This document shows positions 1 to 64,000 of a DNA stretch of 64,000 nt, piece by piece. The stretch spans positions 928,001-992,000 of the forward strand of contig OZ251992.1 of the NCBI GenBank assembly GCA_965246885.1, in the 5' to 3' direction. Under the pieces are notes generated by a model. It ran no database searches and had not been told where the DNA came from. It saw only the letters and a list, made by a program, of their open reading frames with translations. A program made the translations under genes and the position numbers. The number at the start of each line of letters is the position of its first letter. Within the stretch, counting starts at the first letter, position 1. This DNA comes from Abditibacterium sp. Lineage in GTDB: Bacteria; Armatimonadota; Abditibacteriia; Abditibacteriales; Abditibacteriaceae.

Positions 1-206
1 TTTTTCGATTGGCCAGTGCTGCGCGGGGCGTCATCGGATGGGGAGCCGTTTGTGGCGTCGTCGGCTTTTTGCTTAGCGCCTTCGATTTTGTGCTTGGCTT
101 GGTTCACGATGTCGCCCAAGTTCTGCGCGTGAACAGAAGGCATGGCAAGGCCGCTCAGCAAAACGGTGGTGGCGACGGACGCCACTTTGACGGATATGAG
201 TTTCAT
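1..206 (-). CDS. Secreted protein, 5' part only (runs off the window start)
   Basis: Not in the ORF track. ATG at 206 reads MKLISVKVASVATTVLLSGLAMPSVHA-QNLGDIVNQAKHKIEGAKQKADD..., a Sec signal peptide ending VHA, open to position 1. Confidence 0.75.
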   Translation of the reverse strand, partial: MKLISVKVASVATTVLLSGLAMPSVHAQNLGDIVNQAKHKIEGAKQKADDATNGSPSDDAPRSTGQSK

Positions 207-368
207 GGTTGCCGCTCTTAGCAAGCTGTCTTTGGCGGTTGTTGGTGTGCAACGGAACCGTCAATCCCCAACTATTTTGGCTTGCTGCGCGGCCAAAAAG
301 CAAATTGAAGGCCGTTTCCCGGTGTTCTGCCGCTCAAAGTCTGCTTTTGCCACACTGAGCCGCTAACT

Positions 369-473
369 ATGCCGCTTCTCAAAGAACTGCTTCAATGGTT
401 GCCCGACGCGGAAGTGGTAGGCGACGACGGGCAGAACATCGCGGGCAGGATGGCCGTGCTCCGCAGTGGTTAA
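369..473 (+). pseudogene. Diverged duplicate of the murE 5' end (about 25 codons), then unrelated sequence
   Basis: Reads [34 protein letters not shown] versus MurE MPSLKELLSSLPDAEVVGDDGQNIAAVNY at 2923. Confidence 0.85.
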
Positions 474-2702
474 GGCAACAGTTCGGCATCGAGCACGATG
501 CGGAAGTTGCCTTCTTGTTGGATGCCGAAGAGGAACTCGACGTTCACGCTCGCGCCCGGCGCGAGGGTGCCGCCCGGAAGCGGCGCCGTCCAACTGGAGT
601 TCAATCCGCCGCCGTTACCGGACGAGGTGGAAGTGAGCGGCGCTTCGGTGGGGGTAGTGGGGGCGTCAATGGTCATACCGTAGGCGGCGCGTTGAATGGT
701 GTGGGCGCTGTCGTAGTAGCGCACCCCACCCGACGAAATCGCGCGCAGGTCAGCCACTCCGCTCGCGCTGCTGGTGCCCGCCGTCGTCCCAACGATGCGG
801 AAGCGCAGGGCGCTTACGGCGCCGCCGGTGTGGTTGGTGATGGTGCGGCGGATGGTGAGGCGCCCCTTGGAGTCCACGCCACTGCCCTTGGAAGCATAGC
901 GCGCGATGGAATACACGCCGGGGATGTTCATCGGCGCGTTGGAGATCACGTCGTTGCGCTGGATGGTGGACGCCGTGTTGTGCGGGTTGGGGCTGCCCAA
1001 GCGCGCGGCGGTCAAAGGGCCGACGCCCGTCTTGTCAACTGTGCTGTTGAGAACGGTGGTGTCCACGAGGTTCCAGTCGGTGGCGAAGGTGCCGGTGTTG
1101 GACGGAGCGCCCGTCTCCAAACGGCGGATGTAGGCGAATTGGTCGTTATCGCTCGTGGGGCCGATGGTGCGCGTGGGAACGTTGTCTACGACCGCTCCGG
1201 CAGCATTCTGTAGGGACAACGCGGTGCCGTTGGGGATGTCATCGGTATAGGATATGTCTGGGGTGGCAATGGCGCTTAAGGAGTAGCCGCCGGAATTGGC
1301 GAGAAGCAGGTGCCCGTAAGCTGGAATAATGCCCACGATAGGAACAGTAATACTCCCGGCAACGAGACTCCACCCTTCAACGTTGAGCGCCGCGCCCGTC
1401 GTGTTCGCCAACTCAATGAACTCATCTTGCGGGCCGTTTGGCCCTTCCAAGCGCAACTGGCTAATCAGCGCGCCGCTTGTGGCGGGTGGCCCAATGTAAA
1501 GTTCGGCGCTCGAAAGAGCGTGGTTGTTACTGTCGGCTCCTCCTGTCACCAGCACCTTGCCAGAGGGCAGAAGTGTAGCCGTGTGGCGGTTGCGCGCCGC
1601 TGTCATATTTCCTCCGTCCGCGAAGTTGCCCGTGCTGGGATCATATACCCCCGCACTCGAGTAGTTGACGCTTGTAGAGCGGTCGCCGCCTCCAATTACG
1701 ACCACCTTGCCATCGCTCAAGAGCGTGGATGTATGCTCGTAACGCGCCAGCATGACCCTCGCTGTAGCAAACGTGCCCGTGCTGGGATCGTATAGTTCGG
1801 CGGTGGATAGAGAGTTTGAATCCGTATATCCCCCTGTTAAAAGCACTTTGCCATTACCTAAAAGCGTGGCTTTATGATTGATGCGAGCGTTGATCATGCT
1901 GCCCGTTGCAGTGAAGGTGCCTATGCTGGGATCGTATAACTCTGCGCTTGACAGGGGGTTAGAGCCGTCAACGGCGTGGCCACCGCCACCGCCTGTTACA
2001 AGCACCTTGCCGGAGGGCAGAAGTGTGGCCGTGTGAAAGTAGCGCGTTGCCGTCATGCTACCGGTTGCGGTGAAAGTCCCCGTGCTGGGATCATATAGCT
2101 CGGCACTCGATAGAGTCGTAGAATTACCAGCTCCGCCCGTCATTAACACTTTACCATTGGCTAAGAGCGTGGCCGTGTAATAGATCCGCGCCGCTATCAT
2201 GCTTCCAGTCGCAGAGAAGCCCGTCGCGGGGGCGTAGAGTTCGGCACTCGAAAGAGAGCCGCCGGAATCATTTTGTCCTCCGGCGATTAGCACCTTACCG
2301 TTGGTTAAGAGCGTGGCCGTATGGAAGCTACGAGCCACCGCCATATTGCCTGCCGTGCCAATGAAGCCGCCCATGCTCGAATTGTATATCTCGACACTCG
2401 AAAGAGGGTGGTAGTTGCTGTCAACTCCTCCGGCTATAAACACGGCGCCGTTGTTCAAGAGAGTGGCGGTATGGCCGAAACGCGCAGTCGTCATGTTTCC
2501 CGCTGAGGTAAAGGTCTGTGGCTGGGCGTGGGCAGGCAATGCGCCGATTAGCAGCAAAAACAACAGGCATAGCCAATAAGCCGCCTTAGCTGCGGGTCGC
2601 GGGTCGCGGGTCGCGGGTCGCGGGTCGCGGGTCGCGGGTCGCGGGTCGCGGGTCGCGGGTCGCGGGTCGCGGGTCGCGGGTCGCGGGTGAAAGTGTTTGC
2701 AT
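470..2702 (-). CDS. Secreted Kelch-repeat beta-propeller protein with a lamin-tail-like domain; likely ATG (2702) is out of frame because of a 7-bp tract
   Basis: About 7 repeats of R..HTATLL.(N/S)GKVL..GG...[12 protein letters not shown]-like [22 protein letters not shown]; signal peptide ...[12 protein letters not shown]. The ORF track uses an in-frame TTG at 2755. Confidence 0.85.
2592..2688. repeat. Perfect heptanucleotide tract (GGGTCGC)x13 plus partial units
   Basis: 13 complete units counted at 2594-2684. Confidence 0.97.
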
Positions 2703-2922
2703 AACAGGTGAGGGGACGCCCCGCCGATTTTATCTCGTATTGTTAGGGCGCCCAAATAGTCGCGCTAAGGCTACACCATCCTCTTGCCATCTGCAAGCGG
2801 TGAGAGGAATAATGCCCGGCGCCCTCTCCGCGTCGCGTGGCGGAGTGGCAAACTGGACGGCGATTTCCGGCTGCGCCCGTACGGGTGGCGGGTGGGGGCC
2901 GCAAGGGTGTTAAACCCAAGCT

Positions 2923-4422
2923 ATGCCATCTCTCAAAGAACTGCTTTCATCTTTGCCCGACGCCGAAGTGGTGGGCGACGACGGGCAGAACATCGCCGCC
3001 GTGAACTATGACTCGCGCGAAGTGCAGCCCGGTTCGGCGTTTGTGTGCATCCTCGGCGTGGCGCGCGACGGACACGAGTTCGCCGGGGCCGCCGTCGAGC
3101 GCGGCGCAACTGTCGTGGTGGCGCAAAACCGCGAGGCCGTCGCCGACTTGCCCGCGCACGTCACGCGGGTGTTTGTGCCCGACACGCGCCGCGCGCTCGC
3201 GATGATGGCGGGGGAGTTTTACGGGCACCCCTCGCGCGAGATGATGCTGGTCGGCGTTACTGGCACTAACGGCAAGACGACCATCGCCCATCTCGTCGCC
3301 GATTTGCTGCGCGAGGCGGGCTACAAATCGGTCGGCATTATCGGGACGCTCGGCGCCAAGGCCGAGAAAACCTACTACGATACGGGCCGCACCACGCCCG
3401 AATCGCTCGACTTGCAGCGATTGCTCGCCGAGTTCCTTGATGGCGGCAGCGAAGCGGTGGTGATGGAAGTCTCCAGCCACGCCCTCGCGCTCCAACGGGT
3501 CGCGGGTTGCGCGTTCGACGCGGGCATTTTCTCGAACCTGACGCAAGATCACCTCGACTTTCACGGCAACATGGAGGAGTATTTCGCCGCCAAGACGCTG
3601 CTGTTTACCGACGTTGCCCACGAAAGCGAGGCCTTCAAGTCGTACGGCGCCGTGCTTAATGCCGACGACCGCTACGGGCGGCGCCTCGCCGACATTGCGT
3701 CCGATGTGCCATCCATCACGTATGGCATCGAAAACGACGCGCACGTCAAGGCCGAGGGCGTCTTTTTACGTCCCGAAGGCACGCAGTTCGTGGCGCGCAC
3801 TTCGGGCGGCGACATCCCCTTCGACCTCCAAATACCGGGCCGCTTCAACGTCTGTAACGCGCTCGCGGCCATCGGCTTTGGCCTCCTCAAGAACATTCCC
3901 GCCGCGCAGATTCAAGCGGCGCTCGACCGCGCGCACGCGCCCGAAGGCCGCATGGAGTCCATCCAAGAGGGCCAAGAGTTCTTCGTCGCCGTTGACTACG
4001 CGCACACGCCCGACGGCCTGAAAAACGTTTTGTCCACCGTGCGCGAGTTCACGCCGGGTCGCCTGATTTGCGTGTTCGGTTGCGGCGGCGACCGCGACCG
4101 CACCAAGCGCCCGCAAATGGGCGCCATCGCTGCGGGCCTCGCGGACATCGTCGTCGTCACGAGTGACAATCCGCGCACCGAAGACCCCAACCGCATCATA
4201 GACGACGTGCTGAGCGGCACGAGCGGGAGCGGGGCGCAGGTTTCGGTCGAAGTGGACAGGCGCGAAGCCATCGAACGCGCCGTCGGCCTCGCGCAAAAGG
4301 GCGACTTCCTCGTCATCGCGGGCAAAGGCCACGAGACGTATCAAATCTTCAAAGAGCGCACCATCCACTTCGACGACCGCGAAGTCGTGCGCGAAGCCTT
4401 GGAACACCGGGGGGCGAAGTAG
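2923..4422 (+). CDS. murE: UDP-MurNAc-tripeptide synthetase (meso-DAP type)
   Basis: GVTGTNGKTT P-loop, TTPES, MEVSSH, NLTQDHLDFH, DYAHTPD, DNPR DAP-specificity motif, AGKGHE. Confidence 0.97.
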   Translation: MPSLKELLSSLPDAEVVGDDGQNIAAVNYDSREVQPGSAFVCILGVARDGHEFAGAAVERGATVVVAQNREAVADLPAHVTRVFVPDTRRALAMMAGEFYGHPSREMMLVGVTGTNGKTTIAHLVADLLREAGYKSVGIIGTLGAKAEKTYYDTGRTTPESLDLQRLLAEFLDGGSEAVVMEVSSHALALQRVAGCAFDAGIFSNLTQDHLDFHGNMEEYFAAKTLLFTDVAHESEAFKSYGAVLNADDRYGRRLADIASDVPSITYGIENDAHVKAEGVFLRPEGTQFVARTSGGDIPFDLQIPGRFNVCNALAAIGFGLLKNIPAAQIQAALDRAHAPEGRMESIQEGQEFFVAVDYAHTPDGLKNVLSTVREFTPGRLICVFGCGGDRDRTKRPQMGAIAAGLADIVVVTSDNPRTEDPNRIIDDVLSGTSGSGAQVSVEVDRREAIERAVGLAQKGDFLVIAGKGHETYQIFKERTIHFDDREVVREALEHRGAK

Positions 4423-5826
4423 ATGGCGGAACAAATGGGAAAGAACCGAGCGCGCTTTAAGTTGCGCGAAGCCGCGCAAGCTATGGGCGGAAGATATATC
4501 GGCACCCACGAGGCGGAGTTGGTTGGCGTCGTCACCGATTCCCGTTTGGTCGCAGAAGGCAATCTTTACTTCGCGTTAAAGGGCGAGAAGTTCAACGGGC
4601 ACGACTTTCTCCGCGAAGTCGCCCTCCAAGACGTTGGGGCAACCGTTATCTGCGACGAGTGCTACATCTACTCCCCGCACATCGTTGTTGATGACACCCT
4701 CCTCGCCCTCGGCGACCTCGCGCGTCACCACCGCCGCCGCTTCGACATCCCCGTTATCGGCATCACCGGCAGTTACGGCAAAACCTCGACGCGCGCTTTG
4801 CTCGATGCGGCGCTGGGCGCGAAGTTCAACACCCTCGCGTCGGGGGCGAACTTCAACAACGAAATCGGCGTGCCGATGACGCTGTTCCAGTTGGACGAGA
4901 CGCACGAGGCCGCCATCATCGAGATGGGGATGCGCGGGCGCGGGCAGATTGCTTATCTGGCGGGCGTCGCCGAGCCGAGTGTGGGCGTCATCACCAACAT
5001 CGGGCCGCAACACATCGAACTGCTCGGCTCCTTGGAGGAAATCGCGCGCGCCAAAGCCGAGTTGGTCGAGGCGCTCCCCGCCGATGGCCTCGCGGTTTTG
5101 CCGTTCGATTCGCCGCTTTTCGAGATGCTCCGCGCAAAATGCCCCTGCCGAGTCGTCACCTTCGGGGCGGGCGAGGGCGCCGATTACCGCGTCGTGGGCG
5201 TGCAAGTCAGTCCCGATGGCGGCGTGGAGTTCTCCATCGAGTTCGGCATCGGCGCCAAGTCGCAGCCCGTCACGCTCGCGGTTCCCGGCGTTCACAACGC
5301 GCTCAACACTTCCGCCGCCTTCGCCGTCGCGCACCAATTGGGCGTCGAAGCGGGTGACATCGCCCTCGCGTTGGAGAGCGCCGAACTCCCCGGCGCGCGG
5401 ATGCGCGTCGTCCGAACCGCCTCCGGCGCCACGCTCATTGACGACTGCTACAACGCTGGCCCCGATTCCACGCGCGCCGCGCTGCAAACCCTGCTCGATT
5501 TCCCCGGCGCGGGCCGCCGCGTCGCCATTTTGGGCGACATGTTGGAGTTGGGCGCGTTCTCCGAAGCCGAACACCGGAAAATCGGCGCCTTCGCGGGGCA
5601 GTTCGTGGAACTGCTCGTCGGCGTGGGCGGCGAAACGCGGCCCCTCCTGAACGCCGCCATTGACGCCGCCCGCGAAGTCGAGAACGAAATGGAAACCCAC
5701 TGGTTCGCGTCTGCCGCAGACGCCCGCGCCGCCGTTCGGGACATGCTGCAACCCGCCGACGTGGTGCTGGTCAAGGGCAGCCGAAGCGTCGGCTTGGAAG
5801 CCGTCGTCGAGGAGTTAACTCAGTAG
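4423..5826 (+). CDS. murF: UDP-MurNAc-tripeptide--D-Ala-D-Ala ligase
   Basis: GITGSYGKTST, NFNNEIGVP, EMGM, DDCYNA, LGDMLELG, VKGSR; abuts murE. Confidence 0.96.
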   Translation: MAEQMGKNRARFKLREAAQAMGGRYIGTHEAELVGVVTDSRLVAEGNLYFALKGEKFNGHDFLREVALQDVGATVICDECYIYSPHIVVDDTLLALGDLARHHRRRFDIPVIGITGSYGKTSTRALLDAALGAKFNTLASGANFNNEIGVPMTLFQLDETHEAAIIEMGMRGRGQIAYLAGVAEPSVGVITNIGPQHIELLGSLEEIARAKAELVEALPADGLAVLPFDSPLFEMLRAKCPCRVVTFGAGEGADYRVVGVQVSPDGGVEFSIEFGIGAKSQPVTLAVPGVHNALNTSAAFAVAHQLGVEAGDIALALESAELPGARMRVVRTASGATLIDDCYNAGPDSTRAALQTLLDFPGAGRRVAILGDMLELGAFSEAEHRKIGAFAGQFVELLVGVGGETRPLLNAAIDAAREVENEMETHWFASAADARAAVRDMLQPADVVLVKGSRSVGLEAVVEELTQ

Positions 5827-6942
5827 ATGCCCGCCCCAACCCAAATGTGGATCATCCGCCTGCTGGATAACCCCTTGTTCATCGCCATGCCTTTTTTCCT
5901 CTTCTCGTGGGTGCTAATGCTACTGGGTGGCGGCGCGCTCATCGCGCGGCTCAAGTCGCTTAAAGGCATGAAATGGTCGCCGCGCGAGGACACGCCCGAC
6001 TCGCACCTGCAAAAAGCGGGCACGCCTTCGATGGGAGGGCTTGGGATCTTAGGCGCCGCGTCTCTCGCGTGGATTGCGGCGCTCACGATGATTATCGGCT
6101 TGGGTTATGCTGGTGGAAGAGGTTCGACGGGAATGGGCGTTTGGATATGGGTCGCGCTCAATCTCTTTTTCCTGTGCATCCTCGCGCATGGCGCTCTCGG
6201 GTTGGCCGACGATTTGTCCAAAGCGCGCGGAAAGGGCGGGCTGACTTCCAAGCAAAAGCTGGCTGGACAGATCGTGTTGGCCGCGCTGTTCCTTATAGCG
6301 GTGCGGTTATTTATGACACCTGCGGGAATCATCGCGTTGCCGGAGGAGCGCGGCTTATATTTCACCCTGCCCGTTGGCTTTCTGTGCCTGCTGCTGATTA
6401 TCGGCACCTCGAACGCGGTCAACCTAACCGACGGCATTGACGGCCTCGCGGCAGGTTTGTGCGTTCAAGTGTCGCTTGTCTTTGGTCTGTTGTTTTTCGA
6501 GACGTGGCATAACGCGGAAGTCGGATTCTTCGCCAGCGTTGCGGCGATTACTTGGCTCTGTTTGGGCGGCGCGTGTTTGGGCTTCCTCGCGTTCAACCGC
6601 AACCCGGCGAAGGTGTTCATGGGCGATACCGGCTCGCTTGCGTTGGGCGCGGCGTTGGGGGCGGGGGCGGTGTTGACGCGCTCAGTGTTTCTGCTGCCGT
6701 TCGTGGGGTTCGTCTTCTATATAGAGATGTTCTCCGTCATCGCCCAAGTCCTCTACTTCAAATACACCAAGCGCAACGGCGAGGGGCGGCGCATCTTTCG
6801 CCGCGCGCCGCTCCACCACCACTTTGAACTGGGCGGCTGGAGCGAATGGCGCGTCGTCGGCACCTTCTGGCTCGTCAACGCCCTCACGACCGCGCTCGGC
6901 CTCCTCCTCTGGAAAGCGAACATCCTGCCGCGCTTCCCCTGA
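5827..6942 (+). CDS. mraY: Phospho-N-acetylmuramoyl-pentapeptide transferase
   Basis: KAGTPSMGG, NAVNLTDGIDGL, VFMGDTGS, APLHHHFE; multiple TM helices. Confidence 0.96.
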   Translation: MPAPTQMWIIRLLDNPLFIAMPFFLFSWVLMLLGGGALIARLKSLKGMKWSPREDTPDSHLQKAGTPSMGGLGILGAASLAWIAALTMIIGLGYAGGRGSTGMGVWIWVALNLFFLCILAHGALGLADDLSKARGKGGLTSKQKLAGQIVLAALFLIAVRLFMTPAGIIALPEERGLYFTLPVGFLCLLLIIGTSNAVNLTDGIDGLAAGLCVQVSLVFGLLFFETWHNAEVGFFASVAAITWLCLGGACLGFLAFNRNPAKVFMGDTGSLALGAALGAGAVLTRSVFLLPFVGFVFYIEMFSVIAQVLYFKYTKRNGEGRRIFRRAPLHHHFELGGWSEWRVVGTFWLVNALTTALGLLLWKANILPRFP

Positions 6943-6991
6943 GCAACCGGGGTGTGGGAAAAGGCGTCTACCTTTGCCGGAGGCGAAGGCA

Positions 6992-7165
6992 ATGACGGAA
7001 GAAAAAAAGAACCCACGCGATTATACCCGTGCGGAAGAGTTGGAACTGCTGCGGCAACTCAGCGAGAAAATCCGGCTTGACCCGGCTTATGGATTTCAAC
7101 TGCTCCAAAAAGCGGGCATCTACGATGAGAACGGCGAACTGACGGAGAAATACCGTGACAGGTGA
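6992..7165 (+). CDS. Small 57-aa hypothetical protein (possible antitoxin or partner of the next gene)
   Basis: ATG at 6992 with GGAGG upstream; MTEEKKNPRD...LLQKAGIYDENGELTEKYRDR; overlaps the next ORF. Confidence 0.65.
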   Translation: MTEEKKNPRDYTRAEELELLRQLSEKIRLDPAYGFQLLQKAGIYDENGELTEKYRDR

Positions 7166-7775
7166 AGTTGAAGTCGGAAGGTGGGACGTTTACAAAGTCC
7201 CGCCTTCTTTTGTGTTGGGCTTTCACGGCTGCGACCGCGCGGTGGGAGAGGCCGTGCTGCGCGGTGACATCGACCACTTGTTGCCCAGCGAAAACGACTA
7301 TGATTGGCTAGGGACGGGCATCTACTTTTGGGAGGGGAATCCGCAACGCGCGCTCGATTTTGCCGTTAAGCGGTCAGGGGGCAAACCTAACTCACGCGGC
7401 GAAATCGCAGAGCCGTTCGTGTTGGGCGCAATTATCAACTTGGGCTTTTGCCTCGACTTGCGCGACTCGTCGTCATTGCTGGAAGTTCAATCCGCCTATG
7501 CCGACTTCGCTGCGACGACGGCAAGCGTGGGACGGGAGTTGCCGCGCAATGTGGGCGACGACTTCAAATTGCGAAGGTTGGATTGCGCTGTCGTTAATTC
7601 GCTTCACTTGCGCCGCGAAGTCCAAGGCTTGAGAGCCTACAACACAGTCCGCGCTGACTTCTGGGAGGGCGGCGAACTTTATCCCGGCGCCGGATTCCGC
7701 GAGCAAGACCATGTCCAAATCTGCGCCCGCGACACCCGTTCCCTCGTTGGCTACTTCCGGCCCATCGCGGAGTGA
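7155..7775 (+). CDS. Hypothetical protein with ADP-ribosyltransferase-like (H-Y class) motifs
   Basis: GFHGC, DWLGTGIYFWE and a C-terminal HVQICAR strand. The fold call is an inference. Confidence 0.6.
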   Translation: MTGEVEVGRWDVYKVPPSFVLGFHGCDRAVGEAVLRGDIDHLLPSENDYDWLGTGIYFWEGNPQRALDFAVKRSGGKPNSRGEIAEPFVLGAIINLGFCLDLRDSSSLLEVQSAYADFAATTASVGRELPRNVGDDFKLRRLDCAVVNSLHLRREVQGLRAYNTVRADFWEGGELYPGAGFREQDHVQICARDTRSLVGYFRPIAE

Positions 7776-7850
7776 CGCGCCGTTGTTGTCCCGCTGGGGC
7801 GCAACGATGCAAAATGTTCTGCGCGCTTTTGCGTCCTTGCGAAGCAACCT

Positions 7851-9335
7851 ATGAACGACTTTCACAACACAACCGCCGCCGTCATTGGCTTGGCGCGCGC
7901 CGGGGTTCCCTCTGCGCGGTTTCTTCTCGAACGCGGCGCGCGCGTCGTCGGCTATGACGCCAAGGAGCGCGCACAAGTGGGCGAGGACGTTCTCGCCCTC
8001 GAAGCGGCGGGCGTCGAATTGCGCTTGGGCGAACACGGCTTCGCGGGCATCGAAGCGTGCGACTTGGTGGTTTTGTCGCCGGGTTTGAAGGTGCATTTCG
8101 AGCCGCTCCGCTCGGTCATCGAAGCGGTCGAGGCGCGCGGCGGGGAAGTCATCGGCGAACTCGAACTGGCGAGCCGCTTTTGCCCCTGCCCCATCATCGG
8201 CGTGACGGGCACCAAGGGCAAATCCACGACGGTCAAGCTCATCACCGAAATGTTGCTCGCGTGCGGCGTGCGCGCGGTGAGCGCGGGCAACACCGGCACG
8301 CCGCTCATTTCCGTCTTGCCGCAGTTGGACAAGGACAGTTGGGCCGTCGTCGAAGTGTCGAGCTTTCAACTCGAAAAAGCGCCGACGTTCAAACCGAAAA
8401 TCGCCGTGCTGCTGTCGCTCCTCGAAGACCACCAAGATTACCACCCGACGTTGGAGCAGTATTGGGAAACCAAGCTGAGGATATTTGCGAATCAGGGGGA
8501 GGGAGATACGACGATCTTTAATGTGGATGATCCGCGTGTGCTCAGCCACTTTTTGCGCGATGAAAAGAGCGACCTGCCCTTAGCAACAACGTGTCGAGCT
8601 TTGGAAGAAGTTTCTGAACTGAAATGGTGGCAGGGAGTTGGTGATAAGGAGTTCGACACGTTACCTTGGGTATGGGGAGACAGTAGCCGCGAGTTTCTTC
8701 ACTTGTTCGCTTATCTGGTTGATCTTCGGGTTTCTCTTGCGGAATTTCCACTCAAAGGAACTCACAACATCTCAAATTTGGCGGCGGCTTTAGGTGCCGT
8801 TGCTTTGGTTGTGCATCTGGGGCCAAATGGTTTTTCATTTCCTGAAGAACGCAAGCAGCACTTGAACGCGATTCAGGAAATAATCAACAATTTCCAATCC
8901 CTCCCCCACCGCCTTGAAGTCGTGGCGACCAAAGATGGCGTGACTTATGTGAACGATTCGCAGTCCACGATTCCCGATGCGAGCATCGCGGCATTGCGGG
9001 CGTTTCCCTCTCCGGTGTCGCTGCTTTTGGGTGGGCGGGCGAAGATTGGCGCGGAGTCTTACGCGGCTTTGATGCGCGAAGTTGCGCGGAGCGGGGCGAA
9101 GATTTTCTTGTTTGGCGAGGCGGCGGGGCTGTTAGAAGAAGTGGCGCATAGGGAAAATGTGGAAAATTTTTGCATTTACAGGGAAAACACGTTGTCAGAC
9201 GCCTTGCAATTGGTGAAAATGAATAGCACTTCTGGAGAAACCGTTGTTTTGAGTCCCGCTTGCGCGAGTTTCGACCAATTTTCGTCCTATGAAGAACGCG
9301 GCGAGACGTTTCGGCGTTTAGTGCGCGCGCTGTAG
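7851..9335 (+). CDS. murD: UDP-MurNAc-L-Ala--D-Glu ligase
   Basis: VLSPG, GVTGTKGKSTT, EVSSFQL, LPHRLE, NDSQST, LSPACASFDQF. Confidence 0.96.
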   Translation: MNDFHNTTAAVIGLARAGVPSARFLLERGARVVGYDAKERAQVGEDVLALEAAGVELRLGEHGFAGIEACDLVVLSPGLKVHFEPLRSVIEAVEARGGEVIGELELASRFCPCPIIGVTGTKGKSTTVKLITEMLLACGVRAVSAGNTGTPLISVLPQLDKDSWAVVEVSSFQLEKAPTFKPKIAVLLSLLEDHQDYHPTLEQYWETKLRIFANQGEGDTTIFNVDDPRVLSHFLRDEKSDLPLATTCRALEEVSELKWWQGVGDKEFDTLPWVWGDSSREFLHLFAYLVDLRVSLAEFPLKGTHNISNLAAALGAVALVVHLGPNGFSFPEERKQHLNAIQEIINNFQSLPHRLEVVATKDGVTYVNDSQSTIPDASIAALRAFPSPVSLLLGGRAKIGAESYAALMREVARSGAKIFLFGEAAGLLEEVAHRENVENFCIYRENTLSDALQLVKMNSTSGETVVLSPACASFDQFSSYEERGETFRRLVRAL

Positions 9336-9395
9336 AGTTCTTTCACAATCCGGTTTCCCGCTTCTCCACTTCACACCACCATCGCAGCCAACAAT

Positions 9396-10925
9396 ATGAA
9401 GCCACAAGACACCACCGTCGCCGTCCGGCCTCGTTTCGAGCGCCACAAAACTGCCCGCCCGCTCCGCCACTTGGACGAAACGGGCCTTTCCGCGCCGTCC
9501 CGCATGGGCCGAGGGACGCGCCCCGAACTGGAATTAGTGCCCGCTGTCGGCTCACAGGCGTCCGCCGTCGGCTCGCGGGCGTCCGCCACTGCGCCACAGA
9601 CATCTGCCGTCGCGCGAGAGACGTCCGCCGTCGCGCGAGAGACGTCCGCCGTCGCGCGAGAGACGTCCGCCGTCGCGCGAGAGACGTCCGCCGTCGCGCG
9701 AGAGACGTCCGCCGTCGCGCGAGAGACGTCCGCCGTCGCGTCGCCGCTATCCCCCGCCGAAGCGCGGAAGTTCAAAAAGCTGGTCGCGCCGTCCGTGCCC
9801 ATCGCGCCGTGCCATTGGGGGTTGCTCGTGGCGGCGCTCTTGCTCGCGGCGGCGTCGGTGCCGCTCGTGTACTCGGCTTCGACGGCCATCGCGCTCGACC
9901 AGCACGGTGGCGACTCGAATGTGTTTCTGTGGAAGCAACTGCAAAACGTCTTTGCGGGCATCGTGCTGATGGTGCTGGTGTCGCGCGTGCGCACCGCGAG
10001 TGTGCGCGGCTTCGCGTGGGGCCTGTACTTCGCAGCGATTGTAGGGCTGGTGCTGACGAAGTTCTCGCCGCTCGGCTTTTCGATGGGCAACGTCGAGCGC
10101 TGGGTGAAAATCGGGCCGCTCACCTTCCAATTCTCCGAACTGGCAAAAATTGCGCTCATTGGCGTGATGGCGGACTACTGGCACTTGTCGGCCAAACGCG
10201 CGCAACGCTCGCTTGAGCCTTGGCTGGGCGCGGCGGTAATCGCCGCGATCCCGGTCGCGCTCACCTTCATTCAACCGCACTTGTCGGCGGCTTTGGTGCT
10301 GGCCGCCATTCCGTTCGTCGTCGCGTATTGTGCGGGCGTGCCGGGTGCGCATTTTCAGAAGATTTTGCTGCCCATTCTCGTCTTGGGCGCCGTTGGGATG
10401 GCGCTGTGCAAGACGCACTCCGTCCCGTTCTTGGCTCCCTACCAACAAGACCGCATCGCCGCCAAACTGTCCGGCGGCGGAGACGAGCAGGGCGGCAACT
10501 ACCAACAACTTCAAGGCGAGCGCGCCATCGAGCGCGGCGGCATGGGCGGCGTCGGTTTGGGCGGGTCGTTGTATAAGAACGGGCATTTGCCCGCGCCTCA
10601 CACGGATTTCATCTTCGCCGTCATCGCCGAAGAAACCGGCTTGTGGGGCAGCGTGTTGCTCATCGGCTTGTATGGCTCCATCGTGTTCTTCTGCTTCCAG
10701 ATTGGGCACTCGTCGCGCGACGGCTTCCAGAAGCTGCTGTGTTCGGGCGTGGGCGCGCTGTGGGCGATTCAGGCTCTGGGCAACATCTTCATCGTGAGCG
10801 GCTGGGGGCCAGTGACCGGCTTGCCCTTGCCCGGCTTAACCTACGGCGGCTCCGGTTTGTGGTGCGCCCTGTTGGGTGTGGGTTTAGTGCTGGGCGTGTC
10901 GCGCGCGCATTGTGAAGAGAAGTAA
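9396..10925 (+). CDS. ftsW: SEDS peptidoglycan polymerase FtsW with a repeat-containing N-terminal extension
   Basis: RWVKIG, FQFSELAK, LPAPHTDFIFAVIAEE, PVTGLPLP..TYGGS; follows murD. Confidence 0.88.
   Translation: MKPQDTTVAVRPRFERHKTARPLRHLDETGLSAPSRMGRGTRPELELVPAVGSQASAVGSRASATAPQTSAVARETSAVARETSAVARETSAVARETSAVARETSAVARETSAVASPLSPAEARKFKKLVAPSVPIAPCHWGLLVAALLLAAASVPLVYSASTAIALDQHGGDSNVFLWKQLQNVFAGIVLMVLVSRVRTASVRGFAWGLYFAAIVGLVLTKFSPLGFSMGNVERWVKIGPLTFQFSELAKIALIGVMADYWHLSAKRAQRSLEPWLGAAVIAAIPVALTFIQPHLSAALVLAAIPFVVAYCAGVPGAHFQKILLPILVLGAVGMALCKTHSVPFLAPYQQDRIAAKLSGGGDEQGGNYQQLQGERAIERGGMGGVGLGGSLYKNGHLPAPHTDFIFAVIAEETGLWGSVLLIGLYGSIVFFCFQIGHSSRDGFQKLLCSGVGALWAIQALGNIFIVSGWGPVTGLPLPGLTYGGSGLWCALLGVGLVLGVSRAHCEEK
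9541..9742 (+). repeat. In-frame 21-bp tandem repeat encoding (TSAVARE)x6 plus degenerate units
   Basis: CCGCCGTCGCGCGAGAGACGT: five perfect copies at 9625-9729, one near-perfect at 9604, degenerate units from 9541. Confidence 0.95.
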
Positions 10926-10946
10926 GTGCTTACTGCGCCCGCGTTG

Positions 10947-11801
10947 TCATCTCGAATAGCGCGGGCGCCACAGGGAGCGAGCGAGGGGCGGGTGTGCGCC
11001 GGTGTAGGTGGGCGTGACGGCGCGCATCTTGTCCTTGGCGTCCTGAGGCCAGTCGGCAGGGACAGCGTGGGTTTTGGCGACGACTTGGGCTTGGATGGGT
11101 TCGGGCAGTTGGTCGAAGTCGGGCTGAAACCAGAGGGTGATGAGCGTGCGGCGCTCGTTCGTTTGGTTGTCGTGGGCGGCGTGGAGCAAGCGAGCGTCGC
11201 CCACGAGCAAGTCACCTGCGCGCACCGGCACGTCCACTTCGTCGGGACGGTCAGAAAACTCGACCTGTTCGTGCGCGTTCTCCATCTTCGACAGCCGCTC
11301 GGAGTGCGGCTCGGCGAGCAGGGCGTGAAGCGGGTTCTCTTCGATGTGCGAGCGCGGAATGGCTCGCAAGCAACCGTTCTCGCGCGAGGTGTCGCTCAGG
11401 TAATACATGAGGAACAGTTGCGGCGGCGGGTTTTGGTAGGAGCGGTCGTCGTCCCACGCGAACCAGTCGTAGTGCCAGAACAAGCGCGGGCCAAGCGGCG
11501 CTTTGGAGATAACGTAGCCATCGGAAAAGGTGGCGCTGCTGAAGCCGAGTTGTTGCAAGCACTCCAAGGCGGGAGGAAACGCGATGAGGTCGGCAAAGAT
11601 GGGGTCGGAGTTAGTGAGGATGAGCGAGCCTTGCGCTTTGAGTTGTTCGCGCTCGGCCTCGGTGCGGGCATCGAGCAGGGCGTCCGTCACGGCGCGTAAG
11701 CGCCCCAAAAAGGCGGGTGGCAAAAGGTCGGGAAACACAACGAACCCCTTTTCGAGGAGTTGGGCGCGCTTGGCGGTGTCGAGGGCAATGGATGAAGTCA
11801 T
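10947..11801 (-). CDS. Phytanoyl-CoA dioxygenase (PhyH) family Fe(II)/2OG oxygenase
   Basis: GFVVFPDLL, WHYD (HxD), NGCLRAIPRSH, GDLLVGDARLLHAA; start at MTSSIAL. Confidence 0.88.
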   Translation of the reverse strand: MTSSIALDTAKRAQLLEKGFVVFPDLLPPAFLGRLRAVTDALLDARTEAEREQLKAQGSLILTNSDPIFADLIAFPPALECLQQLGFSSATFSDGYVISKAPLGPRLFWHYDWFAWDDDRSYQNPPPQLFLMYYLSDTSRENGCLRAIPRSHIEENPLHALLAEPHSERLSKMENAHEQVEFSDRPDEVDVPVRAGDLLVGDARLLHAAHDNQTNERRTLITLWFQPDFDQLPEPIQAQVVAKTHAVPADWPQDAKDKMRAVTPTYTGAHPPLARSLWRPRYSR

Positions 11802-11821
11802 GCGATAGAAATGGCTAAAGG

Positions 11822-12769
11822 TTAGGTCGCGCCCAGTGTGGTGGGCAGGGCGCGCAGTTGATCGAGAAAGATGGCGGGGATGGCGCCGTCGTTGCCGATG
11901 GGCACGTCCCACGTGATGGCGCCGCCGCGCTCCGTCACGTATTGGGTGTAACCGCGCACGAGGTCAAGCGGGAAACGCGGCGCGCCGCTGCCCCATCCTT
12001 GGCCCAAGTAGGTGAGCAGATGGAACTGGCGCCCGCCGACAGTTGGCTCGACGGGGCGGAAGTGGAGGCCGGGTGCGGCAAAGCCCAGCGCGAGGGCGTT
12101 GTCCAGTTCGCCCGCCGTGTAGTCTTCGTGCGCGGTCATGGAAATGATGGGCGTCAAGACGCCGGGGTTGAAGGCGACCAGAGCATCGGGGTGGCCCGCT
12201 TTGAGGGCGGCGGCGAAAGACGCGAAGTTGGGCGCGTCGTCGGACGCATACATCGCGTCGGGCCAGTAGCAACCGTCTATCCACCACGCGCTGATGCGCG
12301 CGCCCCAGCGCTCCGACCACTCGCGGATCACGGCTTCCCAACGCTTTTGGAAGTCGGCGTTGCGGTGCGGCCCAATGCTCCACCCCAGTTTCTCAACGGC
12401 CAGAGCGTCGTGTTCGGGCGCCCCCGATGGCAGATACGCCATGAAGCGGATACCGCGCGCAGCCAACGCATCGGCAACATCGGCGATGAGGTCGCGGCGC
12501 GAGCACAGGCTCGGTGCGCGTCCCACGAAGCCGTCGTAGGTGGCGTTGGGAGCGCAATAGTGCCCGGAGTTCTGACCGATGGTGAGGCCAAAGTAAGCTG
12601 CGCCCGCGTCGTGCAATTGCGAGGCGAGCCGCGCGGCGTCGAAGGAATCCACCCGCGCGTTCCACGCCCGCGCCGAAGTGCCCGAAACGACGGTGCTTGA
12701 GGCAGGGGAGTCGAGGTAATGAGCGAAAACGCCCCATCTGGCGGAGCGGAGCCAGTTCGTGGTGGACAT
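11822..12769 (-). CDS. GH29-like (alpha-L-fucosidase-like) glycoside hydrolase, no signal peptide
   Basis: RWGVFAHY, FDAARLA...AGAAY, RDLIADVADAL..RGIRF, WWIDG nucleophile motif. Confidence 0.72.
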   Translation of the reverse strand: MSTTNWLRSARWGVFAHYLDSPASSTVVSGTSARAWNARVDSFDAARLASQLHDAGAAYFGLTIGQNSGHYCAPNATYDGFVGRAPSLCSRRDLIADVADALAARGIRFMAYLPSGAPEHDALAVEKLGWSIGPHRNADFQKRWEAVIREWSERWGARISAWWIDGCYWPDAMYASDDAPNFASFAAALKAGHPDALVAFNPGVLTPIISMTAHEDYTAGELDNALALGFAAPGLHFRPVEPTVGGRQFHLLTYLGQGWGSGAPRFPLDLVRGYTQYVTERGGAITWDVPIGNDGAIPAIFLDQLRALPTTLGAT

Positions 12770-12772
12770 GAG

Positions 12773-13561
12773 CTAACGGGTTGCGCCCGCATGGGCGGGG
12801 AAGTGGGCGGCGTCTTGGTGCCAAGGAACGAGGCCGCACAGTTGGCGGCGGATGGGGTCGGTTTGGCGGGCGGCAAATTCGGGCGTGGTGTCATACCCAT
12901 CGGCCCACTGCTTCATCCAAGCGTGCTTATAAAGGATCATGATGAGGCGGCGGTCGCAGTCGCTCGTGTTGGCGGAGTTGGTGTGCCAGATTTCCGTGTT
13001 GTTGATGAGGCAACTCCCGGCGGGGCCGGTGATGCCGATTTGTCCCGGCGTGTTTGCGGGCTGCTGTCCGGGTGAGGTTTCGGGGCATAGTTCCGCGCGG
13101 GAGTGAGTGCCCGAAAGCAGAGTGAACGGGCCGGTGTCGTCGTGCACGTCGCCCAGAAAGTAGGTGGCGCGCACCCAGAAGTTTTGGCGTGGGAGCGGGA
13201 CGTTGGTCATCCACTGGAAGTCGGCGTGCCAGCCGATATAGGCCGGAGTGTGAGCGTATTTGTGGTCGAGTTCGCCGCCGCTCGCCAGTTCGATGTCGTA
13301 GCCGAGCACGCCGCGCGCGATGTCGAAGACCGGAGCATTGTCCATGAGTTGCTCAAACGCTGGGTCACGTTCGAGGATGCGGGGCACTTCGGTACGAAGC
13401 GCACCGTTTGCGCGCGGATGGAGCGCGAGTTGCGCGTCGTAGGCGCGGTTGAGTTCGAGTAGTTGCTCGGCGGACAGGGCGTTTTCGAGCAGAACATAGC
13501 CGTCGCGCGCGAGCAGTTCGAGCGCCTCGGACAGGGGCGTTTGGAGTGTGATGCGATTCAT
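12773..13561 (-). CDS. PhyH family dioxygenase
   Basis: DGYVLLENAL, WHAD, GPFTLLSGTH, GSCLINNTEIWH. Confidence 0.88.
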   Translation of the reverse strand: MNRITLQTPLSEALELLARDGYVLLENALSAEQLLELNRAYDAQLALHPRANGALRTEVPRILERDPAFEQLMDNAPVFDIARGVLGYDIELASGGELDHKYAHTPAYIGWHADFQWMTNVPLPRQNFWVRATYFLGDVHDDTGPFTLLSGTHSRAELCPETSPGQQPANTPGQIGITGPAGSCLINNTEIWHTNSANTSDCDRRLIMILYKHAWMKQWADGYDTTPEFAARQTDPIRRQLCGLVPWHQDAAHFPAHAGATR

Positions 13562-13582
13562 AACAGATTTAATTTTTAGAGC

Positions 13583-15766
13583 TTACGGCAATACGGTGCC
13601 GGGAAGAGCGGCGCGCGGGGCGTCGCGGTGGGCAGGATCGGCGGCGCCCAACGTGCGCGGGCGCGGGATGCGCCACATGCCGTAGCATTGGCCGTTGAGC
13701 CAAGCGTCGCCGGTTTTGGGGTGGACGCGAATCCACGAGGTTTCGTGGGGGCCATCGCCAGTTGTGAGGTTTTCCCATGTCGCGCCGCCGTCGCGCGAGC
13801 GCACGAGTGTAGCGGCGCTCGCGTAGATGTTGCGCGGCCCGCCCGCGTAAACGATGCGAGGTTGGCCCGGATCAACAGCAACCGTCACGACGCGCGGCGG
13901 GCGCCCGTATTGGTCGAGGGGCAGTTTGGCGTCGGAGAAGGTGGTGCCATCCCACATTTTAACGCGCTCCTCGGATGCGAAGAAGTAATAGCCGGTGCGC
14001 GCGTCGCACGCCACGTCGCCAAAGCCGCCGGGAACCTCGACCACGCGTTGCCACGTCGCGCCGTCGTCGCGCGAGCGCACAAGAGCCGTCCCCTTTTTGC
14101 CCAACAAAGCGCCATCGGGCATCGAGATATAGACGCCCTGACAGTCGCTCATCGCTTGCCACGTCGCGCCTTGGTCGGTCGAGCGCAGGTTGGATGCGAA
14201 CAGGATGGCGGGGTTTTTCGGGTCGGTGTAGGAGATCTCATCGCCGCCCCACAGAAGCGGGGCGCCCTTGGCATCGTTGACAAAGTTCCACGTCGTGCCG
14301 CCGTCGCGCGACACGCGCATTTTGCGCGGCGGGTTCCAACTGGAGCCGGAGTCGCCATACCACATCGTCTGCCCCGACGCGCCCGCGCCGTAACACTGCC
14401 CGCCCCAGCCTAAACCCGATAGGTCGCGGTATGTCCACGTCCGCCCGCCGTCGAGGGTGAAGGCGCCGTTGTAGTCTTGAAAGCCAAGTAGCACCTCGTT
14501 CGGGTTTTGCAGGTTGAAGTTAAAGCTGACGCCGATCATGATGCCATTGTATCCGGCGTTGCTCCAGCGAAAGCGTTTTCCGCCGTCGGTGGATTTGGTG
14601 GCGAAGTCGCCGCCAATAGACCATGCCACGTTCGGGTCGGTGGGGTGCCATGTGACGTAGCCTTGACGGGCGTTGACGGGGAACGCGTTGGCGACGGTGT
14701 CGGTCGGAGCGAGATTGAAGTTCATGTTGCCAAGGGGCAATAGGCTTACTTCCATCAGGATGGGCTTCCACGTCGCGCCGCCGTCGTGCGACCAATAGCG
14801 CACCCATTTCCAGTTGTCGCCTGCGACCCAACACATCATGCGTTTTGGGTCAGCAGGGGAGACTTTGACGTTACGTACCGCTTTGCCGAGGTTATTCAGC
14901 CCGACGCAAGGCAGCACGACGAAAGTGTGGCTGTCCGTCGAGCGCAACACTTTGTCATCGCCCGATATAACAAGCGCCCCATCGGAGGCGATGTCGAAAC
15001 CATAGACACCCTTGTTGTAGATGTGCTCGAAGGTGCGCCCCTTGTCGGTGGAGCGGAACAAGCCTTCTTGCCCGGAAATCAGCACCGCGCCGTTACGCTC
15101 GACGCGCACCAAGGCAAAGGTGCCGCCACCTTGCGTCCAATCGGAATCAAGGTGGCGCACTATCTGGGGCGCCACGTTTTGCCACGTTTTGCCGCCGTCG
15201 TCCGAGCGGAACAGCCCTTGGCCTTCCGACAGATAATAAGCGCGCAGGCACATCCCCGCTTTGGCGTCAAACGAGGACGGGTCGAACGCCGTAAAGCCGC
15301 CCCAACCGTTGCGCGCGGACAACACTTGAGTCCACGAACCAGCTTTATCGGTCGAAAGATAAACGCCGTTAGGCGACTGACCCCAGTTTTTGTCCCACTC
15401 CATCGAGTTGGACGCTACGCCCAAGACATGCGCGGCGTTGCGCGGATCAATGGCGAAGTTGTTCGCGCCGCGCGCGTTCCAGCCGTTCATGGCGAGGTTC
15501 CATGTCGCGCCGCCGTCGCGCGAAGCGTAAAGCCCGCCCACGTCAATGGGCAAAAGCAGGAAGTTAGGGTCGGCGGGCGATACCGCGATGTCCCATCGGG
15601 GCCACTGCGCGCCCTCACCGCCTAATTTTTCGCCCGCGCGCGCCGCTTCGGGCGACAGCATCGGCATTTTGATGGCGGGCGCGTTTGCGCGGGGAGGCGG
15701 TGCGGCCAAACTGCAAGAAGAAAGCGCGAGGAGCGCGCCCGCGTAGAGGAATCTAACGGAGTTCAT
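13583..15766 (-). CDS. Secreted or lipoprotein BNR/Asp-box repeat beta-propeller (GH74/sialidase/VPS10-like)
   Basis: More than 10 Asp-box motifs of the SxDGGxTW type; signal MNSVRFLYAGALLALSSC. Confidence 0.8.
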   Translation of the reverse strand: MNSVRFLYAGALLALSSCSLAAPPPRANAPAIKMPMLSPEAARAGEKLGGEGAQWPRWDIAVSPADPNFLLLPIDVGGLYASRDGGATWNLAMNGWNARGANNFAIDPRNAAHVLGVASNSMEWDKNWGQSPNGVYLSTDKAGSWTQVLSARNGWGGFTAFDPSSFDAKAGMCLRAYYLSEGQGLFRSDDGGKTWQNVAPQIVRHLDSDWTQGGGTFALVRVERNGAVLISGQEGLFRSTDKGRTFEHIYNKGVYGFDIASDGALVISGDDKVLRSTDSHTFVVLPCVGLNNLGKAVRNVKVSPADPKRMMCWVAGDNWKWVRYWSHDGGATWKPILMEVSLLPLGNMNFNLAPTDTVANAFPVNARQGYVTWHPTDPNVAWSIGGDFATKSTDGGKRFRWSNAGYNGIMIGVSFNFNLQNPNEVLLGFQDYNGAFTLDGGRTWTYRDLSGLGWGGQCYGAGASGQTMWYGDSGSSWNPPRKMRVSRDGGTTWNFVNDAKGAPLLWGGDEISYTDPKNPAILFASNLRSTDQGATWQAMSDCQGVYISMPDGALLGKKGTALVRSRDDGATWQRVVEVPGGFGDVACDARTGYYFFASEERVKMWDGTTFSDAKLPLDQYGRPPRVVTVAVDPGQPRIVYAGGPRNIYASAATLVRSRDGGATWENLTTGDGPHETSWIRVHPKTGDAWLNGQCYGMWRIPRPRTLGAADPAHRDAPRAALPGTVLP

Positions 15767-15851
15767 GGAGAGTTGATGGGTGTTCACAAAGGGAAAGGGG
15801 GCGCCACTGCGCCGCGAACGCACTGTCCATTGCGGCGCGGCTGCCACGTCA

Positions 15852-16592
15852 TTACGCCGCCGGGAAAAGCTGCGCTTTGGGAAGAATAATCGAGGTGCCG
15901 CCGGGTCGTGTCCATAGCAATTGGGCTGAGGCAGAACCGGTGAGTTCTTTGTACTCCATCTTGACGATGTATTTAGTGTTAGCGGCGAGAGTAACGGGCG
16001 CCGAGAAGGTGCCCAGAGTCGTCCACTTGTCAATTACCAACACGTTGTTGATCCATAGGCGCACGCCATCATCGGTAGAGGTGGTGAACGAGTAAGTGCC
16101 GCCTTCTTGGGCCAGCACTTGCCCTGTCCATCGGATGGAGAAGTTGTCCACTCCGATGCTGGTGCCGGGGCTACCGGTGCCCCAGTTGAAGTTCACCTGT
16201 GGGTCGGTTTGGGTTTTGACAAGTGACGCCAACGCGTTGTCGCGGTAGTATTGGCCTTTCAAGCCGGTGCCAGTGCCGGTGATGGCAGGTGCCATGCTTT
16301 TGGAAGCGACGTTGGTGTATTTGCTCGTCCACGTCGCGTTGGACGCTTTGACGCGATAGTAGTAGGTCGTGCCCGCCGCCGCGTAGTTGTCCACGAAGGA
16401 GGTAACGTTGGCGCCAGTTTGTCCGCAGTATGTCCAAGGGCCAGCCGCCGCAGTTGCGCGTTCGACGGTGAACTGCGTCTCGTTGGTACTGTTGTCTTTC
16501 CACGTCAGCTTGACTTGAGCGTGGGCGGCAGTCGAGAAGGCGAGACCGCAAGCCGCGAGGAGGCCAGCAGAGAAGATGCGAAGATGTTTCAT
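15852..16592 (-). CDS. Secreted protein: N-terminally truncated FN3 domain plus PA14 domain
   Basis: Signal ...TAAHA; QVKLTWKDNSTNE...TTYYYRVKASN (FN3); GLKGQYY...DNFSIRWTG...DDGVRLW (PA14). Confidence 0.88.
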   Translation of the reverse strand: MKHLRIFSAGLLAACGLAFSTAAHAQVKLTWKDNSTNETQFTVERATAAAGPWTYCGQTGANVTSFVDNYAAAGTTYYYRVKASNATWTSKYTNVASKSMAPAITGTGTGLKGQYYRDNALASLVKTQTDPQVNFNWGTGSPGTSIGVDNFSIRWTGQVLAQEGGTYSFTTSTDDGVRLWINNVLVIDKWTTLGTFSAPVTLAANTKYIVKMEYKELTGSASAQLLWTRPGGTSIILPKAQLFPAA

Positions 16593-16626
16593 GTGGTGTT
16601 TGGAAAATGGATGTTAATGGAATTTC

Positions 16627-18468
16627 TCACTGGGCGGCCAAGTTGGAGGGGTCTCCGGGGCCAATGCGAATGTCGTCGAGGTAAGCCCGGAATTGCCCGG
16701 TGGTGTTGGCTCGGTCGTAGGCGACCCAAACGCGATCAATGTTCTTGCCCGCCAACGATGATAAATTGGCTGTAATCTGACTCCACCCTCCCAGCACGAT
16801 CCCCCCGCCGTGTCCTGCGTTGGGGTGCAAACTCTTCCCGTTTTGATCGGTGAGGCCACTGTCACGTAGCGTGGTGCCGTCGGTACAGTGAAAGTCGAGC
16901 GCCACGTAGCGCCCACCATCTTGCACCGGGTTGATCCAGTAGGACAGCGTTGTGTTGGAGGCGATGGTGACTGGGGCGCCGCTCAGGTTGAAGACCTTGA
17001 AATAGCAGAAGTTGGCTCCAGAAGCGTTCCCCGCTGTCCCCGCCGCCATAAGCATGGACGAGCCACTGTTGGCGTTGATTGTGCCCCAGTCCCCGTTACT
17101 GCGTACTCCGCACTCTGGCCCCACGCCAGCCACGAAGCCAGACACGTTCGTGGCGCCCGCCGTATAATCGGTGTCGGGCGAGTCGTTCCACGTGGGCAAC
17201 GGATCGCCGCCGTTCTCGAAGCTTGTTGTAAACGTGCCAGCCGCAACCGGTGCCGGAGTGGGAGTTGGTGCGGGCGCCGTGCCCGACCAACCATTTAGGT
17301 CTTTGATCCACTGCGTGAGTTGGTTGGCCATCGCAATATGGTCGTTGCCGTTGGGGTGGCCGCCATGCGGCTGCTGGGGAAACGTGCGGGTAACGACCTT
17401 GGGATCGCCCAGATTTCTCACCGCACTAAATACCCCATTCAGGAAGTTGGGATCGGTCATCGTGGTGTTCATGCAGATGATCCACGCGTTAGGATAAACG
17501 CGACGCAGGTCTTGAACCTGTGCGAGGTAACGCTGCGTGAGGGTGCCATACCAATCGGTGGCGGGGTCGTATTGATACTGGTCGTTTTGCCCGGTGGCGA
17601 TCACCACGACATCTGCTTGCCACGAGGCAAAGCCTTGGTATTGGGAATAACCCGCACCCGCCGAGGCCTTGTCCCACATGGAGCGCATATTATCGAAGAA
17701 GAACCCCGTGCTCATCCCGGCCCCGCCTTTGGCGATGAGTCGCGTGTCGGCGCCGAAGTTGCGACCCGTCAAAGCCGCATAGTCATAGTAGTTGCTGCCG
17801 CCCCATGTGTCGCCGTTGTCGGTGGAATTGGCCAGTTTGATCGTGCAGCATTGCTCCGTCACAGAGTCACCGTAGAACTCGATTTTGCGAGCCGAGTTCA
17901 CCGACGGCGCTTGCAACAGTGTGGCACCGTCATCCAGAATGATGCCTTCCATGAGCAGTAATGCGAAGGCATCGCCGTCGCGCCGCACGGTCAGATTGTG
18001 TTCGCCAAGCGATAGGTTATTGGTGATGAGGGTGTTGCCGCCCCAGTCGGCGCCCACGCTTTCGCGGCGCAGTTGTTGGCCGTCCAGAAAATACAGCAGG
18101 TCGGTATTTTGTGAGTTGGGTGGAACAGTGGCATCGCGTCCCCGGAAGGTGATGCGGATGCTGGAAGAGTTGGTGAAACGAATGCGCGCTTCGCCGCCCG
18201 TCCAGCCCATATCTACGCTCTGGCCGTCCACGCTGTATTGGTTGGGATGCTGTTGGGTGCGGCCCGTGTAGGTGATGTTGCTATTGGCGCCGCTAAAAGT
18301 GACCGCGTGTGCAGTGACGGCATGGCCCACCATGAGACCGAAAAGCGCAAGCGTTGGCCAGAGTGCAAAGGTGCCCCGCTTTTGGAAGGGAGAACGCCTG
18401 TGTTCGATCCGAGCAATTCTACGTCGGGTCGCTTCTTGAAGGAAGCGTTGGATGAATGAGATTTTCAC
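16627..18468 (-). CDS. Secreted SGNH/GDSL esterase (CE2-like) with a C-terminal beta-sandwich domain and DPSNLAAQ tail
   Basis: FYGDSVTE, GQND, GGHP motifs; PT linker; C-terminal domain resembles accessory domains of GH92 proteins. Start uncertain (GTG 18468 chosen). Confidence 0.78.
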   Translation of the reverse strand: MKISFIQRFLQEATRRRIARIEHRRSPFQKRGTFALWPTLALFGLMVGHAVTAHAVTFSGANSNITYTGRTQQHPNQYSVDGQSVDMGWTGGEARIRFTNSSSIRITFRGRDATVPPNSQNTDLLYFLDGQQLRRESVGADWGGNTLITNNLSLGEHNLTVRRDGDAFALLLMEGIILDDGATLLQAPSVNSARKIEFYGDSVTEQCCTIKLANSTDNGDTWGGSNYYDYAALTGRNFGADTRLIAKGGAGMSTGFFFDNMRSMWDKASAGAGYSQYQGFASWQADVVVIATGQNDQYQYDPATDWYGTLTQRYLAQVQDLRRVYPNAWIICMNTTMTDPNFLNGVFSAVRNLGDPKVVTRTFPQQPHGGHPNGNDHIAMANQLTQWIKDLNGWSGTAPAPTPTPAPVAAGTFTTSFENGGDPLPTWNDSPDTDYTAGATNVSGFVAGVGPECGVRSNGDWGTINANSGSSMLMAAGTAGNASGANFCYFKVFNLSGAPVTIASNTTLSYWINPVQDGGRYVALDFHCTDGTTLRDSGLTDQNGKSLHPNAGHGGGIVLGGWSQITANLSSLAGKNIDRVWVAYDRANTTGQFRAYLDDIRIGPGDPSNLAAQ

Positions 18469-18527
18469 GATGGATAGTTCGGGGCGCCCGCTTTCTTTTA
18501 AATGGCGGGCGCCGACTCGAACGGTTT

Positions 18528-19763
18528 TTACTGGGCGGCGAGGTTGGAGGGGTCTGGTGCGAGTGCTTGGAGGAACCAGCGTTGTTGGTCGAGGGCGTAG
18601 TCGTTGTACAGGGTCAAGGGGGTGTTGTCGCCGCCGTTGTAGTCGCCCTTGGTGAGGATGCGCCCGGAGTATTTGTTGCGGATGCGATACGAGCCGTCGC
18701 TTTGGGCATCGAGATACCACCTTTGCCAGTCGAGGTCATAGTTGGTGAACAGGCTGGCGGCGGTGCCATCGGCTCCGGCGTTGTCGGCTTGGGTGAGCAC
18801 CTTGTTGCTGTAGGCGTTGCGCACGCGATACGAGCCGTCGCCCACCGCCTCGAAGCGCCAACTCTGCCACGCCACGCCGTAGTCGTTAAACACGTTCGCG
18901 GGCGTGTTGTCGCCGCCCGCGTTGTCCCCTTGCGTTAGAAAACGGGCGCCTCCACCATACTTCAACTGAACTTTATACGTCGCGCTCGTATCAACGCCGC
19001 CAGCGACGGGCGGCGGCGGGTTGGCGCGTAGCGCGGCGTCGCTCATGGTGGTGAAGTTGAACGAGCGCCAATCGGAAGTCACGTATTTCATACGCGCTTC
19101 GCCGCCGTCGGGATAGGCCGCGTAGGTTTCGGTCACGTAGTCGAAACCAGCGTTGGCGAGATATTTTCCGTTCGGGTCGTTGATTAAGCGCGCTTGGATA
19201 GTCGAGTAGACGCCGACGATGGGGCGGTTTTGCAAGTTGTAACGCGCGTCCGTAAAACCGTGAAAGTTGTAACCCGTCCCCGTATTGGCCTGACTACCCG
19301 CTTTAACTGCATTGCCCACGCGGTCGCCGGGAAGGGTGCTTCGGACGTTGAGATTAAAATCTTCGGGGTAGGCCGCGCCGCCAAATTCGTTTTGGTCAAC
19401 TAACTTTTGCCATACGCCATCGCCGTAGACAACCCACAACTGAAATCCTCCCAATTCGACGCGGGCCGAGGCAGATGGATTGCCGCTCGCCGGTTCGTAG
19501 ACCTGAAAGTAAGGTCGAATGTAAGCTGAGCCTTTGGGGTCGGTGTTGCCGCGCCCGGTTGCGTGGTTGTACCACGCGTAGAAATCGGGGACTCCGTGCG
19601 GAATGTCCTCGGAGTTCAGATTCATATCGTCCAAGATTTCTTGGACGCTGTTGGCATGGACGGGCGCCCAAGACGCCAAAAGCACTAACGCAGCGATGAA
19701 AATCGCCGCACACGCGCGCCGGAGCGCCGCTGTATTGAAGCGGTTGGTGTGGATGTGGGTCAT
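18528..19763 (-). CDS. Secreted protein: unknown N-terminal domain, ricin-B (QxW) lectin trefoil and DPSNLAAQ tail
   Basis: GGAGG 2 nt before ATG 19763; signal ...WAPVHA; three repeats WQSWRF / WQRWYL / QQRWFL. Confidence 0.82.
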   Translation of the reverse strand: MTHIHTNRFNTAALRRACAAIFIAALVLLASWAPVHANSVQEILDDMNLNSEDIPHGVPDFYAWYNHATGRGNTDPKGSAYIRPYFQVYEPASGNPSASARVELGGFQLWVVYGDGVWQKLVDQNEFGGAAYPEDFNLNVRSTLPGDRVGNAVKAGSQANTGTGYNFHGFTDARYNLQNRPIVGVYSTIQARLINDPNGKYLANAGFDYVTETYAAYPDGGEARMKYVTSDWRSFNFTTMSDAALRANPPPPVAGGVDTSATYKVQLKYGGGARFLTQGDNAGGDNTPANVFNDYGVAWQSWRFEAVGDGSYRVRNAYSNKVLTQADNAGADGTAASLFTNYDLDWQRWYLDAQSDGSYRIRNKYSGRILTKGDYNGGDNTPLTLYNDYALDQQRWFLQALAPDPSNLAAQ

Positions 19764-19951
19764 AACCTCCGTGAGAAACACGAGCTTTAGGCGTCAGTAA
19801 GAAAAGCGCCCCAAGCGGGGGGGAGGCGACTGGGTGAAGTGACAGACACAGGTCGCCCAACCCGTTGCCTGCCAAGGAGCGGGAACGGGGTGGGCAACGG
19901 ATGTTGGATCAGTGGGGGGGCGGATGCAGTCGCCGTCAGCCCCCAAACATC

Positions 19952-20698
19952 TTAGATGCGCGCGATGATTTCACCGTCTTGCAAGAACGGTTCGGCGAGG
20001 TGGAACGGGGTGCCGTTGGATTTGAGAACCGGTGCTGGCGCGTATTGCGGCAAATAAACGCGGCGCGGCGTGGCCGTTGTGTTGGGGCCGGAGCGGTGGA
20101 ACACGTCGGACATAAACACGGCGATGCTTCCTGCCGGACAAATCACCGGGTCGCCCGGATCGTCGCCGCGATAGCCGACCAAATCCCAGTCGCCCTCGTC
20201 ACGCGAATGGTGCACAATGTCGCGCCCGCCCGCGCGGTCGTAGGGCAACATGTAAACGGTGCCGTTCTCAACCGTGATGTCGTCTAAGGCGCACCAGCAG
20301 GTCAGATAAAGCGGGTTGTCGGGCGCCGCATCGTTTTGGACGTAGCCGGAATCTTGGTGCCACGCGAACTTGCCGCCCTTCTCGGCGGCCTTGATGACGT
20401 ATTGCTCGAACACGAAAAACACCGTATCGCCGAGCAACGCGCGCGTGACTTCGGCCATCGTGGGCGAAAAGACGAACTGCGCCAGTTCGGGGTATTTCTC
20501 GAACGCCGAGATGAAGTACTTGGTCGTGCGGGCGCGGCCCTGCGCGTCCGCTTCGGCGTCCACGTCGGCAACAGCGCGGTCAGCGACATCGCGCAAAAGG
20601 TGCAAGAGGTCGTCGGGGATGACGCGCTCCAACACGGTGAAACCTTGCGTTTGGAAATCGCGCAAGTGGGAATCAGAAACAACGGAAGTGATGGTCAT
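19952..20698 (-). CDS. PhyH family dioxygenase
   Basis: QGFTVLERVI, WHQDSGY, WCALDD..VENG, GSIAVF..DVFHRSGPN. Confidence 0.9.
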   Translation of the reverse strand: MTITSVVSDSHLRDFQTQGFTVLERVIPDDLLHLLRDVADRAVADVDAEADAQGRARTTKYFISAFEKYPELAQFVFSPTMAEVTRALLGDTVFFVFEQYVIKAAEKGGKFAWHQDSGYVQNDAAPDNPLYLTCWCALDDITVENGTVYMLPYDRAGGRDIVHHSRDEGDWDLVGYRGDDPGDPVICPAGSIAVFMSDVFHRSGPNTTATPRRVYLPQYAPAPVLKSNGTPFHLAEPFLQDGEIIARI

Positions 20699-20759
20699 AG
20701 TGAACCTGTGGAGTGGGTGGTCTGGGCAACGCAGAAGGTGCGGCCACGCTCAGAACGGG

Positions 20760-20908
20760 CTATCCGGACGGTTCACCCGACTATCCGAGTCGTCCGCTCG
20801 ACCGGGTGAACCGTCCGCCCTGCCGGGAGAGTCGTCCACCCGGCTATCCGAACCATCCGCCCGACTGAGAGAATCGTCCGGACGGCTATCCGAATCATCC
20901 GGACGGGC
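20760..20908. repeat. Degenerate 21-bp-period tandem array (about 7 units)
   Basis: Units such as ATCCGAGTCGTCCGCTCGACC, ATCCGAACCATCCGCCCGACT and GAGAGAATCGTCCGGACGGCT. Confidence 0.8.
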
Positions 20909-21006
20909 CATTCGTTTGGAGGCCAAGGCGAGACAATCGCCCACCCCGCCGACTGACTCGGCGGAGTGGGCGAAGCGTTCAATGGCCGCGTGCCTTCTCG
21001 TCTCCA

Positions 21007-21045
21007 CTGCTTCTAATATACCCTAAATCAAACACAGCCAAACAG
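21007..21045 (-). promoter_or_regulatory. Conserved 39-bp promoter/operator, copy 2 (upstream of the PhyH-to-GH29 operon)
   Basis: Minus strand CTGTTTG-gctg-TGTTTGA-ttta-GGGTATATTAGAAGCAG, matching 24462-24500. Confidence 0.75.
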
Positions 21046-21088
21046 AGGCGCAGGAGGCACGTTTTTTCCCCGCTTGGATGTAGCGTGG

Positions 21089-21125
21089 AACAATCCTCCT
21101 CCCCAAGGTGGGGAGGAGGATTGTT
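21089..21125. terminator. Perfect 17-bp hairpin after the DUF1559/lipoprotein unit
   Basis: AACAATCCTCCTCCCCA-agg-TGGGGAGGAGGATTGTT. Confidence 0.7.
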
Positions 21126-21149
21126 GGTTGGAAGCGTGAAGCGAACCGT

Positions 21150-21383
21150 TCACTCAGGGCGCGGCAAATGAACGCGCGGGGCGCTGGGGTCTGGAGCGAC
21201 GTTTTGCTTGGCAAACGCCGCCGCCGCTTGCTGGCGGTAAGATTCCTTTTGCTTTGCAACCGCCTGCTTCGCCGACGCACTGACTGTCGTGACGGGTGTC
21301 ACGGTCGGTGCGGAGGAACACCCCGCACCGACCATCAACAAGCTAAGAGCAAGGGGCAATTGCCACAGAAGAGAGAGTTTCAT
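21150..21383 (-). CDS. Small lipoprotein
   Basis: Lipobox-like LLMVGAG-C; directly downstream of a DUF1559 gene. Confidence 0.7.
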   Translation of the reverse strand: MKLSLLWQLPLALSLLMVGAGCSSAPTVTPVTTVSASAKQAVAKQKESYRQQAAAAFAKQNVAPDPSAPRVHLPRPE

Positions 21384-21412
21384 AAAGCTACCGCAAGGAA
21401 CTATCGCTGAAT

Positions 21413-22372
21413 TTAGTTCCAGCCTTCTTTTTCGAGTTTGGCCAAGCCATCCACTACACCTTGGACGGGAGTGTTGCAGTTGACGGCATCTGTGCCACGG
21501 TTATCAAAATTGAAAGTCGATGAGTGGCAAGCAGCCTCATCGTCGGGACCGTTGTAAACCGGACCATTTGGGTCGAAGGCGCCCCACATATTGAAAGGCG
21601 TCATCGTTTGCAATGGGCGCATAGCCTTCACATGCCCATCGGCAAACAAGAAGTTGCCCGTTTGCATATGCCCTTTGAAAGCGCCGTTGCTCGACAGGCC
21701 AGCGAACTTTTTGGGGTCTTGGCTCCAATCCATCCAACCTGCGGCGCCACCATAAGCGAAGGGGCCATCATTGGGATCTTCGCCACCACCCTGTTCGCAA
21801 AGCATGATTTTCTGCGCAGGCGACCTAATGCCGGACAACTTTTGTCCGCGCTTCGTATAACCATTGGGCGTATACGTTTGTGGAAGCATCAACACGCGGA
21901 AGTTGGCCGCATAAGAACTGGGAAGGTTGGTAGGTGAGCCGATGCTCGCAGCATCCGCCTGATCCGCGCCATTGATTTGGCCCAACGCCAGAGTGTTGTT
22001 GGGATTGGACGGACAAGCGAAAATTTGCGCGCTCTTCACATAGGGATAAATGCGATTCGCCCATGTGACATTGTGAGTCGGCCCGCCACCTGATGGCTGG
22101 TTCGCCCACTCATATTGCGGCGGACCGTAGGGATACTTCTCGTCGTAGTCCTGCGCGTATTGCAGGATACCCAAGCCGAGTTGCTTGAGGTTGGACTGGC
22201 ACGAGGCGCGGCGCGCGTTTTCCCGGGCACGCGCGAAAGCCGGGAACAAGATGGCCGCGAGAATGGCGATGATGGCGATAACAACGAGCAACTCTATGAG
22301 TGTGAAAGCTTTGTTGACCTCTTCCGATTTGGAGGCGCCGATGCGCGTGTTGCGCTGAGTATAAATGTTCAT
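21413..22372 (-). CDS. DUF1559 prepilin-type N-terminal cleavage/methylation protein with H-X9-DG motif
   Basis: [56 protein letters not shown]. Confidence 0.95.
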
Positions 22373-22458
22373 GGTTTGTAGGTGTGCGGCAGGGCCGCGA
22401 AGGTTTGGGGATAGGAGAACAGCCGCCCCGTCGAGCGGGGACGGGGCAGGACGGGAAT

Positions 22459-23232
22459 TTAGCTACCGTCCGCTTTTGTCTGCCAAGCGCCGAGACGATC
22501 TATTAAATCGGTCGGCGCGGTAACGTTATCCTCGATCGTCCACATATTGACGGGCGTTCCCGTCGCAATGGGCTTGAGCGACTTGACGTGGCCATCGGCA
22601 AACAGGAAGTTCGAGTTACCCAAGTGGCCTTGGAAGGCCTCCGCCGCAAATTTGCTTGCGGGCGTAAAGCCCAAAGGCATATCCGCATAGTTGCCGGAAT
22701 ACTCCGCGACGAGGATGGTGCGAGTCGTATTGGGCAATTCGGACAAGGCGCGCCCAAGCGACTTATAGGTCGGCGGTGTTGTGGTCTCATCAAGGGGGAA
22801 GGGTGAACGTCCGCCAGTGATGGGGTCGACAGGGTCGCCAGCGAACACGTCTTGTCCGTTGCAGCCGTAAGAAACGTTTGTGCCGTCCGCCGCGCCGCCG
22901 CCGCCGTCCGGGTTGGACGGGCACGAGAAGAGCTGCGTGCTCTTGAGGTAGGGCTGTAACAGTACGCGCCATGTGTGATCAGTGACCCCGACGTCGTAGC
23001 CCACATAGCGGCCCGGATAACGCTCGTCGTAGTCTTGGGTATACTGGGCAAAGCCCAAGCCGATTTGCTTGAGATTGGACTGGCAGGAGGCTTTGCGCGC
23101 GTTTTCGCGGGCGCGGGCGAAAGCCGGGAACAAGATGGCCGCAAGAATGGCGATGATAGCGATAACTACGAGGAGTTCTATAAGGGTGAAAGCGGCCCGC
23201 TTGGAGCCTTGGGCGTGAATTAGCGTTCTCAT
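22459..23232 (-). CDS. DUF1559 prepilin-type protein with H-X9-DG motif
   Basis: [14 protein letters not shown]...; [15 protein letters not shown]. Confidence 0.95.
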
Positions 23233-23307
23233 GGGTGTGGTGGCAGTTTTTGTGCTAAGTAATGGGATGGTTTTCCCTGTGGCGTCCGTTTGAGGGGCGC
23301 CAAAGCG

Positions 23308-24456
23308 TTAACCGGAAATAAGGATGCCCGGAGCGAGCATCGCGGGTTGGCTGACGTGGCCCGAAGAGGCCCAATCAGTGCGGCAGGTCAGGCGTGGGAT
23401 GAGCTTCATCGCCACGCACCGGTGGGTGGCACCGGAGGTCAAGTTGTGATGGCGCTGCCAGAGCATTTCGGCGGCGGCCCGTCCGATTTCCTCCCAAGGC
23501 AAGCGCGCGCTGGTCAGTAGCAGGTCGCTACGCGAGTCGTCATCGAACCCCGCGAGGGCGGGCCACTTGTCACGTGGCACCCCGGCGCGGCGCAACTCCT
23601 TCAACAGTTCGAGAGCGATGGGGTCGTTGGCGACGACCACCGCTGACACCGATTCGTAGCCTCCCTCCTCGACAAAGATGCGCGCTACTTCGCGGGCGGC
23701 GATGGCGTGCTCTTCGGCGTCGAACTCCGAAACCGTGCTACCCGGATGAAACGAGAGCGGCTCCAAACCGCGTTCGCACAGCAACGCTCGCCAGCCTTCC
23801 TCGCGCGCTTGCGACCAATGCAGGTTCTGGTTGCTCGCCGTGTGCAAGGCCACAAAAGCGATGTCGCGGTGCCCCTCTTCGAGCAGATGCTGCGTGACTT
23901 GGCGCCCTCCAGCGTGGTCATCGAAAGAGATGCTGTCGCGTCCGAACGGGTCGTGCGCACCAGCACCATCTCCAAACCATACGCGGGCCGTGCCAAATAA
24001 CTCGCAGTCCAGCCACGCTCCCCACTCGAACACTCCGGCAACGGCGGGCACCCCATCCTGCTGGAATTGCCACGCTTGTTCGGCTGACCATGTGAGTGCC
24101 GCGCCACCCGCAAGCGCAACGGCGTCTTCAAAACCTCTCCTCACGTGGCGATCCCGATCCGAAGGGCTACCGGTGGGATAAATAAACACATACTCTTCGC
24201 GGGGCTGCCCGTTCGAGCGCAACACCGACGACTCACCAGCAAACATTCCCACTTTGGGCACCGCGCGAAACAAGCCTTCGTCGGCCAACGTTCGCAACGC
24301 TTGGTGCGCTATGTGGTTCGTGACCCCATGCGTTTGCGCGATTTCTCGCACGGACGGCATCACGACCCCCGGCGTCGCACGGGCATCACGAAGCAAGGAG
24401 CGCAGTGCTTCTTCCACTACGCGCCGTTGCTTCTGAGTTTCCTTGCGGGTTGCCAT
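23308..24456 (-). CDS. GntR-HTH / LacI-type sugar-binding transcriptional regulator
   Basis: MPSVREIA...AHQALRTLADEG..GMF wHTH; HLLEEGHRDIAF, ANDPIA, GFDD, LTS periplasmic-binding-like domain. Confidence 0.88.
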   Translation of the reverse strand: MATRKETQKQRRVVEEALRSLLRDARATPGVVMPSVREIAQTHGVTNHIAHQALRTLADEGLFRAVPKVGMFAGESSVLRSNGQPREEYVFIYPTGSPSDRDRHVRRGFEDAVALAGGAALTWSAEQAWQFQQDGVPAVAGVFEWGAWLDCELFGTARVWFGDGAGAHDPFGRDSISFDDHAGGRQVTQHLLEEGHRDIAFVALHTASNQNLHWSQAREEGWRALLCERGLEPLSFHPGSTVSEFDAEEHAIAAREVARIFVEEGGYESVSAVVVANDPIALELLKELRRAGVPRDKWPALAGFDDDSRSDLLLTSARLPWEEIGRAAAEMLWQRHHNLTSGATHRCVAMKLIPRLTCRTDWASSGHVSQPAMLAPGILISG

Positions 24457-24461
24457 GATTG

Positions 24462-24500
24462 CTGCTTCTAATATACCCAGATTCAGACAGCTTCAAACAG
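24462..24500 (-). promoter_or_regulatory. Conserved 39-bp promoter/operator, copy 1 (upstream of the regulator)
   Basis: Minus strand CTGTTTG-aagc-TGTCTGA-atct-GGGTATATTAGAAGCAG; -10-like TATATT 13 nt before the ATG. Confidence 0.75.
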
Positions 24501-24639
24501 GAAAACGCCTTTTTTTGAAAATTTTTTTTTCGCGCCCGAATTTCTCCTGAAAACTTCACCCGACAGCGCGGATTTTAAAGGCCCCCACGCGCTTTTGACA
24601 ACGCCCCCGGCGAACGCCCCACACTAAGCACCTCTCTAC

Positions 24640-25620
24640 ATGGGCGATTATTTTCTCGGCATAGATGGCGGCGGGTCGAAGACGCGCGCGGTGGTAGTGG
24701 GCGCGCGCTACGAAGTCGTCGGGCGCGGCGAAGCGGGCGCCTCCAATCATTTCGCGGTCGGTGTACCGACGGCGGCGCGCAACTGCGCACTTGCGGCGCA
24801 AAACGCGCTGACCAATGCGCTCAGTCTCGATGCTGCCTTCGATGAGAGCACGGTGCGGTCGTGGGGCATCGGGTTGGCGGGCGTGCGGCGCGAAGTGGAC
24901 GCGGCGCGCATGCGCGATGCCCTCGGCGTGGTGTGCACCCTGCCGTTCGCTTTGGAAACCGATGTGGTCGCGGCGCACGCCGGGGCGTTCGCGGGCGCGA
25001 CGGGCATTGTGGTATCGGCGGGCACGGGAGCCATTACCTTTGGCGCCGATGAGTTCGGCGCGCGCGTTTATGCCGACGGTTGGGGGCCGATATTGGGCGA
25101 CGAGGGCGGCGGCTACTGGATTGGCGTCGAGGCGCTCCGCGCGACGTGCCGCTCTTTGGATGGCCGCGCGCACCCGACACCCCTTGCGCCCGCCGTGATG
25201 GAGTGGCTCGACGTGGCGGACGGTGACGAACTGGTGCACTTCATTCACTCGTCCGACATCACCCGTGACCGCATCGCGTCCCTCGCGCGCGTGGTTTCCA
25301 AGTGCGCCGACGACGGCATCGCCGAAGCCATCGAAATCCGCGCGCGTGCGGCGGCGGCGCTGTCGCGCGGCGTCAAGTGCGTGGGCAAGTCGCTCCTGCA
25401 AAGCCGCCAAGACCATAACGCCGCGCCGGTCGAGATGCTCATTTCCCTGCGCGGCGGCCTGTTCGACGACGACTTCCTGCGCGCCACCGTCGGCTTCAAC
25501 GCGACCGAAGCAATGGTCGAACTCAAGCGCGACTTCCTGCCCATTTCCGGCTGGCGCGTCGTCAAACCCCAATTCGACGCTGCCATCGGCGCCGCCATCT
25601 TGGGGCAACTGAGCCTTTAA
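24640..25620 (+). CDS. BadF/BadG/BcrA/BcrD family sugar kinase (GlcNAc/MurNAc kinase-like)
   Basis: LGIDGGGSKT, IGLAG, SAGTGA, GWGPILGDEGGG. Confidence 0.88.
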   Translation: MGDYFLGIDGGGSKTRAVVVGARYEVVGRGEAGASNHFAVGVPTAARNCALAAQNALTNALSLDAAFDESTVRSWGIGLAGVRREVDAARMRDALGVVCTLPFALETDVVAAHAGAFAGATGIVVSAGTGAITFGADEFGARVYADGWGPILGDEGGGYWIGVEALRATCRSLDGRAHPTPLAPAVMEWLDVADGDELVHFIHSSDITRDRIASLARVVSKCADDGIAEAIEIRARAAAALSRGVKCVGKSLLQSRQDHNAAPVEMLISLRGGLFDDDFLRATVGFNATEAMVELKRDFLPISGWRVVKPQFDAAIGAAILGQLSL

Positions 25621-25630
25621 CCCGGCCCGG

Positions 25631-27451
25631 CTACGGTTGCGGAAGAGAATCCCACTTCCCCGGCGCCGTATTGGGGTGGAACTGGTCTTCGGTCGGTAGC
25701 GGCACGGCCTCCAACACGCGCGCCACCTGCGCGGGCGAGTAATCCGGGCGCTTGTGGAACAGCAAGACGCGCGGGTGTTCATAAACGCTCAGCGCTTCTT
25801 CCAGCCCACCGTCGGGGAAGCGGAGCGGCCCGAAGCCGGGATAGTCCGTGAATTCCTGCTCCTTCCCAAAGCCCAACTCGCCCGCGAACAGCGCGCGGTA
25901 GAATGCGCTCATCATCGGCCACTTTTGCGGCCAGCGCGGGATGTTCTGCCAACTGCGGCCCGACGAGATAAAAATCCAATCGCTCGCGTTCAGCGTCTCT
26001 TCAATGTGCGCGCGCTTCTTGGGTGTGTCGAGGTCGTACGACTCCAACTGCACCGCTTGCATCGCCTTCGATGGGTCGTCTCCCGGCGGCACCCACGAAA
26101 TCGGTAGCCCCTCGTCCCAACTCGTCTCCGTTGCGACGCGCGTTCCCGGCGCGACGTGCGCGACGATCCAGCGCGAGGCTTCCATACGCGGATGGGGGCG
26201 CCCATAGATGGCCGTCACCGCCGTGCCCCACACGAACGAGTAGAGGAGCGCCGCTCCCGCGAGCGGACGTAGCTTCGGGCGGCGCGCGAGCAGTTCGCGC
26301 CAAAAGTGGGCCGCCAGCAGCGCGAACATCGGCGTGAGTGGCAGGAAGTAGCGCGTGAACTTTGAGAACTGTGCTCCCTGCACGCCCAACGACACGAGCG
26401 CAAATAGCGCGGCGACGAGTAGAACCGGCGCGCTCTTCGGGCGACGACGCACCGACAAAGCGCCGCCCGCAATGCCAGCCAGCAAAAGCGGCCAGCCAAA
26501 GCCCCACCAGCCCAAATTGGAAAGCGCGAACAACCAACGCGCGCGGCCTATCCACTGCACGTCGAAGGGCACGTCCGCCTCGCCGCTCGTGATGGCCAAC
26601 TGTTGCCCGAAATCGCCCACCCACTTTGCGTACCTCACGCGCTCCCACCAGTTGCCATCCGCCACGTTTTGCAAAAAGCGCGGGTCGAGCCGTACATCGA
26701 GCGGCCCACTCGCGCCCATGAATACCATTGGGTCGAGAACGCGGAACGTCCATAGCGCGACCAAAAAACTGCCGAGGGCAAGCGGCAAGGCGTGTCTCCC
26801 TCCATGTCGCCGCCACGCCAGCACCACAAACCCAAGCCACGCGACGGCGAAAAACAGCCCCGATAGCTTGCACGCGAGCGAGCACCCGAACCACAGCCCC
26901 AAGCCAAGGGCGTCCCACCATCGGCGCGTGTCCAACCAACGCGCGCCGTTCCAAAACGCGAGCGTGAGAAACGTTGCCGCGAACGTGTCGGTCGTGAAGA
27001 AATGGCTTTGCTGGATGTTCAGTGCCGCGAGCGAGAGCAGCGCCCCCGCGACCAAGCCGCCCATCGCACCTCCCAAGACGCGCCGCCCAATCAACACCGT
27101 AAACAGCACCGCGAGGCAATCAAACAGCCCCGACAAGGCGCGCAAAAGGGGCAGCAGGTCGCGGATGTCGGTCTTCGTGCCCGCCGCCCACTTGCCCAGA
27201 AAAAGCGGCAACTGCCCATACACGTAGTGCTGGTCTTTGATGTTGTCGGGGTTCATCGGGCTGTGCGCCGAATCGAACCACTCCCCAACCGACGAAGGCC
27301 ACGACAGTTGCGGCACCAAGCCGGAGCAAAAGCGCTCATCCGGGTGTAATGCCGCGCCCTCGTCCCAGTTCAAGCCATAAAAGCGGCACGCGAAACCGAA
27401 CAGGAGCAGGAGCAAAAGCCAAACGTGGGGTGAGCGCAAGCGCGAGGGCAT
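25631..27451 (-). CDS. GT-C (GT39/ArnT-like) membrane glycosyltransferase
   Basis: LHPDE, YVYGQLP, QQSHFFTTD, K.SG, KFTRYFLP; many TM helices. Confidence 0.8.
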   Translation of the reverse strand: MPSRLRSPHVWLLLLLLFGFACRFYGLNWDEGAALHPDERFCSGLVPQLSWPSSVGEWFDSAHSPMNPDNIKDQHYVYGQLPLFLGKWAAGTKTDIRDLLPLLRALSGLFDCLAVLFTVLIGRRVLGGAMGGLVAGALLSLAALNIQQSHFFTTDTFAATFLTLAFWNGARWLDTRRWWDALGLGLWFGCSLACKLSGLFFAVAWLGFVVLAWRRHGGRHALPLALGSFLVALWTFRVLDPMVFMGASGPLDVRLDPRFLQNVADGNWWERVRYAKWVGDFGQQLAITSGEADVPFDVQWIGRARWLFALSNLGWWGFGWPLLLAGIAGGALSVRRRPKSAPVLLVAALFALVSLGVQGAQFSKFTRYFLPLTPMFALLAAHFWRELLARRPKLRPLAGAALLYSFVWGTAVTAIYGRPHPRMEASRWIVAHVAPGTRVATETSWDEGLPISWVPPGDDPSKAMQAVQLESYDLDTPKKRAHIEETLNASDWIFISSGRSWQNIPRWPQKWPMMSAFYRALFAGELGFGKEQEFTDYPGFGPLRFPDGGLEEALSVYEHPRVLLFHKRPDYSPAQVARVLEAVPLPTEDQFHPNTAPGKWDSLPQP

Positions 27452-27494
27452 GAAGTCGAAAAGTTTGACAGGGAGCGGGAAGCAGTCCCCGCTT

Positions 27495-27630
27495 CCCCTG
27501 AATAAATTCAGGGGCAACGCTGCGCGTTGCGCCGACTGTTCGCGGGTGCGAACAACACGGACTACCTTCTTGTTCACGAAGGTGAACAGTTCCGCCAAAA
27601 GCGGGCGTAGCCCCTCATTTCAATGAGGGG
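27495..27630. repeat. Pair of oppositely oriented REP-like palindromes
   Basis: CCCCTGAATAAATTCAGGGG-CAAC (27495-27518; GTTG-led on minus) and GTAG-CCCCTCATTTCAATGAGGGG (27607-27630). Confidence 0.65.
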
Positions 27631-28525
27631 AACCCTGACCCGCACCGATTGGCTCAATCTCTGCCGCGTATACCGCCGTGCGCGCGGTGATGAACAGCGT
27701 CTTGCCGTCCGTGCCGCCAAAGCACAGGTTGGCCGGGTCTTGCGGAACGGCGATGAGGCCGACGAGTTTGCCATCCGTCCCATACACCCGCACGCCTCCC
27801 GGCGCGGCGACGAACAGGCGGCCCGATAGGTCGCACTTCATGCCGTCGGGGTCGCCCGGTTTGGGAACCGTGTCGAGCGGGGTCTTATGCGACAAAGCGC
27901 CATCGGGGGCAACATCGTAAACCCACAGCGTTCCGGCTTGCGAGTCGTCCACATAAAGGCGACTAAAGTCGGGCGCAAAGCACAAACCGTTGGGCTGTTG
28001 CCAATCGCGGTCGAGCAGTTCCAGTTTGCCATCGGGGTGCAAGCGGAACAGGCCGCGAAAGTCGAGGGGGTCGGCACGCCCCGAAGTGCCGTATGTGGGA
28101 TCGGAGAAATAGATGGAGCCATCGGAGAAAATCGCCAAGTCGTTGGGCGCGTTGAGGGCGTGGCCCTCGTAGGATTCGGTGAGGGTTTGAAAAGTGTCGT
28201 CCGGCGCTTTGCGGGACACGCGGTCGACTTCGCACGATACCAAGCGGCTCCCCGCGTCGTAGGCGTTGCCGTTCGAGTGGCCGGTGGGGTGACGGACAAC
28301 CTCGGTTTTTCCCGCGAGGGTCGCCTTCCATAAGGTGTTGCCGGGGATGTCGGAAAATAGGAAGAAGCCGCGCGGATTCCAAACCGGGCCTTCGACAAAG
28401 CCGAATCCGTGCGCGACTTCGCGGACTTGGGCCGGAAAAACGGGAAGCGCGGGTGCTGTTTGCGCGCGCGCACCACCCGCAAAGGAGCAGAGCAGGGCCA
28501 GAAAAGAGATGGTGCGAAGTGGCAT
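27620..28525 (-). CDS. Secreted SMP-30/gluconolactonase family protein
   Basis: EGPVW, FSDIP, SNG, NAPND, FSDP.YG, PNG, PDGM; signal peptide. Confidence 0.92.
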   Translation of the reverse strand: MPLRTISFLALLCSFAGGARAQTAPALPVFPAQVREVAHGFGFVEGPVWNPRGFFLFSDIPGNTLWKATLAGKTEVVRHPTGHSNGNAYDAGSRLVSCEVDRVSRKAPDDTFQTLTESYEGHALNAPNDLAIFSDGSIYFSDPTYGTSGRADPLDFRGLFRLHPDGKLELLDRDWQQPNGLCFAPDFSRLYVDDSQAGTLWVYDVAPDGALSHKTPLDTVPKPGDPDGMKCDLSGRLFVAAPGGVRVYGTDGKLVGLIAVPQDPANLCFGGTDGKTLFITARTAVYAAEIEPIGAGQGSPH

Positions 28526-28587
28526 TAAGGTGGGGCAGTGGGGGATACTGCGAGCAGTATCCCCCCGCAGCGTTGCTCCGCGCGGCC

Positions 28588-28616
28588 TTGCGAGTGGGTG
28601 CGGGAGTAGTTATAAT
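28588..28616 (+). promoter_or_regulatory. Sigma70-type promoter for tRNA-Glu
   Basis: TTGCGA-17 nt-TATAAT, 14 nt upstream of the tRNA. Confidence 0.8.
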
Positions 28617-28630
28617 CTCTCTTCGTCTTT

Positions 28631-28702
28631 GGCGCTATCGTCTATCGGTTAGGACGTCGGCCTTTCACGCCGGTAAGGCGGGTTCGACTCCCGCTAGCGC
28701 TA
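28631..28702 (+). tRNA. tRNA-Glu(TTC), CCA not encoded
   Basis: Acceptor stem GGCGCTA/TAGCGCT, D-arm with GGTTA, anticodon loop CTTTCAC, T-loop GGTTCGACTC. Confidence 0.95.
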
Positions 28703-28707
28703 CTTCT

Positions 28708-28742
28708 TCGGCCCGAACACAAGGTTCGGGCCGTTTTGTTTT
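28708..28742 (+). terminator. Rho-independent terminator after tRNA-Glu
   Basis: CGGCCCGAAC-acaag-GTTCGGGCCG followed by TTTTGTTTT. Confidence 0.8.
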
Positions 28743-28795
28743 GGGTTCTCACATGCTTAGGCCAAAATGAGGCATACCCAAAGGGAGTTCTCTTT

Positions 28796-29860
28796 ATGCA
28801 AGCGCACCGCCCCGGCGATCTTCTCATAGTGGATGGCAACTCGCAGTTTCTCGCGCTCGCGGCGACCACGCTCAACCGGCGCGGGCACGCCGTGCGCGTG
28901 TGCGCTTATGCGCGCGAAGCGCGCGAGCACCTCGAACGGCACTCCTTCGACGCGCTTCTATGCGCTCTTGACTTACCCGATGGGTCGGGCGCCGAATTGT
29001 GCGCGTGGACGAAAAACCACGAGCACTTGTCCACTTTGCCCGTCGCCATGCTCGTGGACGCTGAGCGAGTCGCGCCCTCGAACGATCCGGTCGCCGACAT
29101 GATGCGCGAATACGCGCCCGACGCGCCCAAATTGGGGGGCTTGTTCGGGCCGGACGAGTTCATCGTGCGGCCCATTCGCGCCGAAGAGTTCGTCGTGCGC
29201 GTGGCGACCATGCTCAAAATGCGCCGCTACCGCGACGAAGTGGCGGGCACCATGAGTGCGCTCTTCGCCGTCGCCGAAGGCATCGAAGAACAGGACAGGC
29301 GCGCCAAAGGCCACTGCCGCCGCCTCGCCACCCTCTCCGTCTTGCTCGGCGCGGCTGCGGGCTGCGACGAATACCAGATGCTCACCTTGGAGCGCGCCGG
29401 TTACTTGCACGACATCGGTCGCGCCCAAATCCCCGGCGCCCTCATCGAAAAAGCTGACCCGCTCACCCCGCGCGAAAACGAGATTATGCGCGAACACCCC
29501 GTTCTGGGGGAGAAATTGTGTCACGGCGTCGCGGCGCTCCATCCGGTTTTGCCCATTATTCGCCATCACCACGAGCGCGGCGACGGGAGCGGCTACCCCG
29601 ACCGCTTGCGCGCCGAGCAAATCCCGCCTTTGGTGGCGCTGTTTTCCATCGTGGATGTCTTTGAGTCGCTGATGTCGTGGCGTCCGTATCGTCCGGCCAT
29701 GCCGCAGTGGCAGGCGCTGCAAACCCTGCAACGCGAAGCGCAAGCTGGTTTGTGGAATCACGAACTGGTCGAGCTTTTCGCGCGTAACGTTCTGCCGAGC
29801 GCCGACGAGCAATTGCGCGCGGCAGGCGTGGGATGGCCGGGACAGTTGCCTTCCCCTTGA
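28796..29860 (+). CDS. Degenerate REC domain plus HD-GYP phosphodiesterase
   Basis: LHDIG and HHHERGDGSGYPD; REC-like N-terminus. Confidence 0.88.
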   Translation: MQAHRPGDLLIVDGNSQFLALAATTLNRRGHAVRVCAYAREAREHLERHSFDALLCALDLPDGSGAELCAWTKNHEHLSTLPVAMLVDAERVAPSNDPVADMMREYAPDAPKLGGLFGPDEFIVRPIRAEEFVVRVATMLKMRRYRDEVAGTMSALFAVAEGIEEQDRRAKGHCRRLATLSVLLGAAAGCDEYQMLTLERAGYLHDIGRAQIPGALIEKADPLTPRENEIMREHPVLGEKLCHGVAALHPVLPIIRHHHERGDGSGYPDRLRAEQIPPLVALFSIVDVFESLMSWRPYRPAMPQWQALQTLQREAQAGLWNHELVELFARNVLPSADEQLRAAGVGWPGQLPSP

Positions 29861-29915
29861 GCCTTAGCTTCCATTTGCCGCCGCCCTTCCCATGCGTTAA
29901 AGTCCTTGTCCGTAT

Positions 29916-31043
29916 ATGCAACCCGTTCGATTGGGCATCATCGGCTTGGGCAACATGGGCGCCGTCCACGCGCGCTCGATTGCCGCCATTCCCGAAGCGA
30001 CCTTGGTCGCCGTCGCCGACCAAAACCTCGCACTTGCGCGCACCATTGCAGGCGAAACCGGTGTCCGCGCGTTTCCCGATGCGAAGGCGCTACTTGAGTC
30101 GGGCGAAGTCGAAGCGGTTCTGGTGGCCACGCCGCACTTCTCGCACCCCGACATCACTTTCCAAGCCGCCAACAAGGGCGTTCATGTCTTGTGCGAAAAA
30201 CCCCTGACTGTCTCGGTGTCCGCCGCCAACACGATGGTTAGCGCTTGTGAAAGGGCGGGCGTGCTGCTGGGCGTCATGTTCCAACAACGCACGTCGCCCG
30301 CCCGCACCGAATTAAAAAAGATGATCGAGCGCGGCGAGTTGGGATCGCTCCATCGCATCAACATGGTCGCCCCTTGGTATCGCACTCAAGCGTATTACGA
30401 TTCCGGCTCATGGCGCGGCACGTGGCAAGGCGAGGGCGGCGGCATCCTCATGAACCAAGCGCCGCACTCGCTCGACCAGTTCGTGTGGCTGTTTGGCCGC
30501 TCGCCCCAGTTTGTGCAGGCGATTTGCGACACCCGCTTGCACACAATTGAAGTCGAAAACTTGGCGGTTGCCATTTGCGACTACGGCGACGGCGTCACCG
30601 GCCAGTTTTACGCTTCGACTTCGGACATTCCCACCGGAGAGTGCGTCGAAATCGCCGGAGACCGGGGCCTTGTTTGCCTTGATGAGCGCGGGTTGCGCTT
30701 CTTTGAACTCGAAACTCCTTTGTCCGATCACTTGAAAACTGCCAAGGGCGGCTTCGACGCCCCGGCTGGGGCGTGGCGCACCATTGCCACTGGCGGCGAC
30801 GAGCAAAGCCACCCGGCAGTCATCGCCGCTTTTGCCCGCGCCGTGCGCGCCGGGGATGCCTCGCTTCTCGTTGCCGATGGGCGGGCCGGACGCGCCGCTT
30901 TGGAATTGGCCAACGCCATTTTGCTCGCAGGATATACCCGCCGCGAAGTTGCCTTGCCTCTCGACAGCGCCGCCTTTGACGACATGCTTAGCCAATTGCA
31001 AGCGGGCACCGCCCCGCGCGAACTGCGCGCCCATGCCGGTTGA
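29916..31043 (+). CDS. Gfo/Idh/MocA oxidoreductase
   Basis: GIIGLGNMG, ATPH..H, CEKP, GGGILMNQAPH. Confidence 0.92.
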   Translation: MQPVRLGIIGLGNMGAVHARSIAAIPEATLVAVADQNLALARTIAGETGVRAFPDAKALLESGEVEAVLVATPHFSHPDITFQAANKGVHVLCEKPLTVSVSAANTMVSACERAGVLLGVMFQQRTSPARTELKKMIERGELGSLHRINMVAPWYRTQAYYDSGSWRGTWQGEGGGILMNQAPHSLDQFVWLFGRSPQFVQAICDTRLHTIEVENLAVAICDYGDGVTGQFYASTSDIPTGECVEIAGDRGLVCLDERGLRFFELETPLSDHLKTAKGGFDAPAGAWRTIATGGDEQSHPAVIAAFARAVRAGDASLLVADGRAGRAALELANAILLAGYTRREVALPLDSAAFDDMLSQLQAGTAPRELRAHAG

Positions 31044-31192
31044 CGATGGGCGCGCATAATTCCTTCGTCGGCGCGCATGGGCGGACGGTTGGCGCATGTG
31101 CGGGAATTGGCGGCGCGTATCATTCCCCCGTCGGCGCGCATACGCGAACGGTCGGCGCGACCCGGTGGAGAGTCGGTGTGCATACGCGGACG
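31044..31192. repeat. Degenerate 21-bp-period tandem array (about 7 units)
   Basis: Units CGTCGGCGCGCATGGGCGGAC, CGTCGGCGCGCATACGCGAAC and similar, immediately after the stop codon. Confidence 0.8.
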
Positions 31193-31304
31193 GAAAAAGC
31201 GAACCTTGCAAAATTCCAACGGTAGCGGTGCCTGTTCTACTTGCTATCCCTACCATTCATGGCAAACAACCGAGGAGCCTCCTGATAAAATCAGAGGGTT
31301 TCTT

Positions 31305-32243
31305 ATGCGTATCGTCATTACCGGAGGAGCCGGATTCGTCGGCTCCCATTTATGCGACCGTTGTTTGGCCGAAGGGCACGAAGTCGTCGCCGTTGACAAC
31401 CTGATCACCGGCTCAACCGACAACATTGCCCACATTGAGTCCGAGCGGTTCTCTTACTCGCGCCAAAACATCTCCGAAGGCGTCTTCGTGGACGGCCCGG
31501 TGGACTTCATCCTCCACTTCGCTTCGCCCGCTTCGCCCGTTGATTACTTGGAATTGCCCATCCAAACCCTCAAAGTCGGCGCGCTTGGCACGCACAACGC
31601 GCTCGGTTTGGCGCGCGCCAAAGGCGCGGGGTTACTGCTCGCCTCAACTTCCGAGGTCTACGGCGACCCGCACGTTCACCCGCAACCCGAAGAGTACTGG
31701 GGCAACGTCAACCCCATCGGGCTACGCGGCTGCTATGACGAGGCCAAGCGGTTCGCCGAAGCCATCGTCATGGCTTACCACCGGATGCACGCCATTGACA
31801 CGAAAATCGTGCGCATCTTCAACACCTACGGCCCCCGCATGCGCTTGCGCGATGGGCGCATCGTGCCCAACTTCGTGCGCCAAGCCCTCGAAGGCGAATC
31901 GCTTACCATCTACGGCGACGGCAGCCAAACGCGCTCCTTCTGCTTTGTCACCGACCTCGTGGATGGCATTTATAAGTTGATGCTTTCCGACGAGCATCTG
32001 CCCACTAACATCGGCAACCCGCGCGAATTTACGGTCTTGGAGTTCGCTGAATTGGTCAAAAAGCTCACTGGCGCCCAGTCGCCGCTCGCTTTTCAGCCGC
32101 TTCCCCAAGACGACCCCAAGCAGCGCAAACCCGACATATCCAAAGCCCAGCGCGTGTTGGGTTGGGAGCCGAAAGTGGGCATCGAAGACGGCCTGCGCCA
32201 AACGCTGGACTACTTTGCCGCCCGTTTAAAGGCCAGCGCGTAA
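31305..32243 (+). CDS. UDP-glucuronate decarboxylase (UXS-like) NAD-dependent epimerase/dehydratase
   Basis: [52 protein letters not shown]. Confidence 0.92.
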
Positions 32244-32459
32244 GCGACCTGACCGATGGGCCGCCGAGAAAGGACGGGAACGCTTCGGAAGACGTTCGTC
32301 TACTTGACGCAACTCCCACTTCTGGACAAACCGGGGCACCACTGCCCCCTTTCTCCTCGCAACGCGCTTCTTTCAAGTGTGTCCAAGGGGAGCAATCGGC
32401 GTGTGCGAGGGTGCAAGGCCCCGATCCGTGACAAAGCGACTTTTAATTAGCTGTATCTC

Positions 32460-35400
32460 ATGCAACTCTTTTCGACCCGTTCAACCCAAGGTCAGACCCC
32501 TATTTCGTCCCCTCGCCGCGCGCATCGCGGTTGGGCACAGCCGCGCTTTCTTATAGGAGGCGCGGCTTTGGCGTTAGCTGGAGCGACGTGGGCGGCTTTG
32601 GCCGCGCCCAAGCTCCAAAGCAAAACGCCCGCCGTCAAGACTGCCAGTTCAGTTGCGGCGGCTTCGGTCAGTCCACCCGTGACGCTGTCGCAGTTGCCCG
32701 CCCTTGTCGCGCACATGGGCGCGGCGCGCAGCCTTTCCGTCGCTACAGGCCAAAGCGGGGCCGTCACCCAAAGCGGATTGGCCTCGCGCACTTCGGCGGC
32801 GGCGGGCACGGGGAAGACGGGCTTCAACCTCGTCGAAACGGACTTGACTCCTAATTCCCCTTCCGACGAGCGCGAGCCGGTCGTGTCGCCGAGCGGCGAC
32901 CTTATCACCTTTACCTCGACGGGCGCCGACTCCACTGCCAAGGATGCCAACCCCAAAGGGCGCATTGACTCCCTTGCGCCGGGTGGCTTCAAGCACATCT
33001 GGATCATGAACCGCGACGGGTCGAGCCAGCGCCAAGTGACGGGGTTTGGAGCCGACGCGAATCGCAATCAATCGCACCCCACATGGTCGCCCGACGGCAA
33101 CCAGCTGGCTTATTCCGATCAGGACGACGATGCTACTGGAGGCAATACCATCTTGGATGCCAACGGTAAGGTCACTGCAAAAGGGTCGCAGTTGTGGATC
33201 GTGTCGGCTCTGGATCAGAACCCCATCCCCTCGCAACGCACCTTTTTCCACAAAGAGAACGGTGTGGTCGCCACCGTCGAATCTCCCGCGTGGGCGCCCA
33301 GTGGTCTGAGCATCGCCTATGTAGCCAACTACGACGCGCGTCCCACGATCAACGGTATCCCCTCGACCGCCGACGGCGCGCGCATCCTGCCCACGCGCGA
33401 CATTTTTATCATCGCTCCCGATGGCTCGGCCAATTCCATCACCCGCGTCACCGGCGACGCCACCAACGACCCCGTCGGCAATCAGACCGATGACAACAAC
33501 CCGGCGTGGGCGACAGTGAACACCAACGTGCTGTTCTTTTCGTCCAACCGCGATCTGGCGGGTAAGTTGACGGGCGCGGCGGCCAATGGTCGCCGCATTT
33601 GGCGTATCCTCGCCGACGGCACCAAAGCGAACCAAGTCACCGACCCCACCCAACGCGCGCAAGGCGCGCCGGATGACGTGGACGATTATCCCGCGCCGTC
33701 CATCCAGACGTTCTTTCCCAGCTACATCGGGCAAAGGAAACCTCAGGTGGACTCCCCTGAGCAACTCGCCTTCCAGTCCAACTCTTATATAGATGCCTCC
33801 GACCAAGCGGACGGCCCGCGCGGGCGCGACCTCAACATCTGGTCTGTCCCCATCGACTCCGCCAGTTTCGGCGCGCCGCCGCCGGAGCCGCGCGTGTATG
33901 TCGGCTCCTATACCGATGGGAAGATCGTGGGCGTCAATGTCCGCACCTCGCAGGTATCGACCGTCGTGCCGCGCATCCCCGCCAACACTTTTAGCTTTGT
34001 TCCCCATGTCGAGGATGTCGTCGTTTCCGCCGATGGGCAATACGTCTACGCCGCCGACCGCGACAACGCCCGCATTGACCGCTTCTATGAGTCCGACGGA
34101 ACGCCCGCCGGTAACCCCTCATCCGGTCTCGCCTTCACACCAGCCACCGTTACCAACCCCACAGGCGTCGTTGAATATAATGGCTACTTATACGTCGCAT
34201 CGGGCTACCCCAACCCCGGCGCTTCCGCGAAGCCGCCAACTGCCACCCAAACGCTCTACCGCTTCAACACTTTCGACGGCACCACCGCCGGAAACGCAAC
34301 CGGCACCACCCCCGACCCGACTGGTAAGACGGTCGTCAACACGACCGGCGCTTTCTCGAACGGCGAAACAGACGCCAACGGAGGCACCGTTTCCAACGGC
34401 GCCGAGGGTATAGCCATCACCCCCGAAGGCAACTACATCGCCGTCGCCGCGCTGATTGACAACAAGATCAACCTCTACGACACCCAGACCGGAAATTACC
34501 TGTTTGACGCTACGACCAACACTTCGCTCGTGTCGGGTGACAAGACTGCCAACGGCGGCCTCAACTTGCCAACGGGCCTTGCGTGGGGGCCGGACTTTAA
34601 CGGCGATGGTTTCGCCGACCTCTACGCTTGCTCCAGCGGCGACAACTCCATCAAGGTCTACGCTGGCCCCAACCCCTACGCGCGCGACTCATTCACCAAA
34701 GCGCGCACTCCCTTTGCTCTGGTCGGCGCCAAGGGCGACACGCGCCCCGGCACGTTCTTGGGCAATCTCGTCCAAAGCAACCAAAACGGCTACGACAACG
34801 GCCTCAACGCGCCCGAACGCATCAAAATCGTTGACATCGCCAAACACGACAATAGCGGAGCCACCCCGCCCGACACCTACGGCACCGATGGCATCTTCGA
34901 GGTCTACGTGTCCAGCTTTTCCGCTCCTGGTTCGACCACGCCGGGCGATGGCTACCAAGTCCTGCGCTTTGAACTGGACACCAAAAAGCACCGGGCCTAC
35001 TCGTGGCCCGCAGGAGCCGGTGTACCCGCAGCATCGAGTTCGAGTGACGCCGCTTACATCTCGCTTCCCGTTAACTTCAACGACGATTCGCAGGTTACGC
35101 TCAAAGGCGCCGCCAGCTTTAGCTTCAACCGGGCGACCACCACGCAACTCAACGCCGTCACGTTGCCCCCCAGCGCCGACGAAACGTCGGGTGCGGCTTT
35201 GGTGCTGACCAACATCTTGTCCAGCCCAAACAATTTCAAGGCTTCGCTGCTGCCCTCGCCCCAAACTGTGGATCGCTCCGCCGACCGGGAGCCTTCTTTC
35301 TCCCGTAACACGGCGACAAGGCAAACCCTTGCGCGAGTAGTGTTCGCGTCGGGGCGTAAGTACTCCCCGACTCCCGACGCCACCACGCCGATCAACCCTT

Positions 35401-38400
35401 CCGGCGGCGACCAATTCAACACCGACGGCAGCTCTGCTGTGGGCGTTACACACGACATTTGGATCACGTCATCTCGCGACACCACGCCCCCGGCTCTTGT
35501 GCCGCAAGGCGCTGGCAACTTGCAATACCCCGTTGTCGCGCCGCAACCCGACGCGCCGTTCTTCGCGCCGCGCACAGCGGAAGCGGGCCTCGTTCCCAAC
35601 CAAACACCCACCCAAAGCGAGGTGAACGAATTGACGGCTACCCCGTCGTCATCAGCTAACACCTACGCTAATCATGGCGGCTTGCGCTTTGCCGTCGTGA
35701 TGCACGATGTCGAGAGCGGTCTGCGAGAAGGTGCCGCTTCACGAGCGGTCACCGTCAGTTTTTACAACGCCGATAAGCGCCAATTCAGGACGACGCAGGA
35801 CAACCCGAACGAGGGCATCGCTGTTTCGCGCGCGGAAGAACAAAAAGCGGCGATCGTCAGCATCAATGGGCAGACATCGTTCTCGCTCAACGTCTACGAC
35901 GACGGCCCCGTTTCGGCGGGTGGCCACGAGCAGGAGGCGGGTGCAGTCGCGGGTGACGGCAACTACTATTGCGAGGGCGTCTTGCCCACGCCACCCGTTG
36001 GAGACTACTATATAGATGTCAGCGCCTTCGACCGCGCGGGCAACTACTTCAACTACGACAACGTCTGGGGCTTCTCAACGCGCCGCTTCGTGCGTCAAGG
36101 AACTACCAGCGACCTGTTCGTTTCCGACTACACCTGCGGTCAGTTGTTCCCCTTCGAATTAAACACCAACGTTCGTTCCAACAACATGCCCCCCGTCGAG
36201 AGTTACTACCTCGACAATCCCGGCGGCTTTGAGATTGACGCGAAAACGGGCAACCCGATCGTGGACAAGAATGGCGCGCCAGTTGGCGTTTCCCGCACTT
36301 CCACCTTCTCCAATGTGGACGTATGGCGCGTGCTGTGTCGCGGGCCAGTCACGCAAGACGTGCTGAACGCGTACAGACCAAGTATCGTCAAGCAGATAGA
36401 CCCGACCACGCCCTATCCCGGCGCTACTCCCACGCCGACGCCCGGCGCCGGGCCAACGGCTACACCGGTGGCGACGCCCGTTCCCGGCACGACGCCCTTG
36501 CCCTTCACCCAACTAACCCGCAATGTCGCCGTGTCCAACGCGGCTGTTATCTGGGCGGCACCTTATGCGGGTTCCACCTTCGTCGGCCCCGGCACCATCA
36601 CCGACCCCACCACACAAGCGGCCCTGACCTCCTTCTTGCAAGACGGCGGACGCTTGTTCTTGTCTGGGCGTAGCATTGCGTGGGCGCTGTCCAGCGGCGG
36701 CGCATTGGACAATAACTTCCTCAACACCGAACTCGCCGCGAAATTCAAGAGCGAGCAACGGTTGCTCGGCAATGTCATCACGGCTTCAAACAACGGGAGC
36801 TTCCTGAGCAACGAATTCAATGCCAAGCCGCCCGCCAAATTTAGCGGCGACTTCGTCAACTTGGAGTTCCCTTACCACTTTAGTGGGGACAAGGCGCCGG
36901 ACTCATATACCGACTCGGCCACCACGCAAGACCCCTTCTTCTACAACTACGTCGACATCCTTACCCCGCAAACTGCGTCGGGTGTGACGGTTACTACCGA
37001 CTACAATGCGCCCGAAGGAGTGGTTGGGCAGCGCATCGTGAACAGCAAGCGCAACAACGGTCTGGAGTCGCGCGCCGTCTTCTTCGGCTTCGGCTTCGAG
37101 GCCATCAATCGCCGCTACACCGCAAATGGCGACTACCCGCCCGCGCTGGATACGCGCTTCCGCTTGGGTCGGCAGATACTGCAGTACTTCAAGACCAGTG
37201 GCGTGAGCGGAACAGTCACCAACACGGCGACCAACCTGCCCGTTCCCAACTTCCTCGTGCGCGTCGATGGCCCCGGTGGGCCGTATTTCGCCCGCACCGA
37301 CGCTCGCGGCCAGTACTCCGTGACCGGCCTTTCCACTGGCCGCTTCACCGCGAGCGCCTACTTGGACTCCAAGAACTTGACCTCGCCGCAAGGCTTCTTT
37401 GGCGTCGTCGGCATCTTTGACGACATCGTTGGCGGCGGCGCTGCCGCCACCGGCTTGAATTTGGCCGTCACCCCCGCCGTTCCCGGCGCGGTCATCGGTC
37501 GGGCCGTCTCCCCAACCGGCGCGCCGCTTCCCAATTTGCCTGTCCTGATCAAGTCCATCGGTCAGTCGAGCATCTTTCCCAACGGCGGCCAGTTCGTGCG
37601 CCTTGGCTTCACCAACGCGAGCGGCATCTTTAGCTTCGCCAACGTCCCGGCGCAGGCTGAGATGCAGGTCATCTTCAACCCGAAGGGCACCGACATCCCG
37701 GCTGGCTCCAACGTCAACTACGACCCCTTCAAGCAACGCCTCAAAACCGTTGGCTACCGCGTGTTGCCCGAAATCGGCGGCAAACGCCCCAGCCCCATCA
37801 TCGTGCCGTCGGGAGACAACTTCTACCTCAACGACGTTGACCCCGACACGACCAAAAACGAGGGGCCGCCCATTGTCGTGGGCACCGGCTCCTCTATTGC
37901 GGGCACGGTCTCCATCAATAGCGCTCCGGTGGCGGGCGCGACGGTGCAACTGCTGAACACCGACTCCAGTGGCAACCCCACAACGGTGACTTCGTACCCC
38001 GTGCAAACATCGGGCACTGGCGGTGTGACGGGCGCGGAAGGCCGCTACACCTTCACCGGCATCAAAGCTTCTGCGATCCCGACCAAATACGCGATTAAAG
38101 TCTCCGTCCCAGTGCCTACTGGGGGAACGAGCACTTTCACCTTGAGCCGCACGGCCATCGTGACGCTCGCCCAAGGCGACGACCCGACCCAAAACTTTGA
38201 TTTCGTCCTCGGCTCCTTAACCGGAAACGTGGTCACTCAGAGCGACAACAAGCCCGCAGTGGGCGCGACCGTTTCCTTGCAAAATGCGGACGGCTCGCCC
38301 TCGCTCGCCACCGCCAAAGCCACAACCGACGCAGGCGGTGTTTATACCATCGCCAATGTTCCCACTGGCGACTACACCTACGACGCCACGAGCAAAAGCT

Positions 38401-40439
38401 TCGTTTACTCGCCCGGATCGGGCAAGTCGGTCACTTACGCTGTCTTCGCTGTACTGGGCGTGCAGTCGGGTAGCCAAACCGTCTCGTTCCTGCCCACTGC
38501 CGCCTTCCCGGTGAAGGTGCCCACCATCGCCATCCTCAACCAGCAGTTGGCGGGCACGGTGTCGTTGCAAACCATCTCGGCGAGCGGCACCACGACGGCC
38601 AACTTCGCCGGAGCGACGGTGGAACTGCTCGACGCCAACGGCAACTCCTTCGCCACGCCGCGCACCACCATCTCCGCGAGCGATGGCTCCTACTTGTTCC
38701 CCGGCATCCCCGCCGGAACCTACAAAGTTCGCGCTTCCGCGAATGGCGACAGCACCACTTCCGACGCTTTCACCACGCCCGGCGGCGCCTTCCAAGGCCC
38801 GACTTTGACGCTGGTGCAAAGTGTGATTTCCGGCACTGTCGTTGACACCGCTTCCAAGCCTGTCGCGGGTGTGACCGTTTCGCTCAGCCAGAACGGGACG
38901 GTCTTGGAAAGCAAGACCACCGGTGCTGACGGCACCTTCGCATTCAGCCCGGTCGGGGCGGGAAGCGGCTATCTCGTGAACGCGGTCAAAACCACGCAAT
39001 CGGGTTCCAAAGCGGTGCCCACTTTTGCGCGCGGAACGGCTCCGGCTTCGGTTGTCATTACGCTCAAGACCACGCCGCTCGGCGCACCCGTCGGCCCGAC
39101 GTTCAGCAAGGGCCAGACCTACGCGATCTCGGTGCCCTTTGCGACTTCGACCAACGCCGCAGCGCGCAACAGCTTCGACCGCTCTGGCGCCGACGCAACA
39201 GTTCCGCTCGCGCAAGCGTTCAACTACGGCCCCACGACCACCAACGCGGCGGGGCAAACGGTGCAACTTTACACCGTCCAGCGCTTCAATCCGAACACCC
39301 TCGTCTACGAGACCATTCCCAACACCGGGAACTTGGTGCGTGGCGAAGGTTACTTGCTCAAAGTCATTGACGTGCCAGCGAGCGGCCAGAAACTGCGCTT
39401 CGCCACGCCCGCCGATGACCCCACCTTGGTCGGGCTGGCTACCACAGGCGCCCCGACGTTCACGGTCAACCTCGTTTACAACGGCAGCACCGTCAACAAC
39501 CCGCTCAATGGCCGCAACTTCATTGGCTTCGGCTTCGACCCGACGCTGTATGACTCCGTCGTATGGGACACCGACAACACCACGACTGACCCCGCCCAAG
39601 CGTCGGTGAACGTTGTGTATAGCGGCAACACCTACACCCTGCGCCAAGCGGTGGCGAGACGGCTGATCTTGTCAACTCTCACCACCCTTGACGGCACGAC
39701 GGGCCGCTCCGTCGCCACCAACCGACTTGTTGGCTTCGGCGGTTACTTCGTTACGGCGCGCACTTCCGGCGTCCAACTGGTCTTCCAAAACCCGCAAAAC
39801 GCGCCCAACACCGGAACCACGACGTTCTTGCCCTACAGCACCTACGTCTTCTCGGTTCCTTTTGCCGCGACCGGAGATGCGACCAGCACGGTTGCCATTA
39901 GCGCGGCGTTCTCACCTTCTGGGGCGAACGACTTCACCATCTACAAGTTCGACGCCGCCAATCAAAAGAACAACCGCGCTTTGGGCAAGGATTTCTTGCC
40001 TGTCACCGGCGCCTTGCAGCGCGGCGTGGGCTATATCCTCAAAACCGGCGCGACGCCGCTCCGTCTCAACACCGACGGCGCCACGCTAAACGCCACGACG
40101 TTCTCGGTTACGCTCGTTCGCAACACGAACTTCAAGGCCCAAACGCGCCAAAGCAACTCGACCAACGGTTACAACTTGATCGCGTTTCCGTTCGATCCGT
40201 TCACCATCGCGCCCGTCCCGTTCTCTTCGGCGCAGGTTCGCATCGGTGGCGGCAATTCCATCAGCCTGACCCAAGCGACGGCGGCGGGCATCCTGTCCGA
40301 CAAACTCTACACCGTTGACGCAAAGGGCGTGTTGACACCTGTCCCGGCAGGCGAACAAGTGCTGCGCCCCTTCCGCGCTTACTTTGTGCAAATCTACCGC
40401 GATAACGTGACCCTCACGTTTTCCGGGACGACCAACTAA
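32460..40439 (+). CDS. 2659-aa secreted/surface protein: PD40/TolB-like and NHL-like propellers, carboxypeptidase-regulatory-like Ig repeats, duplicated C-terminal domain
   Basis: PTWSPDG and PAWAPSG; repeated G.V......PV.GATV.L...T...G.Y.F; PT linker; hydrophobic N-terminal segment. Confidence 0.85.
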   Translation: MQLFSTRSTQGQTPISSPRRAHRGWAQPRFLIGGAALALAGATWAALAAPKLQSKTPAVKTASSVAAASVSPPVTLSQLPALVAHMGAARSLSVATGQSGAVTQSGLASRTSAAAGTGKTGFNLVETDLTPNSPSDEREPVVSPSGDLITFTSTGADSTAKDANPKGRIDSLAPGGFKHIWIMNRDGSSQRQVTGFGADANRNQSHPTWSPDGNQLAYSDQDDDATGGNTILDANGKVTAKGSQLWIVSALDQNPIPSQRTFFHKENGVVATVESPAWAPSGLSIAYVANYDARPTINGIPSTADGARILPTRDIFIIAPDGSANSITRVTGDATNDPVGNQTDDNNPAWATVNTNVLFFSSNRDLAGKLTGAAANGRRIWRILADGTKANQVTDPTQRAQGAPDDVDDYPAPSIQTFFPSYIGQRKPQVDSPEQLAFQSNSYIDASDQADGPRGRDLNIWSVPIDSASFGAPPPEPRVYVGSYTDGKIVGVNVRTSQVSTVVPRIPANTFSFVPHVEDVVVSADGQYVYAADRDNARIDRFYESDGTPAGNPSSGLAFTPATVTNPTGVVEYNGYLYVASGYPNPGASAKPPTATQTLYRFNTFDGTTAGNATGTTPDPTGKTVVNTTGAFSNGETDANGGTVSNGAEGIAITPEGNYIAVAALIDNKINLYDTQTGNYLFDATTNTSLVSGDKTANGGLNLPTGLAWGPDFNGDGFADLYACSSGDNSIKVYAGPNPYARDSFTKARTPFALVGAKGDTRPGTFLGNLVQSNQNGYDNGLNAPERIKIVDIAKHDNSGATPPDTYGTDGIFEVYVSSFSAPGSTTPGDGYQVLRFELDTKKHRAYSWPAGAGVPAASSSSDAAYISLPVNFNDDSQVTLKGAASFSFNRATTTQLNAVTLPPSADETSGAALVLTNILSSPNNFKASLLPSPQTVDRSADREPSFSRNTATRQTLARVVFASGRKYSPTPDATTPINPSGGDQFNTDGSSAVGVTHDIWITSSRDTTPPALVPQGAGNLQYPVVAPQPDAPFFAPRTAEAGLVPNQTPTQSEVNELTATPSSSANTYANHGGLRFAVVMHDVESGLREGAASRAVTVSFYNADKRQFRTTQDNPNEGIAVSRAEEQKAAIVSINGQTSFSLNVYDDGPVSAGGHEQEAGAVAGDGNYYCEGVLPTPPVGDYYIDVSAFDRAGNYFNYDNVWGFSTRRFVRQGTTSDLFVSDYTCGQLFPFELNTNVRSNNMPPVESYYLDNPGGFEIDAKTGNPIVDKNGAPVGVSRTSTFSNVDVWRVLCRGPVTQDVLNAYRPSIVKQIDPTTPYPGATPTPTPGAGPTATPVATPVPGTTPLPFTQLTRNVAVSNAAVIWAAPYAGSTFVGPGTITDPTTQAALTSFLQDGGRLFLSGRSIAWALSSGGALDNNFLNTELAAKFKSEQRLLGNVITASNNGSFLSNEFNAKPPAKFSGDFVNLEFPYHFSGDKAPDSYTDSATTQDPFFYNYVDILTPQTASGVTVTTDYNAPEGVVGQRIVNSKRNNGLESRAVFFGFGFEAINRRYTANGDYPPALDTRFRLGRQILQYFKTSGVSGTVTNTATNLPVPNFLVRVDGPGGPYFARTDARGQYSVTGLSTGRFTASAYLDSKNLTSPQGFFGVVGIFDDIVGGGAAATGLNLAVTPAVPGAVIGRAVSPTGAPLPNLPVLIKSIGQSSIFPNGGQFVRLGFTNASGIFSFANVPAQAEMQVIFNPKGTDIPAGSNVNYDPFKQRLKTVGYRVLPEIGGKRPSPIIVPSGDNFYLNDVDPDTTKNEGPPIVVGTGSSIAGTVSINSAPVAGATVQLLNTDSSGNPTTVTSYPVQTSGTGGVTGAEGRYTFTGIKASAIPTKYAIKVSVPVPTGGTSTFTLSRTAIVTLAQGDDPTQNFDFVLGSLTGNVVTQSDNKPAVGATVSLQNADGSPSLATAKATTDAGGVYTIANVPTGDYTYDATSKSFVYSPGSGKSVTYAVFAVLGVQSGSQTVSFLPTAAFPVKVPTIAILNQQLAGTVSLQTISASGTTTANFAGATVELLDANGNSFATPRTTISASDGSYLFPGIPAGTYKVRASANGDSTTSDAFTTPGGAFQGPTLTLVQSVISGTVVDTASKPVAGVTVSLSQNGTVLESKTTGADGTFAFSPVGAGSGYLVNAVKTTQSGSKAVPTFARGTAPASVVITLKTTPLGAPVGPTFSKGQTYAISVPFATSTNAAARNSFDRSGADATVPLAQAFNYGPTTTNAAGQTVQLYTVQRFNPNTLVYETIPNTGNLVRGEGYLLKVIDVPASGQKLRFATPADDPTLVGLATTGAPTFTVNLVYNGSTVNNPLNGRNFIGFGFDPTLYDSVVWDTDNTTTDPAQASVNVVYSGNTYTLRQAVARRLILSTLTTLDGTTGRSVATNRLVGFGGYFVTARTSGVQLVFQNPQNAPNTGTTTFLPYSTYVFSVPFAATGDATSTVAISAAFSPSGANDFTIYKFDAANQKNNRALGKDFLPVTGALQRGVGYILKTGATPLRLNTDGATLNATTFSVTLVRNTNFKAQTRQSNSTNGYNLIAFPFDPFTIAPVPFSSAQVRIGGGNSISLTQATAAGILSDKLYTVDAKGVLTPVPAGEQVLRPFRAYFVQIYRDNVTLTFSGTTN

Positions 40440-40454
40440 CTGCTTTCCGATTCC

Positions 40455-40486
40455 GAGCCGCCGCGACCTTTCAGTCGCGGCGGTTC
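40455..40486 (+). terminator. Hairpin after the giant surface protein gene
   Basis: GAGCCGCCGCGAC-ctttca-GTCGCGGCGGTTC. Confidence 0.6.
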
Positions 40487-40494
40487 GCATTTGT

Positions 40495-40682
40495 GGGGTG
40501 TCTGGCGCGCGATGACAGACGTGTGTCGCTCGTGGGCGCATGTCTGTCGCTCGTGGGCGCGCGTGTGTCGCTCGTGGGCGCATGTCTGGCACCGCCTGCC
40601 AGACGTCTGCGACTCGTCGGCGGACGTGTGGCACCGCGTCGCGGACGGCGGTGGATGCGTGGCGGAAGACGGCGGGCGCGTA
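40495..40682. repeat. Degenerate 21-bp-period tandem array (about 9 units)
   Basis: GCGCATGTCTGTCGCTCGTGG, GCGCGCGTGTGTCGCTCGTGG and similar. Confidence 0.85.
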
Positions 40683-40746
40683 GGTCACAACTTCCATTGT
40701 ATTCGCGCAAGTCCCGAGTGCACGCGCGTCGTCTGAAAAGGGAGCG

Positions 40747-41295
40747 ATGCGATTTCTGTTGGGGTTGGCGCGCACCCTCGTGGCGCTCTGTTTGGGCGTG
40801 TGGATAGGCGGCCTCGCGTTTTTTGGCGCGATTACGGCGGCGATCATGTTTCCGATGACGCGCCGCGCGGGAGTGCCCGAATTGGCGCCGCTCATGGTCG
40901 GGCCGATGCTGTCGCGCTTCGCCCTCGTTTGCACGGCCTGCTCCCTCTTTATCGTGATGGGCTGGCTACTCGATGGGGCGCTGACCCGGCGCGCGGCGTG
41001 GTGGCGGGCGCAAGGCGCGCTTTCGCTGGCGGCGGTGGCGTTGGGGGCGTATCTGAACTTCGGCTTGCTCCCACAGGTGGAGCGCGACCAAAGCGTGGTC
41101 ATCCCCATCTACGCCGCGTCGCTGCGCCCACACGCGTCGCTGTCTCCCGAACAAAGGCAGATAAAAGCGCGCTTCGACGCGGGGCACGCGCTGTTTGGGC
41201 AGTGGTCGCGCCTCAATTTATGGCTCCTCGTGGGCGCCCTCGCGTGCCTGATGGCGCGCACACTGCCCGACGTCGGCGAGCACCAAAAGGCGTAA
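40747..41295 (+). CDS. DUF4149-like membrane protein
   Basis: W.GG..FF...A..F, four TM helices, C-terminal F...H motif. Confidence 0.7.
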   Translation: MRFLLGLARTLVALCLGVWIGGLAFFGAITAAIMFPMTRRAGVPELAPLMVGPMLSRFALVCTACSLFIVMGWLLDGALTRRAAWWRAQGALSLAAVALGAYLNFGLLPQVERDQSVVIPIYAASLRPHASLSPEQRQIKARFDAGHALFGQWSRLNLWLLVGALACLMARTLPDVGEHQKA

Positions 41296-41334
41296 GGCGA
41301 AGCGCACCCCAAAGGCATTGTTAAAATAAGGGCG

Positions 41335-41934
41335 ATGAGTTCGCCGCTTTCTTCTTTTTCGTCCGCGTCCGCGACGCGCGAAGTGACGCCCGCGCGCTGG
41401 GCCGCCATCCAGCTTCTGGCGTGCGATGTGGATGGCGTCTTGACGGACGGCAGTCTCACGTTCGACTCGCACGGCGAGCTAATCCAGACCTTCTATGTGC
41501 GCGACGGCTTCGGCTTGGTGGCGGCGCGGCGGGCAGGAATTAAGATCGCGTGGATTTCGGGGCGCCCCTCCAAAGTCGCGCAACACCGCTTCGATGAATT
41601 GGGGCTGGACTACTGCCTGCTCGCGTGCGACGACAAGGCGGCGGCTATTGCGGACTTACAAGCGCAGTTGGGCATCGGGCCGGAAGCGTGCTGCTTCATC
41701 GGCGACGATGTGCCCGACTTGGCGGCGTTCACGATGTGCGGTTTGCGCGTGGCCGTCGCCGATGCCGAGCCGGTGGTGGTGTCGCGCGCCGACTACATCA
41801 CGCGGGCGCGCGGTGGGCGCGGCGCGGTGCGCGAAATCATTGATCTGATGCTGTCAGCGCGTGGCTACTGGGACATGATGCTCGACATGTTCGAGAACCC
41901 GCGCGCGCCCAAGCCGGAAGGCTCGCAGAAGTAA
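41335..41934 (+). CDS. kdsC: KdsC-family HAD phosphatase (KDO-8-phosphate phosphatase-like)
   Basis: DVDGVLTDG, F.VRDG.G, ISGR, IGDD..D, GGRGAVRE. Confidence 0.85.
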   Translation: MSSPLSSFSSASATREVTPARWAAIQLLACDVDGVLTDGSLTFDSHGELIQTFYVRDGFGLVAARRAGIKIAWISGRPSKVAQHRFDELGLDYCLLACDDKAAAIADLQAQLGIGPEACCFIGDDVPDLAAFTMCGLRVAVADAEPVVVSRADYITRARGGRGAVREIIDLMLSARGYWDMMLDMFENPRAPKPEGSQK

Positions 41935-42050
41935 CATGCCCTCCCCGCGCCTCCTCGAACTCGGTTTAATCGTTTGGTTCCTCCTCGTGTTCCTCGTGTT
42001 CTTTGGAGGAGCGTCGCTTTTGTTCTCGGTTTAGAAAGAAAGAAGGCCCG

Positions 42051-44006
42051 ATGTTCTATCTCCTCGACGCCGCGCTGTTCCTCGGCTTTTTCGCGCTTCT
42101 GCTTGCTTTCGGTTTGGCGGTCACGTCGCACCATCGCTCGGTGGTCGAGGCGCTCGTGTGGGCGCCTGCCGCGTTTTTAGGGGTGTGGGGAACGCTGTTC
42201 TATCTGGCGGGCCTCGCGGGGGTCTTCCAAGCGGCGCCCTTTTGGATCGGCGCGCTCGCGGTATTGCTGGGCGGATGCGCTTGGAAGCGCGGTGATCTTG
42301 CGATCAACGCGCGGCGGTTGGGCGCGTCGCTGCGCGCGCTCACGCGGGTGGAGCGAGCGTTGTTGACGTATGTTGCCGGAAGCGCGTTGCTGCTTTTCGC
42401 GCTTTGTTTGGTGCCACCCAGTGGCGCGGATTACGACTCGCTCGTCTATCACCTCGCCGTGCCGATGCAGTGGTTGCGCGCGGGGCGAGTGACGGAGCTT
42501 GCCTACGACCATCACTCATATTTCCCGTTTGTGGGGGAGATGCTGTATGCCCTTGCCCTCGGTGTGCGCGGCGCGGTGTTAGCCAAGCTGTTCCATTGGG
42601 CGATGCTGCTGTTTGGGGCGCTGTCGTTGTGCGTTTTGGGGCAGCGCGCGGGAGGCAAGAGCGCGGGCTTGTGGGCGGCGGCGCTGTTCATCTCGCTTCC
42701 AATGACGCAAACCGAGGCGACGAGCGCTTATATAGACCTCACCTTTAGCGCCTTCGCATGGGCAGCGACGGCGCTGTTTTGCGAGGCATTGTGGGGAGAA
42801 TCAGATGCGAACGCGCGCCGTAAAAGTTGGCTCTTGTGCGGCGTCTTTTGCGGGCTGTGCTTGGGCGCGAAGTATTTCGGCTGGCTGGTGCTGGGGTTCT
42901 TGGGAGTTTGGCTGCTGGTCGCTTCGACGCGTGAACTAGTGGGCGAGGAGCCAAAGCAACGCTGGACGCGACTGGCGTGGCTGGGGATGCCCGCTTTGGC
43001 GCTGGGCGGGTTTTGGTATGTGCGCAACGCCCTTTGGACGGGAAATCCGGTCTTTCCTTTCGCGTTTGGCGTGTTCGGTGGGCGCGGCTGGACGCGCGCG
43101 ATGGCGGTCGCGTACGACGCGGATCAGGCCCAGTTCGGGTATGGGAAGACGGCGCTCGACCTGCTGCTTCTGCCGTTCCGCTTGGCGATGGCGCCGCTCC
43201 CGGTTGGGGTGCTGAACGGACAAATGAAAGGGCTTCCGTTTTGGCCGATGGATTCGTCGCCCTTGGCAGACCCGGCGCGGTCGGGCTTATTCGACGTGCG
43301 CCCGGTGGTTTTTGCGGTCTTTCCCGGCCCGGTGCTGCTCGCAACGGGTGTTCCGGCGCTGTTGGCGCGGCGTAAAGGCGCCTTAGTGGGTTTTGTGGCG
43401 TGGTTCCTCGCGTTTTTGTGGGTGTTTTGGGCGCTGACGAGCCAGCAGGTGCGCTACTTGTTCCCCGCGTTGGGACTGATGTGCGCTTTGAGCGGCTGGA
43501 TGTTGGCAGTGCGCCTGCCGCGCTTCCCGCTTGCCAGTCGGGTGGCGGGCGTGTGCCTCGCGCTGTGGCTCTTGTTCTCGCCCCTCACAACGCTCCACCG
43601 CGCGGGGGGAACCTTCCTCGTTTTGACCGGCGCCGAAACGCCCGATGCCTACCTCAACCGCACTTGTCCGGGGTACACTGCGGAGCAGTGGTTGGGAGCG
43701 AATACGCCCGCGCAAAGCCGCTTCGCCGTGTGGGGCGAGCCGCGCGGCTTTTACCTGCCGCGCCCTTACTTTTGGGCGGACGACCCGCACAATAACCTGC
43801 TCGACTACGGCGCCATCACAACGCCTGCTCAACTGACGGGCGCCCTCCAAGCCTTGGGTGCGACGCACGTGTTAGTGAACCGCAACCCCGGACGCAATGG
43901 CGGCGTCTTCGGCCCGCCGGAGCCATTGTTTGACCAAGCGGTCGCGGCGGGGAAACTGCGCTTGCTGTTCGCGGCGCGCGACTTTGAAGTCTACGAACTG
44001 CGTTAG
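42051..44006 (+). CDS. GT-C fold (GT39-like) membrane glycosyltransferase
   Basis: YDSLVYHL, AYID, GAKY, WYVRN...GNPVFP, QVRYLFP. Confidence 0.75.
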   Translation: MFYLLDAALFLGFFALLLAFGLAVTSHHRSVVEALVWAPAAFLGVWGTLFYLAGLAGVFQAAPFWIGALAVLLGGCAWKRGDLAINARRLGASLRALTRVERALLTYVAGSALLLFALCLVPPSGADYDSLVYHLAVPMQWLRAGRVTELAYDHHSYFPFVGEMLYALALGVRGAVLAKLFHWAMLLFGALSLCVLGQRAGGKSAGLWAAALFISLPMTQTEATSAYIDLTFSAFAWAATALFCEALWGESDANARRKSWLLCGVFCGLCLGAKYFGWLVLGFLGVWLLVASTRELVGEEPKQRWTRLAWLGMPALALGGFWYVRNALWTGNPVFPFAFGVFGGRGWTRAMAVAYDADQAQFGYGKTALDLLLLPFRLAMAPLPVGVLNGQMKGLPFWPMDSSPLADPARSGLFDVRPVVFAVFPGPVLLATGVPALLARRKGALVGFVAWFLAFLWVFWALTSQQVRYLFPALGLMCALSGWMLAVRLPRFPLASRVAGVCLALWLLFSPLTTLHRAGGTFLVLTGAETPDAYLNRTCPGYTAEQWLGANTPAQSRFAVWGEPRGFYLPRPYFWADDPHNNLLDYGAITTPAQLTGALQALGATHVLVNRNPGRNGGVFGPPEPLFDQAVAAGKLRLLFAARDFEVYELR

Positions 44007-44884
44007 GACAAATACCCCATCACTTTGTAAATCAGGCGGGCGACGGCAAAAGCGCTGGCGGGGTGGCCGCCGATGAGTTCCACGCAGTCGAAAGCGCGCA
44101 CGCGAACATCGCTCTTTTGACAGAGCGCGCGGAACAGGTCGCGGACTTGGAAGAAGGACAAGCCGCCCGGTTCGGGCGTGCCGGTGTCGGGCACCCAACT
44201 GGGGTCGCCGCCGTCCACGTCGAAGGTGAGATACACATCGCCGCGCACGTCCGCGAGCAGGAGCGGCAGGTTCGCGCGGAAATCCTCCAGAATATCGTCC
44301 GCCCAGAACTGGGTCACGTTGTCGGGCCGGAACTCCCACTCCTCGCTCGACGTGGAGCGCAGGCCGATTTGCACGACGCGCACGTTGCCTATCTCCGAGC
44401 AACGTCGCATCACGCAGCCGTGCCCGAACGGGGTGCCGCCATACTCGAAGCGCAGGTCGGTATGTGCGTCTATTTGGACGACCGTGACGAACTCGCTCCG
44501 CTCCGCGAGGGCGCGCACGCCGCCAAGTGTCAGAGAATGCTCGCCGCCGAGCAGAATGGGAAACTTTCCGGCGTCCAGCACCTCGCCGATGACCTCTTCG
44601 ATGCGCTCCGCCATGTCGCGCGGGCCGCTCATAACCGGTTCGATGTCGGGCGTGGTGTGGATGCCGACTTCGCAGATTTCCCGTTCCAGTTCGCGGTCGA
44701 AGAGTTCCATGTTCATGGAGGCTTCGATGATGGCACCGGCGCCCTCGCGCGTGCCGCCGCGCCATGTCGTCGTGGAATCGTAGGGCGCCGGGAGCACCAC
44801 GAAGCGCGCCGTTTCCCACGCGGACAGATCGCCGTCGAGGGCGGCGAAGTTGTGCGCGGGCCAGAAGTTCTTTGGGTTGAGCAT
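44003..44884 (-). CDS. speB: Agmatinase
   Basis: GGEHS, DAHTD, DVD..DP...TGTPEPGG. Confidence 0.9.
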   Translation of the reverse strand: MLNPKNFWPAHNFAALDGDLSAWETARFVVLPAPYDSTTTWRGGTREGAGAIIEASMNMELFDRELEREICEVGIHTTPDIEPVMSGPRDMAERIEEVIGEVLDAGKFPILLGGEHSLTLGGVRALAERSEFVTVVQIDAHTDLRFEYGGTPFGHGCVMRRCSEIGNVRVVQIGLRSTSSEEWEFRPDNVTQFWADDILEDFRANLPLLLADVRGDVYLTFDVDGGDPSWVPDTGTPEPGGLSFFQVRDLFRALCQKSDVRVRAFDCVELIGGHPASAFAVARLIYKVMGYLS

Positions 44885-44944
44885 GAAAACGGGCGCAGTT
44901 TAAGGCCACCGATGCACACAGAGAACGCGGATATTTTTGGATTC

Positions 44945-45502
44945 TTATCCGTGTTTTTCGTGTTTATCGGTGGCCGCTTGGATGGCCGCGCGCAAGCGGT
45001 CGAGTTGCCACATTCCCTCACGGTTGTCGTGGAAGTGGCCGTTGATAAACAGGGTTGGGGTGCCGTGCGCGCCGCTTGCTTTGGCGTCGGCGATGCCCGC
45101 GTGGATGGCTTCGTCGAAGGCGCCCGACCCGAAGTCGCCCTCGAAGCGGGCGGTGTCGAGGCCCAGTTGCTCGGCGTAGCCCTTCAAAGCCGTTGGGCCA
45201 AGGGCGTTTTGGTTCTCAAAGAGCGCCTCATACATCGGCCAGAACTGCCCCTGCGCGTGCGCGGCATGGGCGGCGCGGGCCGCGAGGAGGGCGTGCGGGT
45301 GAATGTCCGTAAGGGGGAAGGGGCGGAACACGTAAAGCAAGGGGGGGCCTTCTTTTTCCTCGGCTTGGAGTTGGGTGATAGTGCCGACGAGGGCGGCGGA
45401 GTAGGGGCACTCGAAGTCTCCGAAGTGGACGAGTTGGATGGGCGCGGAGAGGTCGCCTTGGTGGAAGTCGGACGAGGAAACGGGCGTGTGAAGCGTGGGC
45501 AT
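44945..45502 (-). CDS. DsbA/thioredoxin-fold protein (CPYS motif)
   Basis: GDFECPYS, FPL..IHP.A, FW.M, GTPT.FING. Confidence 0.88.
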   Translation of the reverse strand: MPTLHTPVSSSDFHQGDLSAPIQLVHFGDFECPYSAALVGTITQLQAEEKEGPPLLYVFRPFPLTDIHPHALLAARAAHAAHAQGQFWPMYEALFENQNALGPTALKGYAEQLGLDTARFEGDFGSGAFDEAIHAGIADAKASGAHGTPTLFINGHFHDNREGMWQLDRLRAAIQAATDKHEKHG

Positions 45503-45556
45503 GGCGCGCGCGAGGTGGGCGAGATAGGGGCCAAGGGGCGCTTAAACTGAGGGGCG

Positions 45557-46711
45557 ATGACCGTTTCCCCTCCGCGTGCGCCCGCCACCGTTAGCACTTC
45601 GCCCGACTTCGTCCGCGCCGAGCGGCGCGGCGGCTTCGATTGGGTGCTCCTCCTCCTCGTGGTGGGATTGTCGGCATGGGGCGTGATGACCATCTACTCC
45701 GCGACACACGGCGAGCGTGGGCATACGGGCGACGCCAACAAGCAGATAGGGTTCATCGTGCTGGGCGTGCTCGTGATGGGCGCACTTGCGCTCAGCCGCT
45801 ACCGCTCGCTTGTCCATGCCCAAGCCGCCATTTATTTTGCCAACCTCGCGCTGCTGACGCTTCTGCTCATTCTGCCGCACAAGCTGGCGCCGACCATTAA
45901 CGGCGCGCGCGCGTGGATTAAGCTGGGGCCGATTTCCCTTCAGCCATCGGAGCTGTCCAAGTTCGCCGTGTTAGTGTGCCTGTCGGCGTTCTGGGCGCGG
46001 CGCCAGAGCGCGGCGCGCGAGTGGAAGACGTTGCTCCTGTCGCTCGCCTATCTGGTGCCGGTGATTGCGCTTATCATGAAGCAGCCGGACTTAGGCACCA
46101 CGATGGCAACGCTTTCCATTTGGCTGGGGGTGGCGTTCTTCGCGGGAGCGCGGGCGAGCCACCTGTTGCTGACGGTCGCCGTTGGTATTGCGCTGTTTTT
46201 GGGCGCGTGGAATGGCGGCATCCTCAAGGCGCACCAGAAGGAGCGGCTGGTGGTGTTCCTCCACCCCGATGCTAACCTGCGCGGCGGTGGCTACCAGCTA
46301 AACCAAGCGCAGATCGCTATTGGCGGCGGGCAGATAACGGGGCAAGGCTACGGCAAGGGGCTGCAAAACCGCGCGCACTACGTCCCCGAAAACCACACCG
46401 ACTTCGTATTTACCGTCGTGGCGGAAGAGTGGGGCTTTGTGGGGGGGGCGCTGCTGTTGCTGTTGTATCTGGCCCTCTTGTGGCGCACCTCTCGCATCGC
46501 GGGCGAGGGCGATTCCTACTTCGGCACGCTGCTTTGCGGCGGTTTCTCGGCGCTTCTGGCGTTCCACTGCCTCATCAACATCGGCATGACGATGCGTCTG
46601 CTACCCGTGACGGGGGTGCCTCTGCCGTTCTTTTCCTACGGAGGGTCGAACTTTCTGTCCTTCTCGCTTGGTATCGGCGCGTGCCTGAGCGTGAGCGCGC
46701 GGCGCCGCTAA
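45557..46711 (+). CDS. rodA: Rod shape-determining SEDS protein RodA
   Basis: GARAWI, QPSE, QPDLGT, GYQ..QA.IAIG.G, PENHTDF, PVTGVPLPFFSYGGS. Confidence 0.9.
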   Translation: MTVSPPRAPATVSTSPDFVRAERRGGFDWVLLLLVVGLSAWGVMTIYSATHGERGHTGDANKQIGFIVLGVLVMGALALSRYRSLVHAQAAIYFANLALLTLLLILPHKLAPTINGARAWIKLGPISLQPSELSKFAVLVCLSAFWARRQSAAREWKTLLLSLAYLVPVIALIMKQPDLGTTMATLSIWLGVAFFAGARASHLLLTVAVGIALFLGAWNGGILKAHQKERLVVFLHPDANLRGGGYQLNQAQIAIGGGQITGQGYGKGLQNRAHYVPENHTDFVFTVVAEEWGFVGGALLLLLYLALLWRTSRIAGEGDSYFGTLLCGGFSALLAFHCLINIGMTMRLLPVTGVPLPFFSYGGSNFLSFSLGIGACLSVSARRR

Positions 46712-46731
46712 CCCTGTGCCTCCGGCACAGT

Positions 46732-47646
46732 TTAAAAGGCCGCCATCTTCGCTACAGCATCCACGCGCCTATCCACTTCCTCGCGCGTGAGTTTCGCCAA
46801 GGCGCCGAGGGAAAAGTCGCTGACCGTCGCCGACGCGACACTGCTACCCACCACAACGGCGCGGCGCATGTTCTCGATGGAGATGTCGCCGGTTTGCGCC
46901 AGGTACCCCGTGAACGCGCCCGCAAAACTGTCGCCTGCACCGGTGGGATCAACCACTTCCTCAATGGGAAACGACGGGGCCGAGAAGATGTCGTCGCCGC
47001 TAAACATCAAAGCGCCGTGCTCGCCCTTCTTGATGATGACCACGCGCGGGCCACGCCGGAGCATCGCGCGTCCGGCGCGAATCAGGTTTGGCTCATCAAG
47101 CAGCAAGCGCGCTTCGCCGTCGTTCATCACGGCAACATCGGCGCGCGAAAGCACTTCCAAGACGGCCTCGCGCGCGAGGTTGATCCACAGGTTCATGGTG
47201 TCGCACACGACCAAGCGGGGGTTGGCCACGCTTTCCAACACCTTCAGTTGCAGGCCGGGGTTGATGTTGGCCAGAAAGACAAAGGGCGTCCCCGACCAGC
47301 CTTCGGGCAGGTGCGGCTCGAAGGACTCGAACACGCCCAGTTCGGTTTGGTGGGTTTGCGCTTCGTTGAGGTCGCGCAGGTAGTCGCCTTTCCAGCGAAA
47401 GGTGTGGCCGCCCGCGATGCGCTGCAAGCCGCCCAAGTCCACGCCGCGCGCTTCCAAGAACTGCGTGTGCTCGGCGGGAAAGTCGTCGCCGACGACGCCG
47501 ACCAGACGGACGGGTGCGAACAAGGAAGTCGCCGTCGCCGCATAGGTCGCCGCGCCGCCAAGGGCGTTATCCACGCGGCCCGATGGCGTCTCGACCGAAT
47601 CGAGCGCGACCGAACCGACAATCAAAACGGGCAAAGAAGAAGTCAT
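46732..47646 (-). CDS. PfkB family carbohydrate/nucleoside kinase
   Basis: GSVALD, LGGAA, KKGEHG, DPTGAGDSF. Confidence 0.92.
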   Translation of the reverse strand: MTSSLPVLIVGSVALDSVETPSGRVDNALGGAATYAATATSLFAPVRLVGVVGDDFPAEHTQFLEARGVDLGGLQRIAGGHTFRWKGDYLRDLNEAQTHQTELGVFESFEPHLPEGWSGTPFVFLANINPGLQLKVLESVANPRLVVCDTMNLWINLAREAVLEVLSRADVAVMNDGEARLLLDEPNLIRAGRAMLRRGPRVVIIKKGEHGALMFSGDDIFSAPSFPIEEVVDPTGAGDSFAGAFTGYLAQTGDISIENMRRAVVVGSSVASATVSDFSLGALAKLTREEVDRRVDAVAKMAAF

Positions 47647-47679
47647 GGCTTCAAAGCCTACACAACCGGCGACACCACG

Positions 47680-48231
47680 CTACCGGGCGGCGCGTCTGGC
47701 TGCGCTTTCGGCGCGCATGAGGCGCAGTAGCACCCGCCCCAACGACGCGCCGCCGATGCACAAGAGCACCCCGGCCAAAGCCGCGAACACCCACAGCATC
47801 CGGCGCCAAAGCACGGTGGACTGGGCGTCTTCCTCGAACGAAGCGAACTGGGCGGGATTGAGCCGCGCGGCTTCGTGCGCGTCGGACAAAAGGCCCGCAT
47901 AATCACCCAACCCTTTGCGCGCCATGCACCGCGCGGCGAAAGCTCCGGCGTCGCGCGGGTCGAGGCGCAGGGCGCCCGTCAAGTCATTTTTGGCGCCTTG
48001 CCAGTCGTGCAGTTCCAAGCGCGCCACGCCGCGTCCGTGCAAGGCGTCCACTTCGATGTTGGGGTTGCCATCGGCGGCATGGAGGGCGCGGTCGAAGTGC
48101 TCGCGCGCGGCGCGCCAGTCTTCGCTCCCCCACGCGGCGTGTCCCTGCGAGAGTTCCGATGTAGCCGACTGCGCCCCCACTGGAACGGCGACGAAAAGGG
48201 CGCAAGTGACAAAGAGCAAGCAGAGGAACAT
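47680..48231 (-). CDS. TPR-repeat protein with signal peptide and C-terminal TM
   Basis: TPR-like ALHGRGVARLEL...A..DL..AL.LDP; hydrophobic C-terminus. Confidence 0.72.
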   Translation of the reverse strand: MFLCLLFVTCALFVAVPVGAQSATSELSQGHAAWGSEDWRAAREHFDRALHAADGNPNIEVDALHGRGVARLELHDWQGAKNDLTGALRLDPRDAGAFAARCMARKGLGDYAGLLSDAHEAARLNPAQFASFEEDAQSTVLWRRMLWVFAALAGVLLCIGGASLGRVLLRLMRAESAARRAAR

Positions 48232-48234
48232 GGC

Positions 48235-49683
48235 TTAAGGCGCGCTGGCTTTGGCGAGGAGCGAGCGCTCCGGTTTAGGAGAAGCAGCGGGGGTGGGAAG
48301 GGACAAGCGCACTTCGAGGCCACCTTCGGGGCGGTTGCGGGCGGAGATGGTGCCGCCGTGCGCGGCTAAAGCGCGCTGGGCGATGGCGAGACCGAGGCCG
48401 GTGCCCGACCCGCCGTCGGGCCGGTCGCGCGCGCCTTCGACGCGGTAGAAGGGACGAAAAATGTCGTCTAACTCTTCGTCAGGGACGCCGGGGCCACCGT
48501 CAGCGATGGAGAAAACGACACCGTTTTCTCCCCCCGTGAGGGTGAGGGCGACGACCGAGTCGTCGTTGGTATGCTTGAGGGCATTGCGCGTCACGTTCTC
48601 GACGGCGCGGTGCAGCAGTTCGGGATCGCCGCGCAGAATCAGCCCTTCTTCCGGCCCGGAAAAGGTGACGCGCACCCCGCGCCCGGCGTTTTGGGCTTCA
48701 AACTGGGCGTCTTCGTAGACTTCGCGGGCCAGCGCCGCGAAATCCACGCGCCCCTCCAACGTCGCGGCGGGCAGACCGTTCTCCAAGCGCGAAAGGGTCA
48801 GCAGTTCGCCGATAAGCACGTCGAGCCGGATGGCTTCGCGCGCGATGCGCTCGATGGCGTTTTGCTTTTTGGCGTCGTCGCCGCGCCGCGCCAGTTCGAG
48901 GGCGAGGTTCATGCGCGCCAAGGGCGAGCGCAGTTCGTGCGACACGTCGCCGAGCAAGCGGTTTTGCGCGGTGACGAGGGACTGCATGCGCCCCGCCATC
49001 GTATCGAAGTCGTGGGCGAGGGAAGCGATTTCGTCGCGCCCGCGCGGAACGTGGTTCGGCTCGACGCGCGCCGTTAAATCGCCTCCCGATAAGCGTTGCG
49101 CGGCGCGGCGGATGCGGCCCACCGGCACCGCCAAATAGCGGGCGAAGCTGTAGCAGAACAGGCCGCTCGCCAAAAAGACGAAGGCGAGGGAAAGAAGTTT
49201 GGTGCGCGTGTTGATGGCGCGAAACGCAACGAGGGAGCGCGAAACGGAACCGGTGACGACGAAATATCCGTAGGGCGTGGCGACGGGTTGCGAGACGGAC
49301 AAGCGTAGCGAGGAGATTTGCAGTTGCGAGCCGCCGCCCTCGGCGCTGCGCAACGAAGCGAGGGTGTTTTGCGCCAACTCCTGAATCTCATCGGGCGCTT
49401 GGGCGCCCTCTTTGAGGCCGCGCACGTGGCCACGCGGGTCGAAGACGTACACCCGAACGCCAGTGCGCCGCTCGGTGCCTTGCAAGAAGCGCCGCAATCC
49501 GGTGTCGCCGCCGCCGAGGAACTTGGCGACGGCATCGCCCGCGTAGCGGTTGAGGATCGAGGACAACAGCACCGACCGGGGCGGCGCTTCGTCGGGCACG
49601 GTTCCCAAGATGAAGATGAGCGCCAAAAGCAGCGCCGTCATCGCGCCCCAGAACCAGAGGAATATCTTGAGGAAGAGGGACAT
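48235..49683 (-). CDS. HAMP sensor histidine kinase (CpxA-like)
   Basis: SHELRSPL, ENVTRNA, DGGPG, IFRPFYR, GTGLGL. Confidence 0.93.
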   Translation of the reverse strand: MSLFLKIFLWFWGAMTALLLALIFILGTVPDEAPPRSVLLSSILNRYAGDAVAKFLGGGDTGLRRFLQGTERRTGVRVYVFDPRGHVRGLKEGAQAPDEIQELAQNTLASLRSAEGGGSQLQISSLRLSVSQPVATPYGYFVVTGSVSRSLVAFRAINTRTKLLSLAFVFLASGLFCYSFARYLAVPVGRIRRAAQRLSGGDLTARVEPNHVPRGRDEIASLAHDFDTMAGRMQSLVTAQNRLLGDVSHELRSPLARMNLALELARRGDDAKKQNAIERIAREAIRLDVLIGELLTLSRLENGLPAATLEGRVDFAALAREVYEDAQFEAQNAGRGVRVTFSGPEEGLILRGDPELLHRAVENVTRNALKHTNDDSVVALTLTGGENGVVFSIADGGPGVPDEELDDIFRPFYRVEGARDRPDGGSGTGLGLAIAQRALAAHGGTISARNRPEGGLEVRLSLPTPAASPKPERSLLAKASAP

Positions 49684-49752
49684 AGTTCGGGGTTTGGCAG
49701 GGGAAAGGGCGCAGTGGTTTAGTAGTCGCCCTCAGGGGCGCCCCGCGTCGTC

Positions 49753-50448
49753 TTATTCCTCCGGCAAGGTGTAACCGTAGCCGACGCCGCGCAGGTTTTT
49801 GAAGCGGTCGCTGCCGTCGGGGTGCGGCCCCAACTTGCGGCGCAGGTTGGAAACGTGGGTGTCAATGGAGCGGTCGCCGGGAAGGAGCTTGCGACCAAAC
49901 ACGTCGCGGAAGATTTGCTCGCGCGGCACGACGCGGCCCGATTCGCGTAAAAAAGCGGTCATCAGGTCGAATTCAAGACCCGTCAGTTCGACCTTTTCGC
50001 CGCCACGTCGTAGTGTGCGGGCGGCGAGGTTGAGTTCGACGTCGCCAACCTCGAACTTTTCGCGCGCGGCTGGCTCATTGCCGCCGCCGTGCGCGCGGCG
50101 CAGGACGGCGCGCAGGCGCGCGGCGAGTTCGCGCGGATTGAACGGCTTGGGCAGGTAGTCGTCGGCGCCGCTTTCAAGGCCCAAGATGCGGTCGGAGTCG
50201 TCGCCGCGCGCTGTCAGCATGAGAACCGGCACGCTCGACTGCGTGCGCAAGCGCCGCAAGACCTCGAAGCCGCCCAAGCCGGGAAGCATCACGTCGAGGA
50301 TAATGACGTCGAAACCGCCCGCGAGGGCGCGGTCAAGCCCGGCATCGCCGCGTTTGGCGACTTCGACATCGAAGCCTTCCAAAGTGAGAAATTCGTTCGC
50401 AAGTTCTGCGAGTTCTACGTCGTCGTCAATCAATAAAGCGCGGGGCAT
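49753..50448 (-). CDS. OmpR-family response regulator (CpxR-like)
   Basis: LIDDD, LDVMLP, LTARG, KPF, RSIDTHVSNLRRK; GGAGG RBS. Confidence 0.93.
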   Translation of the reverse strand: MPRALLIDDDVELAELANEFLTLEGFDVEVAKRGDAGLDRALAGGFDVIILDVMLPGLGGFEVLRRLRTQSSVPVLMLTARGDDSDRILGLESGADDYLPKPFNPRELAARLRAVLRRAHGGGNEPAAREKFEVGDVELNLAARTLRRGGEKVELTGLEFDLMTAFLRESGRVVPREQIFRDVFGRKLLPGDRSIDTHVSNLRRKLGPHPDGSDRFKNLRGVGYGYTLPEE

Positions 50449-50676
50449 GGTGGTTTCCTCCAAGTGTAAAACTTCTATGGTGCCGCAAAAGCATACCGTT
50501 TAGGGAGTAGATACACCCAAGAAGTGGCACGCGGCGGACAATTCGCTACCCTCCTTCTTGCCGAGCGCGCCATTTTGCCGGGGTCACTGGCACTTAGATG
50601 CAGATTCGCTGCTTCCTCGCTGGCTGCGATGGGTGCTTGGGCTTTAGTATCTGCGATAGGAGCTTGGGCTTCTCGC

Positions 50677-51558
50677 TCAATTGATTTTGGACGCTAAAGG
50701 TGTGGGAATGCTGGCAAAAGCGAGGACGTTGGTGTTATCAATATCCTCGTGATCACCGACTCTCTCCAACTTCTTTGAGCGAAGGGTGTATATTTGATAG
50801 CCGCACTCCTTCAAAAGCCCCCGGATGTCGGCGACGGAGTGTCCACCGCGCTGGGCAGCCCATTCCGAAAGCTCCAATAAAAGACACCCAATGGCTTTCC
50901 CTTGAAGCAGAGCTTTGCTGCCCAACAAAGCGTTGTATTCGCTACCCTCGATGTCCATCTTCACGAGGTCAACGGAAAGGATGCCCCTGTCGCGGCAATA
51001 GTCGTCGAGCGAAATTACTTCGGTCGCCACATCAAAGTCGTCTTGGGTGGCTTCCGATACGAAGTTCATGCCTTCATTGCTTTGCGTGGAGCCTACACAA
51101 CGATGAAGAAAAGCTTGCCCATGTTCTTGCCCCACAGCTACCACATTCACCACGATATTGTTCAAGCCGTTCAACTTCGCGTTGGCACTAACGGCTTCAG
51201 CTAAAGTGGGCGTCGGTTCAAATGAGTGAATCGTGGCCATCGGTCTTTTTTGAGCCGCTAACAAGGAATATACACCGACGTTTGCGCCCACATCAAAGAT
51301 AGTGGAAGCTGTAGCCGCTAATTCGCTCCAAAGCTCGCACCACTCTTCCTCATAGCCTCCCAAGAAGTAAATTTGGCGTTGGATTTCTTTGGTCAAATCG
51401 CAATTCATCATAATGTCGGCTTGTTTAAGCCGCCCCCGACGCTGATATTTACCAAAGGAAAGAGGTTTCCACAAAGCGGCCAACACCCTTCTCTTCCCTT
51501 TTATCGAAGGAAAATTATAGCTGTAACTTCTGAGGAGATTGTGCGCAAGGTTCTTCAT
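50677..51558 (-). CDS. FkbM family methyltransferase (AT-richer than flanks)
   Basis: DVGANVG, FEP, SLDDY, KMDIEGSE. Confidence 0.9.
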   Translation of the reverse strand: MKNLAHNLLRSYSYNFPSIKGKRRVLAALWKPLSFGKYQRRGRLKQADIMMNCDLTKEIQRQIYFLGGYEEEWCELWSELAATASTIFDVGANVGVYSLLAAQKRPMATIHSFEPTPTLAEAVSANAKLNGLNNIVVNVVAVGQEHGQAFLHRCVGSTQSNEGMNFVSEATQDDFDVATEVISLDDYCRDRGILSVDLVKMDIEGSEYNALLGSKALLQGKAIGCLLLELSEWAAQRGGHSVADIRGLLKECGYQIYTLRSKKLERVGDHEDIDNTNVLAFASIPTPLASKIN

Positions 51559-51729
51559 AATGGCTGTCGTTCCGCTCTTAAAGAGGCCATTGGATTGCTC
51601 GTCTTTTCAAAGGGTGCTCCAATGCCCCGCTTGAGTTGCGCGGGTTATTTTAGCATAAATTTTCCGCGAAGTCGAAGCTAAAGAGAAGGTGGATGACGCG
51701 AGGTGCGCTATTACTTTAAAATGTGTAGG

Positions 51730-53772
51730 ATGCTGCTCGCCGCTCCGCTTCCTGTTCCTGCGCCCGATGCCCCGCCGCCCGCCGCTTTGCCTTCTGCGCC
51801 CATTAAGAGTGCCCATTCCGCGCCGCGACTGCGTGCTTATGTAGTGGGAGTGCCGCTTTTGCTGGGCGTGTGTTTGCTGTCGGTGTATGCGGACATGGTG
51901 TCGAAGGTGGTGCAGTTCGGCGTCTTGCAGTTCGCGCCGCCCGCCATCGCCGCGCTGTTTCTGGTGGCGGGCTTCAACGCCCTCTTGAAACGCTGGACGC
52001 GGCGCACGTTTTTGTCGAGCGCCGACCTGCTCGCCATCTACGCGATGATGCTAACGGGGGTGCTGGTTTCGACGCGTGGTGTGGTGGAGAAGGTGGTCAT
52101 CCCACTCGCGTATCTGCCGTATTTCGCCACGCGCGAGAACGGCTGGAACGCGGCGCTTACGCAGCACATGCCGCGCTGGGCGGTGCCATTTGTGCCCTCG
52201 GCCAAAGCGGGGCCAGCGCCGGAAGTCATCGCCAACTTTTGGAACGGCCTTCCGCCGGGGCAACCCATTCCTTGGGGCGCGTGGATCGGGCCGCTCGCGG
52301 CGTGGTTCGCTTTGGTGGGCGCGGTGATTTGGGTGTTTCTGTGCTTGTCGGCCATCATCCGCCGTCAGTGGATGGACAACGAGCAACTCCGCTTTCCGCT
52401 TACGGCGCTTCCGCTTGCCATCATGCGCGACGAGGTGGAAGGGCAGCCGTTCTGGAGCAACAAGACGATGTGGACGGGGTTCGCGCTCGCGTTCGGCGTG
52501 TTCTTTATAAACGGGCTGAACGCGAATTTCCCCGATTTCCCCAAGCTGGTAACGGACATGAATCTGGGCGGGTATTTGAGCGACCGGCCTTGGAACCAGA
52601 TAAGTTACACGCCACTTTATCTGTCGCTCGCGGCAGTGGGGTTCTTATATTTTCTGCCGGTGGACATGCTGTTTTCGCTGTGGTTTTTCTTTGTCGTGTC
52701 GCGCTTGCAGGATGTCGGAACCGCGATGCTGGGCGGTGTGCCAATGTCCATTGGCACGCACGACGCGCGCGTCCTGACGGGCTACGAGGCGGCGGGGGCG
52801 TATCTGGTGCTGATTGGTGCGCAGCTTCGCATCGGCTGGCCGCACTTCAAAGCGGCGTGGCGCACGGCGTTCGGGCCAAAAGCGACGCGCCCGCTCGATG
52901 ACTCCGACGAGATACTCTCCTACCGCACGGCGTTTGTGGGTTTGGCGTTGGGCTTTGTGTTTATTGTCGCTTGGCTGGGCGCGGCGGGCATGAACTCTTG
53001 GTTGGCGGGCGCGCAGATGGGGTTGTACCTGTTCTTTCTGGCGGTGATCATGTCGCGCGGCGTGGCCGAAGCGGGGCTGCTGATGACGGAAACGAGCTTC
53101 TTGCCTTCGCACCTAATTCGTTTGGTCGCGCCGCTCGCCAGTTTCGGGGCGTCGAGCTTGACGATGCTCTCGACAACGGACATCATGTTCACCCGCGATA
53201 TGCGGGGGGTGCTTTTGTCCAGCTTTCTGGACAACATGAAAATCATGCGCGAAGTGGGGGTGTCGCCGCGCAAGATGCTGCTGCCGTTGGGTGGTTCGGT
53301 CGTGTTTGCGATGGTGGTTTCGACCGCGTTCTTCCTGTATCTGCACTACACGCAGGGCGGACTCTCACTCTACTACTACCCGCGCGGCAACGCGGGGAAC
53401 ATGTATACGATGGCCGCCGCGAACATCAAAGGGTCGGGGTATCTGCCCGACGCGACGGCTTACGGCGGCTTGGCAGTGGGCATCGTCGTGACAATCTTGC
53501 TGACGATGGCCCGCGCGCGCTTTTCGTGGTTCCCGCTGCATCCGCTCGCCTTCGCGCTTGCGCCGACGTGGGCGATGATTGTCCTCTGGTTCCCGTGCCT
53601 GCTGGCGTGGATGGTGAAGTCGCTCACGCTACGCTTTGGCGGCATCGAGACCTACCGGAAAGTCGCGCCGTTTATGCTGGGGCTGATCGGCGGCGAGTTC
53701 TGCGCGGCAGTGTTTTGGGCGCTGGGCAACATGGCGCGCGGCTGGTCGGCGCCGAGTTTCCCTTGGCCATGA
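51730..53772 (+). CDS. DUF6785/DUF6784-like multi-pass membrane protein (putative transporter)
   Basis: RRQW...EQLRFPL, R.VAEAG, WFPLHP, LRFGG..YR; many TM helices. Confidence 0.7.
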   Translation: MLLAAPLPVPAPDAPPPAALPSAPIKSAHSAPRLRAYVVGVPLLLGVCLLSVYADMVSKVVQFGVLQFAPPAIAALFLVAGFNALLKRWTRRTFLSSADLLAIYAMMLTGVLVSTRGVVEKVVIPLAYLPYFATRENGWNAALTQHMPRWAVPFVPSAKAGPAPEVIANFWNGLPPGQPIPWGAWIGPLAAWFALVGAVIWVFLCLSAIIRRQWMDNEQLRFPLTALPLAIMRDEVEGQPFWSNKTMWTGFALAFGVFFINGLNANFPDFPKLVTDMNLGGYLSDRPWNQISYTPLYLSLAAVGFLYFLPVDMLFSLWFFFVVSRLQDVGTAMLGGVPMSIGTHDARVLTGYEAAGAYLVLIGAQLRIGWPHFKAAWRTAFGPKATRPLDDSDEILSYRTAFVGLALGFVFIVAWLGAAGMNSWLAGAQMGLYLFFLAVIMSRGVAEAGLLMTETSFLPSHLIRLVAPLASFGASSLTMLSTTDIMFTRDMRGVLLSSFLDNMKIMREVGVSPRKMLLPLGGSVVFAMVVSTAFFLYLHYTQGGLSLYYYPRGNAGNMYTMAAANIKGSGYLPDATAYGGLAVGIVVTILLTMARARFSWFPLHPLAFALAPTWAMIVLWFPCLLAWMVKSLTLRFGGIETYRKVAPFMLGLIGGEFCAAVFWALGNMARGWSAPSFPWP

Positions 53773-54212
53773 GCCTTCCCGCGTGGGCCGAACTCGACGC
53801 GCGGTTGCCCTACTTACTCGAACGCTTCGGTGTCGCCCTTTGCTCGGATGAACCCGTCTGCGACGGCGAGGGGTGGCTTCATGTCACCGCCGCCGCGCGC
53901 GTTTGGAACCGCGAGCGGACGCATGTTCTCCAAGTCTGGAGCGCCAAAGCAGGCCGCTTCCAATTCCCCGGCGCGCATGGGAACGGCGACTTCGACATGG
54001 AAGCAGTCGCGCTCCGCGAGGCCCGCCGCGCGTTGGGCGAAGGCGCCGGACTGCGGCCCTTGGGCGCATCGGAAATACTGGTCGAAACCGTCGCCGAGTA
54101 TTGGAACACGCCCGCGCACGCACACTTCGCCATCGTCTTCGAGTTTTGGGCTGAGGGAGTGGGGGAGTTGCCCAAGGGCGCGCGTTGGACGGCGGCGGAT
54201 GCCCCCAAGTGA
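53769..54212 (+). CDS. Degenerate NUDIX-family protein
   Basis: HVTAAA, FPGAHG..D.....ALREA; ATGA overlap with the upstream gene. Confidence 0.65.
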   Translation: MSLPAWAELDARLPYLLERFGVALCSDEPVCDGEGWLHVTAAARVWNRERTHVLQVWSAKAGRFQFPGAHGNGDFDMEAVALREARRALGEGAGLRPLGASEILVETVAEYWNTPAHAHFAIVFEFWAEGVGELPKGARWTAADAPK

Positions 54213-54254
54213 CGCGCGCCGCGCGAATCGGATAAAATGGCGGCAGAAGAAACC

Positions 54255-54674
54255 ATGTTTAGCTGGAACCACAAGCCGCATCTGCGCCGCGCCCAGAACT
54301 CCGACTTCCACGCCGGGGAAACGTGGGCCTACCAAACGCGCCCCCACGAAACCGGCTCGACGTTCTTCGTCCTGCGCGTCGAAACCCTCCCCGACAACTC
54401 CAACGTCGTCCACATCCAACTGAACGGCCTCAAGATTCCCAACCCGGCCTCCCCGGACGGCCTGTCGGACTCCGCCGAACACCTGCCCGTCTCCGAAACC
54501 GCATTAGCGGCGTCCGCCACCCACAAAATTAGCTCCGCCGACGCTCCGCCGATGCCCGCCGGTTACGCCCAGTGGCGCGCCGAATGGGAAGCGGGCCGCG
54601 CCGGTGCCTTCCAGATCCCCCTCGCCGAAATCGCCGACGTGCTGGAAGAAGCGATGAATAAACTCGCTTCATGA
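54255..54674 (+). CDS. Hypothetical protein
   Basis: Host-like codon usage; GETWAYQTRP..HLP..GY..W pattern. Start 54237 or 54255. Confidence 0.7.
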   Translation: MFSWNHKPHLRRAQNSDFHAGETWAYQTRPHETGSTFFVLRVETLPDNSNVVHIQLNGLKIPNPASPDGLSDSAEHLPVSETALAASATHKISSADAPPMPAGYAQWRAEWEAGRAGAFQIPLAEIADVLEEAMNKLAS

Positions 54675-54916
54675 CCGTAAACCAAACCCTGCTGACATTC
54701 AACTCGCCCGAAGAACTCGCCGACTTTTTCGACGCCAGCGATATGGGCGACTTCGACGTGCCCGACGCGGAGTTCGAGGTGGATATCCAAACGCGCGAGT
54801 GCCTGTTTCCTGTTGACGAGGTGTTAATGCACAAAATCCTGCGCTTGGCTCAGGAACAGGCCGTGTCCACACCCGAATTAGTGCGCGGTTGGCTGGAAGA
54901 GAAGGTTGCGGCTTAA
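54671..54916 (+). CDS. CopG/BrnA-like antitoxin-family protein
   Basis: F.S.EE.ADFFD..D N-terminus and RHH-like C-terminus (LAQEQAVSTPELVRGWLEEK). Confidence 0.65.
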   Translation: MTVNQTLLTFNSPEELADFFDASDMGDFDVPDAEFEVDIQTRECLFPVDEVLMHKILRLAQEQAVSTPELVRGWLEEKVAA

Positions 54917-54943
54917 CCGCGCAAGAAGTAAAATTCCATCTGC

Positions 54944-55222
54944 ATGAACAACTCTGGTTGGCGCGTCATTTTGCGCTTCTCTTTCGATGGGGATGCTGGG
55001 TCTAAACTGAGAAATCATCTTGAGCCTATCCTGAATAAGTGCGGGGTTGAGCAAGTAAAGAGTGCTGACAAACCCACCGGGACTTGGCAATCCAGCAGTT
55101 CAACGTCTACAGAGGCTGTCGCTCAATTGAAGCGGGTGTTAGACGTTTTAGCTGATCCCACAGCTATCAATAGTCCGGCTGTCCTTGACCATCTTTGGAT
55201 TTACATCGACCGCGCAGATTGA
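54944..55222 (+). CDS. Hypothetical protein, AT-richer than flanks
   Basis: 92-aa ATG ORF filling the gap; atypical composition. Confidence 0.55.
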   Translation: MNNSGWRVILRFSFDGDAGSKLRNHLEPILNKCGVEQVKSADKPTGTWQSSSSTSTEAVAQLKRVLDVLADPTAINSPAVLDHLWIYIDRAD

Positions 55223-55225
55223 GAA

Positions 55226-55250
55226 GGGCCGCGATACAAACTCGCGGCCC
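55226..55250. terminator. Hairpin between convergent genes
   Basis: GGGCCGCGA-tacaaac-TCGCGGCCC. Confidence 0.6.
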
Positions 55251-55255
55251 CCGTC

Positions 55256-56902
55256 TCATTCGCTCTCCCGTTCAAAGCACGAGTAGTAATACGGCGTGGC
55301 GGCCTCGAATTCTCCGGCGCAGGTGTCCACCATTTTGTAGGCGGGCACGAGGCCGAATCCCTTGCGGCGGGCGCGGATTGCTAATTCGTCGAGGCCCGTC
55401 AGTTCGGCGATGTGGCCGTCGTGGAAGCCGAAGGTGCGGGCTTGGTGCATCAGTTCGGGCGTGAGGGCGTCGAGGGTTTGGCCTTTCAAGCGGCCTTCCA
55501 TTTCGACGATGGCGGCGATCTTTCGCAGGAACCAACGGTCTATGCGCGTGAGTTGGTAAATTTCTTCGACCATCAGGCCGCGCCGGAGCGCCTCGAAGAT
55601 GACGAACACGCGCTCGTCGGTCGGGGTGCGAAGTTTGCCTTCGATGTCCATTTCCGATAGCTCGCTTAGGCCCTTCTGTTTCAGGCCGATGACGCCGACT
55701 TCGAGGGAGCGTAGCGCCTTCATGAAGGCGCCCTCGAAGGAGCGGTCAATGGCCATCACTTCGCCCGTCGCCTTCATTTGCGTGGTGATGCGGCGGTCGG
55801 ATGTGCCGAACTTGTCGAAGGGCCAGCGCGGGATTTTGCACACGATATAGTCGAGCGCCGGTTCAAAACAGGCGAGGGTTTTCTTGGTGACGGCGTTTTG
55901 GATTTCGTCGAGATGGAAGCCGATGGCGATTTTCGCCGACACGCGGGCGATGGGGTAGCCGGTCGCTTTGGAGGCGAGGGCCGAGGAGCGGGACACGCGC
56001 GGGTTGACTTCGATGACGAAGTAGCGGCTGGAATGCGGGTCGAGCGACAGTTGCACGTTGCAGCCGCCTTCGATACCAAGCTCACGGATGATGTTGAGGC
56101 TGGCGGTGCGCAGCATCTGATATTCCTTGTCCGAGAGGGTTTGCGAGGGCGCGACGACGATGCTGTCTCCCGTGTGGACGCCCATCGGGTCGAGATTCTC
56201 CATGTTGCAGATGGTAATCGCCGTGTCGTTGCCGTCGCGCATGACCTCGTATTCGACCTCCTTCCAGCCGTTGAGATAGCGTTCGAGCAGAATCTGGTGA
56301 ATCAGACTGCGCTCCAAGCCGGTGTGGACGAACTGCTCCAACTGCTCGTCATTCCACGCGATGCCGCCGCCCGTGCCGCCGAGCGTGTAGGCGGGGCGAA
56401 TGATGAGCGGGTAGCCGATTTCGTCGCGGAAAGCGCGCGCTTGTTCGGGCGTGTCGCACACGGCGGATTCGGGCACGGGCTGGCCGATGGCGCGCATGGT
56501 TTCCTTGAACAAGTCGCGGTCTTCTGCCTTTTTGATCGAATCAAGCGGCGTGCCGAGCAAGCGCACGTTGTACTTGTCCAGAATCCCCGCTTCGGCGAGT
56601 TGATACGCGAGGTTCAGCCCCGTTTGCCCGCCCAGCGAGGGCAAAAGTCCGTCGGGCCGCTCCTTGGCGATGACCTGCTCCAGAAAGGGGAGGGTGAGCG
56701 GCTCGATGTAAACTGCGTCCGCAGTTTCCGGGTCGGTCATAATCGTGGCCGGGTTGGAATTGACCAGCACGACGCTGATGCCCTCCTCGCGCAGCGAAGC
56801 GCACGCCTGCGTTCCGGCGTAATCGAACTCGGCAGCCTGACCGATAACAATCGGCCCGGAGCCGATAACCATGACTTTGTGAATGTTGGGATTGAGTGGC
56901 AT
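55256..56902 (-). CDS. carB: Carbamoyl-phosphate synthase large subunit, N-terminal half only
   Basis: [38 protein letters not shown]; stops at 548 aa just after [19 protein letters not shown]. Confidence 0.93.
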
Positions 56903-57406
56903 TTAGGAATAAAGTTCGCGCGCAGTATCGAGCGAGAGATAAAGATGAAAGTGGTCGTCCTGCAAAGAGGTAAAGTCGAACTTACGGTAGAAACTGAGCG
57001 CCGCCTCGTCAATGGCCCACAGTTCCAACGCCAAAACGCCGATGATTTGCGAGACCGCGAGGGTTCGCTCAAACACGACATCTAAAAGTGCCTTGCCCAA
57101 ACGTTGCCCTTGAAATTCCCGGTCAACGGCGAAGCGGCCCAGATGAACTGAAGGCACAAGGCGCGGCCAACCTTTACGCACCTCTTCGGGGAAATCCGTA
57201 AGGGCTACAGCGCCTGAACTAAGGGTGAAATAGCCACAGACGCGCGGATTATCGGGCGTGACAGCAACGTAGGTGCGCGAAGAACCCAACGCTGTGTTCT
57301 GCCGCGCAAAGCGTTTGAGGTATTCGTTGAGCGACTCTTGTCCGCAGTCGAACTGCTTGCGTCCGTGCCGCTCGTTCAAGGCTTCAATGAAGAATCCCTG
57401 ACTCAT
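56903..57406 (-). CDS. GNAT-family toxin (AtaT/TacT-like)
   Basis: FDCG..LNEYL, GYFTL, LGRFAVD..FQGQRLGK.LL, A..FY..F.F. Confidence 0.88.
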   Translation of the reverse strand: MSQGFFIEALNERHGRKQFDCGQESLNEYLKRFARQNTALGSSRTYVAVTPDNPRVCGYFTLSSGAVALTDFPEEVRKGWPRLVPSVHLGRFAVDREFQGQRLGKALLDVVFERTLAVSQIIGVLALELWAIDEAALSFYRKFDFTSLQDDHFHLYLSLDTARELYS

Positions 57407-57624
57407 GGGCGGAACCCCAGAATCAACTGCTTGCCCGCTTCCCGCACCTTTTTCAACTCCTCGTTCGGCGCGGGCGGGTTCTGTAGCAAGTCGAGTAACG
57501 TCTGCGAGTCGCGCGCGCTCAGTTTCGTGATGTGAAACCCCTCCTCTCCGGGCGCGCTCGGTTCGAGGTTCTCGATCATTTCGTCGGTCGGGTTTTCGAT
57601 GTCGAATTTCTTTTGGGTGGCCAT
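57403..57624 (-). CDS. DUF1778-like antitoxin, C-terminal neutralising part only
   Basis: LSARD...LL.LL.NPPAPNEEL; ATGA overlap with the GNAT gene. Confidence 0.75.
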   Translation of the reverse strand: MATQKKFDIENPTDEMIENLEPSAPGEEGFHITKLSARDSQTLLDLLQNPPAPNEELKKVREAGKQLILGFRP

Positions 57625-57661
57625 AATCTTTAGTATCGGGACTGCGTTTCGTCTTCAACGA

Positions 57662-58786
57662 TTAAGCGGCGGGAACTCCTCCGTCACCCCGCACCAACTC
57701 CGCGAAGCGGTCGAACAGATACGCGTTATCGCGCGGGCCGGGGGAGGCTTCAGGGTGGTATTGGACGGAGAAGACGGGGCGGCTCGTGTGCCGCAGGCCT
57801 TCGACGGTTTGGTCGTTGAGGTTGAGGTGCGTGACTTCCACGCCTTTGGGCAGGGAGTCGGCGCGCAAGGCGTAGCCGTGATTTTGGCTGGTGATATGAA
57901 CCTTGCCGGTCGTCAGGTCTTTGACGGGGTGGTTGGCGCCTCGGTGCCCGAACTTGAGCTTGTAGGTCTCGCCGCCGAGGGCGCGGCCCAAGAGTTGGTG
58001 GCCCAAGCAAATGCCAAACATGGGGCGCTTTGCATCTTGCGCCATCAGGTCGCGCAGCGTTTCGACTTCGGCTTCCAAGGAGCGCGGGTCGCCGGGGCCG
58101 TTCGCCAGCATGATGCCATCGGGCGCAAGCGCCAAAATCTCCTCTTTCCCGGCGCCGCACGGCAACACAACGACTTCCAAGCCGCGCTCCGCGAGTTCGC
58201 GCAGGATATTGTATTTGGTGCCGTAATCCATCACGACGACGCGCGGTCGGACACCCTTGGGTGGGACGGTATGGCGCGCTTCGTCGTGCCACAGATAGGC
58301 TTCTTTGGTCGAGACCTCGCGGGCGTAGGTTCCGGCGTCGTAGTCGGGCAAGTTGCGCAAGAGTTGTAGCCCTTCTTCGGCGGAGTGTTCCGTCGTGATC
58401 ATGCCCAGCATCACGCCCGAATCGCGCAAGTGGAGAACCAAATCGCGCACGTCTATGCCCTCAATGCCCACGATGCCGTTCTTAATTAAGTAGTCGTCGC
58501 CGGTATTTTCGGAAGCGTAGTTGGAAGGGATGTCGCACATTTCGCGCACGATGAAGCCCGCGACCTTCGGGCTGTTGGACTCGATGTCGCGCTCGGTCAC
58601 GCCGTAGTTGCCGATGAGCGGATAGGTCAGGGCGACCAATTGCCCCGCGTACGAGGGGTCGGTGAGAATCTCCTGATAGCCGGTCATGGAGGTGTTGAAG
58701 ACCACCTCGCCCGTCGTAGTGCCGCGCGCGCCGACACCCGTGCCTTCGTAGGTTGTGCCGTCAATAAGAATGAGTCGTGTTTGCAT
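57662..58786 (-). CDS. carA: Carbamoyl-phosphate synthase small subunit
   Basis: GEVVFNTSMTGYQE, NGPGDP, GICLGHQ, QYHPEASPGP. Confidence 0.97.
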   Translation of the reverse strand: MQTRLILIDGTTYEGTGVGARGTTTGEVVFNTSMTGYQEILTDPSYAGQLVALTYPLIGNYGVTERDIESNSPKVAGFIVREMCDIPSNYASENTGDDYLIKNGIVGIEGIDVRDLVLHLRDSGVMLGMITTEHSAEEGLQLLRNLPDYDAGTYAREVSTKEAYLWHDEARHTVPPKGVRPRVVVMDYGTKYNILRELAERGLEVVVLPCGAGKEEILALAPDGIMLANGPGDPRSLEAEVETLRDLMAQDAKRPMFGICLGHQLLGRALGGETYKLKFGHRGANHPVKDLTTGKVHITSQNHGYALRADSLPKGVEVTHLNLNDQTVEGLRHTSRPVFSVQYHPEASPGPRDNAYLFDRFAELVRGDGGVPAA

Positions 58787-58794
58787 GGTGCTTG

Positions 58795-60090
58795 TTAGAA
58801 TACCCGCCGGCCCGCCGCCCACGTCGCCCGAACGCGGCCCGTTAGCTCATGGCCCAGCCAAGGCGAGTTCTTTGACTTGGAGCGCAGCGCTTCGGGCGTC
58901 AGCACCCACTTCTCGGCGGGGTCGAACGCGCACACATCCGCCCGCGCGCCCACCTGAAGCGTGCCCGCGTCCAGACCGAGCAAGCGCGCCGGAGCGTGGG
59001 TCATCAGTTCCACCATCCGCCCCAACGACAGCGCGCCCGAATGAACGAGGGTTTCCAAACTGATGGGCAGGCTCGTTTCCAAGCCGATGATGCCGAACGG
59101 CGCTTGGTCGAACTCGCGGTCTTTTTCGCGCGGCGCGTGCGGCGCGTGGTCGGTGGCGATGCAATCGAGCACCCCGTCCGCCAACGCCGCAATGATGGCC
59201 GCGCAATCTTCCGCCGTGCGAAGCGGCGGGTTCATCTTGGCGTTCGTATTGTAGCCGCGCACCGCTTCATCGGTCAAGGCGAAATGGTGCGGCCCCGCTT
59301 CGGCAGTTATAGGGACGCCCCCGGCTTTAAACGCGCGCACCAACTCCACCGCCGCGCGCGTCGAAACGTGCAAAATATGGACGCGGCACCCCTCCTCGCG
59401 CGCCAAGGCGCCCGCTTTGTAAACCGCCAGTTCTTCCGATACGCGCGGCATCCCTCGCAATCCCAGTTCGAGAGACACGCGCCCCTCGTTCATCACGCCG
59501 CCTCCCTTGCCCACGCCCGCGTGTCCGCCACCCGTGAGCGTCAGGTCTTCGCAGTGGAGCATCACGACCATGCCAACCGTCTTGGCGTAGCGAAAGACGC
59601 GGCGCAAAAAGTCGGCGTCCTGTATCGGAAACGCGTCGTCTGAAACCGCGACAGCGCCCGCGTCTTTCAAGTCGCCGAACTCCGATAGCTGCTCGTTCTT
59701 GGCCGCGAGCGATACCGACGCAATCGGCAAAATTCGCACGCCGTTGCCTTCCGTTCGCGCCCGCGCCAACACGTCCTCCACGACCGAGCGGTTGTCTATC
59801 GTCGGGAGGGTGTTGGGCATCACGCATATCGTCGTAAACCCGCCCGCCGCCGCCGCCTTTGACAAGCTCGCCGTGTCCTCTTTATACTCCTGACCGGGCG
59901 TTCGCCCGTGCACGTGCACATCGACCAGCCCCGGCGCCACCACTAACCCCGTCGCGTCAAACACCTCGTCGGCCCCCTCCGCCCCTTCCCCGACGCGCGC
60001 GATTACCCCGTCGCGGATGAGCACATCCGCCACCGCGTCGAAGTTCTGCGAGGGGTCAACCACCCGCCCGTTTTGAATCAGTAAGTTCAT
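58795..60090 (-). CDS. pyrC: Dihydroorotase
   Basis: PGLVDVHVH, AAAGGFTT..MPNT, KMNPPLR, ATDHAPH, KSKNSP. Confidence 0.95.
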   Translation of the reverse strand: MNLLIQNGRVVDPSQNFDAVADVLIRDGVIARVGEGAEGADEVFDATGLVVAPGLVDVHVHGRTPGQEYKEDTASLSKAAAAGGFTTICVMPNTLPTIDNRSVVEDVLARARTEGNGVRILPIASVSLAAKNEQLSEFGDLKDAGAVAVSDDAFPIQDADFLRRVFRYAKTVGMVVMLHCEDLTLTGGGHAGVGKGGGVMNEGRVSLELGLRGMPRVSEELAVYKAGALAREEGCRVHILHVSTRAAVELVRAFKAGGVPITAEAGPHHFALTDEAVRGYNTNAKMNPPLRTAEDCAAIIAALADGVLDCIATDHAPHAPREKDREFDQAPFGIIGLETSLPISLETLVHSGALSLGRMVELMTHAPARLLGLDAGTLQVGARADVCAFDPAEKWVLTPEALRSKSKNSPWLGHELTGRVRATWAAGRRVF

Positions 60091-60100
60091 TGGAAGCCAA

Positions 60101-60346
60101 TCAGTCAAACGGCCCTTTGCTGCTTGACCAAGGCGAGCCGTCGCTGGCTTTGCCCTTGGGTTTGGCGCCGCCGGGGCCGCTTTGAATCTTGCTTTGCGGC
60201 GCGATAGGCGGCGGGGCCGACGCCGACTGGGGCGGGCGCAGGGCGCGGTTTTGGGCGGCGCGCTTGCGGCTGGACGCGGACACGGCGCGCCCGATGGCGA
60301 TAACGGCGACAACGCCGATTTTGATTAAAGCAACATCAAAGGTCAT
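60101..60346 (-). CDS. Small membrane-anchored Pro/Gly/Ser-rich hypothetical protein (81 aa)
   Basis: ATGA overlap with the pyrB stop; N-terminal hydrophobic segment; fills the pyrB-pyrC gap. Confidence 0.6.
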   Translation of the reverse strand: MTFDVALIKIGVVAVIAIGRAVSASSRKRAAQNRALRPPQSASAPPPIAPQSKIQSGPGGAKPKGKASDGSPWSSSKGPFD

Positions 60347-61275
60347 TTTTCTCCTCCCAACAAATGGTACAGCACCGCCATGCGCACCGCGACGCCGTTG
60401 GTCACTTGGTTCAATATCACGCTTTGCGGCCCATCGGCCACGTCGTCGGCTATCTCGACGCCCCGATTGATGGGGCCGGGATGCATCACGATGGCGTCGG
60501 GTTTGGCCCGTTTCAAGCGCGCCGCGTTCAGCCCATACAAGCGCGCGAACTCGCGCACGCTGGGCAGGTAAGCCCCGTTCATCCGCTCGTTCTGTAAGCG
60601 CAGCGTCATCACCACGTCCGCCCCGGCGACCGCCTCGTCCGCGTCGGTCGTTAGGCGCAGTGGCAAGGCGCAGAACTCCGGCGGCAGGAGCGTGTGCGGC
60701 CCGCACAGCGTTAAATTCGCGCCCATCGTGAGCAGCCCGAACACGTTCGAGCGCGCCACGCGCGAATGGAGCAGGTCGCCAATGATGGTCACGTTCAGCC
60801 CCTCGATGCGCCCTTTGTGGTCTTGAATGGTCTTCAAATCCAGCAACCCTTGCGTTGGGTGCTCGTGCCAACCGTCGCCCGCGTTCACGACCGAAAAGTC
60901 GAAGCCGAACTTGCCGGAATACGAGGCCGCCAACTCCGGCGCCCCCGACGATCCGTGTCGGATCACGAAACACTGCGCGCCCATCGCCGCCAGCGTGAGC
61001 AGGGTGTCCTTAAGCGTTTCGCCTTTGGACACACTCGACGCCGCGACCGCAAGCGAACTGGTGTCGGCGGACAGCGTTTTGGCCGCCATCTCGAACGACG
61101 CCCGCGTGCGGGTCGAAGGCTCGAAAAAGAGCGTGCAAACTCCCTGACCGCGCAAGGCGGGCGTCTTTTTGATGGGCCGCGACAAGACCTCGCGCATCGC
61201 CTCGGCGGTTTCCAGCCACTCCTCTATCTCCGCACGAGAAGCGTCTTGCAGACCCAGTAGATGCTGCCGTTTCAT
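60343..61275 (-). CDS. pyrB: Aspartate carbamoyltransferase catalytic subunit
   Basis: FFEPSTRT, NAGDG.HEHPTQ, HSRVARS, RLQ.ER, HPGP.NRG. Confidence 0.97.
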   Translation of the reverse strand: MKRQHLLGLQDASRAEIEEWLETAEAMREVLSRPIKKTPALRGQGVCTLFFEPSTRTRASFEMAAKTLSADTSSLAVAASSVSKGETLKDTLLTLAAMGAQCFVIRHGSSGAPELAASYSGKFGFDFSVVNAGDGWHEHPTQGLLDLKTIQDHKGRIEGLNVTIIGDLLHSRVARSNVFGLLTMGANLTLCGPHTLLPPEFCALPLRLTTDADEAVAGADVVMTLRLQNERMNGAYLPSVREFARLYGLNAARLKRAKPDAIVMHPGPINRGVEIADDVADGPQSVILNQVTNGVAVRMAVLYHLLGGEK

Positions 61276-61290
61276 GGTTTATTTCCCTCG

Positions 61291-61818
61291 TTAGCGGATA
61301 ATCACCACCCCATCGGCGCCATCCGTCTCCATCAAACGCACTTGTACCCGCTCTTCTTTGGCAGTGGGCGCGTTTTTGCCGACAAAATCGGCGCGAATGG
61401 GCAACTCCCGGTGCCCCCTGTCCACTAACACTGCCAACTGCACGGCGCGCGGGCGGCCAAAATCGCCCAATGCATCCAACGCGGCGCGAATGGTGCGCCC
61501 GGTGAAGAGCACGTCGTCTACCAACACGACGACCTTATCGGTCACGTCAAAGGCGATCTGCGAGCTTTTGGGCGGGGCGGCGCGCAGGTGGAAATCGTCG
61601 CGGTGCAGGGCGATATCGAGCGCGCCAGTGGGTAATGTGGTGCCTTCGATGGCACTCAACTGCTCCGCAATGCGGCGCGCGAGGGGCACGCCACGCGTGC
61701 GAATCCCGACCAGAACCACGTCGTCCAAGCCGCGATTGCGCTCGGTAATTTCATGGGCGATGCGCTTGAGTGCCCGCCCAATGTCAGCGCTTTCGAGCAA
61801 GATTTTCGGCTCGCTCAT
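61291..61818 (-). CDS. pyrR: Pyrimidine operon attenuation protein / UPRTase
   Basis: [33 protein letters not shown]. Confidence 0.96.
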
Positions 61819-61918
61819 AGCAACCCTCCCCACAAAAACGGCTCGCTCCGCCACTGGGAACCAAGGCGAAACGAGCCGGAAAAACGCGCGCGCGCGCCAA
61901 AAAGTGCGGTTGTCATGG

Positions 61919-61950
61919 CCTTTATGCGCCTCGCTGGACGCACTTAAAAG
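61919..61950 (-). promoter_or_regulatory. PyrR-binding RNA hairpin (attenuator leader)
   Basis: Minus strand CTTTTAA-GTGC-GTCCAGCGAGGC-GCAT-AAAGG matches the UUUAA and GUCC-NGNGA-GGY PyrR consensus; extended -10 TGnTATAAT at 61964-61972. Confidence 0.85.
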
Positions 61951-61977
61951 ACGGTCGGGGAAAATTATAACACGCCC

Positions 61978-62100
61978 GCGCCAACCGATCGCCCATGCGC
62001 GCCAACGACGGAATTAGGCGCGGCAACTGTTCACCCGCATGCGGCAGTCGCTGAATTACCCCGGTCAGTCGCCCGCCGACACCGGCGACTGCTTCGCCGG
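61978..62100. repeat. Degenerate 21-bp-period array related to the 31044 array
   Basis: Reverse complement of 61978-62021 matches 31052-31095 at 39/44 nt. Confidence 0.78.
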
Positions 62101-62649
62101 GGCAAATAATTCATTCACCCGCATCTCCCAACCGCCCACCGCCGGACGCGCGTCAGCGACCTCGCCGCGCCGAAAAACCTGCGGCGCCATCGGCGCACGC
62201 GCCGTATATTTGGCGACGACCTCCTCGTTTTGCAAGTCCACATCCCACACAACGATGGTTCCCGCCGCGAAATAATCAGCGCGCTTGGCGGCCATTTCCC
62301 GTTCGGCTTGCGGCCCATAGTCGTTCTCTGACCGCACCTCGACGGCGAAGATGGGCGGCTCTGGCATAAATCCCATCCCCGAACGCGGGCCAGTGTAAAA
62401 GGCCGCATCAGGCGAAAACGAGCGACGGTGCGGCAGGTCGCACAAGAACCCCTTGCCATCGGCGAACGCGATGCCTTCTTCCGAAGCGCGGGCATAAGCA
62501 CGGAGCGACGAGTAAATTTCGTCGCCCGCATAGCCCGGTTCAAATCCAGTTGCCATGATTTCTTGTAGCTGTCCGTCCACGATTTCCGCTTTGCCGTCGA
62601 AGGCCAGCAGTTGCTCCACAAGCGGGTCGGCGAGGGTGAGAGTTGCCAT
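62065..62649 (-). CDS. Uma2 (DUF820) family endonuclease-like protein
   Basis: EIVDG, SPD..F, P.FAVEVRS, K..DYF..G..VVW.VD. Confidence 0.9.
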   Translation of the reverse strand: MATLTLADPLVEQLLAFDGKAEIVDGQLQEIMATGFEPGYAGDEIYSSLRAYARASEEGIAFADGKGFLCDLPHRRSFSPDAAFYTGPRSGMGFMPEPPIFAVEVRSENDYGPQAEREMAAKRADYFAAGTIVVWDVDLQNEEVVAKYTARAPMAPQVFRRGEVADARPAVGGWEMRVNELFAPAKQSPVSAGD

Positions 62650-62658
62650 GAGTTGAGT

Positions 62659-63093
62659 TTAAACCTCCAGTTGCGCCCGCAATTCCATCAATAACACGCC
62701 CATACGGTTGCGCCCCGTCCCATCACGCCCGATGCCCCAGTAAAAATCGTCGGGGGAGTTTTCGAGGATTACTTCACACCCCGTCGAAAGCAAGAGTTCG
62801 CGCGCGTCAACGTGTGTCTCGAACTTGGCTTGGAGGGCGCGGCGCATCACGTCTTCCTTGATTTTGTCCCAATCGGGGCGCAAGGGGTGTGCATCGGAGC
62901 GCCCCAAGTCTTTCGCATCGCGCGGCGTTGGCGCGAGTCGGACTTGCTCCCGAAACGCTTCGTCCGCGAACTTTTGCGCTTGGTAGAAGTGTTCGACCGA
63001 TGCCCAACGCGCGCCGTCGAGCGTGAAAGCGTGGCCGGAAAAGTTGGAGAACGTGCCGTAGCGGTGCGTGGGAATAAAGAACTTGATTGGCAT
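62659..63093 (-). CDS. NADAR (YbiA) family protein
   Basis: FSNF, SVEHFYQAQKF, RPDW..K..VM, KF, LL.TG, D.YWG, G.N.MG.LLM. Confidence 0.92.
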   Translation of the reverse strand: MPIKFFIPTHRYGTFSNFSGHAFTLDGARWASVEHFYQAQKFADEAFREQVRLAPTPRDAKDLGRSDAHPLRPDWDKIKEDVMRRALQAKFETHVDARELLLSTGCEVILENSPDDFYWGIGRDGTGRNRMGVLLMELRAQLEV

Positions 63094-63126
63094 TAGATGA
63101 TCACCGATTGCTTCCTCTCATTTAGC

Positions 63127-64000
63127 TCACCCGCACAAAACCTCCAAGACACCGGCGCCGTATTTTTCCAACTTCTTGCCGCCGATGCCGGAAATGCCCG
63201 CTAACTCGTCTGGGTCGGTGGGTTTTTGGCGGGCAATTTCGCGCAGGGTTTTGTCGGAAAAGACGACGTAGGGCGGGACGCGCTCGGCGTCGGCGCGCTC
63301 GCGGCGCCAATCGCGCAAACGCTCGAAGAGTTCCTCGTCGGCGTCTTCGTCCTCGTCGGCATTGGCCTTGGAAGTGCGCGCGCCAGCGCCCGAAGCGGAG
63401 CGGGCGCGTCCGGGCAGTTCGAGGTCGGCGCCTGCGCGACTTTGCCACGCTTCGCGGCCCGATTGGGTGACGCGTACGACGAAGAACTCGTCCTCGTCGC
63501 CTTGGAACAACAGGCCGCGCGCAAGAAGATCGTCGAGGAACTTGGCTAAGCGGTCAATTTGCACGCTCGCGCAGACCCCGAACACCGGGCTACTCTCGTA
63601 GCGTTGCGCATCTTGGGCGCGGCTACCGCGCAGGATGCGGGTGAGCCGCGACTTGCCGACTTGGGGGTAAAGGGCGTCCAAGCCTTGCAACAGGTCGTAG
63701 ACATCGGCGACTTTCGGGGGCGGCGCGACTTTGCCCGCAGGCAGGCTGGGCGCCACGACTTCGAGCAAATCGCTTCCGTTGCGCCGCGCGTCACAGGCGT
63801 CGCAGCAGTTGGCGTGCGCTTCGTCGTCGCCGTCGAGCGCGGTATCGCCGAAGTAGTCGAGCAAAATGCGGCGACGGCAACGCTTGGCTTTGACGTAGGC
63901 CGCCATTTCGCCCAAGCGCGCGAAGCGCTCGGCTTGCCCGCGCTCCAAAGCCATTTCCAACTCGCGCGACTTGGGGGCGGACAGCGAGCGTTCGAGGGTG
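63127..64000 (-). CDS. recQ: RecQ-family helicase, C-terminal part (Zn-binding, RQC, HRDC); 5' end outside the window
   Basis: CRRRILLDYFGD...CCDAC; HRDC LFERLRDWR...VPPYVVFSDKTL...GIG.KKLEKYG. Confidence 0.85.
   Translation of the reverse strand, partial: TLERSLSAPKSRELEMALERGQAERFARLGEMAAYVKAKRCRRRILLDYFGDTALDGDDEAHANCCDACDARRNGSDLLEVVAPSLPAGKVAPPPKVADVYDLLQGLDALYPQVGKSRLTRILRGSRAQDAQRYESSPVFGVCASVQIDRLAKFLDDLLARGLLFQGDEDEFFVVRVTQSGREAWQSRAGADLELPGRARSASGAGARTSKANADEDEDADEELFERLRDWRRERADAERVPPYVVFSDKTLREIARQKPTDPDELAGISGIGGKKLEKYGAGVLEVLCG

Follow-up and report, generated by a model that had tools for sequence, protein, structure and literature searches.

Two unrelated secreted proteins of Abditibacterium sp. 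end in the same eight residues, DPSNLAAQ, and these residues match the first strand (strand A) of an FN3 domain. The neighbouring gene encodes a third exported protein, here called the adaptor, whose FN3 domain lacks precisely that strand and is followed by a PA14 domain. We consider it probable that the two tailed proteins dock on the adaptor by donor-strand complementation, giving 1:1 heterodimers in which the PA14 domain would serve as a shared plug-on lectin. The genes lie in a window of 64,000 nucleotides, i.e., the whole stretch of DNA that was analysed, and their coordinates are given in Table 1. Upstream, the surrounding locus also includes two DUF1559 prepilin-type genes and one gene of the PhyH family, and downstream a gene for a secreted protein with BNR repeats. 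A scan of the locus for promoters and terminators gave signals at the level of shuffled sequence; no RNA holder is listed for the locus, which has no bearing on its expression.

Table 1. Features of the split-FN3 locus, in coordinates of the window.
Feature	Position	Strand	Basis or remark
Co-oriented locus of sugar-utilisation type	13583..23232	-	Pfam, ORFs
Adaptor, 246 aa: signal peptide 1-25, FN3 strands B-G, linker, PA14	15852..16592	-	Pfam, model, sequence
PA14 domain (putative lectin) with Asp174-Asp175	15855..16274	-	Pfam PF07691, structure alignment
FN3 socket, residues 26-100, without strand A	16293..16517	-	six-strand model, structure alignment, column frequencies
CE2-like SGNH esterase, 613 aa, secreted	16627..18468	-	start GTG
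Tail 2, DPSNLAAQ + TGA, FN3 strand A	16627..16653	-	esterase; P-G before it keeps the canonical Pro at -3
Lectin protein, 411 aa, secreted	18528..19763	-	ORF translation
Tail 1, DPSNLAAQ + TAA, FN3 strand A positions -1 to +6	18528..18554	-	lectin protein
31-nt direct repeat	copy 1 16624-16654, copy 2 18525-18555	.	87% identity, spacing 1901, family D13
GntR/LacI-type regulator, just beyond the locus	23308-24456		

The adaptor, read from sequence, is cleaved between AHA and Q and has no lipobox. Its mature chain starts with QVKLTWKDNSTNE, continues into PA14, and carries neither an anchor nor a C-terminal tail. In the structural model (pLDDT 95), six FN3 strands (B, C, C', E, F and G) are followed by a coil linker, with no substitute for strand A. 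The FN3 topology set out in an extract of PMC12051499 is ABCC'EFG, with strand A in the same chain; the mature chain begins instead at strand B in 4/4 adaptors. The socket superimposes on solved FN3 chains with Z scores of 9.5-10.8 and an rmsd of about 2 over 71-81 aligned residues, and residue 1 of the model falls at residues 12-21 of single FN3 chains (17 in 3teu; 21 in 3mpc, 2h45 and 7jgu; 12 in 9y5y). The six-strand model and the structure alignment thus bear out what the sequence-only reading had claimed for this gene, namely an FN3 domain without exactly strand A. Among the best 50 structural matches, none was a solved strand-A-less FN3 domain with a donated strand. The model was built on a 122-row alignment in which the first strand of PA14 is misregistered against residues 60-67, so detail near the F-G hairpin and the linker is less safe than the pLDDT suggests; an earlier model (4 rows, pLDDT 56) was too poor for use. 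The linker was also considered as an in-cis replacement for strand A and was ruled out, as it is variable, coil, and without a PxxL motif.

Within the socket, the strand-B core (V27, L29 and W31, the last being the strand-B Trp) is kept and is hydrophobic across adaptors, and the strand-F tyrosines Y77 and Y79 are present. Two positions set the adaptors apart: K98 occurs in 4/4 adaptors vs 6 of 1,185 other FN3 domains, and W88 in 4/4 vs 28 of 1,167; neither is found in the other aligned strand-A-less proteins. The PA14 domain scores 101 bits with PF07691 (cut-off 24) and aligns with 6qe7 over 141 residues (Z 24.4, rmsd 1.6, 43% identity). An Asp-Asp pair is described as the Ca2+/sugar motif of PA14 in the portion of PMC8092209 consulted. 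It is present in three of the four adaptor family members and replaced by Gly-Gly in the orthologue P0007, and by analogy with the family we regard the adaptor PA14 as a putative Ca2+-dependent sugar-binding module.

Full-length orthologues of the adaptor, all three metagenomic, account for 3 of 36 matches, at 72, 64 and 62% identity. Their signal peptides have diverged, and all begin with QVxLxW directly after the A of the cleavage site; the strand-A-less form is conserved, in support of the sequence-only reading. A 5.6-kb contig of a relative in run X1 is about 81% identical over 15946-16368. No adaptor orthologue was found in scans of metagenome and genome contigs, in 60 relatives or in 26 family genomes, and a search of a representative library gave one adaptor among the best 150 of 74,654 matches, in which multi-repeat proteins dominate.

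The two tailed proteins have different architectures; signal peptides of both, as of the adaptor, were read from sequence. The lectin protein consists of a signal peptide (about 1-36), an N-terminal domain (about 37-255), a Pro linker, a ricin-type beta-trefoil (about 262-400; Pfam RicinB_lectin_2, 54 bits, cut-off 25.6) and the strand-A tail. Its N-terminal domain belongs to no known family, gave no sequence match in the PDB, and is all that most of the 32 homologues share with the protein. Atlas matches were all below 0.9 and hence leads only; one of them hints at an alginate lyase for this domain (0.86). The esterase consists of CE2_N, an SGNH domain, a Pro/Thr linker, a domain of about 190 residues and the tail. 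Both Pfam cut-offs are passed (CE2_N 30.6, cut-off 27.9; Lipase_GDSL_2 34.6, cut-off 32.9), and the catalytic Ser and His motifs (GDS and HP) are present, as expected of a CE2 SGNH esterase; the NCBIfam model AxeC2 gave 52.7, far under its cut-off of 500. The domain of about 190 residues is related to part of a GH92 mannosidase (7nsn residues 262-393, E 5.5e-11). The database places the start of this gene 45 codons downstream of the GTG used here for the 613 residues. Orthologues of either protein were not found, the 26 other genomes of the family giving partial matches only, and the tail is at the C-terminus of 0/18 homologues of the last esterase domain and 0/32 of the lectin protein.

That these unrelated proteins both end in DPSNLAAQ was confirmed in coordinates, strand and translation. 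The tail agrees with P-x-x-P-[ST]-[NG]-L-x-A, the profile of strand A. From the Leu of this motif, strand B follows at the canonical spacing of 9 residues in 232 of 270 motif sites (372 strand-B sites examined); tail and adaptor together therefore lack positions +7 to +11 only, i.e., the five-residue A-B turn. The claim that the tail is an FN3 strand A thus agrees with both profile and spacing, although at 7 residues from the Pro it is short, against about 12 in a canonical strand A. In this genome (G000), the only two such tails adjoin the only strand-A-less FN3 domain found there. A recombination event joining the GCCGCCCA of the tails with that of the adaptor signal peptide was set aside, because it would leave 5 residues where the canonical number is 9. 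A predicted complex of adaptor residues 26-101 (4-row alignment) with lectin-protein residues 256-411 scored 0.26 and 0.29 against a mark of 0.32, with controls that were not folded, and speaks neither for nor against docking.

The shared tail is more than a chance match: frames ending in PSNLAAQ number just these two among the 61,966 six-frame stop-to-stop frames of the genome. Neither 300 other genomes of the phylum nor a viral collection contain the exact tail. The looser pattern P[ST]NLxAQ-stop has 2 matches in G000 and 4 in those 300 genomes, vs 5 control matches, and 0/4 of the matches elsewhere in the phylum stand at a gene end. Among the 2,706 predicted genes of G000, 9 groups share their last 8 residues; three of the groups are one paralogous C-terminal domain family, four are pairs that look paralogous by eye, and one is presumably a GroEL-type tail.

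It is typical of sorting signals that unrelated exported proteins have the same C-terminus, and other exported proteins of G000 have shared C-terminal features. A separate enzyme or transporter could accordingly recognise the tail as a signal for secretion, processing or surface sorting, the adaptor being independent of it. LPXTG, PEP-CTERM and GlyGly-CTERM signals, however, consist of a motif, a membrane helix and then basic residues, whereas here just 8 residues lead up to the stop codon, with no hydrophobic segment, no basic tail and no match to an NCBIfam sorting model. It is moreover present on only 2 of the 2,706 predicted genes, and its match to strand A next to a socket would be a coincidence. 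We therefore regard this alternative, which the sequence-only reading had raised, as very improbable.

At the DNA level, the two tails differ in one Leu codon (CTC vs TTG) and in the stop (TAA vs TGA). This synonymous difference had been taken as consistent with selection on the peptide; the difference is real, but 7/8 codons are the same (P about 0.010 given the codon usage of the genome) and lie inside the 31-nt direct repeat, so the tails look copied and the three synonymous changes are weak evidence of selection. The repeat covers the tail codons and almost nothing besides, and similarity between the two regions ends at the stop codon. An assembly error was ruled out: short-read contigs carry both stops intact with 0 differences (run X1 record 6; run X2 records 12 and 14; both runs come from a single study, X1 possibly being the source sample). 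The repeats could be the scar of a cassette insertion, or an excision site, at the esterase gene, with the peptide incidental. They bracket exactly one gene, and a second locus in G000 has a deletion by which an adaptor paralogue is reduced to its 3' end. Yet both copies of the repeat lie in frame and stop where the reading frame stops, what they encode is the one strand missing from the next gene, and none of the 15 listed joints (17 in total) in the short-read contigs skips the esterase gene. Such a scar would account for the origin of the second tail, not for its identity with strand A, and we consider it improbable as an explanation.

Fused relatives bear on a further possibility, namely that an enzyme-FN3-PA14 gene was split long ago. 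In 3 of the 18 homologues of the last esterase domain, the chain runs straight into a complete FN3 domain at the position of the tail (P0040, P0041 and P0043); P0058 (CE2-ricin-PA14) and P0057 (enzyme-ricin-PA14) are likewise single chains, and four genomes of the same family encode FN3-PA14 proteins whose single chain includes strand A (L003, L007, L020 and L037). These proteins have the same domains in the same order as predicted for partner-FN3-PA14, in support of the sequence-only reading, and differ from the split system in being one chain, with FN3 intact or missing, rather than separate genes. Such a split could have left a mere vestige: the downstream part would have gained a signal peptide, the adaptor would have adapted to six strands, the stub would be functionless, and the second stub would have arisen by local duplication. 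Besides the fused forms, the near-identity of the tail codons, the existence of tail-less strand-A-less FN3 proteins and the restriction of K98 and W88 to the adaptor family speak for a vestige. Against it, the adaptors have diverged to 62%, yet the stubs on unrelated proteins still agree in 8/8 residues, their three changes being silent. A stub that had gone without selection since the split should have decayed, and the groove residues V27, L29 and W31 are still hydrophobic. We regard a vestige as unlikely, while giving it some weight.

Strand-A-less FN3 domains also occur elsewhere. Of 33 viral matches to PxAPTNLxVx-stop, 11 end strand-A-less FN3 bodies (7 distinct; HMM confirmation at 5 loci, the others judged by eye). 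Small proteins built from strands B-G and a strand A at the terminus are found in phage and metagenome contigs (L106, L108, L263, L270, L273, L274, L280, L282, L289 and P0032; strand-A-less bodies ending in strand A in L106, L108 and P0032). They share the split point and the terminal strand-A peptide with the system described here, but have longer tails (L-x-V-x), no K98, and socket and tail on one chain, and for this last reason could self-associate; a published account of them was not found in the literature searched. Other strand-A-less forms are tail-less (short contigs L092, L096 and L099; two in tandem in L107), so a six-stranded FN3 domain may be able to stand alone. Around the viral permuted-subunit loci, tails on neighbouring genes are not in excess (5 in 105 kb vs 10 in 181 kb), and the matches near and away from the loci are all apparently spurious frames. 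Viral scans with FN3 queries comprised one without a match, 12 loci that are ordinary strand-A-bearing or unclear, and 4 further loci. No strand-A-less FN3 domain was found in another phylum in the 30 loci read, with 151 genomes searched.

To return to docking, the FN3 domain would be split between genes at the A-B turn, and all three proteins, by their signal peptides, are exported. The cleaved adaptor, as modelled, would start at strand B with the strand-A groove exposed, and the last eight residues of either the esterase or the lectin protein would enter this groove and complete the fold. Because the common tail matches the missing strand, the partners probably clip onto the adaptor outside the cell rather than each having a sugar-binding domain of its own. 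Judged by FN3 topology, Lys98, which stands in place of a small residue of strand G, is probably in contact with the free carboxylate of the short tail, and the tail proline probably lies against Trp88; it is equally conceivable that both residues patch a groove that stays empty. The recurrence of a terminal strand A on strand-A-less bodies elsewhere favours docking. Counting against it are the copied look and the shortness of the tails, their absence from the homologues and other genomes searched, the tail-less strand-A-less forms, the Gly-Gly of P0007 and the lack of an excess of tails near the viral loci. As each adaptor offers a single socket and each partner a single tail, only two alternative 1:1 heterodimers would form, in the order partner-FN3-PA14, and PA14 would be a shared, detachable Ca2+-dependent module holding either partner on a glycan. 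Chain growth is impossible, since the adaptor is tail-less and a socket is missing from the partners; no protein of G000 with both groove and donor strand was found. The complex would thus be neither a filament nor a multi-enzyme scaffold, and the "modular extracellular complex" first proposed has to be narrowed to alternative heterodimers.

Donor-strand complementation is described for chaperone-usher and type V pili, TasA, archaeal threads and CPR Pam pili in the parts consulted of 10.1101/2022.04.26.489512 and PMC13278184, where an incomplete beta-sandwich is completed by the terminal strand of another chain. An incomplete sandwich and a matching strand on another gene product are present here at the level of sequence and model. 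Unlike in pili, the fold is FN3, the donated strand would be strand A and would come from the C-terminal end of unrelated cargo proteins, and only heterodimers would form. No chaperone, usher or maturation protease is among the 10 neighbouring genes scanned with Pfam. Classical cadherins swap A strands, the first strand of an Ig-like sandwich binding in trans (extract of PMC12051499). Cadherins exchange a strand that each domain owns, whereas here the acceptor is without the strand and the donor without the rest of the domain. In cellulosomes, a C-terminal dockerin, folded and Ca2+-binding, attaches enzymes to a multi-cohesin scaffoldin. The likeness is that a C-terminal tag would join different secreted carbohydrate-active proteins to a carrier of a carbohydrate-binding module; the differences are an eight-residue strand, a single socket and no cell anchor, and the three proteins have no dockerin or cohesin matches in Pfam.

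Isopeptide tags of the CnaB/SpyTag type bring a Lys, an Asn/Asp acceptor and a catalytic acid together in one buried pocket; K98 is invariant among the adaptors. It is highly doubtful, in our estimate, that the tail is a covalent tag, in which the docked strand forms an isopeptide bond between Lys98 and the terminal Gln or carboxylate as part of a widespread split-FN3 docking code. If true, the lectin would be permanently grafted to any tagged enzyme, a natural two-gene tag-and-catcher on FN3.

No published description of split-FN3 docking was found in the literature searched, outside which most subscription journals lie. Because the three proteins are small and soluble, a single peptide and a single domain would suffice to test docking, and the pair could become a compact protein-engineering tag. 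If docking is true, bacteria can build architectures of enzyme and binding module after secretion, with an eight-residue tag and a 75-residue socket, as a minimal alternative to gene fusion or cohesin-dockerin, and there would be a function for short PxxPxNL tails and for truncated FN3 domains annotated as fragments.

Three co-oriented genes lie on the minus strand, arranged as described earlier. Translation bore out the sequence-only reading that two different proteins of secreted type share the C-terminus DPSNLAAQ. Among 61,966 six-frame frames searched in the genome, PSNLAAQ is C-terminal in only these two. In the 2,706 predicted genes, 9 groups have their last eight residues in common, one of which we take to be a GroEL-type tail; with four paralogous pairs judged by eye, the DPSNLAAQ pair is the only group not ascribable to paralogy or to such a tail. 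The pattern P[ST]NLxAQ-stop matched twice in this genome, 5 times in the control, and 4 times across 300 further genomes from the phylum, where none of the matches was a gene end. Both stop codons are unchanged in short-read contigs from two runs of one study, one of which may be the source sample. The DUF1559 genes, which occur in clusters, hint at an origin in Armatimonadota. The feature, a shared tail and a socket (FN3 strands B to G in the adaptor), is real. A sorting signal on secreted-type proteins, which would here be confined to two frames, is a very improbable explanation of the tail.

Features of the locus, its genome and related contigs (C1, contig of this genome; L106 and L107, metagenome contigs)
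Feature	Location	Strand	Size	Description
Lectin protein	window 18528-19763	minus	411 aa	N-terminal domain without known family, ricin-type lectin, ends DPSNLAAQ
Its N-terminal domain	window 18996-19655	minus	~220 aa	family without Pfam or PDB match
CE2-like SGNH esterase	window 16627-18468	minus	613 aa	ends DPSNLAAQ
Adaptor	window 15852-16592	minus	246 aa	signal peptide ending AHA, then QVKLTWKDNSTNE, then PA14
Lectin-esterase gene gap	window 18477-18511			9-bp G+C stem GGCGCCCGC / GCGGGCGCC, 13-nt A-rich loop
Large, apparently secreted protein	window 470-2755	minus		~350-aa C-terminal domain
Other proteins with that domain, examples	C1:155004-158363, C1:922972-927129, C1:1893870-1896056
ARETSAV units	window 9396-9700			short in-frame tandem repeats, gene start
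Units similar to ARETSAV	window 20750-21007			intergenic
Secreted glycan-active proteins	C1:772992-774572, C1:2479493-2481661, C1:2520608-2522590			Ala/Ser/Thr/Lys-rich tail
Adaptor-paralogue remnant	C1:3048230-3048582	plus	59 residues	69% identical to PA14 end
Split FN3 gene and the PA14 gene after it	L106:232-1246
Tandem FN3 domains	L107:3-1256

As proposed, the tail is an FN3 strand A. At 270 of 372 distinct strand-B sites in 208 loci, the motif P[STAE][NGDES][LFVP] lies upstream, with the consensus P-A-A-P-S-N-L-T-A-T-A-V, which the tail fits; nine residues separate the Leu from strand B at 232 of these 270. Counted along this motif, the tail runs from position -1 to position +6, with the adaptor starting at +12; therefore, only the A-B turn is absent. 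The claim that the adjacent protein lacks strand A was likewise upheld: the modelled mature adaptor (pLDDT 95), built on a sequence alignment partly misregistered near residues 60-67, shows six FN3 strands, with the linker as coil. In single solved FN3 chains, the counterpart of its residue 1 lies 12-21 residues from the start. The second domain of the model matches the PA14 of 6qe7 (Z 24.4). The two other FN3 domains found in the genome each have their own strand A. We consider it reasonably probable that the tail docks as a donor strand into the adaptor FN3. The structural case for tail and socket is coherent; the function is predicted, with evidence from one locus.

According to this proposal, all three proteins would be exported and their signal peptides cleaved, the tail would insert into the socket, assisted by K98 and W88 of the adaptor, and PA14 would bind sugar. 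Full-length adaptor orthologues account for 3 of 36 matches (72, 64 and 62% identity), and all three start, after an Ala, at QVxLxW. A set of 1,185 domains of this FN3 subtype, all full-length, served for comparison; adaptors keep the strand-B core V27, L29 and W31. They have in common W88 (28/1,167 elsewhere, where Gly is usual) and K98 (6/1,185 elsewhere, where Ala or Val is usual), the columns beyond N94, K98 included, being partly extended without gaps. From FN3 topology, position 98 presumably lies beside the tail end and position 88 beside its start. These residues are consistent with capture of a short strand bearing a free carboxylate, and equally with a groove that stays empty and is patched over. 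Three of four adaptors have the Asp-Asp motif of PA14, reported in PMC8092209 to bind Ca2+ and sugar (Gly-Gly in the homologue P0007). Elsewhere in the genome, a LacI-type regulator precedes an adaptor-paralogue remnant that an apparent deletion has fused with the beginning of a prepilin-type gene; this looks like a second such locus that has decayed.

Three of 18 homologues of the last esterase domain (10 read full-length, all ends inspected) continue straight into a complete FN3 where the tail sits. The lectin protein has 32 homologues; the nearest two fuse an enzyme to ricin and PA14 domains, the enzyme being CE2 in one (CE2-ricin-PA14). Single-chain FN3-PA14 proteins with strand A occur in four genomes of the same family. 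Thus, a docked pair would restore a domain order found within single genes in relatives. The same fusions also fit a rather unlikely alternative, namely that the tails are functionless stubs left by gene fission. None of the 50 homologues is a full-length orthologue of either tailed protein or has the tail at its C-terminus, and the 26 other genomes of the family gave partial matches only. Members of the lectin protein's N-terminal domain family often stand alone and end in NPPP, while in one case PA14 domains are attached.

Seven of the eight tail codons are identical (P ~0.010 under genome codon usage), and a 31-nt repeat of 87% identity encloses these codons and barely more. Probably, one tail was copied from the other, or both from a common source. 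That the tails reflect nothing but such a DNA-level repeat is improbable. The synonymous differences had been read as a sign of selection on the peptide; all three are indeed silent, but are weak evidence because identity was what delimited the tract. The stem in the lectin-esterase gap, read from the sequence, could tune transcript levels.

Split FN3 proteins also occur elsewhere. L106, L108 and P0032, from metagenome contigs, have strands B-G plus their own terminal strand A, as do 11 of 33 viral PxAPTNLxVx-stop matches (7 distinct; 5 loci assigned by HMM, the rest by eye). In the FN3 fold, the end of strand G and the start of strand A are at opposite poles; therefore, short-linker proteins of this type would need trans donation. 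In L106 such a gene directly precedes one, cut by the contig end, encoding a signal peptide, PA14 and a strand-B start without strand A, the reverse of the adaptor order. Strand-A-less FN3 domains with no tail in view (L092, L096, L099, L107) count against trans donation, as does the lack of any excess of tails on genes neighbouring the viral loci. No second unrelated tailed enzyme beside a separate socket was found in this analysis. The nearly identical strand-A-less tandem in L107, followed by a repeat domain, is possibly a multi-socket protein or an assembly duplication.

Other shared features were noted. The secreted glycan-active tails close in AP...S (e.g., KVSAPSASTS), possibly a second C-terminal signal. 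Ten large, apparently secreted proteins, one of them in the window, have the ~350-aa domain in common (53-72% identity), and its last residues read V[VL]D[AT]E[VL]LP-stop; the window copy has no NCBIfam match above cut-off, and the domain perhaps serves lineage-specific export or anchoring. The gene bearing ARETSAV units is presumably FtsW-like.

The tail-socket pair would presumably share its purpose with cohesin-dockerin, but its proteins have no dockerin, cohesin or anchor. The proposed docking would work like donor-strand complementation, as described in 10.1101/2022.04.26.489512 and PMC13278184, except that no polymerising subunit is involved, and like cadherin A-strand swapping (PMC12051499), of which it is not a member. 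A search covering few subscription journals found no published account of a trans-acting tag made from FN3 strand A. The modular extracellular complex once suggested narrows to a predicted pairing of either partner with the adaptor; the parts permit two alternative 1:1 complexes, no polymer and no scaffold. The likely benefit is a single lectin serving both glycan-active partners within a sugar-utilisation locus.
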